A DNA stretch of 64,000 nt from assembly GCA_965153285.1 (NCBI GenBank), contig OZ229111.1. One strand, written 5' to 3'. The notes under the pieces were generated by a model. That model was not told the origin of the DNA and did not search any database. It saw only the letters and a list, made by a program, of their open reading frames with translations. Numbering within the stretch: the stretch's first letter is position 1; each line of letters opens with the position of its first letter. Below are positions 1 through 64,000 of this stretch, piece after piece. A program made the translations under genes and the position numbers. The DNA comes from Podarcis tiliguerta. Lineage: Eukaryota.

Positions 1-1108
1 CTGATAGATATGTCAGTTCTAGAGACCCAAGGCAAGTGTTTGTTCTCCAGGGCAAGCTAATGATCTGCCAAACACAAGTGGCTCTCCATCGTGCAATGAG
101 GTGCAAAGAAGGAAGGGCAATCACTGCCCCTACAGCTAGCCTGGCTGCTAGGACTGAAGCAGTAACAGGGGGAGCAGGCTGGACTTCATATATGTCAGAG
201 GTGTCAAGATTAAGTTGGATTATTTATAGCTGCAGGCAGACCTGTTATGTACATTAGGCCATAGTTTCCTAGACAGTTTTTCATTCTGAGCCACATCCAC
301 TCATCACTTTCATTAAAATGGGCCAAATCTCAAGAGGATCGATTTCATCCCTACACAAGATGGTGTGCTGGTTTGCTTTTCATTTCAAACTAAATTTTTA
401 AGAATTTGTTTAAGCTAGAATTTCAGTCCAGTGGATCATCTCCTGGCTGCGCCTGGCAGAGCAAGCATATCTATTGCATATAAAACAAATCCTGTCTACC
501 TTTTCATGTAAATGTGATCATAGATAATTCATTTTCTTTAACTCCCTTTCCTTCTTTAAGCTAATGGAGCAGCACATATCCGTGTGGACCATGTTTTCCA
601 GATCTGCAGCAATTTTTTTTTTAACTCTGAGTTGTTTCCTGTGAACTCTAGAATGGAAACTATTGCAAAAGGCTCCTCTTCTTTCAACCCTAAATAACAT
701 GTGTAGCAGAGAAGCATTTACTCGAAAATCTTAATAAGCAGCACAGTTAGAATAGCTTGATAAATTTTCATCTTTTTGGTAATGTAGTAACATTAGCAAC
801 TGTGTCTGCTGCGTTATGAAGTTGTTAACGTGGGGGGGGGGGAGGATGGAGAAAGGGAAATGGTCATTTGACCAAACTCCAGGTTAATTGGCTTAGTTTT
901 AGTAAGATAATAAGAAAGCTGCATTCCAGTAATAGGTCAGATCTACACTGCTGTTGTAACAAGGATGACTCCTTTTTTTGGCATGTGATAGAGATCTGAA
1001 CCTTCCCTCTTTAGCAGCAGAGCGGAAGGTATCTCAGCAAATGAAAAGTTTGGAGTTATTTGTGGCAGAAGTTCGAGGTCCCTTTCTGAAAGATGCACTC
1101 TCTCCCAG

Positions 1109-1174
1109 TTTTACAGTTGCGGCTGCAGCAGCGAAGAAGCCGAGAGCAGCTCGCCAACCAGGGAATCATGCCAC
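1109..1174 (+). CDS. MYOCD: MYOCD exon 2 (RPEL1: VLQLRLQQRRSREQLANQGIMP)
   Basis: ctctctcccag|...CCAC|gtgagt, 66 nt. Confidence 0.95.
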
Positions 1175-4100
1175 GTGAGTACTTTGCTTTCTCACTTTTA
1201 TCTTTTCTGCACTAGCAGGCCCATGCAGCCTCAGCTGAGGGTCACACTATCCACCACCAAATAAATATAATACAACTTTGCATCATTAGGGACTGATTCT
1301 GATTCTAAGAAGGGCAAAGCAGGCTTGTACACGTGCACCACTTTAGCACACACAGATCTGGTGCTATGTACCTCTGCAAGAATCAACTCTTATGCAGGAA
1401 GGAAATATTTGTGGCAGAGAGTTACCTTCTTACATAGTGCCCACCCTGAGAAGTCTGTACTGCTGCAAAAATTATTTATTTCTGGTACAATCATAAGCAG
1501 GAGATTGAGTTGAGCAACTGGTCCGGCACTACAGATTGCATGGAATTTTTGCCATCACATACTCAGCTTGTTACTGCAATTACTGTTAAACTCGGGACTA
1601 GAAGATTACTTACACATGCATCCCAAAATCTAGGATTCTAATGAGCCTCACAGGAAAGAGAGTTTGGGCTTGATTATTCCTGAAGTAGACTATACTGTAT
1701 CATTTTCATAACTCATTTAGGATGTAGGGCACCTTGCAAAACCCTATGAGGCAGGTCATTGTTATTCCAATTTTTTGCAGATGGGGAAACTGAGACTGAG
1801 AGAGATAACACCTTGCCCAAGGCCACCCAGTGAGTCCATGGTCAAACTAGGATCTGAATCCAGGTCTCCCACCCCAAGCACCCACCCCCCCTCTCTCTCT
1901 CTGCTGGATCACACTGATTCTGAGCCACACACAGTGACTGCCTAAGCCTTTGGGTGCCGCATGTTGTAGTTGGCCTCTGCTATTGCTTTCCTCTTAAGCC
2001 ACCTCCTGCAAAACATTCTACATTGTTGGCATGGAATGTCTGTCGCTTCCATACAAATGGTGCATGCAGCAGTTTGGCATTTTCATGAGGCATTTCAGTG
2101 TATGTAGTGCAGGTACAGCATGTTATGTGTGACAGAGTGGATCCACATAGACTTGTTTATTTAATACATTGCCCAAAGTTCTTGGCAGGTTTAATCCTAT
2201 CCCACTATCAGAATTAACTGTCATGTTCTGCAAAAATGAGGTGTCATTGGTGTTTGCCAACTGTCAGGGGATGTTCTGACACCCCATAAAGGCTGCTAGT
2301 TTACCCCCTAAAAGGCATTTTACTCCTCAAAGAGAAGGAGAAAGAAAGTGGCAAGGGGTATGGAGGCAAGAATAGCAGCATTTGTTTAGGCGTCCGAGGC
2401 AAATGGGTTACCACCATGACTCCAGACTTTTCACCTTATTTCATCTCCCCGTCTTCCACAGTCCCAAACATCTTTCTTTCTAGGACACAGTGCTTGACCA
2501 TGGGCTTCAACTAGTATGTGCTTAGGGCTATTTAAGATGTGACATTTCCCTAGATGCATTTTGAAGGATATAAAAAACGCCCAAGGACCCATGATAAATA
2601 CATGCATCTCATACCTGTCTGGTGAGTTTGACAAAAAGTGCACATCTTTGCCCATTTCTCGACTGCCTTCTAATCGGTTTATGCAAAACTTAGAAAGGGC
2701 AAGGTAATTGCCCTTAATATAATCATGCTTCCTATGTTGTAGGAAGAGATCCCATTGATTACTTTTGTTCCTGGGCATTCACATATTCATCAGTGGTAGG
2801 TAGTTAGAGAATTACACCCAACTACATCCCGTTTGCAGTCACTGCCCAGCAAATCCCTTGGGAATACATGATGTAACTTGATTGATACTAAGTGAGTGTG
2901 GACTTGGATAGGAGACCACTGAGAACCTCACAAAAAATGAGGAGCAGCATATATAAATATAGCAAATAAATCACATGTTTTCTGCACATGTCCATAGTAT
3001 TAGGTCTTCCAGCCCTCCTAATTTAAGGGTGGGTTTTTGTTTTGCCTTCTCCTTTGATGCCTTTTCTCACATTGACAAGGCTCATAAGCCTATATAGAAG
3101 CCTCATTGCCCAGTTCACAATTAATATAAACCACAGTTAATGGTTTGTTGTGAATGTGGAGATCACACCTGCTTTGCTTCTTCCCTATTACAAGCATGAG
3201 CACAATCCCTGGCTTAACATTACATCTGGGGATGCTGCAGAATTCCAAGAAAAATGGAAACAGGAGTGGAAATTGCCAATGTTCACTTATTCATCCCATG
3301 TCCAAAATGGAAATCCACCTGTTGTTGTTGCTGCTTTCAGTCCACAGATGATACATAAATTATTACTTTTCCCCACCCCTACTTGCATTGTGTTTCCTTT
3401 GCGTTGAAATGAATAGGGGGGAATAACATCACGGCAACATAATTTGCATGTAAATTACATAAGGTACATAATTTGACACAGTGGATGGAAATACAGATAA
3501 AGTGGTTTTTTGTGGAAGGCAAAGCGCAGTGGAACATAAACAGTGCTGCATGCAACAAATAGAGGTCAGAACAGAAAATGATGTTTTCTTACATCCCAAA
3601 TAATAGCTGAGCCAAGGATTGTGATTTGTTTCACTCAAACAAAGTTTGATTGGTAAGTCAAGAACAAACTTTGTTTGGAGTGAAACAAACTGCTATCTCC
3701 AATTCAGATGTAACACTAGGGATTATGTTTTGTTCTTCCTGCTAGGGAATGATCAAAACAGGAAGCCCCTGTGTGTTTATGTTTAAACCATTACCTGTGT
3801 TTATGTTTATGGCAAAAGCATTTACTGTGGTGTGTAAATGCAGTAAGTTAGTTAGTGGTGTTAGTAGGGGTTCAGGATTTAGTCAGTTAATTGGTTAGGT
3901 TAATAGGTTTAATTTGATCAGCTGACAAGCTGCCCCCAAATTGGTATATCTACATTATCAGTTTTTAACATAAGTACTTAAAGAAGTTTCAGATGTCAAG
4001 CAGCGTCATGTCCTTCTGTGTGTGATAGAACAGGGGACAGCTCTTCAAAGATGAGGCCTACTGTGCCACTTGTGGGCATAATTTTAAAACAAAGTACGTT

Positions 4101-7100
4101 TTTCTTTAGAACCGTTTTTATCTCATATGCAAATGTATGCAAGTTTAATCAATAAATTAATCAATGTACCCAAACTCATATGAACAAAGATTCATATGAC
4201 TGGGTGATAGACACAGGTTTTACTCATTATTGATTTGCCACTATTTATCATTGGCAAGCAAGTCACACACCTACAAGCCTCTCTTAACACCATGGTGGCA
4301 CTCTCACTGGGACCCTTCCTCTCAAACCAGAGCATTCAAACTTCATGTCACTCTTTTAAAATCAAAACGGCTATAAACTATAAGATTTCAAATCTATTAT
4401 TTGTCTTTTAAAATTATAGCAATTTCCTGATTTCTTTTCTCTGTGAAAACAAAACACTTCCCACCCCTATGGCCCAAAGCAGTAGCCTTTCCTGGCAGGC
4501 ACAACGAGAAAGTTAATTATGTTTAATTGCAATACTCATTATTCAATGCACATGCTCTTAAAAATTGTGATAACTGAAGGCTCAGGACAGGTCTGTGTTG
4601 TGGGGCAATATCCAACTAACGTGGTCCATCAGCACAAGGATTTCCGCTTGCACATTGGGACTTTTTCCTCCTTTGTGTCCAACTCACTCCCCAAATCTAC
4701 TCTGCTGGGGAGTTTGGAGAGCCCCTAAAACAGATTTAGGAAGCACACAAGAGGGGAGAGGAGGTAAGTCCAGCTGTGCAAGTGGAAATCCTTGTTCTGT
4801 CAGAAAATATTACTCAATGCTACTTTGGATACAATCCTATGTGTGTAATTCTCCTTTCATCATTGTACTCTCACTCCAGACTTTAACTTCTAAACTTCCA
4901 CTACTGCCACGACTTCCCTCATGGAAGAACCAACACATTCAACCCCATATTGACATAGATTTTTTCTCAGACAACCATATGCTGTTGGTTTGTCTGCAGA
5001 ATTCACATCAATCCTCTTGGCAAAGGTCCCTTTGTTTTGCGTCCATCCTTTGTCATGGATCCTACATAACTTTAGCGTTCTGTAATGTGCATTAATTGAG
5101 CTGTGCAGAAGAACAACATTGGTTTTCTGCCTTGCAGATTACTTTTATCGGATGCTCTCTCAAAGCTCTTCCCACCATCCCACTAGCTGTGAACCAGGCC
5201 TCTGCACTGGTGCACCAGTTTCTCAGATTGCTCTTGCAGTATCTGAAAGTAGGATGGTTTTCACCCTATGAAGTTTACCAGAATCTGTTTTACAACCGTC
5301 TTTTACCACTGAGGTGTCTCCTCTAACTTTGCCTTTGGTGCTCTGTGACACTTTTTTATTTACTCACTCACTTTAAGATTTTCTTCTTCTTTTTGTTTGG
5401 CCTTTTAGTTGCGCAGGGTTTGAGTCTTCAATAAAACAAAATATCTATCGTGCTTTAGGATCTAGTTAACTACAGGAGGCAAATAATAAATTAGCTCATC
5501 CAATTGCGTCAATGCAAAATGACTCATAACTCTGACAATAAATCCGTTTGGTGACGGGAGGTAACAACTGGCATGTGGGGACTAGAGAAGCCATTTGTTA
5601 AAAGCAGTTTGGGTTGTTTTGTTTATTTTATTTTATTGAAAAAAAGAGGGTTTTTAAATAAATAAAAATCACACAATATATAATTCTCTTGGCCTTTGAT
5701 TTTCCTATCCCACAGTTTGCCTGTGCTCCCAGTCACATTTTGTGCAAAGAAAACAAACAAACAATAATTTGACACTTATTAAAATGGAGATGAGAATTGT
5801 GTCCGCAATCTTTATTTTTGGATTCTGGACAACTTTCACTGTATAAATAACTAGGCTACAATTCAGCCATGAGATAAAGAGCTTTTGCGCAGCTTTGGGA
5901 AGAGCGATGCTTTCCTCTCATGCCCTTAACCCATGACACAGAAGAAATAGCAAGACCCAGAAATGGTTCAGAGAGTGAGACCCAAATGAGCTGGGAACTG
6001 TGTGCCAAGTCATCTTCACGAAGCCTGTGAACACACTGGGACAGCCTCCCCCTTGGTGATAGAGTACAACGAAGTACAAATTTCCTAGTCAGTGAGAACT
6101 AGCCAACACTGATGGTAGGGAGAGGGGGGAAAGGCTCCATGATGAGACTATGAAGATAGGAAAAGGCTGGACTGCCAGTTGGGGAGTGGAATTCAAGGAG
6201 AAGGTTTTGCCCCTACCTTTTCCTTGCTGCCATTTATTCCTGTAGGACAAATAAAGAGTTGTGATTCAATCCTAACAGCATGTTTATCACTGGAGGGCGT
6301 TAAGATATGGTGGAGGAGGCGACCCTCTTTTTTTTATCTCGATGGAACTGCAATCTGAAGAAACAAATATGTCCTCCAAACAAATATCCGGAATGTGGTT
6401 CAGAACACAGAGCAGGCACTGGTGGAGAGTATCAGAATTTACTGGAGCATTCTGCTCACTCTCTTATATCGAGAAGGAGATTTTGCCAATGGATGAAGGA
6501 AGGAGAGCTCATTGTTGAAAAGAATGTGTGACAGAATGGAGCAATTTATCCTTCTTGCTGATTTTGTATGTGCTGCTGACACCCATGTGATACAATGAGA
6601 CTCAGACTCTCAATTTTATTAGCGGGTCTCCTCTGGACATTAATCTCACTGGTGGTCCTCTCCATAACTAGATCCTTCCTCCCCAACTGATCACTTTAGC
6701 TGGAAGTCAACTCCACTGAAACCAAGCTCCCCAAATGCGTCTAGGATTAACGTGCAAAGCTCTGTCTCTTGAGCTTCTCACCCAATGTGTTTGGATACTG
6801 GACAGGCTGCACTTTACCGCCAGGCCACTCACCTCCCTCTAAGATGCCTTAAAAAAGATGGCTGTCTCCAAACAACTCTCAGCTCTCCCCCTGCTTTAGT
6901 TACCATCTGTGTCTTTGCTCCTCTCTGCCTCGTTTCCACTGCCACAGCCTGGCCTGGGAATGTCTGTGGTTATTCCTCCTCCATTTTCATTTGATGCAAT
7001 AAAGGGGCTGGCTGATTTGTGTGGCTAATTTTGTTGAACTTTGTTACAATGGCACAATGCTGAAAATGTACTTGTTGCTCGCTGTGCTCATTGTGCTTTT

Positions 7101-7354
7101 GTCTGTTTCTGATTGCAGCGCTGAAAACCCCCTCTCCCTTCCATGAGCAAAAGAAGAGCTTGGAGAGAGCCAAGGTAACCCTGGGTAGGCATCAAAGGGG
7201 GTGGCTGGAGAGAAGGTTGTGGCCATGTGCAGGAATGTGAGTGGAATGTTGGAAAATCACTGGATTCATTTCTGCAGATACTACTATACCTTTAGCACAC
7301 CTTTACAGGGCTCTAAACTTAATTGGCACATGTCCCATGAGAAAGTGGCTTTGT

Positions 7355-7387
<33 letters not shown>

Positions 7388-10300
7388 CTCCCCAGTAGGA
7401 AACCTTGTGCCTGATGTCTGCAGTACACCATATTGCCCTTCTCTTCTTGTGACACTGCAGAGTGCTTTTGGGCTGTTCTTAACCTGTACTCTTGTCTCTT
7501 GCTGGCACCAGTTATCAAGCAGAGTTTAGGCGCTGTTAATTAAAGCTAATGAGAAAGATAAGATTAAGAGGCAGTCCCCCCCCCCCCACCTACCCCACTA
7601 GTGGAAGAGCTGGTGATCTGGTCTTATTTAGAGAAAGTACAAGATATTCTCAAGCTTTCCCTGCTGCAAGTCTCCAGCCAAGTCTCTTACTAGAGGTGTA
7701 GCGGGGGGCAAAAATTTGATTCCGTTTACATTTAAAGGCGAACCTACCTAATTTGCAATTTCAGAAATAATACGCAAACTTAAACAAGGCCATCCTTCAA
7801 AATTTGTGTTTCTCTGAATTTTGCAGTTTGGCAAAGGGGGAAATTGGGGAACTGTCTGCTTAGAGAAGCCTTTTCCAAGACTGATAGCAGTTCTCTTATA
7901 TAAAGAATACAATCCATATATAGAGAGGCCTATAGCTCATTCATAAAGCTGGTATTTTGCACGGATGACGACCCGGATCCAATGACACCAGCAGCAAGAT
8001 TGGTAAAGATATATGGAGATATGCTGCTAGTTACAATAGACAATGCTGGGCTAGATGGACCCAGTATATGGTAACTTTGTAATGTTCTAGAAACTATGAC
8101 TTGATTTGCTTAGAATTTGTATTAGTAGTAGTAGTTGCCGTCTGTTAACTTGTCCCATTTAATGGGAACTTGTGGTGCACCTTATCCTTTATTTCCTCTG
8201 TTTATGGTATAGGAGTTAATATGTAGAGGAAATTTAGGTCAGGAAGCCAAACAAGTGAATCCTTTTATAGTCTCTACAATTCTGTGTACATATATATAAA
8301 CTTGCTTTCAAAACTCTTGATGAAATTTATGTATAGGCATTTATCAAAAACCTGCACACATGTAGAAGATGCCTATGTTACATTATTGTATATGAGTGTC
8401 CTGCAAAAATTCAAGACCAACGTAAAGAAGGATGTATAGCCCCCTGTGAAAAATAAATGTGCTTAGAACACTTCAAGAAGTCTGAAGTATCTTAGAAGTA
8501 CCCTATATTTCAATGTTCAGGCATAGGTTAATATCTCACAGTCTCCCTTCAAAGGCTTCTACTGGCCGATTGCCTGGAAGAAAAAAGGATTATATGAGTC
8601 AAAAGCCCTAAACTACATTCGTTTAGGGAGAAGTAGAACCAAAAATATATTCTAAGCCTTTATTCAGCTGGGGAGGGGGCTGGGGGCTGGCAGGGGGAAG
8701 CAATATCAGAACACTTCACAGCTAGTTTGGTTGAGAGGGACTGATGGGAAGCCTACTTGAAAATCTTTGTTCACACATAACATGAAACTACACCAATTTA
8801 ATTGCGGTGGATTTTAAATACCTATTAGCTAAAACACAACAGAGCTGCTGTTAGATGAGTTCTAGTGAAGTAAATAAATTTACTTTGATACAGCTGGGTA
8901 CTTAGGGCTGAATTTTACACTTGTTTAAGATCTGTGCCGTAAGCTAAACTGAAATTGTGCTGAATATAGTGCATATTAAAAGTTGGTGTAGTATTATGAT
9001 TCCTTCGTGCCAATTATAAGTTACTTGCATTCTGGGAAACCTGACAAAAGTTTGGGTTTGCACAAATGGAGCTCTTAAAAGATCCAGGTCCTAGCCTACA
9101 GACATTCAGTATCCAGACAAAAAGTTGTGGGATAATTATAGAATTGGAAGGGACCCTGAGGGTCATCTAGTCCAACCCCTGCAATCTCAACTAAAGCATG
9201 CAGATGGCTTCTGCTTAGTCGGTTCCACTGTCAAACAGCTCTTGCCATCAGAAAATTATTCCCAATGTTGAGCTGAAATCTCTTTTCCTGTAACTTGAAT
9301 CTTTTGGTGTGGGTCCTACCAGAGAAGAACAAATGTTAGACCAAGTCTGACTGAATCCTTTTAAAGAAGCATTGCCTAATGCACTTTAAATCAAGCTAGT
9401 GAGGTAATGATCTCTGTTCTTATGTTCTGTAGACTGAAGATTATTTAAAGCACAAGACCCGAAACAGACCTGAGCGCTCAGAACTGGTTGATATGCACAT
9501 TTTACAGGGTAAGATTGAATGAATAAGTTTAAGATCTTGCTATTAGCATACAAAGTCCTTAATAACCAGATTATCTTTGGGACCACCTAATCTTGTATAT
9601 CCCTACCCAGTCACTTCAATCCCGGGGGGAGACACTCTTAAAGGTGCTGCTTACTCCTGACGTTCATCTTATGCCTGCAAAAACCCAGGGCTTTCAGTAT
9701 TACATCACATGCCCTTTGGAATGAGCTCCTGGTAAGGCAGGCACCTATAGTGTTGCTATTTCCGGTACCTACTTAAAACACATTTGTTTACTCAAGGGTG
9801 ATCCAGTTTAGTAGTGTATATTTCTGATTTACTAATTTCTTGGTGTAATATTGTTGTTAGCAGTGTATTTTATTGATGATTTTATGGGGATCACGACCTT
9901 GAGGTTTCTTTTTACATGTTTGGAAGTATAGAAATACACCACCGAATTGCAAATGAGCTGTTCTATGTTAATAGATAGTCTAGACTTCCGCAAGGGTTTT
10001 GGACAACTCCCATCATCCCCGACCATTGACGATGTGGTCTGGGGCTGATGGGAATTGTAGTCCACATCCTCTAGAGGGCACCAGGTTGTGGGAGACTGCC
10101 TTAGATGTTTTGGACTTCTTGTAGTTGTGGCAAGCTAACAGCAGAAGACACTTCTGCCATGTTCTGAGTAAGCCTCCGTGTCTTTTGATCCCTCTTCAGG
10201 AAAGGTATAAAAGCACCTTTTAATGCCCTAATCTAGGCCTTCTTGGTAGCAATCTCCTACTTATGGAATGCTTATGAATTATTTTAGGTTTTAAAACTTT

Positions 10301-13300
10301 TCTAAAATGTTTGTAACCTTTGTTAGTTTGCCACCTTGGGTTCCTTCAGGGTGGGGACAAGAATAAACATCGAACTGATTTATGATGATGTTTGCATGTT
10401 ATTCTATAAACAAATCTGGGGTGGGTTTTATTTGAGCCTGGCTGGGGCAATTGCTGCTCCAGCATGTATGGCACACACTATACAACTGGGGGGAAATGCA
10501 CATCTCATGAAGCAAGTTATTCCCTCTTTTAGATACTGCTTCTTGCAATTCTCATTTAGCTTTTGAAACCAAGTTTTTACTGGGCTTGCAGAAATGACTT
10601 TCCTGCATAGGATTCCATGCCCAGCATTGCATTTGAAGGATTGTTTGCTTGTGTGCTACCCACTCCCCAGCAAACTGTGGCTCAGCCATGCTGGTATGCA
10701 GGCACACATAAAGGGTGTGGTGCACTGGGAGAGAACCTTGGAATTATTTTGTTTGGCTACAGGGAACTATGTACAGGTAATACTTTCTGTGTATCTTGAG
10801 CATTGTTAAAATTGACTGCATATCATATCAGGAGTGAGAAAAGCTTATCTACAAGCACACCTGTCATCATTGCACTCTGTGGCTAGTTGTGGTTAAAGGT
10901 AAAGGTAAAGGACCTCTGACAGTTAAGTCCAGTTGCAGGCGACTGTGGGGTTGCGGCACTCATCTCGCTTTACAGGCCAAGGGAGCCGGCGTTCGTCTGC
11001 AGACAGTTTTATTCTGGGTCATGTGGCCAGCATGACTAAGCCGCTTCTGGCGCAACAGAACACCGAAACCAGAGCAGCGCACAGAAACGCTGTTTACCTT
11101 CCCACTGGAGCGGTACCTATTTATCTACTTGCACTGGTGTGCTTTCGAACTGCTAGGTTGGCAGGAGCTGGGACAGAGCAACAGGAGCTCGCCCCATTGC
11201 GGGGATTCAAACTGCCAACCTTCTGATTGGCAAGCCACAGTTGTTTTATGGTTCAAGAGAAATGCTTTGTGTTACAGCTACACTCAGGTTCTAATTACTG
11301 GGAAAGAACTGACATAGAATTTATCCTGTGTTTCTTAGAAGTGATAAAAGGAAAGGAGCTGTGGAATAATTTATATTTTTACCATTTGGCTTTACAGATT
11401 CAGCCACAGAAGGGTCTGTCCAGGCTACTCAGATGAAACTGAAAAGAGCCCGTCTTGCAGACAATCTAAATGAGAAAATTGCTCTTAGGCCAGGTCCTCT
11501 GGAGCTGGTGGAGAAGAATATCATTCCTGTTGACTCAGCTGTGAAAGAAGCCATCAAAGGTAATACCAGGAAAGGCACCTCTGGTGCTATAGCAACATCC
11601 ATGAACAGTAGGCTATACAAAAGACTCGCTGTGGAGAGGGTCCCTTGCAATGTGATGTAGGCTTCTTGATGTTTTCTCCATGGGAATGCCTTTGGAATAA
11701 TTCCCATAAGAGTACAGATCCATGTTGAAGAGCTAGCAGGATTCTAGCACCCTAGAATGGTTCCTTCATTCCTGCCCTCTTCAAATCCCTCTTCACTAGC
11801 AGAGTAGGAAGAAACTTGATCAAAGCCAGACATGTCCCTGGAAAGATTACAGCGTGTAGCAGGAATCTTCCTTCCTTCCACTGCCTACTCTCTGTCTTCC
11901 AGCCTTGCAGGGGCTTTTGTGATAGAGCCTGTCTTTCCCAGCACTTTACTTATCAGCAAAAGCCAAGGGTCAAGCGCTTTTGCCTGCTAGTTTGCGGGAT
12001 ATTGCACAGGAACACTTTCCAGAACCCACTGAGTATGCTGAGTGGCAGAGAAGCATCATCTGGCACAAGCCACATTGATTCGCGGAGAAGCAAAATGGGT
12101 CGCATCTTTGCAGCATTTCTCAAAGGAGGTTGTAGGATGAAAAAACCATGCAAGCTATTGATTTGGTGAATTGTTTGGGGGCACATTCTTGATGAGTTTC
12201 TTGGAGTATTCTCACCATGGTGCACAAGCAGCATTTGACCCCCCAATATTTTTTTTGTGGGCTTCCAAGACACACACACAATTGTCTTTTTAAAAAATTG
12301 ACTGCTCCTATTTCCCCACTCCCACAAATTCCCAGCTGTGACTCCAGAATGTCAAAAGGGTTTTTTTGTAACCCCAACCTCCAAGACTCTTAAAATGTGC
12401 CCTATATTTTTTTAAAATAGAATGACCTTGCCCACTTTTACACTTTGGCCACATCCACTTTGAAATGTGCATTTAAAAACAAATTTGCATTTTTAAACGA
12501 ATAATCTGAACTAATACAGAGACGATGCAATTTGAAATGGGATAACGATTGCATTCTGCAGAGTTGTGAAATTTTGGGATAAAAACAAGAGCCTTCTAAT
12601 GATGCTATCCTTGAAGGTTCTGGATTTATTAAAGATCTGCTATCTTGCAGGGGGGAGGGTCTGAAGACTGACGGGTGCAAGCTGTGGCACATATAATATA
12701 GTGCCTCAAACAAAATCATGAACATCTTCAAAAACAGTTGAAAAGAAAGAAGTTCCTCATTTTTAAAAAAAACAAAACCCAGTAAAATAGTAACAATCCT
12801 GAAAATGTGTGTTCCACAGAGAATCAGAACCTCATGGGAAATCAGAGAGTTCCAGTAACCAATGTTTGAGAATTATTTATTTATTTAAAGCATTTGTAAT
12901 CCCGTTCTGCAGCTGAAAATGATTCCAGAGCAGCTTATAGAGCAATTAAGAAACATGGGGACCCTCAGGCTTCTGATCTAAAATGCAGAACTCAAAAGGA
13001 GGAAAGGATGGAGTGAGGAGGGGGAAAGCAAGCTGAAGCAGCAGTTCTTAAACTTACAAAATGTTCACAAGGGCCAGCTGGTGTGGAAACAGTTCAGGGA
13101 TAGGAGTCAAGGAGCTAGTCCCTCTCAATAGTCATGCTTCCCATCTCTCCGTCTGATGCACTCAGGTGGGATGACTGCTCCCAGGATGATGGAGAAAGGC
13201 CTGGTGGAGCTGGACCTTCAACAGAGCCAGTGGAACCAATTGCTGAATTCAGATTTTATTAGCACACCATTTACATGTTATCGAACCACTGCTTGATTAG

Positions 13301-16300
13301 TGGTTTTCTATAATAGTTCTCAGTTGAATGTTTGTCAACCATACTGAATTTGCTGCTTTGGTACTTGCCTTTGAGCACAAATAAATCACAGCTTTACCTA
13401 CCTGACAGGAACAAGAAAGTGTACATCTGTGAATACTGTAGTGTGTTAAGATCACTTGTTTGCTTTGCTACATGTACACTTGTTAAAAACTTACTGCCAT
13501 TCAGAATCGTCTATCACTGAGTCTTTTTCTTCCTTCCTGCCACAGGTAACCAAGCAAACTTCTCTAAATCCTCAGATGCTTTTGCTTTTGAAGAAGATAG
13601 TAGCAATGATGGGCTGTCCCCAGAGCAGATCAGAAGTGAGGATTCCCAGGGATCCACAGAATCAGCAGCCGGAATCAAAATTTCAGAAGCAACGTTACCC
13701 ACAATGTCAGGGACAACTCAGGTAAAACGGTATTTCTTACTTTTGGACAGATGAGACGTCCTGATACTTTGGATTAAATTTGCAGAACCAAGCCACACCC
13801 ACCTCCCACAAGCTCAATCCAGGTCAGAAAACATGCGCTTGGATTCAGCACAGTGAGTGTGCTTCCAAATCAGTCCCTCTGCTATAAACTTTTTACGTTT
13901 GTCTTCACCCCCCCCCCCCATCAGCATCCAGTACTGGACAATGAGTACAAGAGCTTCTATTAGGAAAAAATGTCTGATGCCAGAGGAAGCATATTCCTCT
14001 CCTCGGGGCTGGAATAAGAACTCGTTGTGGGTAAAAAGATGCAATGCATGCCAAGATCTCTCTGAGGGCACTGTAGCCTATGGAGGAAGCCAGCTGTAAG
14101 GTCAGCCTCTGGTGGTTACATAAAACATGGGGGTGTCCTGCAAAGGATCCTGAGCCACTGTTAACCTGAACACGACATATTCTTGGCTTGGAGTGCCCTC
14201 CTCCATTCCGGCAGTTTTGTTACACAGTGTACTTGGCATGGGGCACCTCCATTTTCCAAGCACTTATGGCACAGAGCCCAACGATTCGTCCATTTGGTTT
14301 CCCTAATAACACTAGCCTGATAAATGCGATTGGTCTCAGCTGTGTAGAAATGCCATGGCAGGGAGTCCCGAGTCACCAGCAAAATATGCTGATTGATTAT
14401 GATGGAGACTGAGAAATTGGGGGCCTCCAAGGTAGATTTTGTTGATTTTTTTTTTAAAAAAAACCATTTATTTATAGAATGTCCGTTACAGAAGAACTTT
14501 GCATTTATCAGTTGGTGGATTGGATTTAGCTAGCTAGCCGTTTAAAGGTCAAGTGATTTTAGGAGTGTAGTTCACTGCTCTCACAGCTTGTCATCCATTT
14601 CTTTTACCTACTTCAGTGTCAAGCCCATTTTATATGGAACCTTATCCCTATGGAAGACTGCCTTCTGTTGGCAATCCATGCTATTGCTTTAACGTCTACC
14701 TTAGATCCTCTTGATTGCATAGAGCAGCCTTGCCCAGCCTAATACACTAAAGCTTGCTTTGAACTACAATCCCCATTGGATGTTGTGAGTTGTAGTCCAG
14801 TAACATCAGGGGGTCACTAGGTTGTTGAAGGCTGGTGCACATAGTTTCCAGGAGCAACTGATGCTGGCAAGGAAACTTCCATGTTACGCTGCTCTAAATA
14901 CAGATCATGGAGAGATGCCAGTTGAAAAAAGTGATAACATGTAGCCCAGTCCTAGTTAAGGCTCCAAACAAGGTCAAGATAACTGGTCCTGAGCAAGACT
15001 AGCATGGACCATTTCTGTAATAGTCTGTAAGCTGCCTGTATGTGGATAGGCTTCTTGAAAATGTGCATATTGATGTCTATTAATTTCCATGTATTTATTT
15101 TGATTCCAGGATCATTCCGTTGGCTGTGAAAATGATACGGCTGATATGACATCTCTGAGGAATGGCCAGCCAGAAAGTCCTAAACAACAGAATGGGCAAC
15201 AAACACCTCCTGGCACTGTTACCACATCTGCAAAGGTATGAGCCTAACCTCCCACTACGTAGGAAGAAAAATTGTTAACATGGCTTATTGGCTAGACAAC
15301 AGCTAGCACTCATCTGCAGTAAGGGGGGGGGGCTGGTTTTAGGTGTTTGGGGAGGTGAGTTACAGTGTTGGCTTTGCTTGGAGATGGGAGTCGCTAGGAA
15401 CTACCCAGACAGTACCTCCTTGTGTCACAAAACTGGGTCCATTAGAATTCTGGGGTGAAAGTACCTGCAAAAGGAGCAAGCTGAGACTTTGATGATCTGT
15501 TGAAGCCAAGCTGTTTCCAACAATAGCGCCAACAAGACCTTGTGTTAGATGGCTCATTCATCTGTCTCAGGAATTGTGGAATTCTATGAAGCTGTCATGG
15601 GCACTACAAAATACCCATTTCAGAGAGGGAAAATGGCAATACTCAGAAATATTGCCCCAGACAACAAAAATAATATCCATGCATACTCCAAACCAAACAC
15701 TGGTATATTTTAAACTACTAATTTCCATTTATATTTTGATTTTTTTTTTAAGTTGCTTAACTTTTATGGATAATTTTAATGTATATTTAATATTCCATGT
15801 AAACCACTAAGTAACAGCCAAACCACTTATGCACGTATCTCTTCCCAAAACATCTAGGGAAACTCTGCCCTTCAAAACAGACAAAATACTCCCTTGTCCC
15901 TCTAGGGCAACAAGAGGGCCCTCCGTCCCTTTTCTTATGATATTTAGAGAGAAGTTGGAAGGCAAAGCACTGCCCTATAGCTTTCCTTCTTTACTCCTTT
16001 CCTATGGAGGTGGACCCAGAGGCATTCTGGGAGAAAGGGGAGTAGCTGGATGCTGCCCAAGTTAAAAATGAAAGAAATATTTAAAAGCCGTAAAGCAACG
16101 ATGGGCAACATGGTGTCCTGCCCATGTTACAGACTACAGCTCCAATCACCCTTGAGCACTGGTCATGCTAGTTAGGGATAACGGGAGTTGTAATTCCAAA
16201 CACACCTAATGTTTAAAAATGGTCACCGGGGAGGTGACCTGAGGACTGCCCCATGATGTTGGGGGCAGCAGGCCTATCTTAAGGCTGCGTTACATGTTGA

Positions 16301-19300
16301 GATTTTATATTTGGGTCAGAGTATCCAAGTACAAAATACACCAGTACTGTGACGATTGTAAAACATGCATTAGTATATTATTAGATACATATCATTTAAA
16401 AATTCTTGGAAGTGTCATCTGGGTAAGGACCAGATTGCTGCTTCAGACTGTTTTAAAAGGAATGTGTGGCTAATAAATATATAAACATGCCCTTTACAAA
16501 TGATGTGGTGCCTGTATATTTTGTTCCTTGTACTCAGCTACAGAAGGTCAGATGGGAAGAAGGGATGTACAAACACGTCTCAATTGCAATATTCATTTGC
16601 ACTTTCTTCTGATGTTTTCCATTCCTATGCAATTGGTTTATTTTGCAAAAGTTTGTGTGCTGTTTCATTGCCTGCTGATGTGGAAATACTTGTAATTTCT
16701 AACATATTTTTTTATGTAGCACACATTAGACACATATATCTCAGCCATCAACAGATAACTTACAAATGAGTTACATTCCTTGTGTTTTCTGGGCGGGGGG
16801 GCGGGGCGGGGGGGGACCATGTTAGTATTTTGCAGCAAAAAAACTAGAGTCTTCTACTTCTCGCTACCTTGATTTCACAGTTCAATATAAACTTTCTAAC
16901 TAACTTCAGTTACTCCATGTTGCAGATAATCTTATTGAAATTTTTATTTGTGCCCCATTTAGTCAAAACCATCGGGCGATAGCAAGAATCGCCACAAAAA
17001 GCCCAAGGAGATGAAGCCAAAAGTGAAGAAGCTTAAGTACCACCAGTACATTCCCCCAGACCAGAAGGCGGAAAAGTCCCCTCCGCCCATGGACTCGGCC
17101 TATGCAAGGCTCCTGCAGCAGCAGCAGCTCTTCCTGCAGCTCCAGATCCTCAGCCAGCAGCAGCAGCACCGGCACCAGCAGCACTTCAACTATCCGGGGC
17201 CCCATTCCATGCAGCTGAAGTGAGTTGGTAACGGAAAGGTTTCCTAGAGTGACCTTTCCACCTTACCCAGGTTTGATTTCTTGCCGCAATCAATTTGGGG
17301 CACATTCCAGCCCATTAGTCACTTTTAAGCTCTGTTAATTTAAATAGGAAATTAAAGTGTGTGCTTAAGAGAGAAAGCCTCTCCCTTTTAAGTGTCCAAA
17401 CTCTTCCAAACTTCAGCAGGATTGTACCCTTCAGGACAACAGTGGTGATGCAGTAAATTTTATTGCAGAGCAACTCAGGTTGGTCAATCCATCACACAAG
17501 TGCTATAAAACAGGCAAAGTGTAATTCCTCAGCAATAGCTCGCTTTTATTTTCAGAAAGGTGACCAAATTATACCAGCTGCTATTCAGATTTTTCAAGCT
17601 AAAGTGTCATCCCAGCTACTTTTTGGGATCCCAATATGGATAGAAGCATATAATAGTGATTTAGATAAGATACACTCAAGTTTCTTGAGATGTATCCGGG
17701 GGCTCCTAAGTTCAATCAAGTATGAGATGGTGTATGCAGAACTAGGTGTACACATGATGGAATATTGGATGAAGGCTAGCACTATAAAAAACTGGCTGCG
17801 TTGCCATTTTTGCTGCCAACCTTTGAGTCTGCTCTCTGACTTGCTTAAGAACTCTTATACATCCAGCTCTTACATAACAAAATTAGATCTATTGGTATTG
17901 ACTTGGAATCCTGGTATAATTCAAGTGGGCAATATATTTATTGCAATATTCAAACTAGATTAAGGGACATTCATTGAATCAGTTGTAAGTGAATCAGGGT
18001 CACTTAAATCTCAAAATTAAAAATTCCAGCCCAACGCAGGGCCTTTATCTGAGCCCAGCTGAACATTTCCCCCTCAGCTCTTGTCAAAGGCAGATATTTA
18101 AACATCCCCAGAAATGATAGACATTGCAGATGTTATTTGAACGTGCCAGACACTGTAGAACATATCCTTTTCTACTGTCCATTGTACAACCAGCTACGTA
18201 AACACGTGCTATCTCCTTTTTTGGGAAGTCTAACATCATGGCACAATGAAAATATCAGATTCTATCTGTCTGACACTTACTCAGAAGTAACTGCAAAGGT
18301 GGCTGAGATTTTCTCAATAGTATTTCTTAGAGCGGTGACTGGCACTATTTAGCAGGAAGAAATCCCAATGATAATTCTTGTAATTATATATTTTACATGG
18401 CTTTTATTTGTATATATGGATGTTTTATGATGGCCAGTACTTGTAATAAAGGTTTAGTGAAGTAAGTAAGAATACTGATATTTAAAAAGAAGAAGAAAAC
18501 AAAAGGGGGGAAATGTTCTGCACTTTTATTTTTTGCAGGCAACCCAATGAGCAAATGGCCAAAACCTCAAACTCTTCCCCATCGACAGTTGCCAACAGCC
18601 CTCTTTCCCCTGGGAAGGGAAGCTTTTCAGGGCAATCCTGCATTTCGTCTCTCAAGCCAGGTCCTCTCCCATCCAACCTGGATGATTTAAAAGTGAGTAC
18701 TGCATGCAAAAGTTGATGAAAAGTGTAAAACCTTCTGTGTGGTATATGAAACTGCATGTGGAGGCAGTGTGTTCCTCCAGGAAACACATGGTTAACACAT
18801 GCACTTCGGTCAATATCCCAAATTAATCAAAATTCAAATATCACATAAATTGAAGCAGTCAAACACCACCATAAGATCAACAGACCAACTAGGGTCAGTG
18901 GACTGTAGAGAAGAGACCAAATTATTATTTGCCAAAGCTGACTTAGAACTAATAAAATCGGACATTGTAGCTTGTTTAAAAACAGATGGCAGAGCCAGTT
19001 CTATTTCAATAATATTCGTTGTTTAAGAATGCAAACCATTATTTTACTAACACACTAAATTAAAACAAAATTAACACAAAGGCAACCCTGGAACAAGAAA
19101 AAACCTCAAGCATTAAACATAACATACGTTAAGAAATCAATTGAAACAAAGTGCTCTAAGCGAACACTTATATACACACAGGCACGTGCCAGAGGCACAA
19201 CCTCAGGCAGCTGTTGCTGAAAATATAGGCCATCCGCAGGAAGCAAAGTAATGGGAAGTTCAACAAGCTCTGATGTTCTGCCTAGTCTTCACCTGGAGGA

Positions 19301-22300
19301 CTTGCCTGTGCCCAAAGGGCTGCAGCTCCTAAGCAGGGACAGGAGAGTATCCTCAGGAGTAATGATGGTTGACTGGAAAGCATGCCTTCTCTTTCCCCCA
19401 AGTTTCTCAAGAAGCACTGCTCTGTCTATATCTAAAATGTAAGAAGGGCAGCCCAGGTTAAAACCAGCCACAAATTCATTAGGTGTAGGCAGTGCTATTT
19501 TTCTAGAAAAAGAGGTGCCAGAACTCACAAAGAATGTCTCCCTTGTTCTCTTAGAATGGCAACGGAGCTCACCTGAGAGGTGCTGAAACTGAATTCCAGC
19601 TGAAAAATAAGCCCTGGGTGCAGACGTTCAGTCCCGCTCCTGGCTTATTACAACTTGCATAATTTTAATTTGGACAGCATAGCACCTAAGGCAATAGAAA
19701 TAATTAGAGATGTCCAAGTAATGTTGTGCTAAGCAGCACAGGGACAAACTGGCGTATCCAGTCCAATTAATAGCAGCCATTTTGGAGCCCAAACTTTACC
19801 CAGCCCAACTCTTTGTCCGTGCAAATAATCTCTGGTTTAGATTTGGGTCAGGGTCCACTGTAAGCAGGTTGCTACTTTGCCACAAAGTTGAACTGAAAAG
19901 CGACCTTGCCACTGACTAAGCGGCTTTCATTCCAGGTGTCGGAGCTGAGGCAGCAGCTCCGAATAAGGGGCCTCCCTGTATCAGGTACGAAAACGGCCTT
20001 GATGGAACGCCTGCGGCCCTTCCAGGAGTGCAGCGGGGGTTCTGTGCCCAGCTTCAATGAGATAACCACCGTCACCTTCCCAGTGACACCAACCAACTCT
20101 CTCTCCAGCTACCAGTCGCAGTCTTCGGCCAGCCTGCTGTCCAATGGCTTTTACCACTTTGGCAGCACCAGCTCTACTCCCCCCATCTCCCCAGCTTCCT
20201 CAGACCTATCGGTGAATGGCTCCTTGCCAGACAGTTTCAACGAAGGACCAATGTCTTCCCCCCATTTTGTCCTGCACCCTTCCCCTGTGCAAGGCGGGTG
20301 TGAAGAAAGCCTGATGGGAAGCATGAACGGCGCTGGCATCCAGCTCGACGTGGAAAGGGTTGACACAGAGAAAGACAAAATGCTGGTGGAAAAGCAGAAG
20401 GTCATCAATGAGCTGACCTGGAAACTGCAGCAAGAGCAGAGGCAAGTGGAAGAGCTAAGGATGCAGCTGCAGAAGCGCAAAAGGAGCCACGGCTTGGACG
20501 AGAAGCAGCCCTCTCCACACTTCTTCGGCTTCCCGATCAAGCAAGAAAACCCAGCGTCTAGTTGTCCCTTTGCCTCTAAGCAAGCTCCCTTGAAAGGCCA
20601 GGCTAGCAACTCGGACACACTGAGAAACTGTGGGACACCTCAGCTGCCCCATCTTGTAAATAGCCATTGCATGGAGCCGTCAGGACAGAGCGGCATACTG
20701 TCCTCCACATTCCTAAGCCCACAGTGCTCTCCCCAGCATTCTCCACTAGAGGCAGCAAAGAGTCCGCAACACATCAGCCTTCCACCCTCACCAAACAGCC
20801 ATTACCTCCTCTCTGTGTCCCCCAGCACTCAGGGAGAAGGACGCAGCAGCTCTCCACAGCCCAGCAGCCATCTTCGCACAGCTCCAGTAAGAAAGCTACT
20901 TGTTATTATTATTAGGGGGTGCAGAGTTAGGGGAGGGTGTTAAAGCAGCTCCCATTCAATCCAGATTCCAAACTGCTCAGAGCTTCAAAGGCACTTTGAG
21001 CTGTGCCCAGAATCAGACTGGGGGGCAGTGCAATGTTTCAAAACTGGCAGGCTGTGTTCCATGTGTCCAGGCCCAGTTTACCTACTGTAGCTATTATTGC
21101 TTCTCAGTTGATGAAATACCAAACAGGAAAGGAGGAGTTTAATTGCCCATCTTCCAGTGATTAAAATATACATCTGTTGGTTTGCATTCAAGTTGCAGAA
21201 CGGCATTTCAAGGATGGTGGCATACACATAAGCAGAGTAGGTTCAACTTTTTCAGAAGTCATTAAGAAACCGGACACTACCCACTCTTCCACATATACAG
21301 CTTAATTACCACCCTTGGTGTCCCTGTAACTCTCTCCTGCCCATTCAAAAGAGAGTATATCACCTAAGCCATGGGTAGGCAAACTAAGGCCCGGGGGCCG
21401 CATTCGGCCCAATCGCTTTCTAAATCTGGCCCGCGGATGGTCCAGGAAACAGTATGTTTTTACATGAGTAGAATGTGTGCTTTTATTTAAAATGTAACTC
21501 TGTGTTATTTGTGGGGCATAGAAATTCATTCATCCCCCCCCCCCAAAAAAAATATAGTCCGGCCCCCCACAAGGTTTGAGGGACAGTGGACCGGCCCCCT
21601 GCTGAAAAAGTTGGCTCACCCCTGCCCTAAACCAGGCAGCCTTTACTGCAGTTTTCTGCTAGTGGGTGGGGGAATTCAATATTATTTCAAAATTCCTTTG
21701 CAGAACTTTGTAAGTGCCATTATCAATGGCAAAACTGTTATTACAGCAAGGGAGATGGGCTTTGGGAGCCTTGACTTTTTCTCATGCTTCCACTGAATTT
21801 GCAATGAGATCACCTCATTGACTGTTGATTTGTTCCCATGTGCAAGAGGTAAATTTATGGAGGCAACTGCTGAATAGCAGTCTTGGCCCAAGTTTGGCTT
21901 GATCCCTGTGATTGATTTTGGTTCCACACAGGTGCCAGCACAAGGTAGTCAGAAGTATTCCATTCTGTCTCCTGGCTTTTGCAAGTCAAATGCTGCCCTC
22001 CCAGATGGAAAGCAGCCACCACCCTACGCTGATGCTGTGAAACAGGTAACAGTCTGGTGCTTGGTAGGCTATGCTTGGCTGCAGATAGCTTGCTTTGATT
22101 GTTATGTACATCAAAGCCAATTGCAGATTTAAGAGTGTTGTGTGACCTATGAGTGAAAGCAGATGACTACTGACAGCCTTGAAAACTGAATTTATTATTG
22201 TAGAAAGAGTTATATACAGTCAATTGGATTAAAAGCAAATGCAAATTCATTCAACCTCTTATTTGTTCAGACATTGAATAAGCAGCTGAAGTGATTCAGG

Positions 22301-25058
22301 TGACTTCTGTTGGAAGGGTCATCTGAATTTTTAGAAGAAACAGAAAGATCTCTGAATGAACTAAGTTTGCAAGCTACAGCTGAACACTTGGTTCAAAAAA
22401 GTACGCACAAGAGCACTGCAGGATGGCCCCTAAAGAGGTAATTGCAGTGGGTCACACAAAGTTTGTGTGGGTTAACAGGAGCCAACGTAAGCATACCAAT
22501 GAATGTGGTAGGATTTTATTCTAAGTAACATTAGTTACAGGTTGAAAATCTGAGTGAAGGAGGGAGTTTTCATTCCACTTTGGGAGGGCTATTGATCTTG
22601 CTTCTCTGAGGCTTTTATGAACTATAATGGTATTAATTGTAATACATAACAGCCTACTATACGCACAAAAAAACTGCTCAAGTATTGTAGGAGACCTGTT
22701 TCAACTAGTTACTAAGGAATCATTGTTTATTTAACATGCCTGTCAAGGAGATTCTATCATCCTTATATGTCTGAGGCTTCAGCTTTCTTTTGAAAGCATC
22801 TCTCAATATCCATCAAAGCTGATTTTTCTAGTATAGTAGTGTGTGGCTCCAGTACCAACTTCCTAACATCCCTTGCTTTTTTCTTGCTGCAGCAGATGAC
22901 CCGAAGCCAGCAAATGGATGAACTGTTGGATGTGCTTATTGAAACTGGAGGTAGGTGATATCCCTAAGGCAAGACTGTTGGTTCTGGTCAAAGCAAGTAT
23001 GAGCGAAGTCTCTGGCTGCCCAAAGAGGGTGCAATTTGATCGCTGTGTCTGCAGTAACCCCTAGCCCCAATGCTTTTCATTGCCTGAAGGGTGGTACCCA
23101 AAATGGCAATTTCAGAGAATTTCCCCTAGTCATAAGGTAAAGGGACCCCTGACCATTCGGTCCAGTCATGGCCGACTCTGGGGTTGCGGCGCTCATCTCA
23201 CTTTATTGGCCGAGGGAGCCGGCGTACAGCTTCCGGGTCATGTGGCTGGCATGACTAAGCTGCTTCTGGCGAACCAGAGCAGCGCACGGAAACGCCGCTT
23301 ACCTTCCAGCTGGAGTGGTACCTATTTATTTACTTGCACTTTGACGTGCTTTTGAACTGCTAGGTTGGCAGGAGCAGGGACCGAGCAACGGGAGCTCACC
23401 CTGTCAAGGGGATTCGAACTGCAGACCTTCTGATTGGCAAGTCCTAGGCTCTGTGGTTTAACCCACAGCACTACCTGCGTCCTTACCCCCTAGTCATAGT
23501 AAGCCATAATTTGAGCCCAATGCCTACTGCTAAATGTAGCCATGGTCATAGCCCGCTCCCAAAGTGCATTTTCTTGATGGGCTTATTTTAAGCAACCAGA
23601 TGTGGCCCTCAGACTGTCACTGGACCCCAACTCACATCAACCCCAGTCAGCGATGATGGGAGATGAAGCCCAAAATCTGGAGGGCCACAGCTTAGCCACC
23701 CTTGCACTAAAATAGATTGTGTGGTCTTAACAATCAGAATCTGATATAAGCATACAGGAATCTTATCTGTCTGACATTAACCTGGAAGTAACTGCAAGGG
23801 TGGCTGAGTTTTGGTTAACAGTATCACTTAGAGTGGTGAATGGCACTATTTAGTGGGAAGAAATCCCATTTTTATATAGTTTACATATCTATTTATTTGT
23901 ATATATTTTAAATTTTATATATCGATGTTTTATACTTGTAATGCCTAATAATGGTTTGGTGAAGTATTAAGATTCTAGTTGCTGTAGGACATCCCATACT
24001 CATCCGCTCATCTTTTTCCCTCTTAACAAGTCCTTGCCAACACACATATACTTAGTGATAATTTCTTCTTCTGATTTCCTTCCTGCGGTCCTTGGATGGA
24101 GCACCTACTGTGTTCCCTGACCACAATCTGCTGTTGGCTCTTCTGCGATCTTTCTGTTCTTCTCACCCAGGCATTCCTAGATACACCTTACAGGCTCACA
24201 GAACCACAAAGTAGATTCCTGGTATGCCAAGTTACTCTAGCATAGCATCACATAAAGCTATATCCAACCAAAAGAAAAGTAGGACACACTTCTCTGACAG
24301 CAGCAGCGAATTACGATGTGCTCCATTGGGTATCTCATACTGTAGACAAAGGAGTCTGCCGTCTTGACAGGCAGTAATCACTGATGTGCAAGATGTTTTA
24401 TAACATTTCAAGTTGTAGGGTGGCTTGGGGTGCACGGTATAGTAAAGTTGTAGATCTGCTCTTGATGAGCCTTTTTTGTTTGCAAACAGAAATGCCTGCA
24501 AATGCCAAAGAGGACCGCCCTTGCCTTCAGAAGGTGCCTCAGATAACAGTGTCTTCGGGGACCTCCGGCACTTCCTCGCTACTGAAGACATCCGCTTCAT
24601 TTGAGCAAGGCCCCTCAGGTCAGCTGTCCTTTGAACACTGCCCTAGCAGCAACGACAGTCATCTGGAAATCTTGTTAAATTCCCACAGCCCTCTGGGGCG
24701 GTCGAGTGAAATCACCCTACTGAAGGTGGGTGAAGAACCACACTTTGAAGGGGTGATGGAAGGATTTTCCAACAAAGCTGCCGATGAACTGCTGCCACCC
24801 CACGAGATCCTGCCCACTCCCCTGTCGCCCATGGAGACCCAGCTGTCTCCCTCTTCTGGAGAAGGAACTGGTTTGCACATGAGCTTCACAGAGTCTCCTT
24901 GGGAAACAATGGAATGGCTGGACCTCACTCCGCCTAGCTCAGCCAACGGTTTCGGTTCCCTCACCACCACTGGGCCTAGCATCTTCAACATTGATTTCTT
25001 AGATGTTAGTGATCTCAACTTGAACAGTACCATGGACCTGCATTTACAACAGTGGTGA
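1109..25058 (+). CDS. MYOCD: Myocardin, 5'-partial: join(1109-1174,7119-7174,9433-9508,11398-11559,13546-13721,15110-15235,16963-17219,18539-18692,19936-20886,21932-22045,22893-22950,24490-25058)
   Basis: The spliced exons (2765 nt, phase-1 start) give one open frame: three RPEL motifs, basic region KPKVKKLKYHQYIPPDQK, Q-rich segment, SAP domain ([28 protein letters not shown]), coiled coil, and the myocardin C-terminus ...MDLHLQQW*. Adjacent to MAP2K4. Confidence 0.97.
1731..1915 (-). mobile_element. MIR/CORE-type SINE
   Basis: CAGATGGGGAAACTGAGACTGAGAGAG...CTTGCCCAAGGCCACCCAG...GATCTGAATCCAGGTCT. Confidence 0.75.
7119..7174 (+). CDS. MYOCD: MYOCD exon 3 (PLKTPSPFHEQKKSLERAK)
   Basis: gattgcag|...CAAG|gtaacc, 56 nt. 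Confidence 0.95.
7357..7385. repeat. (GT)n microsatellite
   Basis: Directly visible. Confidence 0.95.
7925..8090 (+). mobile_element. Decayed tRNA-derived squamate SINE (Squam3-like)
   Basis: TAGCTCA head; TAGACAATGCTGGGCTAGATGGACC tail segment. Confidence 0.55.
9137..9320 (-). mobile_element. CR1 LINE 3' fragment
   Basis: TAGAATTGGAAGGGACCCTGAGGGTCATCTAGTCCAACCCC matches the reverse complement of the typical CR1 3' end. Confidence 0.75.
9433..9508 (+). CDS. MYOCD: MYOCD exon 4 (RPEL2: TEDYLKHKTRNRPERSELVDMHILQ)
   Basis: ttctgtag|...CAGG|gtaaga, 76 nt; internal Met codon at 9493-9495. Confidence 0.95.
9590..9960 (+). mobile_element. Decayed L2 3' fragment
   Basis: CCAGGGCTTTCAG...CTTTGGAATGAGCTCC...CTTAAAACACATTTGTTT resembles the RAFS/LWN/KTxLF end of the intact L2. 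Confidence 0.55.
9984..10099. repeat. Short hairpin MITE (ACTCCCATCA...TGATGGGARTTGTAGTCC family, hAT-like)
   Basis: Internal palindrome; related copies at 14724, 16095, 23591 and 62463. Confidence 0.6.
10894..11240 (-). mobile_element. Sauria SINE (POM-type), slightly 5'-truncated
   Basis: (ACCTTT)n tail reading TAAAGG repeats on +; body closely similar to the copy at 23135. Confidence 0.88.
11398..11559 (+). CDS. MYOCD: MYOCD exon 5 (B2 basic element and RPEL3: MKLKRARLADNLNEKIALRPGPLELVEKNII)
   Basis: tttacag|...AAAG|gtaata, 162 nt. Confidence 0.96.
13546..13721 (+). CDS. MYOCD: MYOCD exon 6 (GNQANFSKSSDAFAFEEDSSNDGLSPEQ...)
   Basis: ccacag|...TCAG|gtaaaa, 176 nt. Confidence 0.95.
14724..14835. 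repeat. Short hairpin MITE, same family
   Basis: CAGCCTT...AACTACAA...TTGTAGTCC...GAAGGCTG. Confidence 0.6.
15110..15235 (+). CDS. MYOCD: MYOCD exon 7 (DHSVGCENDT...VTTSAK)
   Basis: ttccag|...AAAG|gtatga, 126 nt, open in phase 0. Confidence 0.9.
16095..16205. repeat. Short hairpin MITE, same family
   Basis: GACTACAGCTCC...GGGAGTTGTAATTCC. Confidence 0.5.
16963..17219 (+). CDS. MYOCD: MYOCD exon 8 (basic SRF-binding region and Q-rich region)
   Basis: catttag|TCAAAA...CTGAA|gtgagt, 257 nt. Confidence 0.96.
17440..18470 (+). mobile_element. Decayed non-LTR retrotransposon 3' fragment (RTE-X-like)
   Basis: RT C-terminal-like peptide (ORF 17463-17963), Zn-knuckle-like DTVEHILFYCPLY, then AATAAA and (GTAA)n tail. 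Confidence 0.7.
18539..18692 (+). CDS. MYOCD: MYOCD exon 9 (QPNEQM...PSNLDDLK)
   Basis: ttttgcag|...TAAAA|gtgagt, 154 nt. Confidence 0.95.
19490..19616. mobile_element. Short hAT-type MITE
   Basis: TIRs CAGTGCTATTTT / AAATAAGCCCTG; degenerate 8-bp TSD GGTGTAGG/GGTGCAGA. Confidence 0.7.
19936..20886 (+). CDS. MYOCD: MYOCD exon 10 (SAP domain, coiled coil)
   Basis: ttccag|GTGTCG...GCTCCA|gtaaga, 951 nt; matches ORF 19906-20943. Confidence 0.95.
21370..21624. mobile_element. hAT (Charlie-type) MITE
   Basis: TIRs CATGGGTAGGCAAACT / AGTTGGCTCACCCCTG; degenerate 8-bp TSD ACCTAAGC/CCCTAAAC; GGCCC subterminal motifs. Confidence 0.85.
21932..22045 (+). CDS. MYOCD: MYOCD exon 11 (VPAQGSQK...QPPPYADAVKQ)
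   Basis: cacacag|...ACAG|gtaaca, 114 nt. Confidence 0.92.
22893..22950 (+). CDS. MYOCD: MYOCD exon 12 (QMTRSQQMDELLDVLIETG)
   Basis: gctgcag|CAGATG...GGAG|gtaggt, 58 nt; NAGNAG acceptor. Confidence 0.95.
23135..23486 (-). mobile_element. Sauria SINE, full length with 12-bp TSD
   Basis: TSD CCCCTAGTCATA at 23123-23134 and 23487-23498; tRNA-like head with a B-box-like GTTCGAATCC on -. Confidence 0.92.
23591..23705. repeat. Short hairpin MITE, same family
   Basis: TGTGGCCCTC...TGATGGGAG...GAGGGCCACA. Confidence 0.5.
23760..23971 (+). mobile_element. Second 3' stub of the same RTE-X-like family
   Basis: Aligns by eye to 18262-18470 (TATCTGTCTGACA...GAAGTAACTGCAA...TGGCACTATTTAG...GAAGAAATCCCA). 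Confidence 0.75.
24490..25058 (+). CDS. MYOCD: MYOCD last coding exon (transactivation domain, stop TGA 25056-25058)
   Basis: caaacag|AAATG...; ends SPWETMEWLDLT...MDLHLQQW*. Confidence 0.96.
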
Positions 25059-28000
25059 ACAGAATAAGCCTTATGTGTGGGGATGCAGCTAAACACAAAC
25101 AGATTTCCATTAAAGAGACTCAGATACTTTATCAGAGAGCTCTGGTGACAGCCAGGGAGAAGAAACTGGAGTCAGTTTTCCCAGGACATTCCCCTCCCCT
25201 ATTACAAATGAAATTGCCAGATAATCTCCCACACACCACAAAGCAAATCTCTGGCGCAGGAGTCTCCTCCTCAGCAAGCACAGCTAACTTTAGTAGCTTC
25301 CAAGAAAGACTCACTCTGCAGCAGAATTATGTTTGGTATGCACATCCATTTCATCCCTAACATATCTATCATCCAGATCAGGTTCTGCTATATTGTCTCT
25401 TATTACCTACTGTGGGGAAAAATTTGGTTCACTTACAGCTTGCAACACACTGCATGCATGGCAGCCACTGCCTTTCCTCCTGATTCTATACATGAAGACT
25501 TAAAAAAAAGTCAGCTCACGAAAAAGCCATTGTCGGACCAGTAACCTCCAAGCCATCCTTTCACTAAACACTTCTGTCTCTGCCCTGTCTTACCAATTTT
25601 AAAGGCACTTGAAATAGAAGTAAAGCAATCTGACTTGTTTATGTGGTGGGCACTCAGCTTGAAAAGAACGCAGAGTAATATAAAAAGCAAGTACACAAAT
25701 GAAGGATTTTTAATTGACTAGAAGTCTGGGGCGACTTCTATCAATTTTCTGTTTCAGGGTACATTCCTCCCTTCATAAGTACTTTGCTCATTTCTTAATT
25801 AGATTAAAAATATAAACATATCTATAATTTGATATAGATAAATCTATAGCATTTCAACACACTATTAAAACCAACCATATTCTTATATATGATATAAATA
25901 TTATCCGTGAGTGTATCAGATCGTCATGAATAAATTTACAAGCAATAAAGTAATCGTAACTTATAAAAATGGAAAGGATTACCAATTTAAATTCTGTTTC
26001 AAATTCCAAAAACACTTCGAAGGACTCATATTCCTCCTCATATACCAAATAATTTATTCAGTTTAATAAACAGGCAGTCTTGAATAAATTGATAATATTG
26101 AATAATATGTTGCCCAGAGCCGATCTGAAAAAGTGACAAAGTTTAATCAGCATAACAAGTGAAGGTTGCAAATCTACGACTAAGTCTACCACAGTGGAAG
26201 AAACTGGGCAACTTACCCCTTGTAGCCTAAACCTATGGCCTTTGTCGGTCTTTAAGATATTGCCAGATCTAAGTCCGTCAGTGATGGTACAGAACGCAGT
26301 CTGGGTTTTCTCTACATGTCGCAACAGATCTGTATGCAGTATCATACATGACCATCAAGCTGCTACTAGAATGCTCACACCTGTTACTGCACAGGGCAGA
26401 CCCCAAAAAGGAGGCTGCCAGGTTTTCATCTAGGGCAAGGTCAGGCTAGCTGGTACAAGGCAGGACTACAGCAGGCCCAGCTACACAGCAACCAATTCCC
26501 AGCCCAAAGGCTTCTTACCAAGCACCAGATACTCATTATGTTCCTAACCATCGCTTTCCTGAGGGCAGACAAGAATATTGCAGTGTATCACTCAAATATG
26601 TTGCCTCATTAAAAGAAGATGCAAATGCTGCCAGCCTGGTAGGGTTCCTTTGTTCACATGTGGGTAGGCTTCACACAGGTGATGACTCCACAACTACGTA
26701 TAAAAAACAAAGTCTGGGTAATGAGCAAAGCACTATGTTGTGAGATATCTACCCTTTATTCGTTTTAACCATAGTTCTCCCTTTATACCACAAAATGAGG
26801 GCCCAGCCCTCAGCCACAATTCCAAACTATACTCAGATCCACTTGAGCAACAGATCCTCACTACACCGCTGAATGTCCACAGTAACAATTGAATGTTATA
26901 ATTTACCTATACAGTGGTACCTCTAGATATGAACGGGATCTGTTCTGGAGCCCCGTTTGCATCTAGAAGCAAACGTAACTAGCGATGGCACGTCTGCGGA
27001 TGACGTCATTTTGAGCGTCTGTGCATGCGCAAGCGACGAAACTTGGAAGTAACACGCTCCGTTACTTCCGGGTTGCCGCGGAGCGCAACTTGAACACGTT
27101 CAACCCGAAGCACATTCAACCCAAGGTATGGCTGTAAATGATTATTAATAATTTCCTTAATGCCCAGTGAGCTTACCATTTGTCTTCTTGCACATACCTT
27201 CTTATCTTTCATTCTAGCAAGTTCAAAACCCTTTACAGTCCCCTCAGTTTTACTTTTGCCTATAGACCAAATGCTGAGTGGTTGGGCCTAGGAAGCAGAT
27301 AGTTGACTGGGGGCTAAATCTTGAGTCTAGTTATGAGACTGACAAAAGAAATGTAGAAGCAAAAGTCCCAACGGCACTTAAAATGTATCCTACTTGGCTC
27401 AAAGCTAGGTGGTAGTTTAAAACAAATTACACTACTGTATCTACAGTGATGGAAAGCGTATTTTAACTAAACCAGTCCCCATATGTCAGGATTTATTAAT
27501 TTATTTTTAAAAAACAAAATCACTTCTGCTTCCTGTTACAACCAAATCTGAAAATGGCAGCTGCTGTCAAAGGTGCATCATGCTTCAAAATACTAGTTAA
27601 GCAGGTGAATAAGCCTTTAAAGCAATAGTCTGCTATGATGTTTATGGCCCTTGAGTGAAACTTTGCTTGAACTATACCGGTGCTATAAATTAATACAGCT
27701 TAAGCAGGTGGTGAGACATATGTTGAAAGGGGAGGGCAGGTACTTATATAGGTACTTCCAAATTGGCAACTCTTAGTTGTGCACAATCATTACTCTCCAT
27801 AAAGTCTTTTCCATACAGAAAAACTTTCCACACTCAGAGTTGAGGATATAGTACTTGTTTTATGTGTAATCTGCACCACTAGACATGACATAGGCATGGA
27901 AGTGGGAAAGGGACCATTCTGAACAAGCCAAATTAATTCTTTAATTTACAACAAACCACTTTTTTAAAGTTCTATTATATGGTTTACTTTTATGGCTTCT

Positions 28001-28185
28001 TAAAAAAGACAGCACTTTTTAAATTAAGATTAATGGTAAGAAAACAACAATTTTTAAAGCAATTTCAATTCTTAAAATTTGAGTTAAATTGTTTTTCATG
28101 TAAGTACAATTGTGTGATTATTTCAATTCTAATAAATAGGCAAAAGTGTTCTAGCACAAATAAAAAGATGCTTTGAAAAGCCATA
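25059..28185 (+). other. MYOCD: Probable MYOCD 3' UTR (end approximate)
   Basis: Proximal AATAAA cluster at 25929, 25944, 26065 and 26083; distal pair at 28131 and 28159 after an AU-rich block. Confidence 0.5.
26912..27134. mobile_element. Tigger/pogo-like MITE in the putative MYOCD 3' UTR
   Basis: TA|CAGTGGTACCTC...AGGTATGGCTG|TA, CpG-rich. Confidence 0.8.
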
Positions 28186-29349
28186 CTTACAAAATTGTGC
28201 AAATGGCAAAACTAATAGGGATGGTGTGCTGAAGTAGATGACTAGCAACAGGTTCACCTGCCCACAGTATGTCAGAGTGTACATAAAATCCACACAAAAA
28301 GGACAGAATAGTACTATGGTGATCTACAGCTATGGGGATCGTACTGTTGTTCTCTTTTAAAAATGGTATGAAGAGACAGAAGGAAAAACAGGATAATAAT
28401 TTGATGACATCATGCTGATGTCCCACAGAAAGCGTGAAGCATTCAGCCAAAAACACCTACCATGGAAGCCTGCAGCATCACAAAGCACATTCTACTACAG
28501 CAGAATGGCGCCTCAGAACAGCAAGACAATAACAGTCAACTGAACCAAACAGATACCTTGCAATGCACACAATACCAGTGAGAAGAATCGCCTTAAAAAA
28601 TAGACCTCTACTGCCTCCTTCACATGGTGCTGCACCTCTTTCAAGACATCCTTTCCTTCAACACACCTGTCTATGATCTACACTACACAAGCAGCAGCCT
28701 CATTGACATCATATTCAACCTTTTAATTGCCTAAGGCTTGTGAAAAGAAGCTCCCATTTACAGTATTGTGACACAGAACTAACTGCAGAGGATGCTCAAG
28801 TCCACAATATCTTTGTGCCTTAGCCATTGCTTTTTTCTGGATTTCCTGCCCAGCCTCACCTGTAGTGCGGGGAGCAGAGTGAAAATCCCATGCAAGGTCT
28901 TCCAGAGAACAGCTATGAATCCACATCCAAAGAGGAGGAGCTTGTTCTTCTTGGCTAGCTGGGTACTTTGCAGTACTGGCCAATTCATCAGTGTTTTTAT
29001 TTCTTCTGTAAACCTCTGTGCACTGCAATTCAGAAAGGTCGCACAGTATGGAAGGGCATGTGTAAGAAACAGTTTGTGGCTGCTTTGGACGGATCTGGCC
29101 ATTTCCTGAAACTGTGTAAAAGTATTGCAAACCAAAGCTAATTACAAAATTATTTACCAAATGAGTGTATTTAATATTGTGTTACTGGAAGGAGTTGTTG
29201 GAAATCAAGACAGTACAAAAAGGACCAGGTGCCCTCATGTGTCTTCTTGGCTGAAGAACAGCCTGGACCAGGAGAGCTGTCTCTGCAGACCTCAATATGG
29301 GTAGAACTCCAGCCTCACTAGGGTGACTAAACTTCTGAGGTCAAGTAGG

Positions 29350-32300
29350 GGAAGAACGAACAACTGGTTTTAATATTGCTGCATGTTGTATAAAAAAATG
29401 TTAAGTTTTTTTTTATAAGGTCACTATTTAAAGCATGAATTTTCTATTGTACAAATGTTCACACAGTGCACTGGTAGGATAGAACAATCCTTCACATGCT
29501 TGTTTTCTTTTACTTAATTTTAATATGCAAAAAGTTAGAAGTCATTCCATTGAGGCTTTTTAATAGCACTTGAATACAGACTAGTTTTAGGTGCTACACT
29601 GCCATGCGGTACAGGGCTTTTTATCCTTATTTAAAGGGATGCTGTCAACTATATATATATATTAAAAAACCACACTGTAAATAAACACAATGCCTTACCT
29701 CTGTGATCAGCACTGCCGTACTTAATTAAAAGACTCCCTGTGATGTCACACTGAGTGCTTGTTTTGCAGTTATTTTGTCATGTGCAAGCTTTAACAATAG
29801 TAGATATTCCAAGATTTCTTCAGTGCTCTATCCATAAAGCCTGGCCAGCCTGGACTAGTTTATCTCTCATTTCACCTTTACAAGCCACTATGTGCAGAAA
29901 GTTAGGCAGAAAGTCAATAATTTGTTCAGTGAACTTCAAAGACACGTCATATCACAGCTTCTTGTCATTTAACTGCTAAAGGAGAAGTGAAAAATGCAAT
30001 TTCCCCCTCTGGTCTACAAAATAATTTTTTTTAAAAAAAAGAATGCCTCCCCTCACCCACCCCAAATGATAGAAATGGAAGAGGCTGGTAATGGTCTGGA
30101 GAACGTATGAGAATTTAGTTCAAAATGATTTCAATGAATTTATTGAAACCAGTAACATAAAAATACAAAACAGATGGAACAAGAAACAAAAGTCCCAAAT
30201 GGCAGCTACCTTGTTGGGCAGGGCTACTGATGAGAAATATCTTTTGTGTTAAATTACAAATATAACATAAATCAGCAACGTGATGCTGTTGCCCAAAAGG
30301 CAAATTCAAATCTAGGATGCACAAGTGTTATATGCCATGTATGACCCAAGTAACTGGGTCATTCATGTGGTAATGTCAGACCTCAAATACAGTAGTAGCT
30401 AAAGATGAAAAATATTATCCAATGATTTCTCCCATACGCTGATAGAAAGCTCTTTGATCCAGCAAAGGCTTCCAGCAGCAGAATGGGGTGAGAGGCAATT
30501 TTTGGCAATTCCTCCTTCCAACCTGAAGTCCCCCAAAACATACTCCATAGGGTTGGGGGAACCCTTCAGAACAGTGCGTGAGATGGCATAGGAGACTGTG
30601 GGGGAATAACAAAAAGCACATCCCTCCCCATTCTACTGATGGAAGCTCTGCTAGATTAAACTGTGTAAAATGCATAGACAGCAAACAAAGTAATTTGTTC
30701 AGGGGAGTAAAAAAATTGTTTAAAGGTCAAACAATGGTCAGGATCAGCTGAGCCTCTTGTATTTCAGGGGCACCCCCTCAAAGTCCCACCATCCCTTTTG
30801 GTCCTTCTTGCAAACATCAATAAATAGGAAAACTTGGCCAGAGAAAGATGGCATTTTAAAATTTCATTTTGCATTTATTGATTTCCCCATCATCATGTCT
30901 GACCTTAAGCAAGATCATATTCGGATCCTTGATTTATTACAACTGACCTGCAGGCGGGGGGTGGGGGAGAACCTATTACATTAACACTTTGATTCCATGT
31001 AGAGTATTTTAAATAGAAGAGGATGTCAAACCAGGAGAGGATAAAATAGTTGGAAGCTCTTAGAAGCTATCATGTTGTCAAACTCCATTTTACTTACAGA
31101 CAATAAGGCAATATCCCCTGCACATCAGCTTCTCAATAAACTTTACATTTTGTTCTATGGTACAAGAAAAAAATTAAACCAGAGCTCACAATGTACAGTT
31201 CTTACACTATTTTCACAGCTTCTGAACACTATACATCTTTATAAACATATACTGTAATATAAATGCTGCACCCTTAATATATCAATCTATGATTAATATG
31301 CTAGAACAGTCAGTTTCTCTCAGACATCCACTGAGCCTGAATAGGAGCTACCTCCATTTGCGGTTGACCGAATGGAAATGCGCTGCTAACGTACATGAGA
31401 ATAGAATGCAAAATGAAGGGGGCTCTAATTACTATTCAATTTCCAGCAGGCACGAAGAGGAAAATCCAGGAGATATGCATATAGAGTTTGGGAACATCTG
31501 GATGAGGTTGAAAATCTTCCACCTGAGTGGATTACAATGAATAATTACTACATTAAAACAGTCCCAACCAGGGACTTTGCCTACCATTGGGCAAGTGAAA
31601 CAGCCGCTCAGGTGGTGGGTGCTTACCTGGCAGTTTGGTCAGCTTCTGCACTTGTCATTTGCCTCAGGCAGCAAAATGTCTTGGAATGGCCCTGGTCCCA
31701 ACTGGTTCCCATTTCAATACATTATCTCTTATGGTGTTGACCAAGTTTTTGCCCCCAAATCCTATTAATCAGCTGGTATACTAGAGAAAATTAAGTTAAC
31801 TGGTTATAGTAACAGGGTCTTGTTATCGCTGACCCACTCAATGGTAAAGCTTAATTCCCTTACAATTCTAGTATTACATGTTAAATAGTGACAGTTACTG
31901 AGATTACAAATAACTTTGGATTTTAAAAAACACCACTTCCTCCCCCTTGTGACTTAGAAGATAAGATCATACTGGATGCAGTTGAGATGACAATATAATT
32001 GTTTAAAGGGCTCCCCCACCCCCCGGTCTGGCAATATAACCTCTGGGTTTCCTTTTTTCTGTCACATGCGTTTAAGAACTTAACATTCCAGTTCTCTTAG
32101 TTACCGTTGTGTTAGGAAATTCTTCTAATAAACGAATTCATCCACAAAATGAAAGCAAACATATTTAGCATCCTCTTTGTAATGATTTTGGAAGCCCAAC
32201 TATCCAACTGATGGGGATATGGGGAGCTTATTTGATCTGATGGTTAAAATCAGAAATCCAAGTCATACCTGGAGCTCTGTGGGAAGTTTCTATGCAACTG

Positions 32301-33337
32301 GAAAACATGAAAAGTTTGATGGAGATAAATTACAAATAATTATTAACAATGTAAAATAGCTCTTCACAACTGCGAACTGTCCCGTACCCTTTCAATGGTG
32401 AAAGTTTAGCCATGAGTTGGAAATCAGGGGTCACAAGCCAGTTAAATTCAACTGAGTAGTTTAATAATTCCTCAGGTAAAAGTCTTATCTCACCAGGTAA
32501 CAATTTACAGGACACCTAGTTCTACTGAAGAGTGGCTTGCTTGGAAAATGAAACAATACATTATTCTCCATGAGTTCAAACTCATACTCTCATGAGTTTA
32601 ATTGTTAGCTCCTTTCAATGCAATGCAATGCATTTTTATTTTTATTTTTTGGTAAAGACATAGTCCATTTTACATGATCACTTCTTTCTCCCTCCAAAAT
32701 ATGAAGTTCTGCTGAGCCACAATTGTCTTCAAAACATATACTGTGACTGAAAAGCAACAGAATTTCAAATCAATTAATCTATTGCACTTTGTGAAGAAAT
32801 ATATTTATATATATATTTATATATTATCCCCTCTTTGCCTTTGTTGGCTTCAGAAGGTAAAAGTAGCTCATTTGGCTGCATAAAAGTTTCTTTCTCCCCA
32901 AGCAGTTTATGTTCAGAATCAGATAGGCCAATGCCTAACTTCCTTTCTTTTATATTATCTGTAACAATTGGAAGAGTTTGAGAGAATAAAATCATTCCAG
33001 TAGCTGCTGAGAAGTCTCTGAGTCTAGAAATTAACTTTAGGTGCTATCCAATCATGGTCAACAAATAAAATGTTACTTATTTCCACGTTTTATGAATATG
33101 TCCACAAAAAGAGCAAAATGAGGTCTCTCTTTGACTGACACTAACACTGTGATCAGGTATTATTACATGGATGCACTTTATAAGTGACAATAATATACAG
33201 ACAGAATGGAAGAAAAACACCAACATTATTGCACATGGTGTCTGGGCGAGCGTTAAAACACTGCAATACGGGGTGGAGATTCTGTACATCTTGCTTTTTC
33301 TCAGCATTTGCACTAGAGTTTTGATGTAGCAGCAGTA
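29350..33337 (-). other. MAP2K4: Probable MAP2K4 3' UTR (end approximate)
   Basis: Repeat-poor AU-rich region after the stop; minus-strand AATAAA at 30139-30144 and ATTAAA at 29369-29374; miRNA seed matches near the stop. Confidence 0.5.
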
Positions 33338-33451
33338 TCAATCGACATACATTGGAGAGCTCGGAGTCGTTGGCATTTGATCCAGGATTTTACAAACATA
33401 GCACGCAACGTCCACTGTTCGCTCCTCATACATTAGGATGAAGGGATGTTT
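33338..33451 (-). CDS. MAP2K4: MAP2K4 exon 11 ([11 protein letters not shown]...SPMYVD*)
   Basis: ctaccag| acceptor, 114 coding nt. Confidence 0.96.
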   Translation of the reverse strand, partial: KHPFILMYEERTVDVACYVCKILDQMPTTPSSPMYVD

Positions 33452-36400
33452 CTGGTAGAAGAGAAGGGAACAAAATATAGTCACACTTTTGGAGCACAGA
33501 AGGTGCCTCCAGAAGACGTGTGAGCTCCCAAAGGTACTTCCATGCAACTTAACACTTAACAGGTGTTATGAGTTGCTGCGCTGAGGTACCAGCTCACAAG
33601 ATTCCAGTAGAAGGGGTCCAAGCATCAACATGGGCATATACACACAGAGAAGGCAGGTGGGGTACAGTACATCCCTTGGCCTTACGTTTGGGAGGAAATG
33701 GATAATTGGTGAAGCAGACAAATCCCAAAATCAAATTTTAATTATACCAATTAAATATGTTGTGCAATTGCAAAAAAACTTTAATTCTCTAGATACACAA
33801 CACAACCCCTGAATGAACTAAATGTGGGCTTGCTTCATTGCTCACCACAGCAAAAGACAAAATAGCAAGCCCAGCCTCACTGTTTGCACTAAACAGGTAG
33901 AATGCAGCTCATATCTCACAAAATGGGAATAGCAATGGGTGCTGCTACAGAATGCCTAATAATATCTGTTGGAAGCTGCCCAGAGTGGCTGGGGCAACCC
34001 AGTCAGATGGGTGGGGTATAATAATAATAATAATAATAATAATACCAAGCTTCAAAAGAGTTAAGTGTCTTTAAAGTCCTTAAAGTCTTAGCCAGTTCTA
34101 GTCTCATGCATTCACATATCCCATCATACTCACCAGAAGCTCCTTATACTTTGGCCTTTTGGACTCGTCCTTTGTAAGGCTAAAAAGATCAGTAAGAGGG
34201 TTAGGGTGACAGAACATTAGCAGAAAAACATCTGAAATTAAGTGTTGGGCAGTTAAGACACTGCACACTGTCAGAGTCTGCAATTCTATCGCATGAATGC
34301 ACCTATATGGATGATGATGATCATTAATGGTCATTTAAGTCCCCTCTCTGTCCAAAGGCTGCAGCTATAAAACCAACTCATACAGTGATAGTGACCTGCC
34401 TTCTCTTTCACCAAGGGCAATCAGGTAAAGAAATAATTTTTTAAAAGAGGACAGGGCTTCTGCAAGCTGCATAGGAGTGGGAATTTCAGCAGATGAGCCA
34501 CGCAAGACAAGATGCACTACTGAAATTCCTCTTTCTACCAAACTATGCAGAAGCCCTGGACACTGTATTTTCACCTTTGTATTGCCTATTAGGCTCAGAG
34601 TATGTTGTAGGTATTGGGAATCCCAGGACTGTTCTTGGTCTGCAGGTAACCAAGAAAATGCTGCAATATAACCAGAAGCACTCTGAAGTCTGCAACCGAT
34701 CAGTACGTCTCTCACTCCATTGTTTTAAAATTCTGAATGCAGGAAGTACACAGCCTTTCAACAACTTCCTGGCATCAGGGAAGTTTCCTTTTCCTTCTTT
34801 CTCAAGACCTGTGCAGCATGAAATTAACCCTTCATAAACAAACACAGGGGGATTCTTAAAAAAGATCCTTCTTGCACTACCATAACCAGCCATAAATGAA
34901 TATAGAGAGCTCAGGAGAGAGGAAAATGCCACAGTTGCTTTTCAAGGGCCTTGTCTACTTAACACAAAACCTGCTCCCCACCTTTCTAAGGAGGAAAGCA
35001 CATCACTGAACTAAAGACAGTCTGGTCCTGCCCATTTGCCTCTAAGAAATCAGCTCAAGAGGCTAATTAACTGCATTTTAAAAACACTGCAGAAAAATGT
35101 CAAACCAACAGGTGGCAGCACATCAACACTGTAGTGAATTTGAAGGGACTTGCTTTAATCAGTTTGTAAAATGTATATTGATCGTTCTCCTTTAAATACC
35201 ACTCCTCCGCTTGCTCTTTTGTGTGATTATAGCCTCAAAGGCAATTGTTTCATCTTAAAGGTATCTTTAACTATTCTAGCTCCTGCAAGGCTCCAAATCA
35301 CCAGGGATGTAGACTAATATACTAAACGATGTTAAGTTGCTCACATAACGCTTCCTGAGCCCATTCTGGTGTGCTAAATGTAACAAGAGCAACCGACTCA
35401 GATCCACTTCATTTTATCCACAGGACAATGTAATAATTGTGCTGCAATGAGTCAAAGACAGCTTATCAACATTCATTTAAAATCTCACAGCTACAAACCT
35501 GCAGGTAGGCAAACTCCCAGCAGGAGGCACTACAAAGATATATTCTGCAGTTTACAGTGTGCACTCTATTTGATGCAATCGCTGCTCCCTCTATCATATA
35601 TCGAGGAGGCAACAACAAACGGATCTCCAAGATGTAATGAGGGGCTACAAAAGGTCTTGCTACAGACACAGCCTGAGGAAAGGCCTCCCTACCATCCCAG
35701 TGCTATTTGTCAAATGTGAGAAGTCAGTAAGGAAGATCTGTGTTGCCTTCACGTTGAGTGGCAACTCAACTAGGGAAGGACATGTCTAAATCTCTCCAAG
35801 CCACCACTTCCATCAGACATGCAGGAAATGTGGCATTAATTTAAGGCTTGCAAGTGGCTCTTCATACTGCAGCTTTCTCCACCCAACCCACTTTCATCCT
35901 CAGTGGAGGAAAAATGCACCATTTCCAGCAACATGAATACTCTTGGATGTTGCTGCCGCATGCAAGTTGCTGAGGGACAGAGTTGGAAGCCTGAGCCAGA
36001 ACCACTTACTAATGCCCTGAAGAGCCCCAGAGCGAGGCATACTCACCACAAGTTGACAAAGTTGATAAAACTTTGGGAGAACTCCCGTTCCTCTGAGTTA
36101 CTCAGCTGTGGTGGGTCTCCTTTGACTACTTGTGTCAGTTGATCAAATACACTATTCCATTTGGGATAGGGGAACCGTCCTGTGGCCAGTTCATACTACA
36201 CCAAAAGAAAAAGGAACAACATGGGCTAGATTAGCCGTTGTAAAGTTCATGGGGGCAGGAGGGTGGGAGCGAGGATTCTCCAAACAAGCCCCACCAGCAG
36301 AAGCTCTGTGCAAGGTTTCCAACTCCTTATGATTTAACAATAGCAACCCTCCCAAATTAGCCAGCTGAAATCAAGAAAGCTTGAGGGAAAGCAGGAGATG

Positions 36401-39400
36401 GCTTGTACCTGAGAAATAATAGTTCCAGTATTCAAAAGAGATTCCCAGACATAGTAGCAACTTAAAAGAGCTCAACCCTCTGCATCCTCATCCCCCCTGC
36501 TCCCCACAAACATTCTTTTTTTCCTTGTCTTTGCAGCCGGATGTATTCAGATGAAGAGCCCCTTAAACACACTTTACCATTTGTGAAAAGCCCACAAGTC
36601 TGCTTTCCACAGATAGGGGAGAAATTCTATCTTGCTGCTGTAGAAGAGCTGCAATGCTTTCCACTTCTTTTGTTAAAAAGAAGAAGAATCATACGAGGTG
36701 TGCAGGCAATTGCTGGGGAGACAGAGTGGGCAACTTACCAGCTGCTTCAATTAAATTTAAAATGTTCACAAAACAGCAGGCAAGCACTTGACCTTTAAAA
36801 CACATGAAATAATAGTGTGTGTGTGTGTTCTGCATTAACCCAAGCCCCTATTTTGCATATGTCTCCGGTTGACAGACCTCAAGCTTCCCATAAAAAAAGC
36901 AGTGGAAACAATGTCTACCCATTCCTCATAAACATACTAGTCATACCTCGGGTTACAGAAGCTTTGGGTTATGCACTGCGCCAAAACCAGAAGTACCAGA
37001 ACAGGTTACTTCTGGGTTTCAGTGCTTTCGCAGAAGCACTAAATCGCGCTTTGCACATATGCAGAAGCGCCAAATTGCAACTTGCACGTGTGCAGATGCG
37101 GCGCTTCGGGTTGCGGATGCTGCGGTTTGCGAACGTGCTTCCCACATGGATCACATTCGCAACCCGAGCGTCCACTGTACATGCTAGGGCAGGGCCCAGA
37201 GGCATTCCAGGGAAATGAAGGAGGTGGTAGCTGGAGTTCCTGGTTTCCCCCTTCGATACCATTGCCACCTGTCCCCACCCCTAGTCAGCTCCACTTTGGG
37301 GGTGACTGCTAGGCTAATGCTAAGGGTGTATGTGCCCAGAGAGGGTACCAGCCCCTTCGAATCTGGAATTGTCTCTGATTAGACCAAACCCTTGGTTTCT
37401 ACCTTTCTGCTTCAATACACTCTTCTCCACTCCTACTAAGTTTGCTTTCTTCAGTGGTCCAAACCTAGGAAGGCTGGGCTTACATTGGCTCTAAAGGGGC
37501 AGCAAGGAACAGATTCCCTAGCTTAAAGCATGGTTCTTTTGAGGTTTAGCATGCATTGCTGCCCCCTAGTAACAGAGTAAAGTCACTGCTGATAAAAAGT
37601 AGCTACGGAAGCCAAACTGCGCAGCAGAGGAAAGCTGAGCAAGGTCTGTTATTCAGGGAGGCAATGGAGGCCCTATCACAGCGTACATGTTCACAAGAGT
37701 AATGCCAGTTTAGCTTTTACTTCTCCTAAAACTGCTTCACAAGCTGCTTTAGGGTTTTATCTCCAGCAGCATGCAAAGCCCTTAGCATTTCTCACTTACC
37801 AATGTAATCCCTAAGCTCCAGACATCAGAGCGGACATCATATCCTTGCCTGGATGCACTGGGGTCTATCCTCTCTGGCTGAAATTAGAGGAAGAATATCA
37901 GTTATATAAGAAAAAGACAAGAATTTACTGAAGTGGGATATGGAGAAGGATTCATTTAACACCAACTGTCCCTTCCATGATCCTAATCCTAATGCAGGGC
38001 TGCATGTACTCTATTTAAAGCAAATCAGAATCCTGCAACAAGGTATGAATTATGCAAATGAAGCAAACATTAGGGGAGATTTAAGAGATTCCTTTTTTAC
38101 TCACCCCAAAACTGCAAAGACTGGCCTTGAGGGGAAATCACTGCAGCTATCCTTCTGAAATTTTTTATTTCTCACTAGTGAAGGGGTAGGAAGGAATTGG
38201 ACTTGGATAAACACTGAGCCAAATTAGGCAGCCCCTTAAGCATCTTTGACTGAGGCGGACTGTTTTCCAAAGTACTGAATCTGGAGGCTGAACTGAAAGC
38301 CCTTAATATGAGTCTTCTCAGGATAATTAGATCCCATGGTTCCCGCTTGGAAGCCATGGACAATTATTATATACAAGTTTCATCACGGTGAAGTATTAAA
38401 CGTATTTCAATGTTTCAGGTGCCTAAAGACTAGATATTAATCTTTATAAAATTACCCTCTTATTTTATTTGTGCATTTTATGATGTTGTATTGTTAGGAT
38501 TGTACTGAATCATTCAATCTTTTGCAGCACTTTTGTCCAATCTGGTTCTGCTTGGCAAAAGCATCTGCTATTAATGTCACAACTCAAGTGTATTAGTCTC
38601 ACTTGGCTGGTGCCAGTATTTCTGAAAGAATATGCTTTGTTTCCCTGTTATCTGTGGCTTTGAATCTGGCATCACTTCTCCTTAAAAAACTAACACATCC
38701 AACAAAGAACAAATGGCAAAAGAATCTGTATTTTTGGAAATCTTGTGTAACCATCTGTCTGTTATTTAAATGGCAATAGGGGGCATCCCTCTTAGACTAG
38801 TCAATTATTCTGCCACATTTGGGAACTAAAGCTGTATTTTATTGATCCGTGCTACCACAAGGCACTAACATCCTCATCAGAATGTTACTAAGCAATTCTC
38901 AGACTTAATTTACTCAAAAAGAATTTCACTGAACTGTATGTTCCCTGTTTCCCTGCACCTTTGTATGGTAACAATCATGGCCCAAAATGTCCTCACTCTA
39001 TTCCCGAGCCTCTTCTTCCCAGGAAAAGCTCTGGTAGGAGCCACATGGTTTTACTAGCTCATTATAGATTCCTCCTACAAATGACCATCTAAATGCAAAC
39101 ACATAGAAAATGGATGCTTCCAATACCTTCGCCAGTAGAGGGACCAGGTTACTAAAGCATGAAAGAGATTTGATTACTGCAAGAAAAGCTGTTCACACCT
39201 TGGGTGTGCAGTGATGTAATGTACTAAGATTAAGCTGGAGAAGCCTCACATCAAGCTAACTTCATCTAAGTTTTAGCTTGTGAAGCTGAAGAATGATTTC
39301 AACCTCAGCCATTCATGTACAAAATATTTACCTTCTGCCTTTACAACAAAGCAAGTAAAAGAAAAGATTCCATTTCTATTCGCACCTCACCCATCACATA

Positions 39401-42400
39401 TAAGTTTTCAAATCCCACTTACTGCCATGTAGGGCCGGCAGCCAGCATCTCTGGTTTTGGCAATGGAGTCTACAAGTTGTCCACTAATGCCGAAATCACA
39501 GAGTTTAATATTTCCGTTTCTGTCCAGAAGAATATTGGAAGGTTTAATATCTGCAACAGATGTGGGCAAACAGAAACATATTTAAGCAGATAAGCTGCAA
39601 CCAAAGCACTTCAGTTTCTAACTGCTGAAAGTTACATAGCGTCAGACACAAAGTTACGACTAAAGACAGCAACTGCATGTCACAGAAACTAGAGTCACTC
39701 CCCCTCTGGAATTAACAGGAGAAATAAATCAGGAACCTGGATTCGAGCTTGCTTCCCATGATATCCAAACTCAGGATCTCGGTTTGTTGCTCCCTTACAA
39801 ACCAGGATCACTACCCAGCCTTAAACCATGGTTTGTTGTTGGCTTACAAATCCTGGCTTGTTAAGGAGTAACAAACTAGGCACCTCAGCCAGCCAAGCAA
39901 CCAACCAACCAATGGCAGCAGCTTTGGTGTGTGAGAGACTTAAATGGGAGAAACCCCCTCCCATAGGACTAGGACCCTGTTCTGCACACAGAAACTTGTG
40001 ACTTAAAAAATGTAACACCCAATGAGTGTTGTCAATTGGCTCTGTCCTAATGTCAGCCTCCAACTGGTAGCCCAAGAGAACCAAAACTCACACGGACATA
40101 GTGAAACATAAAATGATCATGTGGAATACCCCAAATAGTCGGCTCACAAATGTATTTTGCATAATCTACAGGCATGCTCAGGAAGAACTGCGTGTGACAG
40201 GCATACCACACAGTAAGAAAGACAAATCCAGAAAAGCCTACCTCTGTGAATGATTTTCAAGTTTTCTTTTAAGTGGTTTAGTGCTTTCACAGTCTAGGAG
40301 AGAAAGAGAAATTTTATTGAGAACAAAAATAATAAAATGCCTCCTATTACACAATCCAAAGCCAAACAATTTAAAGATGCATCTCAGACAGCTTATAAGG
40401 CAGAAATGCAGACGCATCCCTTTAAACATTTAATAGCTATACCATGTTACAGTGTAACAGTGTAACTACAGTGTAGTTAATGCAAACAAAATGTGATAGA
40501 AATGGCTGTGTAAGACCATGGTTTGTTTCCCGCTTGTGCTTGCAGGGGCCATGGGTGGTGCTGGGATAGGGGGCAGTGCACTCCCCAACCAAGGAGCTCA
40601 CCCCCACTCTTGCCTCCCCGTTGCTAGACTCCTGTCATTGGCATATACTGCTATTTTTCTTTCAGATATCTTAGCATGTGGGACACAACCCACTCACCTA
40701 GAAGTATACTTTGTACTTTCTGTGCCCCTCCACCACCAGAAGAAAAAAAAATTCTGAAGCCGCCCTGGCAGAGACTGAACAGTATATGGTAAACCATTAG
40801 GTTTCACAGCAACAAGCCTAAATAAGTCAAATCATCTCCTGCCTAGATCCTGGATTTGAAAATCTAAGCAGAAGTGTGCAAACACAAAAGAGGCAGCAGT
40901 GAGAATAGAAAGAATACTTACAGCTAAAGTGATTTTGCCTAGAATTTCTTCTGGAATAACGTCATCTAATACACTATATACATATTTGTAAAATTTATCA
41001 AACGAGGTAGACATGAGCTCCATACAGATCCAACAGTCACCCTAAGAATAAAAAAGCAGTAAGCAAGGCATGTTTTATTATTGTTAATCTGAAATACACA
41101 TATGGGGTGGTCAATGTGCAACTCTTGCTAAGCTGTGATGGAAAGGGAAGCATAGAAAAGAAGGTCCTCGGACATACAAACCAACACCGATGCAAACCTT
41201 TGCCTTACGAAGAGAGACAAAGCAGAACATAAATATTTCTGTGAACAAACTTCAAGTTGGTCTGCCTCACAAAATATTCTGCTTCCTCTTTTGTCAAATT
41301 ACAATTGGTCTAATCAATTACCGTATATACTCAAGTAAAAGCCGACCTGAGTATAAGCTGAGGCACCTAATTTTACCACAAAAAACTGGGAAAACTTACT
41401 GACTCGAGTATAAGCTGGTTCACCACACCACAAACCTCCTAGTGGGCCGGAGAGTGTGTGTGCGCATGCGCACACGGCAGAGGGGGCTTCTCTCTCTCCC
41501 CCAGCCCCTCCAGTCTCTCTGCCTACCTAGGGTGCTGCCGAGAGGCAGAGGCTGGTGGCAGCAGCGTCGGAGGAAGAACGAGCAGCCCAAAAGGGCTGCT
41601 TTCAGGCTGCTCATTCCTCCTCCACCACCACCAACAGCCTCTGCCACTCGCAAGGGCAGGCACAGGAGCCGTGCTTGGCAGAGCAGTGGCAGCACGAGCG
41701 GCGGCAGCAAACAGCTTGCTCCGACGAGGGGTTGCTGAAAATGCGCTCAGGTGGGACCCTCATTCGAGTATAAGCCAAGGGGGGCCTTTTCAGCATAAAA
41801 AATGTGCTGAAAAAGTCAGTTTATACATGAGTATATACGGTAGTTAGGTGGCATGTGACATTCGAATACAATAGCAATTGTCCACCCCAAAATACAATGG
41901 CACTGCATTCCTCCTGACCCCTGGAGTAGTCAGATGCTTACTAGGCTTCTCAATATGGTATGGCGGTGGGGGCAGATATTATAGGCGAAGGGGATCGAGA
42001 TATGGATATGCTCGTACCCCTTCCAATCTGCGCCTCATCCCGAGGGACGAGAGTAGGGTGAGCAAGGATTACTCACCTCCGTCACTGGTGTTGTGCAATG
42101 CCAGGTCCATAGGCAACAAAACCGCCACCCTGCGAGATTTCTTTATCTCGCAGGGGGTCGACCTGGCTTGTGTGACGGAGACCTGGGTGCGCGAAGGGGC
42201 AACAGTTACCTTGCGAGAGATGGCGCCCCCGGGTTTCTCTGTCCTCCACCAGTCGCGGACTGTGGGCCGGGGGGGAGGGGTGGCATTATTAATCCGGGAA
42301 GATTGTCCTTTCAGGGCTCTACCATCGCCATCGATCCCCGGCATTGAATGTGTTGGCCTAGTGTGGGGCTCCGAGGAGAGCTTGGCTGTCTGGCTGGTGT

Positions 42401-45400
42401 ACCGGCCACCTAGCGCACCAGCAGCCACCCTGTCAGGCCTATTGGAGGCGGTGGCCGGCTGGGCCTTGGAGTTCCCTAACCTATTGGTATTGGGGGACTT
42501 CAACACCCATGCTGATGCCACTCCCTCCTCACAGGCTCTGGACCTGGTGTCTTCCATGGCGACACTAGGGCTCTCCCAGTTTGTTTCGGGCCCCACACAT
42601 CAAGCAGGTCACACGCTGGATTTGATCTTTGGCGTAGGTATAGATGTGATCATGTCTCCTTCGATGAAGGTACCATGGTCTGATCACTACGCTCTGAAAG
42701 CCAGGATTGACTTTCCACCCCCACCCTGCTTAGGTGGCGAGCCAATTTGGGCTCGCCCGCAGAGGCTGATGGACCCTGATAGATTCCGCCAAGCCTTGCG
42801 GGACCTTGCTCCCCCTGGCGACTCATTGACTGAGCTTGTTGAGGGCTGGAATATCCAGCTCCTGGCAGCCATCGATGAGATCGCACCTAAGCGCCCTCTG
42901 CGACCCCGCAGAAACCGGGCTCCCTGGTTTACCGAGGAGCTCCGGAAAATGAAGCGGGACCTCAGACGGCTAGAGCGAGTATGGCGGGGTGCCCGTGACG
43001 GAGCCTCAAGAACATCTTATAGGGCTTTTATGAAAACCTACGAGATGGCGGTGAAGGCTGCTAAGAAGTCTTACTTCTCGGCCTCCATTGCATCCGCTAG
43101 CTCTCGCCCGGCGCAATTATTTAGGATAATCAGGTCTTTAACGTCCCTTGAGGGACAGCCAAATTTAAATAACAATTTGACACATAGCTGTGAGGCATTT
43201 GCGAGCTTTTTTGCGGAGAAGGTCTTGCTGCTCCGCCATGACCTCCCTGCCAATTTGGATACAATAAAGGAACTGGAGGCCCCTCGACTGTCCTCAGGTC
43301 CAGTATTGGACCACTTCAACCGGATATCCCCAGCCGATGTGGACAGACTCCTCCGAGCTGGAAAGCCCACCACCTGTCCTCTTGACCCGTGCCCGTCTTG
43401 GCTGATTAGAGCGTGTCCAGACGAGGTGCGGGCCCTCCTGGGGGATATCATCAACTTGTCCCTTGGCACGGGGACATTCCCAGGAGAATTGAAGGAGGCA
43501 GTGGTGCGCCCGCTCTTAAAGAAAACATCATTAGATCCTTTAGATCTATCCAATTACCGCCCAGTTTCGAATCTTCCGTTCCTGGGTAAGGTGATTGAGA
43601 GAGCGGTTGCTGAACAGCTTGGTGGGTTTCTGGATGAAACATCGGCTCTCGACCCATTCCAGTCCGGCTTCCGCGCTGGTCATGGGACCGAGACGGCTCT
43701 GGTTGCCCTAACAGATGATCTTCGTAGACAGCTGGATCGAGGTGGGTCGGGGCTGCTGATTCTTCTAGATCTGTCAGCAGCTTTTGACATGGTCGACCAC
43801 GAACTTCTGGACCACCGCCTTGCCGACGTGGGGATTCAGGGCACAGCCCTTCAATGGCTGCGCTCGTTTCTCTCTGGTCGGGGACAGAGGGTGGCGCTTA
43901 GGGGGGAATTGTCATCGCGCCACTCCTTGGTGTGTGGAGTACCTCAGGGTGCGATACTCTCCCCGATGCTTTTCAACATCTTTATGCGCCCCCTCGCCCA
44001 GCTTGTCCGGAGTTTTGGGCTGGGCTGCCATCAGTATGCTGATGACACCCAACTCTATCTGTTGATGGATGGCCATCCTGACTCGGCCCCAGACACACTG
44101 ACCAGATGTCTGGAAGCTGTGGCTGGATGGCTACGTGGGAGCCGGTTGAAGTTAAATCCTTCGAAGACAGAGGTCCTGTGGCTGGGACGGGACGATATGG
44201 GATTGAGGGGGCAACTCCCATCTCTTGCGGGGGTGCAATTAGTGCCAGCACCGTCCGTTAAGAGTTTGGGTGTAATCTTCGACACCTCCCTTTCAATGGA
44301 GGCGCAGATTGCAGCTACAACAAAGGCGGCATTTTTCCATCTCCGCCAAGCTAAGCAGTTGGCTCCTTACCTCTCTCGCCCTGACCTAGCCACTGTGATC
44401 CACGCGACGGTCACCTCCAGACTGGATTATTGTAACTCGCTCTACGTGGGGCTGCCCTTGAGACTGACCCAGAAACTCCAGCGGGTGCAGAATGCTGCAG
44501 CGAGACTCCTTACGGGGTCTTCGCTGCGAGATCACATTCACCCGGTGCTATACCAGCTGCACTGGCTCCCGGTGGAGTACAGGATCAGGTTTAAGGTGCT
44601 GGTTTTAACCTTTAAAGCCCTATACGGCCTAGGACCCTCGTACCTACGGGACCGCCTCTCCTGGTATGCCCCACAGAGAAACTTACGGTCTTCAAATAAA
44701 AACATCTTGAAGGTCCCAGGCCACAGAGAAGTTAGGCTGGCCTCAACTAGAGCCAGGGCTTTTTCGGCCGTGGCTCCGATCTGGTGGAACACTCTGTCAC
44801 AAGAGACCAGGGCCCTGCGGGACTTAACATCTTTCCGCAGGGCCTGCAAGACAGAACTGTTCCACCAGGCCTTTGGCCAGGGCACAGCCTGACTCCCTCC
44901 ATTGGCAATCTTCGCAGCGCTCTGGCCCAATGGTTGCCAGTGGCTTGAATTAATTAATTTTATAATGAATGATTTTAAAGTGTTGTTTGTGCTGTTTTAC
45001 TGTTGTTAGCCGCCCTGAGCCCGGCTTCGGCTGGGGAGGGCGGGATATAAATAAAATTTATTATTATTATTATTATTATTAATATCTTGGGCCAGCTATT
45101 ATATCTCAGTTTAACCTACCGGGCAGGGTTGTTGTGATAAAAATGGGGGAGAACCATGTGCACCATCCCAACCTCCTTAAGAGGAGGAATGTGATAAAAG
45201 TGAAATGTAATAAAAGGTAGAAAGTTTGAAAGCCACAAGTGTATAACACATGATTATAATGAACCTTTTGAGAAGCACTGAAATGAAATAGGCATTTTAG
45301 AGATAAAGCAGTGCTAACGTTTTCTTTACATGCATCTCCCCCACCAAACTAGTTTACCCTTGCAAATTGTCTACTGCCTGCCCTTCAGTTAATGTGCTTC

Positions 45401-48400
45401 ATTACCCATTAAAACGTCATAAAACGTATTAACTAAATCTGTAACAAACTAAGCAGATTTTGAGTGCCCACCTCTCTGAAGAGTGCTCCATAAAACTGAA
45501 CAATATATGGGCAATCACTACTTCGCATAACTACATCCAAATCCATTAAAAGCTGTTTCTGTTCCTTTTCATCCACTGTCGAACGAATTCTCTGAAAGAA
45601 TAAGAAAGGAAGAGATATCATAATTAAAGTAAATAGAACTAGCTGTGTTTGCATGTCACATTAAGATCTTATTATGGGCTCACCCACATGAACCATGTAC
45701 TGCTCAAAAGCGCCTGCTTAACTCCTTCCACACTCCAGGCCAAACTCATGGGCTTTGACATGTCATCTGAACCATTTTAATCAGCTCAGGTGATTTTTAA
45801 GAAAAATAAATAACCTCTAACCTGTAAGGAAGGTTAGGCTGAAGAACAGCAACTAGCTCAAGGACAACCAAAGAGTTACATGCCTGAGGAAGGATTCAAA
45901 CCTGATCTCCAAGGTACTAGTCCAGAAGTCTAACCACCACACTTTGTCCAGTTGTTTAGGATGATAGGAAGACAGCAAGTTGGGGAAGGCTGACTTATGC
46001 TATCATTATCATGCAACGATCCATATTTGAGGATGAATATTCCCTTTTATTAGGCACTATTTTCTTCAGTTCAGGACTCAATTCATGGGACACATTCCAG
46101 CCTAACAAAAACATTTGAGTAGGCTGCAGTGCAAGGCTGGCCACAGGTGTGGCTTGGAGAGGAAGCATGGTCTGGAAAGATTACTAAGGACCATATTTGG
46201 TCCCTTGGCCTAAGGTCCCCCACCCCCCCCATAAAGAATATGACACGTTGGTAGCCAATCTGTGACTAAGGGCCAAACTGCATGGCACATTAAAAGTGTT
46301 TTTAGACACTGTGTCATGTCTCTCCTTTTAGAAAAGTCAACTGCAGTGGATCCTAATCCTAATCCAGATTTTGATCCTTTACCCATTGCTATTTTCTAGG
46401 CAACCTCCTCCAGTACTACCCACAATTTGCTATCACCTTCTGGGGCAAAAAAGCTTCTGTATAGAGTGATTTTCCAGGGAAAACAGTGCAGGGCTAAACA
46501 GCTAACCTTTCTTCCAGCCCCAATCGAAAATCAGCATGAACACCCACACCCCTGTTTTTCTAAAGAAAAAGGCCAATTCTAAGCACACAATAAAAAATGC
46601 TTTGAACATTAGCACGTAATGTGGCCCCAAGAAGACACTTTACAAAAATATCCCCAGTTATAGCATAACAATATGGATCTCTATATGCTAACTGTTAAGA
46701 GTAACAAGAATACCATACCCTCCCCCACCAAACAAATGCTGACCAAAGCCACTTGAGAAAGTTATAATAGCAGGCATGGGACGGTTCTGCTTTGTTCTGG
46801 AGACACTATACAATTCTTCTGGGCACAATTATTCTACAGCTGTAAAGCCATTACACATTCCAGAGTACAAATAGTAAGCAGCTCAACTGTTTGCCTAGGA
46901 AGTGATGGGCAGAACAGAACGATCCAAGTAAAGAACTGCCTGTTACACAGAAGATGAAATGGGAACTCTAAAACACAACTGCAAATATAACACACTCCAT
47001 CTGTTTTTCCTTTTGCCAGTGTTTCTTAACTCTCTGGGCAATACCTAAACTGCATATAGGCCAATGCCCTCTAACCTTCACAATTCCCTTCAGCTTGGAA
47101 CTATTCCTAACCTTTGTATACAATACATTATCCAATCTTTGTATTCCCAAGGAATCCCATGACCAAATATGCAAAGCACTTGCCATTGTGCTCTCCTTGA
47201 TTTCAAGAGCCCTGCAAAAACGCAGTTTATCTCCAGAGTTTTCTGACTTCGCTCCCATTTTCTTCTCCGGAATTCCTCTCCTAATATTTATTTACCATAT
47301 TTCCCTTTCTTCAGTGGCTGCTGGTATCTGCCTGACCTTCCTGTTTTCTGTAGAATTCTGTCTATGGAATTTTAGAATTATTTCTTTTCTTTTACTTTTA
47401 TTTTACTGGCCATCTATATAGAATCTTTTTCCAGCATCATTTTACCATAAAACAGCCACCTATTATCAAGACTTCCCACAGAAAACACAAGCTGAGCACA
47501 AATCAAGGTAGAGTGATCCTGGGAAGATCAAACTGGTTCCAGTGATTGTGGGAAGCTCCAGAAAAGCATACCTGGGGGCAGGGAGGAGATCGTCCTGAAT
47601 AGCAAGCTGAGAGAATCATTATAATAGAGGAATGCTGAATTCCTCCCATAATTTATTATTATTTAGTATTTATTACTGAATACATGGGAATGGATTAAAC
47701 ATCACCATAATAGCAAAGTTTGAATATGGCAATTGTGTCTATCATACAGATAAATGTATGACAGTTGCTGAGGTCAACGTGGAAGTTATGTGAATCCTTA
47801 AATGTTCCAAGGACCCACTAAAGATGTATCAGGGAGATGGAATGTGATGTGTCCATTGTGTTTACAAATGTCCACCTCTGCATTCATACTTTGTGTGCTG
47901 TACTGCAGTATACACAAGCAAAAGCTGGCTAATCAAAGTGTGAAGCAGTCCACACTGGACGCAACTCCTTGTTGGTACCAACCTATTTATTTGGTAACAA
48001 ACCTTAATTTGTTGCTATGGAAAACCCAAATATTGACCCTCAACAGGACTCAGCAGAGGCATGGCTACACAGAAAAAAATATGGCATGTGCCACCCTACA
48101 AATTCAGGGAGAGGAGGGAACAAGACAGAATGGATTCCTTGTAGGCCAGAAGTCACTTATGTAGCTCACAGACACAGATGCTGGAAAAAGCAGGGTGAAG
48201 AACATTTAATATTCCATAAAGCATACTGGTCACGCCCTCTTCTACTCCTATTATACTTGATGACTAGTGGCCTACATGTTATGAAACATGCCAGTATATT
48301 TGCTGATAACTGGACTGAGTACAGGGCTCAATTCTGCCTTCACTTCAAGTTATTTTATAGCCCAGTGTTGTTAAAAGAGTATTACAAGAAATGAGTGGGA

Positions 48401-51400
48401 CGCAGGTGGCGCTGTGATCTAAACCACTGTGCCTCTTGCTTGCCGAATGGAAGGTCGGCAGTTTGAATCCACATGATGGGGTGAGCTCCTGTTGCTTTGT
48501 CCGAGGCTCCTGCCAACCTAGCAGTTTGAAAACACACTGGTGCAAGTAGATAAGTAGGAAAAAATGAAAACTACTGTAGCAAGGCAACTAGCTTGTTTCA
48601 CAAAGGACCCTGACCTGTCCACTGCAAAACTGCATTTAAGAATAATAAACCTGAGCTGGATTTAAAACCAGGAACCTAGAGATAAAGGGTCTCAGTATAT
48701 ATACAGTGTTTGTGTTAAAAAGAAGCTTACGTATATTAGATGTTCTCCTTAAATTTTATAACCCATAATTTTACAAACCAGTTAAGTATTTAATAACACT
48801 AAACTACAAGGCAAAATATACAGATAGCGAGGGAAAGCAAACAACTGCTGAGCGCAAGATTGATGGATATTAAATTATCCACTATATATTGCCCCTGCAG
48901 TTGGAAAGTACAAGAATAATTACGGGCATCACCTACTTTAACAGCCATAATTTGCCCACTTGGTTTGTGGACCATTTTGTTGACAGAACCATAAGCGCCT
49001 CGTCCAATTTCTCCAAGATCTTTCAAGTCCTCCGCAGTAAAATCCCAATGTTGTTCAGGGGAAATCTTCAATTTTCCTGATGATTCAATGCTGTGTGTTC
49101 TCAGTCTCTCTCTGCCAAAAAAAAATTGGGAAGGAATTTTGCCACATTTTATATCAATTGAAAACTTTCTCTCTCTTACAGCACTGATTAAATGCATTTA
49201 TACAGAGTAGTGAACATAAAGCTAATGCAATAATATACTTTCCATGAAGGATCTAATCTAGATGGAGGTAACAGGGCAGGATACTGTAAACAATTGCACC
49301 TAAAGCAACTAGATTTTTTTTAGCTATTAATCAAGACCATCTGTCTCTTATATTACAATAACTGTATGTCTATTTCTGTGGTTGTTTATAAATTCCTGCA
49401 TAAAACTGTATTATATTCCTATGAAATGCAGAAGGATAATATTAGTTATGCTACGTAACATAAAGCAACTACATTCTTCTAGAGTTAAGTTTAGGCTGGT
49501 GATTGTCTTTCTCCTTTTATTGCCTGCATTGATAACACCATAAAGAAAACCCATACCTGTGGCTGTTGGGTTTCCGAGAAGAGTTTATAAATATTAATAG
49601 AAAACAGAAAAAATGAAGGGATCATGTTAACTCCAAAAATACATGCAGAGCCAATATTCTGTCAGTGTATTTTTGAAGTAAAAGAAGATTAGTCAAAAAG
49701 CCACAAAGCCGCTGTTGCATATTTTAAGGCTAGAAGAAGTGTGCAGAATTTTGCGTCAGTAATAAAGGATATTTTTTACATTGGGTCGAACAGACTTCCA
49801 CAGCTGTGTTAGGTTTCTTTTCTTGCTGACAAGTGGTTCTGCATGAAGAAATACAGTTTTTCTATTTTTGTCTTCCAATATGAACAGTGTTCATCTCAAG
49901 ACAAATGTGAAAGTCTCCAGTATCTTCTACCCATCACTGTCAAATGTTTGAAAATGAAGCTTACTTTGTAAGAGGAAGGTCTCAAAGAATTCAGTAGGAT
50001 TATTATTATTATTAAGCATGTTTAGGATTGGACTGTTAAACTCTGGGCTCCTCAGCTGCAATTTTAGAAGTGCTTCATAGTTTTAAAGCCCTTCCACTCA
50101 GCCCTGAACCAAGGAACTTGTCAAACCTGATAGCTGAAAATTTAATGTGGATATTTGTACATTTATCACAAACTGTGATTATGGTAAGAGCAGAGAATAC
50201 TTCAGAAGTAATCACTCAAGTAAAATTATGGGAAATTAATCAAATTACTTAGCAAACTCAACAAAAGCACTGCAATACTAGTTTTGGAATAAGTCCAAAC
50301 ATGAATTCAAGAAAGACCCTCTAAAACCAATGAAAGAATATGAGATAGCAAAAAGTCTTGATCTAAGGCTTTTTAGTTCCTAGACACTGGCTCAATTCAA
50401 ACAGAGCCTTGGGCATGTACACACCTTCCTCCCCTTGCACACTGTTACACATCCTCTTTTGTGGCAAACCAGTTTGCAGTTACATCCAAATAGGCAAAAA
50501 CATAGTTTGTGCAAACCAAAGTTTGTCTGCAATCTGAAATGCAAACCATGGTTTGATCATGGCTTACAACTGCAGTTTGCCACAAAAGAGGAAATACAGA
50601 ATGGTGCAATACAAAGGCTTGGCATTACGTAAGAACACCATTTTCTGAAGATGATGAAGTATCTTTCTCCCTTTCTCCATCATCCCCTGATCTTGGTATG
50701 TCATCTTTAATATAGATTCAGCTATACAAGATAAATATAGAGGCAACATAATACCAAGCAAAAAAATAATCAGCATCTCTGAATTCCTGTCTGTGTCATA
50801 AATAAACCACCTACAAGACCTTTCTACAAAATGTTAATGAATGAAAAAGGAAAAGAAAAGAATTTAGAAGCTGAGAGAAGCTGAAACAAAAAAGAATAAA
50901 TAGAAATTCAATTGTAAGCTTTGCCATTTGCACCTGCTAAAGATAAAGCAATTTGTCTTAGAAATCACATTACACAGGTGTTGGGCATTAATTGCTCCCA
51001 ATCTTCTAGCACATTGCAGGATACTGGTAATATGAAATACTCGTGCTTTTAAATAAACCTGAGAAAAAACAACCTATAGGGAAACGGACACCCCAGATCC
51101 TACAAAAAAGTAAACTGATGTCCTGCTAATTGTCTTCTGCAGCTACAAGGCTGAACACAGAACCTGTTTACAAAGACATACACTGCTCCCTAAGTCTGCT
51201 ACTCCTAGGATACTGAAAATTCATACAAATAATATTGACATCATCATAGTATGACTAATTTTTTTGGGGGGGCGCATTATGGCTAGTTACTTAAATACCC
51301 CAAAATAACACACATATAACAAGAGCATAGCTCACCATCTTGCTAAGACAAGATTCCCAGGACTTGAACATCAGTGACATGTCAAAGAATTCAAATGGCT

Positions 51401-54400
51401 TGTCTCCACCCTGATAACCTTGGGATAGATGTGGCCAAACTATCACAAGCCTGAGCTGCTCAGCTAGGACCCCGCCTCCCTCTAGGTTAAGTAATGAATA
51501 AAACAATATCTAACAGGTTTCCGTGGAATTCCAATATTTTTATCTTAAAGTCAAAGGCAGATACCGTTTCTGATTCTATCATTAATCAACCCTTCAGATA
51601 CCTAGGTGAAAGGATCATTTGGATGCTTAGAAGATCTGCCTAATTTAGTTGTGTGTGCAAACTACTTCCATTTTCTTTTTCATACAACCAAATATTAAAA
51701 TTTTAATACTAAGAAATTAATTTAGCTACCAGAAGCTTTTGGTTTTGATAAGGAGGAGAAAGGAGAGAGAAGTCATAGTAGCACTCAAAATACAATTATA
51801 AACCAAAGTATACAAAAGTAAATCAGGGTTCTGTCCACAGCGAAGGTTTAAGTCAATGTCACTACACATCAACACGAATCCATTTAAGGTTTCTATATTT
51901 AAGGAACACCAGAACAAATCCTCATTTTCAATATGTACTGTCCTTTTGCTAGGAAAGCTGCAGGAAAGCTGAGCTTAATACAACACATTTCTGTACCACT
52001 CTTAACATCATTTTAGGGTGGTGCACAACAGTGTTTAAAATATACATATCAAATTTAAATTAACATTAGTGAAGAATATCCAACAAGGGAGAAAAGTTCA
52101 ATTCTGTGCCTCATGGTGTCTGACATCTACGAGAAACCACTGCACAAGATTATTCAGTGTTTTTGGAGTGCTATGTCATCAGGAGTTGATAACACCCAAC
52201 TCCAACTGTGTATAGGCATGAGTACAAAAGTACCAAACCACGTAGAGGGACAGAAGCATGCATGCAAGCTTGACCCTCAATGTCACTGCACACGCCTCTT
52301 CCCTGCTCAGTCTCCAAACCTTCCCATCTTCTATAGGGATTCTACCCACATTCACTTGTACATGATTGATCGCGAAGAGAGTTGTACTTGCATTCACATG
52401 AGGATAATTCCTATACAGACCTTCCCTACACAAGAGAAGGTCAGGGACTGAATGAGGGAAGTGTGCATGATGAAGTTGGGGGCAGGGCTTGTACACTGGA
52501 CCCAGAATCCCTACACAATTTGGTGCTTACATGTTCAGACAAGGACCTGAACACCTCTCCCATCTCTCATTTCCATTTCCGTCCTAGTAGAATCAGTGAC
52601 TGAGACTGGTAATGCATTGCATGGAGCTAAAGGAATTTAAACCTAATTCAGACAAGATTAGTTGATTAGTGCAGCTGCTGGTTCATAGCAGACCTTTCTT
52701 TTTCTATAGGCATATTGCCTGTTTATTTTATTGTTTTAAACCTTTCTGACTCTCTGGAGAGGAGTATTTCATTCTTTCCATCTTACCTTCTGCTAAAGTA
52801 AGCCATCAGATTTGGGGAATTTATAAGGATATACCTCAGTTTCTTGTAGAACGAGAACCATGTGCTAGTTAATAAGGCCAATCTAGAAGGCATACAAGTT
52901 GCTAGACAGCTACTGAAACAGAACTCAAAGGTTTGGGACAGGTATACAGCTCCAGCTAAAACCCCAAACTTTAGCATTCTTGTTCCAAGGATAATAGAAC
53001 TTTAGCAAACTGTTTGTGACTCAATAAGAAATACTGACAGGGCAATTATGCACAGAAGACTTCTGTACAAATGCATCTGCAGGTGATCAGTGTTGTCAAT
53101 CACACATTGCCAGTGGGATCCCAGTTCTGATCACTACTGTTCCACACAGACTAATAGTACTGGGGGAAAGAGCTGTTTTTATGGCAATACCACAATAGCT
53201 CTAAATCCCCTCATCATAAATATCATACGTTAATGCTTCCTGATTGTCACCAATCAGGGCATTATGTAGAAGGGGTTCTTGTGAATGAGAGATCTATGAG
53301 CCCAGGATCTCTGCGGAGTAGTAAAACATTAACAGCACACTGCAAGGCTACAAAGCAATATTCTAGTACAGGAACATAACATAGCACTACCTTGCTCTTA
53401 AGGGTTTGGAAAGCCAACTGGATGGAGGGCAATTCTCACTACAGCAGTTCTCAGAATTTATAGATTAACAAAAGAAACCAGTTTTAATTCTTTCCAGGTC
53501 TACAGAAAATATGTGTACGTGCTGTGGTTATAACAGTACACTTTGCAACAGACAATGGAACAATTAGTCAAATCTATGGCAAAAGAACATTTTAAAAGGC
53601 CTTCATGCTAAGGGGGCAGATTTACCATGAGAAGGAGTGCTATGGAGCTTGAAAGCCATTTTTGCAACACTTGTAAGTGCTTACGCTAGTAAAATCATTT
53701 GCCACATGAAAAAAAAATGAATGAACTACCAGCAACTGAAAGGACACAGAAATAATTTCACAGGAGTGAGACTATCAACAGCCAACAATCAGAGACAGTA
53801 TTTCTTTCCCAAGAGGCAAGGCATCAAGTAATATTGCTGCCCTGGCAAGCTCTTGAATCCTGCTTGATCATTCCTGTTTGCTTTGCCCAGATTTTCCAGC
53901 ACTGGCACAAGAAGTATTACAGATGTGCTGGTAAATGACATCCATACTGCTGCAGATGCTTAAAAACTGAAGCAGAAAAGCTTTGGGACAAAATTGCCTG
54001 TCCCTCTTCATCACAACAAAGAAATATATCAAACGATGTAAACGTATCCTGTAAGCATTGCCACTTTTCAAGGCAAAGCATCATAGTCATGGCATGAGAG
54101 CCCAATCTCCGCGGAGAAGAATCTTACGCATGGAAGCCCAGGGATTCTGCCTGATTCCGTGCATAAGATCAGCAAAGTTGCCTTCTTCAGGCAACTATAG
54201 CATGGAGGGGAATGATGTGTTTCTCATATATATATATATATATATATGCTTTCGTAGATTTTCACGGGTACAGGAATGCAGGTTTTGGTGTCCTCGGGTG
54301 TCTTCCCGTGTAAAAGTTGGGGTGTCTAGGCGACGTTTCGACGAGGTCTCACTCGTCATCTTCAGGCTGGTGCTTTCGGCTTCTTGTTACTGGAACAGAG

Positions 54401-54555
54401 CAGGATCTTATAGGAACTCAAACACTGAGATCCTGCTCTGTTCCAGTAACAAGAAGCCGAAAGCACCAGCCTGAAGATGACGAGTGAGACCTCGTCGAAA
54501 CGTCGCCTAGACACCCCAACTTTTACACGGGAAGACACCCGAGGACACCAAAACC

Positions 54556-54592
<37 letters not shown>

Positions 54593-57500
54593 GATGACAT
54601 AACAAAATCAGTGATTTGAACGTGCTGAGCCCAATAATCTTTGTTTGGGATAGCAGAGTAGTTAAATTGGAATCTGACAGATCTCTGGGTGATGTGAAGT
54701 AGATTGACAAAGACTGGCTTTCAACTGTTGCAACAAACAATGGCAACAACAAAATGATCCCTGTGGAAACCAAGCTGGGGGGGTGATATATGACCAAGTA
54801 TATTTTTGTAAGGAAGCACTAGAGGCTCTTTTCAGTTCCAAAACTTAAAGGCAAATTCCTGGGCTTAACACACTTCAATTAAGTTTATGTCTTTTATACC
54901 TGTCTCCAGTTCATGGGGTCTAAGGAAAATAACAAAGTAGGCCCCAGAGGCCTGTAGTCTGCTACCCCAAACCACTATGTTACAATTTCACATTCAGCAA
55001 AAAATATTTTAAGGAAATTGATTCTCTTATTATAACTTTTTATGGCGTTTTAAGTCCGATCTAAAATAGGGTATAAAAATACAATTTCCTTTATATGAGG
55101 ATTGGTTTAATTTCCTAAATTACAAGTTTAACTATTTCTTGTTAGTGAGCATGAGGCAGGGGACCTTAGAGAAGACTCTTTATTCTCCTGGAAGGGTAAA
55201 CATGGAACTAGCACAGTTATTACCATTGTTTGGGCAAGTAGCTTTAAGGTCACATTATTTTAGTTACCCAGAAATGTACTGCATTGCCTGACTCAGAAAT
55301 TTGGACCTGATGAACTGCGCCAAATTGATGAAAATACTTGATTTTCTCAGAATGTTTCCGTATCCTCCACGACTCGCTACAATGTTATGTTAAAATGTTT
55401 TAGAAGTACTCAAAGCCAATATGAATTACTTATGAATTAAAGAGGATTCAGAACAAAATCTAACACCCCTGCAATGGATAGCAACTCTTCAGTTGCCTCG
55501 GGACTCATCTATACAGCTGCAAATAAAACATTTAAGTGTGCAATATACAATGTGACACTAGTTGGTGATGGTGAACCTTATGGAAAATTCAATGTATTTT
55601 TTTTAAAAAACACTTTAAAAAAAGCATTTTCAGAACGGTTTTTATAAGTATGTAGATTCTACCTCAATTGTGCCTCAGGCTTACTTCACTAGAAGCATAC
55701 ATTTCACTTTCACTGGTCCATTAATTGTTGGTGGGGGGGGGCTGTTTTACAGATCAATAGGTGAAGTATGGCAGCTACAAAAATGAAATACAACTTCACA
55801 AAAGAAAACTTGATTCACAGGTTTTAGAGCTGTTCTATCAGTGAAGGCTTTTTGGAGGCAATATGCAACAACCTTATAACACCTGCATCAACTCCATCCA
55901 TTATGGTCAACAATGCTTGAGAATTATATATTTATGGTTTTAAAAGGAGAGATTTTTGTAAACACTGAGTCACCCTCTGAAAACCAGTACTCTTTTTTAA
56001 AAAAAAATGCACTGTATTTCTAGAGCCAATGACAGTCAGCTGGGACAGAACATTGGGAATTGCAAGTACGAATGCAGCAATAAGCTTTAAACAATAATAA
56101 TGAAATATATGTTGAAAGTATTTAATAATTAATTTAAATATATATATATATTAATTCACTCATTATATGACAAATTTCTGCAAGGATCTATATTGGTGTT
56201 CATGCCTTTTTCTTTCTTTTGCTTTTTCTATTATGAAAATATCTGACAACGGGGCTAACAGACAGTTACGCTTACTGTAGCCTGCTGGAAAGTTTCACGA
56301 TCATCTCCGCTTCTCTCCTTTTGAAAGTGAACGGGGCAATGTGATTACTACCCATTGTTGCTTGTGTATCACTTCAGCCAGGAAAGAGTTGTAAAAATGA
56401 CAGGAAAACACAGTGCTGTTATCACATGACACAATAACACATACACACATAGTAACTGAAAAGACAGACTGCCTTTTATATACAAAATGAGCACATTTCA
56501 GTTCCTTGTTAAGGGCTAGTCTATACCTCTCTTTTTGGAAAAAGGAAAAAAGCAAAGTGTGTGGCAGTTCATTTAAAGCCTTTTTGAAACCACTCATACT
56601 AATGCATGAAAGCCGTGGAAGGCTACAATCTGTTGTCACCTTACTTGAAAGTAAATCCCTCGGAAATAAATGGGGCTTACCTCCAAGCAAGACCATTTAG
56701 GAATAGCATGCAAGCCTTAATTTCAGATGCAGTGTTTCCTTTTGTCCTATGAACTACATACCTGCAATAAAATTGCTAGCTAAAATCAACTAATTAGTGC
56801 CACTGACCTTCTTTGTCACAATTTGCTACATTGTTTACCACTACATTGCTTCATCATATTGTTTCGATAAAGGTAAATTTCTTACCTGAAAACTAGTGCT
56901 TGTGTCTTGGATCCACCAATCAGGAGAAGTAACCATTACCCTACTTATTTAGATTGGAGTGAACTGAATTCTTCCCTAAGAAACTGGAAGAGCTAGAAGC
57001 TAGCTTTCACTGTCCACTCTGTGATTGTGTGAGGAACAAGGAAGTTTCTGGATCCGAATCTCTCACAAGTATTTCCAGGTAAGAAATCTCCTCTTCTAAC
57101 ACTAACAAAACCGACCCCTTTGCAGGGGCAGGACAAACAGGGGAGGAAGATTCAGTCTGTTTACATACATAAAAACCAATGGTCAAGTCAAGACTGTTAG
57201 GAAAAGAGATGTATCCAAATCTCCTTGAGTCCTCTGCTAATTAAGGAGAGACAGAGAGGGGGACACAGAGATCTGCCATGCTGCTTCTCTGATCTGCTTC
57301 TTAGGATTCCCGCCCCCCACAAAAAAAGGGAAATCCAACCAGAGGCTCACAAGTAAGAAGAGAGAAAGTAAGTTATTCTGATCTCTCAGTGGTGTTGAGG
57401 TTTCCAATAGGAATGGGGGGTGGATACAATGACCGCCCCTAGAAATTCAAAGAAGAAAGAGAAGAAATGAAGTACTTAAGGCATCTTCTTCAAGGATCTA

Positions 57501-60500
57501 AGGTGAGATACACAGCGATCTGGCGATCTCTATTGTGAAATAAAGCGAACTGTAATGGTTGGCATGGAGACAGTCTTTACTCAAATATAATAATTCTATA
57601 ATTCTTGTCAAAAAAAATGTACTGGAATTAATTCTCTCTGCATAGATTTTACTTTTCTAAATCCTGAACCTTCGTCAAGGAAAAAGAAAAACCTGAGTTG
57701 GAAGGTGCCTGCCCCAACTCTTGAGGGGAAGTTTGAAGCTGCATGAAAAGGATATGGCGGGGGGGGGGGGGCGGCAGTTCTCCAGCTAGAGTTTTAGAAT
57801 ATTATGGAGCTGTTCAACACAGGTACTCTGAAGAAGAAAGCTTAGGGGGAACTTGCCAGTTTAGTACTTCCTCTTCTATTCTAGACGCACAGAATCATTA
57901 GGCACTTCAGGATTAAAGTCATGTTCCAGCAGTCATGATTTAATTATGGCCAAATCTCTCTTGCTCTGATTTTATTTTTATTTTTTTAAAAAAAGACATG
58001 AAGATTTAAAGCAATGCCATCCATTTGAGAATCTGTCCATGCTGCAGCCTTCAGAATCAGGAACTTTGGTTCAATTTCATCAAGTTTTGAAGTGTGTACT
58101 TTGGATCTTAGTGCCTATCTTAGGAAGCCAGGCTCCAACTGCAGTGACTATGTAACCTGGATTGCCTCACCAATTCTGTATTCAAAGAGAAACTAATGAC
58201 TTATGAACGTAGTAAAGATCTGGATCTGGATCACTTGCAAACCCCTTTCGAGCTCTCCAGCCGCATTCACTTCCCCTCAATGCTGTCAGTTTTATACTGT
58301 ATAGCAAGAAAAGTGCTGTGTAAAAGACTTAGCAGGAACAGTGAACTATTGGGGTTCAAGAATTAAGCAAAAGTCCTTCTGATGAAATGTAGCAAGGTGA
58401 TGGTCAGCTTGAAAGTATCACTTTGTATCTCACTTCTTGCAAAGAAATACAATCTAGAGATCTGGAGGACTCAGCTATACAGCTGCAAACAAAATGTTTT
58501 GAATGTATTGTAAAGTGCAATATACAATCATAACACTAGGTGCTGACTGTGAGCTATAGCAAATTCAATGCATTTTTCAAAACGATTTTAGAAAAAGCAT
58601 TTTGACAAGATTTTTAACCTGTGTGTAGATTCCACCCCAATGAATGCCAGAGCTTACCAATCTGCTTTAGCTGAAGCAGCTAAACCTCAGTAAACAGGGC
58701 AGAACCAGCTTGGGAAAAACTCTTACCTGGCCTTTTACTTTCAAGAAAGCCATGTATGTACATGCTTTCCCCACTCACTCTCTGCAGCCACTGTGCAACA
58801 AACACAGCTGCACTGTAACAGGGAAGAAGCATACCTGCTGCTGTTCTGGCAAAGTGTTATATCTCCCAGTTGTGCCTTTAGGAAGCGAAAACTCTTATGT
58901 CTGACCTTTTGCAATATGGCAGCAAAGCACCAAGGAACATGAAATATTTCTAGTTTCAACGTGGTTCACTATAACAGCCTCCAGGACTCATTAACAGGGC
59001 TCCATAGATGATATAAATACTCAACCAGGGCTGCAGCAGTTGTGAGTCAAATGTAAATCACCACAGTACCAGAACAGCCCCTAGGGTCTACAGATGTTAT
59101 TGTGCATTCTGTATCTTACTGTATAGTTTACCTAGAATTAAGCAACAGACTCATGTGCATGGAAGACTGTATATCTACCACCTCTACAAACTTTCAGAAT
59201 AATCTACAATCAATCTAGGGGAAAATTTGACCCTAATCAATCCAAATCAGAAGAAGCCAAGCCAAGCCAGAGGTAGAAAAAAAGGAGGGGGAAATGGAAG
59301 AGCGAGTAGTAACAATACTGATCTATCATAGGACTTATGTGAACCTCCCCACTGTGGAAGTTGTTGCTATGTTAATATTCTATGGTGAAACTATGAGAAT
59401 GAAGTACTACACTGTTTACAAAACACAAAATGAGAATCTCTGTCAATCTATACTACACAGGATTTGTGTGGGGGTTGCGTGCCAGGTTACTGTGCACGAT
59501 AGTGGAGCACACATAAGCCCACTCTGCCCCATTATGCCTCCTTTTCTAGCCACCTCCAGGTCAATTTGATGCGCATGTGCACAAACATGCGCAAATAAGT
59601 TGTTGCCTTTATGTACATGTGGCATCTGAGGTAACTGCTAATTCAGGAGATCTAATTCAAGCTTTGGCAAGGACCTAGACACACCATAAAAACATCAAGT
59701 CAGAGTAACTAGTCTTAAATTTATCAAGTTAAAATTATAGGACCAATACAGACATATTACAATTACATGTATGTAACATCATTTAAACCACAATGTTAGC
59801 ACATAAAGTAACTTTTACAACACACATAAAGAACTCTGCTCCTTAACTAGCCAAGGTGACAGGAGAAGGCACAAGACGGTGCAATAAAGTGTGAATAAAC
59901 TCTAACATGGTGGTGGGCACACTGGCAGCAGTTTTCCGCAAAGCTTTATGCCTAATTTACATATAGCTGCAGAACAAACCAGGCAGCTTCACCTTGAATA
60001 AAGTAGCCAACCACAAATTCTACAGAAAGAAAGCTAGCATTATGCTAAAACCAGTTCTTCCTTATAAACAGGGAAGCCCCACAAGCCCACATTGATACTT
60101 ATCACCAAGTATATTTATCCCCTTCTGAAACCACTTTTCACCTGAACAATGTGTTTTGGTAATCTCCTCCATAGCTGTTTTTTGGGGGGCAGTTGAATTC
60201 TGGACAGAGAAAATCTTGGAACGAAGAGCTTTAAAGAAGATACATTCCTTTCCTCAACCTGCCTGTAATAAAAGCTGCAATTTCTTATCCGAAGATTCCA
60301 TCACTGAAGCCCCTGAACACAACCTGTGAACCCAACAAAGTATGCCTAAGGGGCAATTAAATGTGGGTAAGGAGCAGTATAACCAATGACTGCCATTAGC
60401 TTTTAGGACACAAAAATCAAGCAAATTGTCCAACATTTTCAATTGTTCAGAAAAATAGGATAAAGCCTTCAAAACTAAGCCCAAATGCCTAGCCTCCAGA

Positions 60501-62951
60501 GGAGAAAATATCCTCTCTGAAATTTCAGCATTACCCATCTAGATGAATGGGATGACAAACTACATCCCCAAAATCTAATCAACACAGTTATGTTTAGGCT
60601 GCTCTTTTATACAGAATGAAGAATAACAACCAACTCATAGAATGAAGAATCATAACCAACTAATGAAACACTATCTACAATGACTGGAAATCAAGATTTA
60701 ATCCAGTAACAACAAATTCATAGCACATATGGACTTCCATACCAGGTAACAAAGTAAATATCCAACACAAGAAAAGGTGTCTAGAAGAAGAATGACATAT
60801 TAGAAAAACCCACATTAGCAAAAGATTTTCAAAAAGAATTTGAGATTTTTTTAGATGTTATGATCCTTACTTGTTAACATACCAGCTCCTAGGAAAACCT
60901 TCATAAATCTGAGACATAAGATGATAAAAAAATTAACCACTGAACACTTACAGTGCAATGCTAGACAAGACTACTCAGAAGTAAGCCCCACTGACTTCAC
61001 TGAGGCTTGTTCCTAGGCAAGCTGGTACAGGATTGCAGCCTAAATACTAAATGAGGAGTTTGTAAAGGTGAGGGGGACAAATGGATAAAACAAGCCTTTC
61101 CTATTTCAAAAGAACTACCCAACACAAATTTTATGATAGAAACAGGCTTCCTTTCACAGACTACATAACAAGTTTATTCTCAAAACAGATTATTAATGAT
61201 GTTCAGTGTCAAATGTAAGATATATTTATCTATACAGTGGGTGGCCTAGAAAAAACCCGAACACAATATTTGGGAAGCTGTCTGTTGCAGAAAAACTTAT
61301 TTCTCCCCTTGGCCAATCTACTTTATCAAAATAGTCTTAAGTTCAAAGCAATACCACCAGCTGCCTGATGAGCCTGAAATTAGGGATTTTATTATTAGAT
61401 GCAAGAAGAATTGCCAGAAAAGAACAGCTATTATCTACAGAAATTCCAGTTCAGAAAGTCACTGGATGAAAAATATCACTATTAAAGAAAGTCACTAGAA
61501 GGTGATGAGTTAACTTACTAAGAATAAAGGTCTTATGAAGGTGAAATCTATCAAAGAGAAAAAGTTGAAAGACAAAGTTGTGCAGAACCACTACATAGAG
61601 AAAGGACCTATGAGGTTATTGTGAAAAGATTGTGTCCAGCTAGCTTATATATTCTAACATGGGGATAAGTCCTAAGTCCTTGAATTAATATGGCATTTTA
61701 TAAATGGTGGTACTGCTGGATGCAAGAACTCTACAGGCTGAACCTTGCTTCTCTTCTTTTTGGATGAGAAACTGGACATCTTATAAGAATGTCTACTGAA
61801 ATATCTGCATCTTCTGGTTTTCAGAACTGACCTTATAAGTAACAGGAATACTTTTCCAAAGTCCATCTATAATTACTTGGATAGCTTTAGAATCAAAACA
61901 AGGAAGAGTTTCTAAATAAGGAAATGAAACTGATATATTCATAGGAAATAGAAAGCTCTGAGCTATATGAACAAAGCCGCAACATACAGACACACATACA
62001 TGGCAGAATTGTCCAAAAGAAGTACAAGCAACTGGAGGAATGACAGGCACAAAGCTCTGAGGATTTTTACTCTACCGGATTTCAGAAACCTCACAAGGGA
62101 ATATAAAGGAGATTGCTGACTGGACAGCCTGAGAAGTCACCCATCAGTCCAGATTGGTGGATCTGAGGACACAAGGCTTGTATTTCAAGAGACATTCTGC
62201 TGCATTAAACAACCAATTGTTGGATCCTCCACTTTACACTGAATCTGTATATAAGGCTGTCCGTAACACCTTTCTTGGAGACTTACAGGGTTCTAGTAAC
62301 TTCTCACCACCTCTTAGATTTCTAAAAAAAGAGTCCCCTCAATTTTAAAACTAAGATGTCTCACACAAATATCTTAAAAACAAATACAGGAATAAAAACT
62401 TTGCAAACTTGAAAAGCAGCAGGCATAGGTTTATGCAGTCCATGAATGAGATTAACCATAAGGCAAGAGTGGCTAAACTGTGGTTGGCAGCGTGGGGCTA
62501 CATTTGGTCACGCTGATTGGGGCTGATGGGAATTTGTAGTCCAATAATATCTGGAGGACCACAGGTAAGCTACCCCTGCCATATGGAGATGACTTGCCAG
62601 CAAATGACAGGACTTTTTTTTTTGGTACAGTTCAAAGGAGTAGTCTTGCTTTAAGCCTTTAGGTAAAACAGCTTATTTGAAGTTCCAAAAATACATGAGA
62701 AAATGTTACATAAACAGAACATCCTACGTCTCAGTCCAGACTACAATTTTATCTTTTGAACTGCCTACAAAATTTGTGTGACAAAGGAAAGTGCTTTATC
62801 TTCCTACTTCAAAATGGTTCCATCTGGTGGAATTTCTGGCTTTATACTCACATGTGTGGATTCTGAAAAGGAACTCCAGGGTTCAAAGTAAATCGCGCTG
62901 TGGATTTGAAAGGTGGGTTTGCAAAATTCAACTTCAGTGCTCTGCGCTTAC
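33338..62951 (-). CDS. MAP2K4: MAP kinase kinase 4, 5'-partial: complement join(62852-62951,48937-49111,45472-45591,40922-41041,40242-40293,39423-39550,37800-37877,36047-36195,34134-34179,33338-33451)
   Basis: The spliced exons (1082 nt) give the D-site KRRALKLNF, GxGxxG (GRGAYG), MAVK, HRDIKPSN, DFG, activation loop SIAKT, APE, and the C-terminus PSSPMYVD*. Confidence 0.98.
33968..34044 (+). mobile_element. L2 3'-terminal stub with (AAT)n tail
   Basis: GCTGCCCAGAGTGGCTGGGGCAACCCAGTCAGATGGGTGGGG followed by (AAT)n; same two-tier stem-loop layout as the large L2. Confidence 0.75.
34134..34179 (-). CDS. MAP2K4: MAP2K4 exon 10 ([15 protein letters not shown])
   Basis: ttttag|...|gtgagt, 46 nt. 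Confidence 0.96.
36047..36195 (-). CDS. MAP2K4: MAP2K4 exon 9 ([13 protein letters not shown]...FVNLC)
   Basis: tgtag|...|gtgagt, 149 nt. Confidence 0.96.
36937..37177. mobile_element. Tigger/pogo-like MITE, related to the 26912 copy, opposite orientation
   Basis: AGTCATACCTCGGGTT...AACCCGAGCGTCCACTG|TA; shared GAAGTA...GTTACTTC internal palindrome. Confidence 0.78.
37800..37877 (-). CDS. MAP2K4: MAP2K4 exon 8 ([26 protein letters not shown])
   Basis: ttcag|...|gtaagt, 78 nt. Confidence 0.96.
39423..39550 (-). CDS. MAP2K4: MAP2K4 exon 7 (IKPSNILLD...DFG...SIAKT...PYMA)
   Basis: ttgcag|...|gtaagt, 128 nt. Confidence 0.96.
40242..40293 (-). CDS. MAP2K4: MAP2K4 exon 6 ([17 protein letters not shown])
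   Basis: cctag|...|gtaggc, 52 nt. Confidence 0.96.
40922..41041 (-). CDS. MAP2K4: MAP2K4 exon 5 ([16 protein letters not shown]...ITLA)
   Basis: cttag|...|gtaagt, 120 nt. Confidence 0.96.
41321..41840. mobile_element. Non-autonomous Tc1/mariner (Tc2/Kanga-like) MITE
   Basis: ~26-bp TIRs CCGTATATACTC.../...GAGTATATACGG, TA on both flanks, internal GAGTATAAGC repeats. Confidence 0.88.
41878..44892 (+). CDS. L2 ORF2: AP-like endonuclease + reverse transcriptase (first ~27 codons probably host flank)
   Basis: EN motifs CNARS, VTETW, RGGGVA, YRPP, GDFN, HTLDL, SDH. RT motifs [29 protein letters not shown]2-type C-terminus SRLDYCNSL...LHWLP...RAFS. No stop codons. Confidence 0.93.
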   Translation: MSTPKYNGTAFLLTPGVVRCLLGFSIWYGGGGRYYRRRGSRYGYARTPSNLRLIPRDESRVSKDYSPPSLVLCNARSIGNKTATLRDFFISQGVDLACVTETWVREGATVTLREMAPPGFSVLHQSRTVGRGGGVALLIREDCPFRALPSPSIPGIECVGLVWGSEESLAVWLVYRPPSAPAATLSGLLEAVAGWALEFPNLLVLGDFNTHADATPSSQALDLVSSMATLGLSQFVSGPTHQAGHTLDLIFGVGIDVIMSPSMKVPWSDHYALKARIDFPPPPCLGGEPIWARPQRLMDPDRFRQALRDLAPPGDSLTELVEGWNIQLLAAIDEIAPKRPLRPRRNRAPWFTEELRKMKRDLRRLERVWRGARDGASRTSYRAFMKTYEMAVKAAKKSYFSASIASASSRPAQLFRIIRSLTSLEGQPNLNNNLTHSCEAFASFFAEKVLLLRHDLPANLDTIKELEAPRLSSGPVLDHFNRISPADVDRLLRAGKPTTCPLDPCPSWLIRACPDEVRALLGDIINLSLGTGTFPGELKEAVVRPLLKKTSLDPLDLSNYRPVSNLPFLGKVIERAVAEQLGGFLDETSALDPFQSGFRAGHGTETALVALTDDLRRQLDRGGSGLLILLDLSAAFDMVDHELLDHRLADVGIQGTALQWLRSFLSGRGQRVALRGELSSRHSLVCGVPQGAILSPMLFNIFMRPLAQLVRSFGLGCHQYADDTQLYLLMDGHPDSAPDTLTRCLEAVAGWLRGSRLKLNPSKTEVLWLGRDDMGLRGQLPSLAGVQLVPAPSVKSLGVIFDTSLSMEAQIAATTKAAFFHLRQAKQLAPYLSRPDLATVIHATVTSRLDYCNSLYVGLPLRLTQKLQRVQNAAARLLTGSSLRDHIHPVLYQLHWLPVEYRIRFKVLVLTFKALYGLGPSYLRDRLSWYAPQRNLRSSNKNILKVPGHREVRLASTRARAFSAVAPIWWNTLSQETRALRDLTSFRRACKTELFHQAFGQGTA
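41957..45080 (+). mobile_element. Young L2-clade LINE, 5'-truncated, antisense in MAP2K4 intron 4
   Basis: GC/CpG-rich block, intact EN+RT frame, 3' stem-loop, AATAAA and (ATT)n tail; candidate 5-bp TSD AATAT at 41952-41956 and 45081-45085 (5' boundary tentative). Confidence 0.93.
45086..45215 (+). mobile_element. Old CORE-like SINE 3' half directly downstream of the L2
   Basis: CTTGGGCCAG...CTCAGTTTAACCTACC...CAGGGTTGTTGTG...ATAAAATGGGG. Confidence 0.55.
45472..45591 (-). CDS. MAP2K4: MAP2K4 exon 4 ([12 protein letters not shown]...ALFRE)
   Basis: ttcag|...|gtgggc, 120 nt. Confidence 0.96.
45815..45945 (-). mobile_element. Old CORE-like SINE
   Basis: AACCTGTAAGGAAGGTTAGGCTGA...GGATTCAAACCTGATCTCC...CTAACCAC. 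Confidence 0.55.
48397..48558 (+). mobile_element. Sauria SINE, 5' half
   Basis: GGGACGCAGGTGGCGCTGTG...GCAAGTAGATAAG, reverse complement of the 23135 copy's head. Confidence 0.85.
48937..49111 (-). CDS. MAP2K4: MAP2K4 exon 3 ([15 protein letters not shown]...GRGAYG...MAVK)
   Basis: tggcag|...|gtaggt, 175 nt. Confidence 0.96.
52095..52205 (+). mobile_element. Decayed L2 RT fragment
   Basis: Frameshifted match to the NIxMxPL...[10 protein letters not shown] region (TGTCATCAG...TGATAACACCCAACTC). Confidence 0.5.
54248..54560 (-). mobile_element. Penelope-like retroelement remnant: 3' end plus inverted partial pLTR, inserted in (TA)n
   Basis: Perfect inverted arms 54276-54408 and 54428-54560; extra 28-nt tail (54248-54275) on one arm only; flanked by (AT)n at 54226-54247 and 54561-54590; CTGAAGA...GAAAC motif. 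Confidence 0.8.
54466..54510 (+). ncRNA. Minimal type I hammerhead-ribozyme-like motif (mirror copy on - at 54326-54370)
   Basis: CTGAAGA (54471-77), T, stem II GACGAG/CTCGTC with loop TGAGAC, GAAA (54497-500), CGTC; palindromic ACGT as helix III; stem I weak. Confidence 0.6.
55500..55665. repeat. Unclassified interspersed repeat, copy 1
   Basis: Aligns with 58465-58638 (CTATACAGCTGCAAA...GTGCAATATACAAT...AAATTCAATG...AAAAAGCATTTT...TGTAGATTC). Confidence 0.65.
58465..58638. repeat. Unclassified interspersed repeat, copy 2
   Basis: Diverged direct copy of 55500-55665. Confidence 0.65.
60550..62350 (+). mobile_element. Possible highly decayed L1/Tx1-like LINE
   Basis: A-rich strand bias; TTTACTCTACCGGATTTCAGA (FTLPDFR) near 62066 resembles the L1 GGxxLPxF motif; boundaries uncertain. 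Confidence 0.3.
62463..62578. repeat. Short hairpin MITE, same family
   Basis: CAAGAGTGGCTAAACTGTGG...GGGGCTGATGGGAATTTGTAGTCC...CCACAGGTAAGCTACCCCTG. Confidence 0.55.
62852..62951 (-). CDS. MAP2K4: MAP2K4 exon 2 ([33 protein letters not shown])
   Basis: ctctcag|GTAAG...|gtgagt, 100 nt. Confidence 0.95.
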
Positions 62952-64000
62952 CTGAGAGATAAACAAACACACAAAAAACACTCTTGTCGGCAAGAGAACA
63001 TATATTACTGTATTGAAAGCATCCAAAATAAACCAGAACCAAAAAATATAACATATTCTTCCCTACATGAAACATTTCACATAAACAATGACATTTAATA
63101 TGCAATATCAATAGATTAGTCATTGGATAGGGCTTCTGAACTTAACTCCAAATTGAGCCGCTGAGCATGTCTACATCTGACAAACAGCTTATTTGGTCTA
63201 CAAATGCCCTTGTTTTTACAATTATACTAAAACCCCTTCCTTTAATGCTGGTGACTAGCCGCAAAATATTTCCCATGTATTCATATTTTTGATAATATTG
63301 CTAGGTCAAGGGTCAAAATATATCACCTCATTATTCTGAAGCACTAACATGCATAGGATGTGTACAAGGTTCAATAAGGGCAGGAATACAGCCTTGACTG
63401 TAGCTTGAATTACCACTATGTGATGTAGCTGGGTCACAAAATCCAGCAAAAGTAGCTAGCAAAAACAAGCCAATACTGTTGCCTACTGAAGGGAGATGTG
63501 CAGGTCTGCATGCAATTGAGAAAACATTTCTGGGCATGAAAAAGAATGTGTAGATCAGTGTGCATATAGGAGTATGCTAGCATATGCACATGTATCTGCG
63601 AGCCTGAATGTGTGAATGCAAGAGAGCAAGGACATACTTGCACATGCCAGCAGGTGTTGAGAGAGCAAGTGTATATGTGCTTTTTTTGTAGCCAATGGGG
63701 AATGGGGAACTCCTCGCTTAAAAAGAAGAGGAATCTGCTGGCATATTAATACATATAGCATCTATAAATGTGTGCAAGTTTCCTAAGCATAAATACATTG
63801 CTGTATCTCACAACTATAGCAAGTGGCAAGTTAAAGCTGCTGTTGAACTTAAAGTTGAGCCTATCAAACATTTTACTACCATGTATTCTGCAATGAAGTG
63901 TGCAGAGGCCACCCCACGTTTACTGACTGTCTGGTTTTTCATACCTCCTATCTCCTCACAGCAACAGTCTTCATGTCAAGGAAGCAGGAAGCCCCAGTTT

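What the first reader, a model, noticed from the sequence alone, without database searches (positions are those of the whole stretch)
54326..54510. Two opposed minimal hammerhead-ribozyme motifs: each transcript carries a ribozyme plus its own antisense
Seen on +: CCAGC-CTGAAGA-T-GACGAG-tgagac-CTCGTC-GAAA-CGTC-GCC. This is the CUGANGA/GAAA core, a 6-bp stem II, a loopless palindromic ACGU helix III and a GUC triplet (predicted cut after 54504; mirror cut at 54332 on -, the MAP2K4 sense strand). Known: Penelope-like elements carry minimal type I hammerheads thought to act as dimers through a palindromic helix III. Inference: the inverted arrangement puts one ribozyme and its perfect complement on the same RNA, and in MAP2K4 pre-mRNA the complement is transcribed first. 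This could mute cleavage of the host intron and explain why such insertions are tolerated. Caveats: stem I has only about 2 clear pairs and there is an extra U after CUGAAGA, so activity is unproven.
Basis: partly seen in the sequence, partly recalled or inferred. Interest (0 to 1): 0.8.

Follow-up and report, generated by a model that had tools for sequence, protein, structure and literature searches.

The report
Inverted truncated Penelope retrotransposon with hammerheads
The two mirror-image ribozyme motifs are real, but they are the expected by-product of an ordinary dead insertion of a very abundant lizard Penelope-like (Poseidon-type) retrotransposon that landed head-to-head in a (TA)n microsatellite inside a MAP2K4 intron.

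Summary
Observation confirmed. An identical 34-nt minimal hammerhead motif lies at 54471-54504 (+) and 54365-54332 (-), inside a perfect 133-nt inverted repeat, within a MAP2K4 intron (gene on the - strand).

It is not a standalone device. It is two 5'-truncated copies of one Poseidon-type Penelope-like element (PLE), joined head-to-head in a (TA)n tract.
- The "extra U" completes the element's AUG start codon, as in Anolis Poseidon_Ac.
- The outer ends lie 84 and 112 nt into the ORF. Poseidon_Ac starts reverse transcription 111-118 nt in.
- The 28-nt difference is the one-sided PLE "tail".
- Contigs from two lizard species show a very abundant, near-identical family whose ends abut (TA)n.

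Rfam hammerhead models give no hit, but every published feature of the PLE min-HHR is met.

The antisense arm is transcribed first, and the RNA folds into a -288 kcal/mol hairpin, so the ribozyme is masked. The claim that this explains tolerance is unsupported. Such monomers do not cleave without a partner copy or the element's protein, and the PLE integration mechanism explains the inverted layout.

This scan found the same structure at other loci of this genome, and one follow-up (s1-830570) reached the same reading. New member of a known kind; low interest.

The parts
54226..54247 (.). Left half of the (TA)n microsatellite target, (AT)11
   Evidence: TRF; the repeat finder
54248..54275 (-). 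28-nt PLE 'tail', present on this side only. It continues the element's ORF (…[10 protein letters not shown]). The minus copy therefore ends 112 nt after its ATG, at the distal reverse-transcription start site.
   Evidence: Translation and distances. Poseidon_Ac starts RT 111-118 nt into the ORF, and the tail is the sequence between the two RT start sites. A 30-40 bp tail at one end is described.
54276..54427 (-). Minus-oriented 5'-truncated PLE copy, 152 nt (180 nt with the tail). It includes the 19-nt 'spacer' 54409-54427, which is simply 19 more bases of element sequence.
   Evidence: arms. Loose ends of other family copies continue upstream as …CCTCCTCAACAGTGTTTG. Reverse complement printed.
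54332..54365 (-). Minimal hammerhead motif on the MAP2K4 sense strand: C3-A9 at 54365-54359, extra U at 54358, helix II 6 bp, GAAA, palindromic C15.2-G16.2, U16.1, and C17 at 54332. The element's ATG is at 54359-54357.
54428..54560 (+). Plus-oriented 5'-truncated PLE copy, 133 nt. It ends 84 nt after its ATG, at the proximal RT start site, with no tail, directly abutting (TA)n.
   Evidence: Many contigs of other copies end at the equivalent base followed by (TA)n (table 7).
54471..54504 (+). Minimal hammerhead motif, antisense to MAP2K4. C17 is at 54504 and the element's ATG at 54477-54479.
54559..54590 (.). Right half of the (TA)n microsatellite target, (AT)16
   Evidence: TRF

Best explanation
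This is a dead-on-arrival insertion of a young, very abundant Poseidon-type Penelope-like retrotransposon into a (TA)n microsatellite in a MAP2K4 intron of a lizard.

Two 5'-truncated copies of the same element region lie head-to-head, with their 5' ends at the centre and their reverse-transcription start ends outward. That region is the end of the pseudo-LTR, the hammerhead, and the first 84 or 112 nt of the ORF.

Most likely mechanism (inferred from the Anolis Poseidon_Ac in vitro work):
1. The PLE protein nicked both strands of the AT-rich target.
2. Each 3'-OH primed reverse transcription at one of the two internal RT start sites. The distal site was used on the left (leaving the 28-nt tail) and the proximal site on the right.
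3. Both cDNAs stopped after about 130-180 nt and were joined end to end without microhomology.

The hammerhead motifs are carried passively. They are bona fide PLE minimal hammerheads: the core is intact, helix II has 6 bp, helix III is a loopless ACGU palindrome, and the AUG start codon is formed by A9, the extra U and G10.1. In this copy they are almost certainly inert. There is one sense copy per transcript, helix I has 2 bp, no partner copy is available for dimerisation, and the motif is buried in a 133-bp perfect RNA hairpin.
For: Shown here:
- Exact motif on both strands inside a 100% inverted repeat flanked by (AT)n.
- The layout matches the experimentally studied Poseidon_Ac. Its unit junction reads CUGAGGA-U-GCCUGC…GUGGGC-GAAACGUC, with the ATG at A9-U-G10.1 and the cut 26 nt after the ATG. 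Here the cut is 25 nt after the ATG.
- Against Poseidon_Ac the core is identical. Helix II differs at 4 of 6 pairs yet keeps pairing (3 double changes, 1 single). The two helix I pairs both change compensatorily (my hand comparison).
- The outer ends lie 84 and 112 nt into the ORF, against RT starts at 111-118 nt and a tail lying between two start sites in Poseidon_Ac.
- The 37-aa peptide from the ATG matches the N-terminus of P0002 at 68% identity (E 4e-4 against 1.8 billion proteins). The first 10 residues, which are the hammerhead-coding part, are identical. The rest of P0002 aligns by eye, ungapped, at about 53% over 51 residues with Poseidon_Ac residues 33-83.
- Summed contig depth over the element is about 3,000-17,000 times that of the flanks in DNA runs of two species. 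Most laid contigs are >=99% alike. Many contigs end at 54276 followed by (TA)n, and others show shorter 5' truncations next to (TA)n.
- The published PLE signature matches: an inverted 5'-truncated copy, a tail at one end only, and (TA)n targets. The protein cuts and extends both strands.
Against: - No RT/GIY-YIG ORF is present in the window. The link to a full-length element rests on a 37-aa match plus a by-eye alignment to Poseidon_Ac.
- Rfam hammerhead covariance models do not score the motif at all.
- No contig spans the whole palindrome, because contigs break at (TA)n and at the arms. The exact locus structure therefore rests on the assembly alone.
- The dual-strand priming step is inferred from in vitro work on another lizard's element.
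Confidence: 0.87

Rival explanations
1. One reading: the inverted configuration is retained preferentially in introns because the co-transcribed antisense arm masks the ribozyme and prevents cleavage of host pre-mRNA.
For: - The antisense arm is transcribed first in MAP2K4 pre-mRNA.
- The hairpin (-288 kcal/mol) vastly outcompetes the hammerhead fold (-8.5 kcal/mol).
- Several notes of this scan report such fold-backs in introns (unchecked).
Against: - Monomeric min-HHRs do not cleave detectably.
- The Poseidon_Ac HHR needs the PLE protein, and no RNA-seq ends are seen at its cut site.
- The inverted form is a generic product of integration.
- Solo sense copies in introns are reported in the same genome (unchecked).
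- No intron-versus-intergenic comparison was possible from a single window.
Confidence: 0.05
2. Same element, different origin of the fold-back: a single target-primed cDNA snapped back on itself and self-primed, rather than two primings from the two target strands.
For: - The arms are 100% identical.
- Some contigs from other copies join the two arms almost symmetrically with about zero spacer (joints 54398>54437 and 54401>54436). Those joints could also be assembly-graph artefacts.
Against: - A snap-back copy would duplicate the tail, or would leave only one element-target junction. Here both outer ends are clean RT-start ends in (TA)n, and only one carries the 28-nt tail.
- The Poseidon_Ac protein extends both strands in vitro.
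Confidence: 0.06
3. Not a real genomic feature (assembly fold-back artefact), or a DNA-transposon MITE with long TIRs and a TA target.
For: - No contig bridges the whole structure.
- TA flanks are also typical of Tc1/mariner-derived MITEs.
Against: - Both unique flanks are present in independent runs.
- The ends are asymmetric (tail on one side only).
- Other copies continue 5' into non-palindromic sequence and show variable 5' truncation with a constant 3' end, as retroelements do.
- The coding and hammerhead layout equals that of Poseidon_Ac.
- The same structure recurs at many loci.
Confidence: 0.02

Closest known systems
Poseidon_Ac (PAc), the Penelope-like element of Anolis carolinensis, and its protein-assisted hammerhead (Mob DNA 2024, PMC11167929)
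   Same: - Core CUGA-N-GA, then U, then G10.1…C11.1, then GAAACGUC.
- The ORF's AUG is formed by A9-U-G10.1.
- The cut site lies 25-26 nt after the ATG.
- Helix II has 6 bp and helix I is short (3 bp there, 2 bp here).
- Insertion ends lie about 112 nt into the ORF, with an optional tail of about 30 nt.
- AT-rich targets.
- The N-terminal protein region is homologous via P0002.
   Different: - Different lizard and a different family: helix II sequence differs at 4 of 6 pairs and loop II is 6 nt rather than 7.
- The N-terminal peptide is read in a different frame across GAAACGUC.
- Only a 133/180-nt stump is present here, so activity and the RT/EN domains were not seen.
PLE minimal hammerheads (min-HHR; Cervera & De la Pena 2014, PMC4209133)
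   Same: - No helix III loop, and a palindromic 15.2-16.2.
- An unpaired nucleotide 5' of helix II, a long helix II, and a short, poorly defined helix I.
- That paper already reports pairs of min-HHRs 100-700 bp apart on opposite strands, and min-HHRs in reptiles.
   Different: That paper does not discuss the consequence that each transcript then carries a ribozyme plus its antisense. Helix I here is at the short extreme (2 bp, as in D. virilis).
Complex tandem/inverted PLE insertions (Evgen'ev & Arkhipova 2005; Craig et al. 2021, PMC8557442); L1 twin priming as a mechanistic analogue (my own knowledge)
   Same: - A 5'-truncated copy with an adjacent inverted 5'-truncated copy.
- A tail at one end only.
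- A (TA)n microsatellite target that hides any TSD.
   Different: This is an extreme case in which both copies are tiny, so the result looks like a free-standing palindrome.

Membership tests
Hammerhead ribozyme, type I (Rfam Hammerhead_1 and clan) | Conserved core C3 U4 G5 A6 N7 G8 A9 / G12 A13 A14 / A15.1-U16.1 / H17 | tested here: met
   CUGAAGA … GAAA-CG-UC read directly
Hammerhead ribozyme, type I (Rfam Hammerhead_1 and clan) | Three helices around the core within one molecule (helix I of several bp, closed helix III) | tested here: not met
   Helix II has 6 bp (-8.6 kcal/mol). Helix I has only 2 bp and adds nothing. Helix III has no loop and can form only between two copies (ACGU duplex -3.1 kcal/mol).
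Hammerhead ribozyme, type I (Rfam Hammerhead_1 and clan) | Scores with the curated covariance model | tested here: not met
   No hammerhead family is listed even at E<=10, on 421 nt or on 81 nt.
Hammerhead ribozyme, type I (Rfam Hammerhead_1 and clan) | Site-specific self-cleavage after H17 | not testable with these tools
   No RNA run holding the stretch was found. All runs laid were contigs, which cannot show RNA ends.
PLE minimal hammerhead (min-HHR) | [quoted passage not shown] | tested here: met
   U at 54478 (+); G-C closing pair; C-G palindrome; 6-bp helix II (against the criteria).
PLE minimal hammerhead (min-HHR) | Pairing kept through sequence change between families (covariation) | tested here: inconclusive
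   Only one outside sequence was available (Poseidon_Ac). Helix II shows 3 double and 1 single compensatory changes with 0 disruptions, and the 2 helix I pairs both change doubly (hand comparison). The first 10 codons spanning the motif are identical to P0002, against 15 of 27 for the rest (hypergeometric p about 0.009, my calculation). Within-family variation could not be read, because all variants were below 10% of depth.
Penelope-like element, Penelope/Poseidon clade (EN+) | Single ORF with RT and C-terminal GIY-YIG endonuclease | tested here: inconclusive
   Only the first 28-37 codons are present. They match the N-terminus of P0002, whose remainder resembles the Poseidon_Ac N-terminal region.
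Penelope-like element, Penelope/Poseidon clade (EN+) | Insertion signature: AT-rich/(TA)n target, variable 5' truncation, adjacent inverted 5'-truncated copy, 30-40 bp tail at one end, ends at internal RT start sites | tested here: met
   against. The tail is 28 nt and the ends lie 84 and 112 nt into the ORF.

The most novel reading that the evidence does not exclude
Head-to-head PLE stumps such as this one, when transcribed within host introns, yield long perfect dsRNA (133 bp here). This dsRNA could be diced or edited, giving the lizard a standing source of small RNAs against its most active Penelope family, or perturbing MAP2K4 pre-mRNA processing. Ribozyme masking would then be a side effect. 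Nothing here tests this, because no RNA data were available.
Probability: 0.1. Interest if true: 0.5.

Novelty: new member of a known kind. Interest (0 to 1): 0.2.

Why it matters
It matters mainly as a clean negative. A motif pair that looks like a designed ribozyme/antisense device is fully explained by how Penelope-like elements integrate.

Two points may interest PLE specialists. First, this natural insertion shows both features reported in vitro for the Anolis element. Both target strands appear to have been used, and the two arms use the two alternative internal reverse-transcription start sites, 84 and 112 nt into the ORF. Second, in a second lizard family the hammerhead core again overlaps the ORF start codon, while helix II covaries.

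Tried and rejected
- Rfam at gathering threshold on the whole window, and at E<=10 on 421 nt and 81 nt. No hammerhead hit. Only sub-threshold miRNA-precursor and SRP matches, which merely reflect the long hairpin.
- blastn of the arm against the window found no other copy.
- Read laying: all four runs were contigs that break at (TA)n and at the arms. So there was no bridging of the locus, no presence/absence call in the sister species, no RNA ends, and no within-family variant table. X15, guessed to be RNA, covers the intron evenly at about 4-5x and is probably DNA.
- phmmer hit P0001 (830 aa) is a spurious repetitive match.
- ESM Atlas gave nothing for P0002.
- An open frame running into the UGA of the CUGA box ([21 protein letters not shown]) might be the end of the upstream ORF. 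However, about 31 stop-free codons is not significant, so I do not claim it.
- I did not align Poseidon_Ac in a tool, because it exists here only as text from a supplement. That comparison was done by hand.
- The second literature search, on hairpin/siRNA from Penelope repeats, found nothing relevant.

Full report
**What is there**

The 34-nt core motif occurs exactly twice in the window, at 54471-54504 (+) and 54365-54332 (-).

Both copies lie in a 100% complementary inverted repeat. Its arms are 54276-54408 and 54428-54560 (133 nt each), with 19 nt between them. (AT)11 at 54226-54247 and (AT)16 at 54559-54590 flank the repeat. Between the left (AT)n and the left arm lie 28 extra bases (54248-54275) that have no counterpart on the right.

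**Is the motif more than chance?**

I wrote a descriptor for the minimal hammerhead: CUGANGA, 0-1 extra base, helix II of at least 4 bp, GAAA, a palindromic N-N' pair, U, then H. It finds only these two hits in the window, and none in 300 Markov simulations.

By my estimate, chance gives about 0.005 hits per window, and tens to about a hundred per genome. The motif alone would therefore not be decisive at genome scale. The context is what decides.

The result is negative. No hammerhead family is reported at the gathering threshold. None is reported at E<=10 on 421 nt or on 81 nt. The many sub-threshold miRNA-precursor matches only reflect the long hairpin.

I read this negative as expected rather than damaging. 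The motif has no helix III loop and only 2 bp in helix I, so it cannot fit models built on canonical hammerheads. This reading is my inference.

**Fit to the published PLE minimal hammerhead**

Cervera & De la Pena (PMC4209133) define the min-HHR and list features that emerged beyond their descriptor:
- a conserved G10.1-C11.1 pair;
- palindromic positions 15.2-16.2;
- a long helix II;
- a short, poorly defined helix I (2 bp in D. virilis).

All of these are met here. The same paper already reports dual min-HHRs 100-700 bp apart on opposite strands, and min-HHRs in reptiles.

**Fit to Poseidon_Ac of Anolis**

The 2024 Mob DNA paper (PMC11167929) and its File S1 give the closest comparison. Across the tandem unit junction, Poseidon_Ac reads CUGAGGA-U-GCCUGC-(7-nt loop)-GUGGGC-GAAACGUC. 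The ORF's ATG is formed by A9, the extra U and G10.1, and the cut lies 26 nt after the ATG.

The window has the same layout. The ATG is at 54477-54479 (+) and 54359-54357 (-), and the cut lies 25 nt after it.

Comparing the two by hand gives these results:
- The core is identical.
- Helix II differs at four of six pairs, with three double changes, one single change and no disruption.
- Both helix I pairs change on both sides (G-C/C-G here, A-U/G-C there).
- The encoded N-terminal peptides are unrelated across this stretch, and are even read in different frames through GAAACGUC. This points to conservation at the RNA level.

This rests on a single outside sequence, so it is suggestive only.

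**Link to a Penelope ORF**

Translation from the ATG of the minus copy through the 28-nt tail gives [37 protein letters not shown].

A phmmer search of 1.84 billion representatives found P0002 (189 aa). It is 68% identical over residues 1-37, at E 4e-4. The other hit, P0001, is a spurious repeat match.

The first ten residues, which cover the hammerhead, are identical. In the remainder, 15 of 27 are identical (p about 0.009, my calculation).

The rest of P0002 aligns by eye, without gaps, at about 53% identity over 51 residues with residues 33-83 of the Poseidon_Ac protein. The shared pattern is E-LR--I--LYGE--FQ-TR--EKL--R-A-L-C---FL--CRD---IP.

**Ends and tail**

The plus copy ends 84 nt after its ATG, and the minus copy ends 112 nt after its ATG.

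In Poseidon_Ac, reverse transcription starts internally, 111-118 nt into the ORF. The optional 30-40-nt "tail" of PLE insertions is the sequence between two RT start sites. The 28-nt one-sided extension here is that tail.

The 19-nt "spacer" is simply further element sequence belonging to the minus copy. Contigs from other copies continue upstream through it, as …CCTCCTCAACAGTGTTTG.

**Family evidence from public runs**

The stretch is held by runs of two related species. When laid on 53700-55100:
- The single-copy flanks have contig word-depth of about 12-18, while the element bins have about 4x10^4 to 5x10^5. The tool warns that this is not a copy number, but it does show a highly repeated family.
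- Most laid contigs are at least 99% alike: 114 of 136 in X1, 124 of 165 in X4 and 279 of 418 in X5.
- Many contigs end exactly at 54276 and run on into (TA)n: 1 in X1, 6 in X4 and 11 in X5.
- Others stop at 54301, 54338 or 54519 next to (TA)n. This is variable 5' truncation with a constant 3' end, the signature of target-primed reverse transcription.

No contig bridges the locus. Whether the sister species carries this particular insertion therefore cannot be told.

**Mechanism of the inverted layout**

Craig et al. (PMC8557442) describe inverted 5'-truncated copies, a tail at one end, and (TA)n targets as standard PLE features. [quoted passage not shown]

The simplest account is this. Both strands of the (TA)n tract were nicked, and each primed a cDNA, one from the distal start site and one from the proximal site. 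Both cDNAs aborted early, and the ends were joined without microhomology. The bases either side of 54427|54428 do not match the element's continuation. This step is inferred.

A snap-back origin is less likely, because only one arm carries the tail.

**Consequences for RNA**

MAP2K4 coding exons lie on the - strand at about 62937 (…[25 protein letters not shown]…), 49107-48940, 45588 and 39497. I found them using short peptide strings recalled from human MAP2K4, and the long exact matches in context make the assignment safe. The element is therefore intronic, and the pre-mRNA carries the antisense arm first.

The - strand RNA folds into the full 133-bp hairpin at -288 kcal/mol (z = -33). A hammerhead-like monomer fold is worth -8.5 kcal/mol, all of it from helix II. 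The ACGU dimer contact is worth -3.1 kcal/mol.

Masking is thus thermodynamically certain, but it is not needed:
- Monomeric min-HHRs do not cleave detectably.
- The Poseidon_Ac hammerhead needs the PLE protein, and it leaves no RNA-seq ends in vivo.
- An inverted pair offers no second sense copy for dimerisation.

**Earlier notes of this scan**

At least eight other notes describe the same inverted Penelope/hammerhead structure elsewhere in this genome. One follow-up, s1-830570 at ARHGAP26 intron 11, reached the same reading as mine.

Notes of solo sense-oriented copies in introns (s1-827663 and s1-827710) would argue against a need for masking. I could not check them.

**Verdict**

This is a new member of a known kind, of low interest.

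Noticed in passing
window 26328-26507 (-): SCARNA16 scores 143 bits (gathering 65), full length, on the same strand as MAP2K4 and downstream of its exon at about 39497. In this lizard it therefore appears to sit inside the MAP2K4 gene. From memory, the human copy lies in a different host gene (SNHG20, 17q25); I did not check this.
   Followed up: no
window ~62937, ~49107-48940, ~45588-45470, ~39497 (-): Four MAP2K4 coding exons were recognised by long exact peptide matches (e.g. [58 protein letters not shown]). Exact exon borders were not determined.
   Followed up: partly
window 54070-54209: Run X1 holds two contigs over this stretch, at depth 11.7 and 6, differing by 7 letters and 2 gaps. 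The minor form shares its variants (54100, 54110, 54127, 54158) with another individual of the same species and with the sister species. The insertion-bearing haplotype may therefore be heterozygous or polymorphic.
   Followed up: no
window 54398>54437, 54401>54436, 54301>54520 (joints): Contigs from other family copies pass from one arm into the other at different, nearly mirror-symmetric points. Either many other fold-back insertions exist with about zero spacer, or these are de Bruijn graph turn-around artefacts.
   Followed up: no
window 54366-54427 (-) reading frame: An open frame (…[21 protein letters not shown]) ends at the UGA inside the CUGA box, just 2 nt before the AUG.
   Followed up: partly
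I did not examine it.
   Followed up: no
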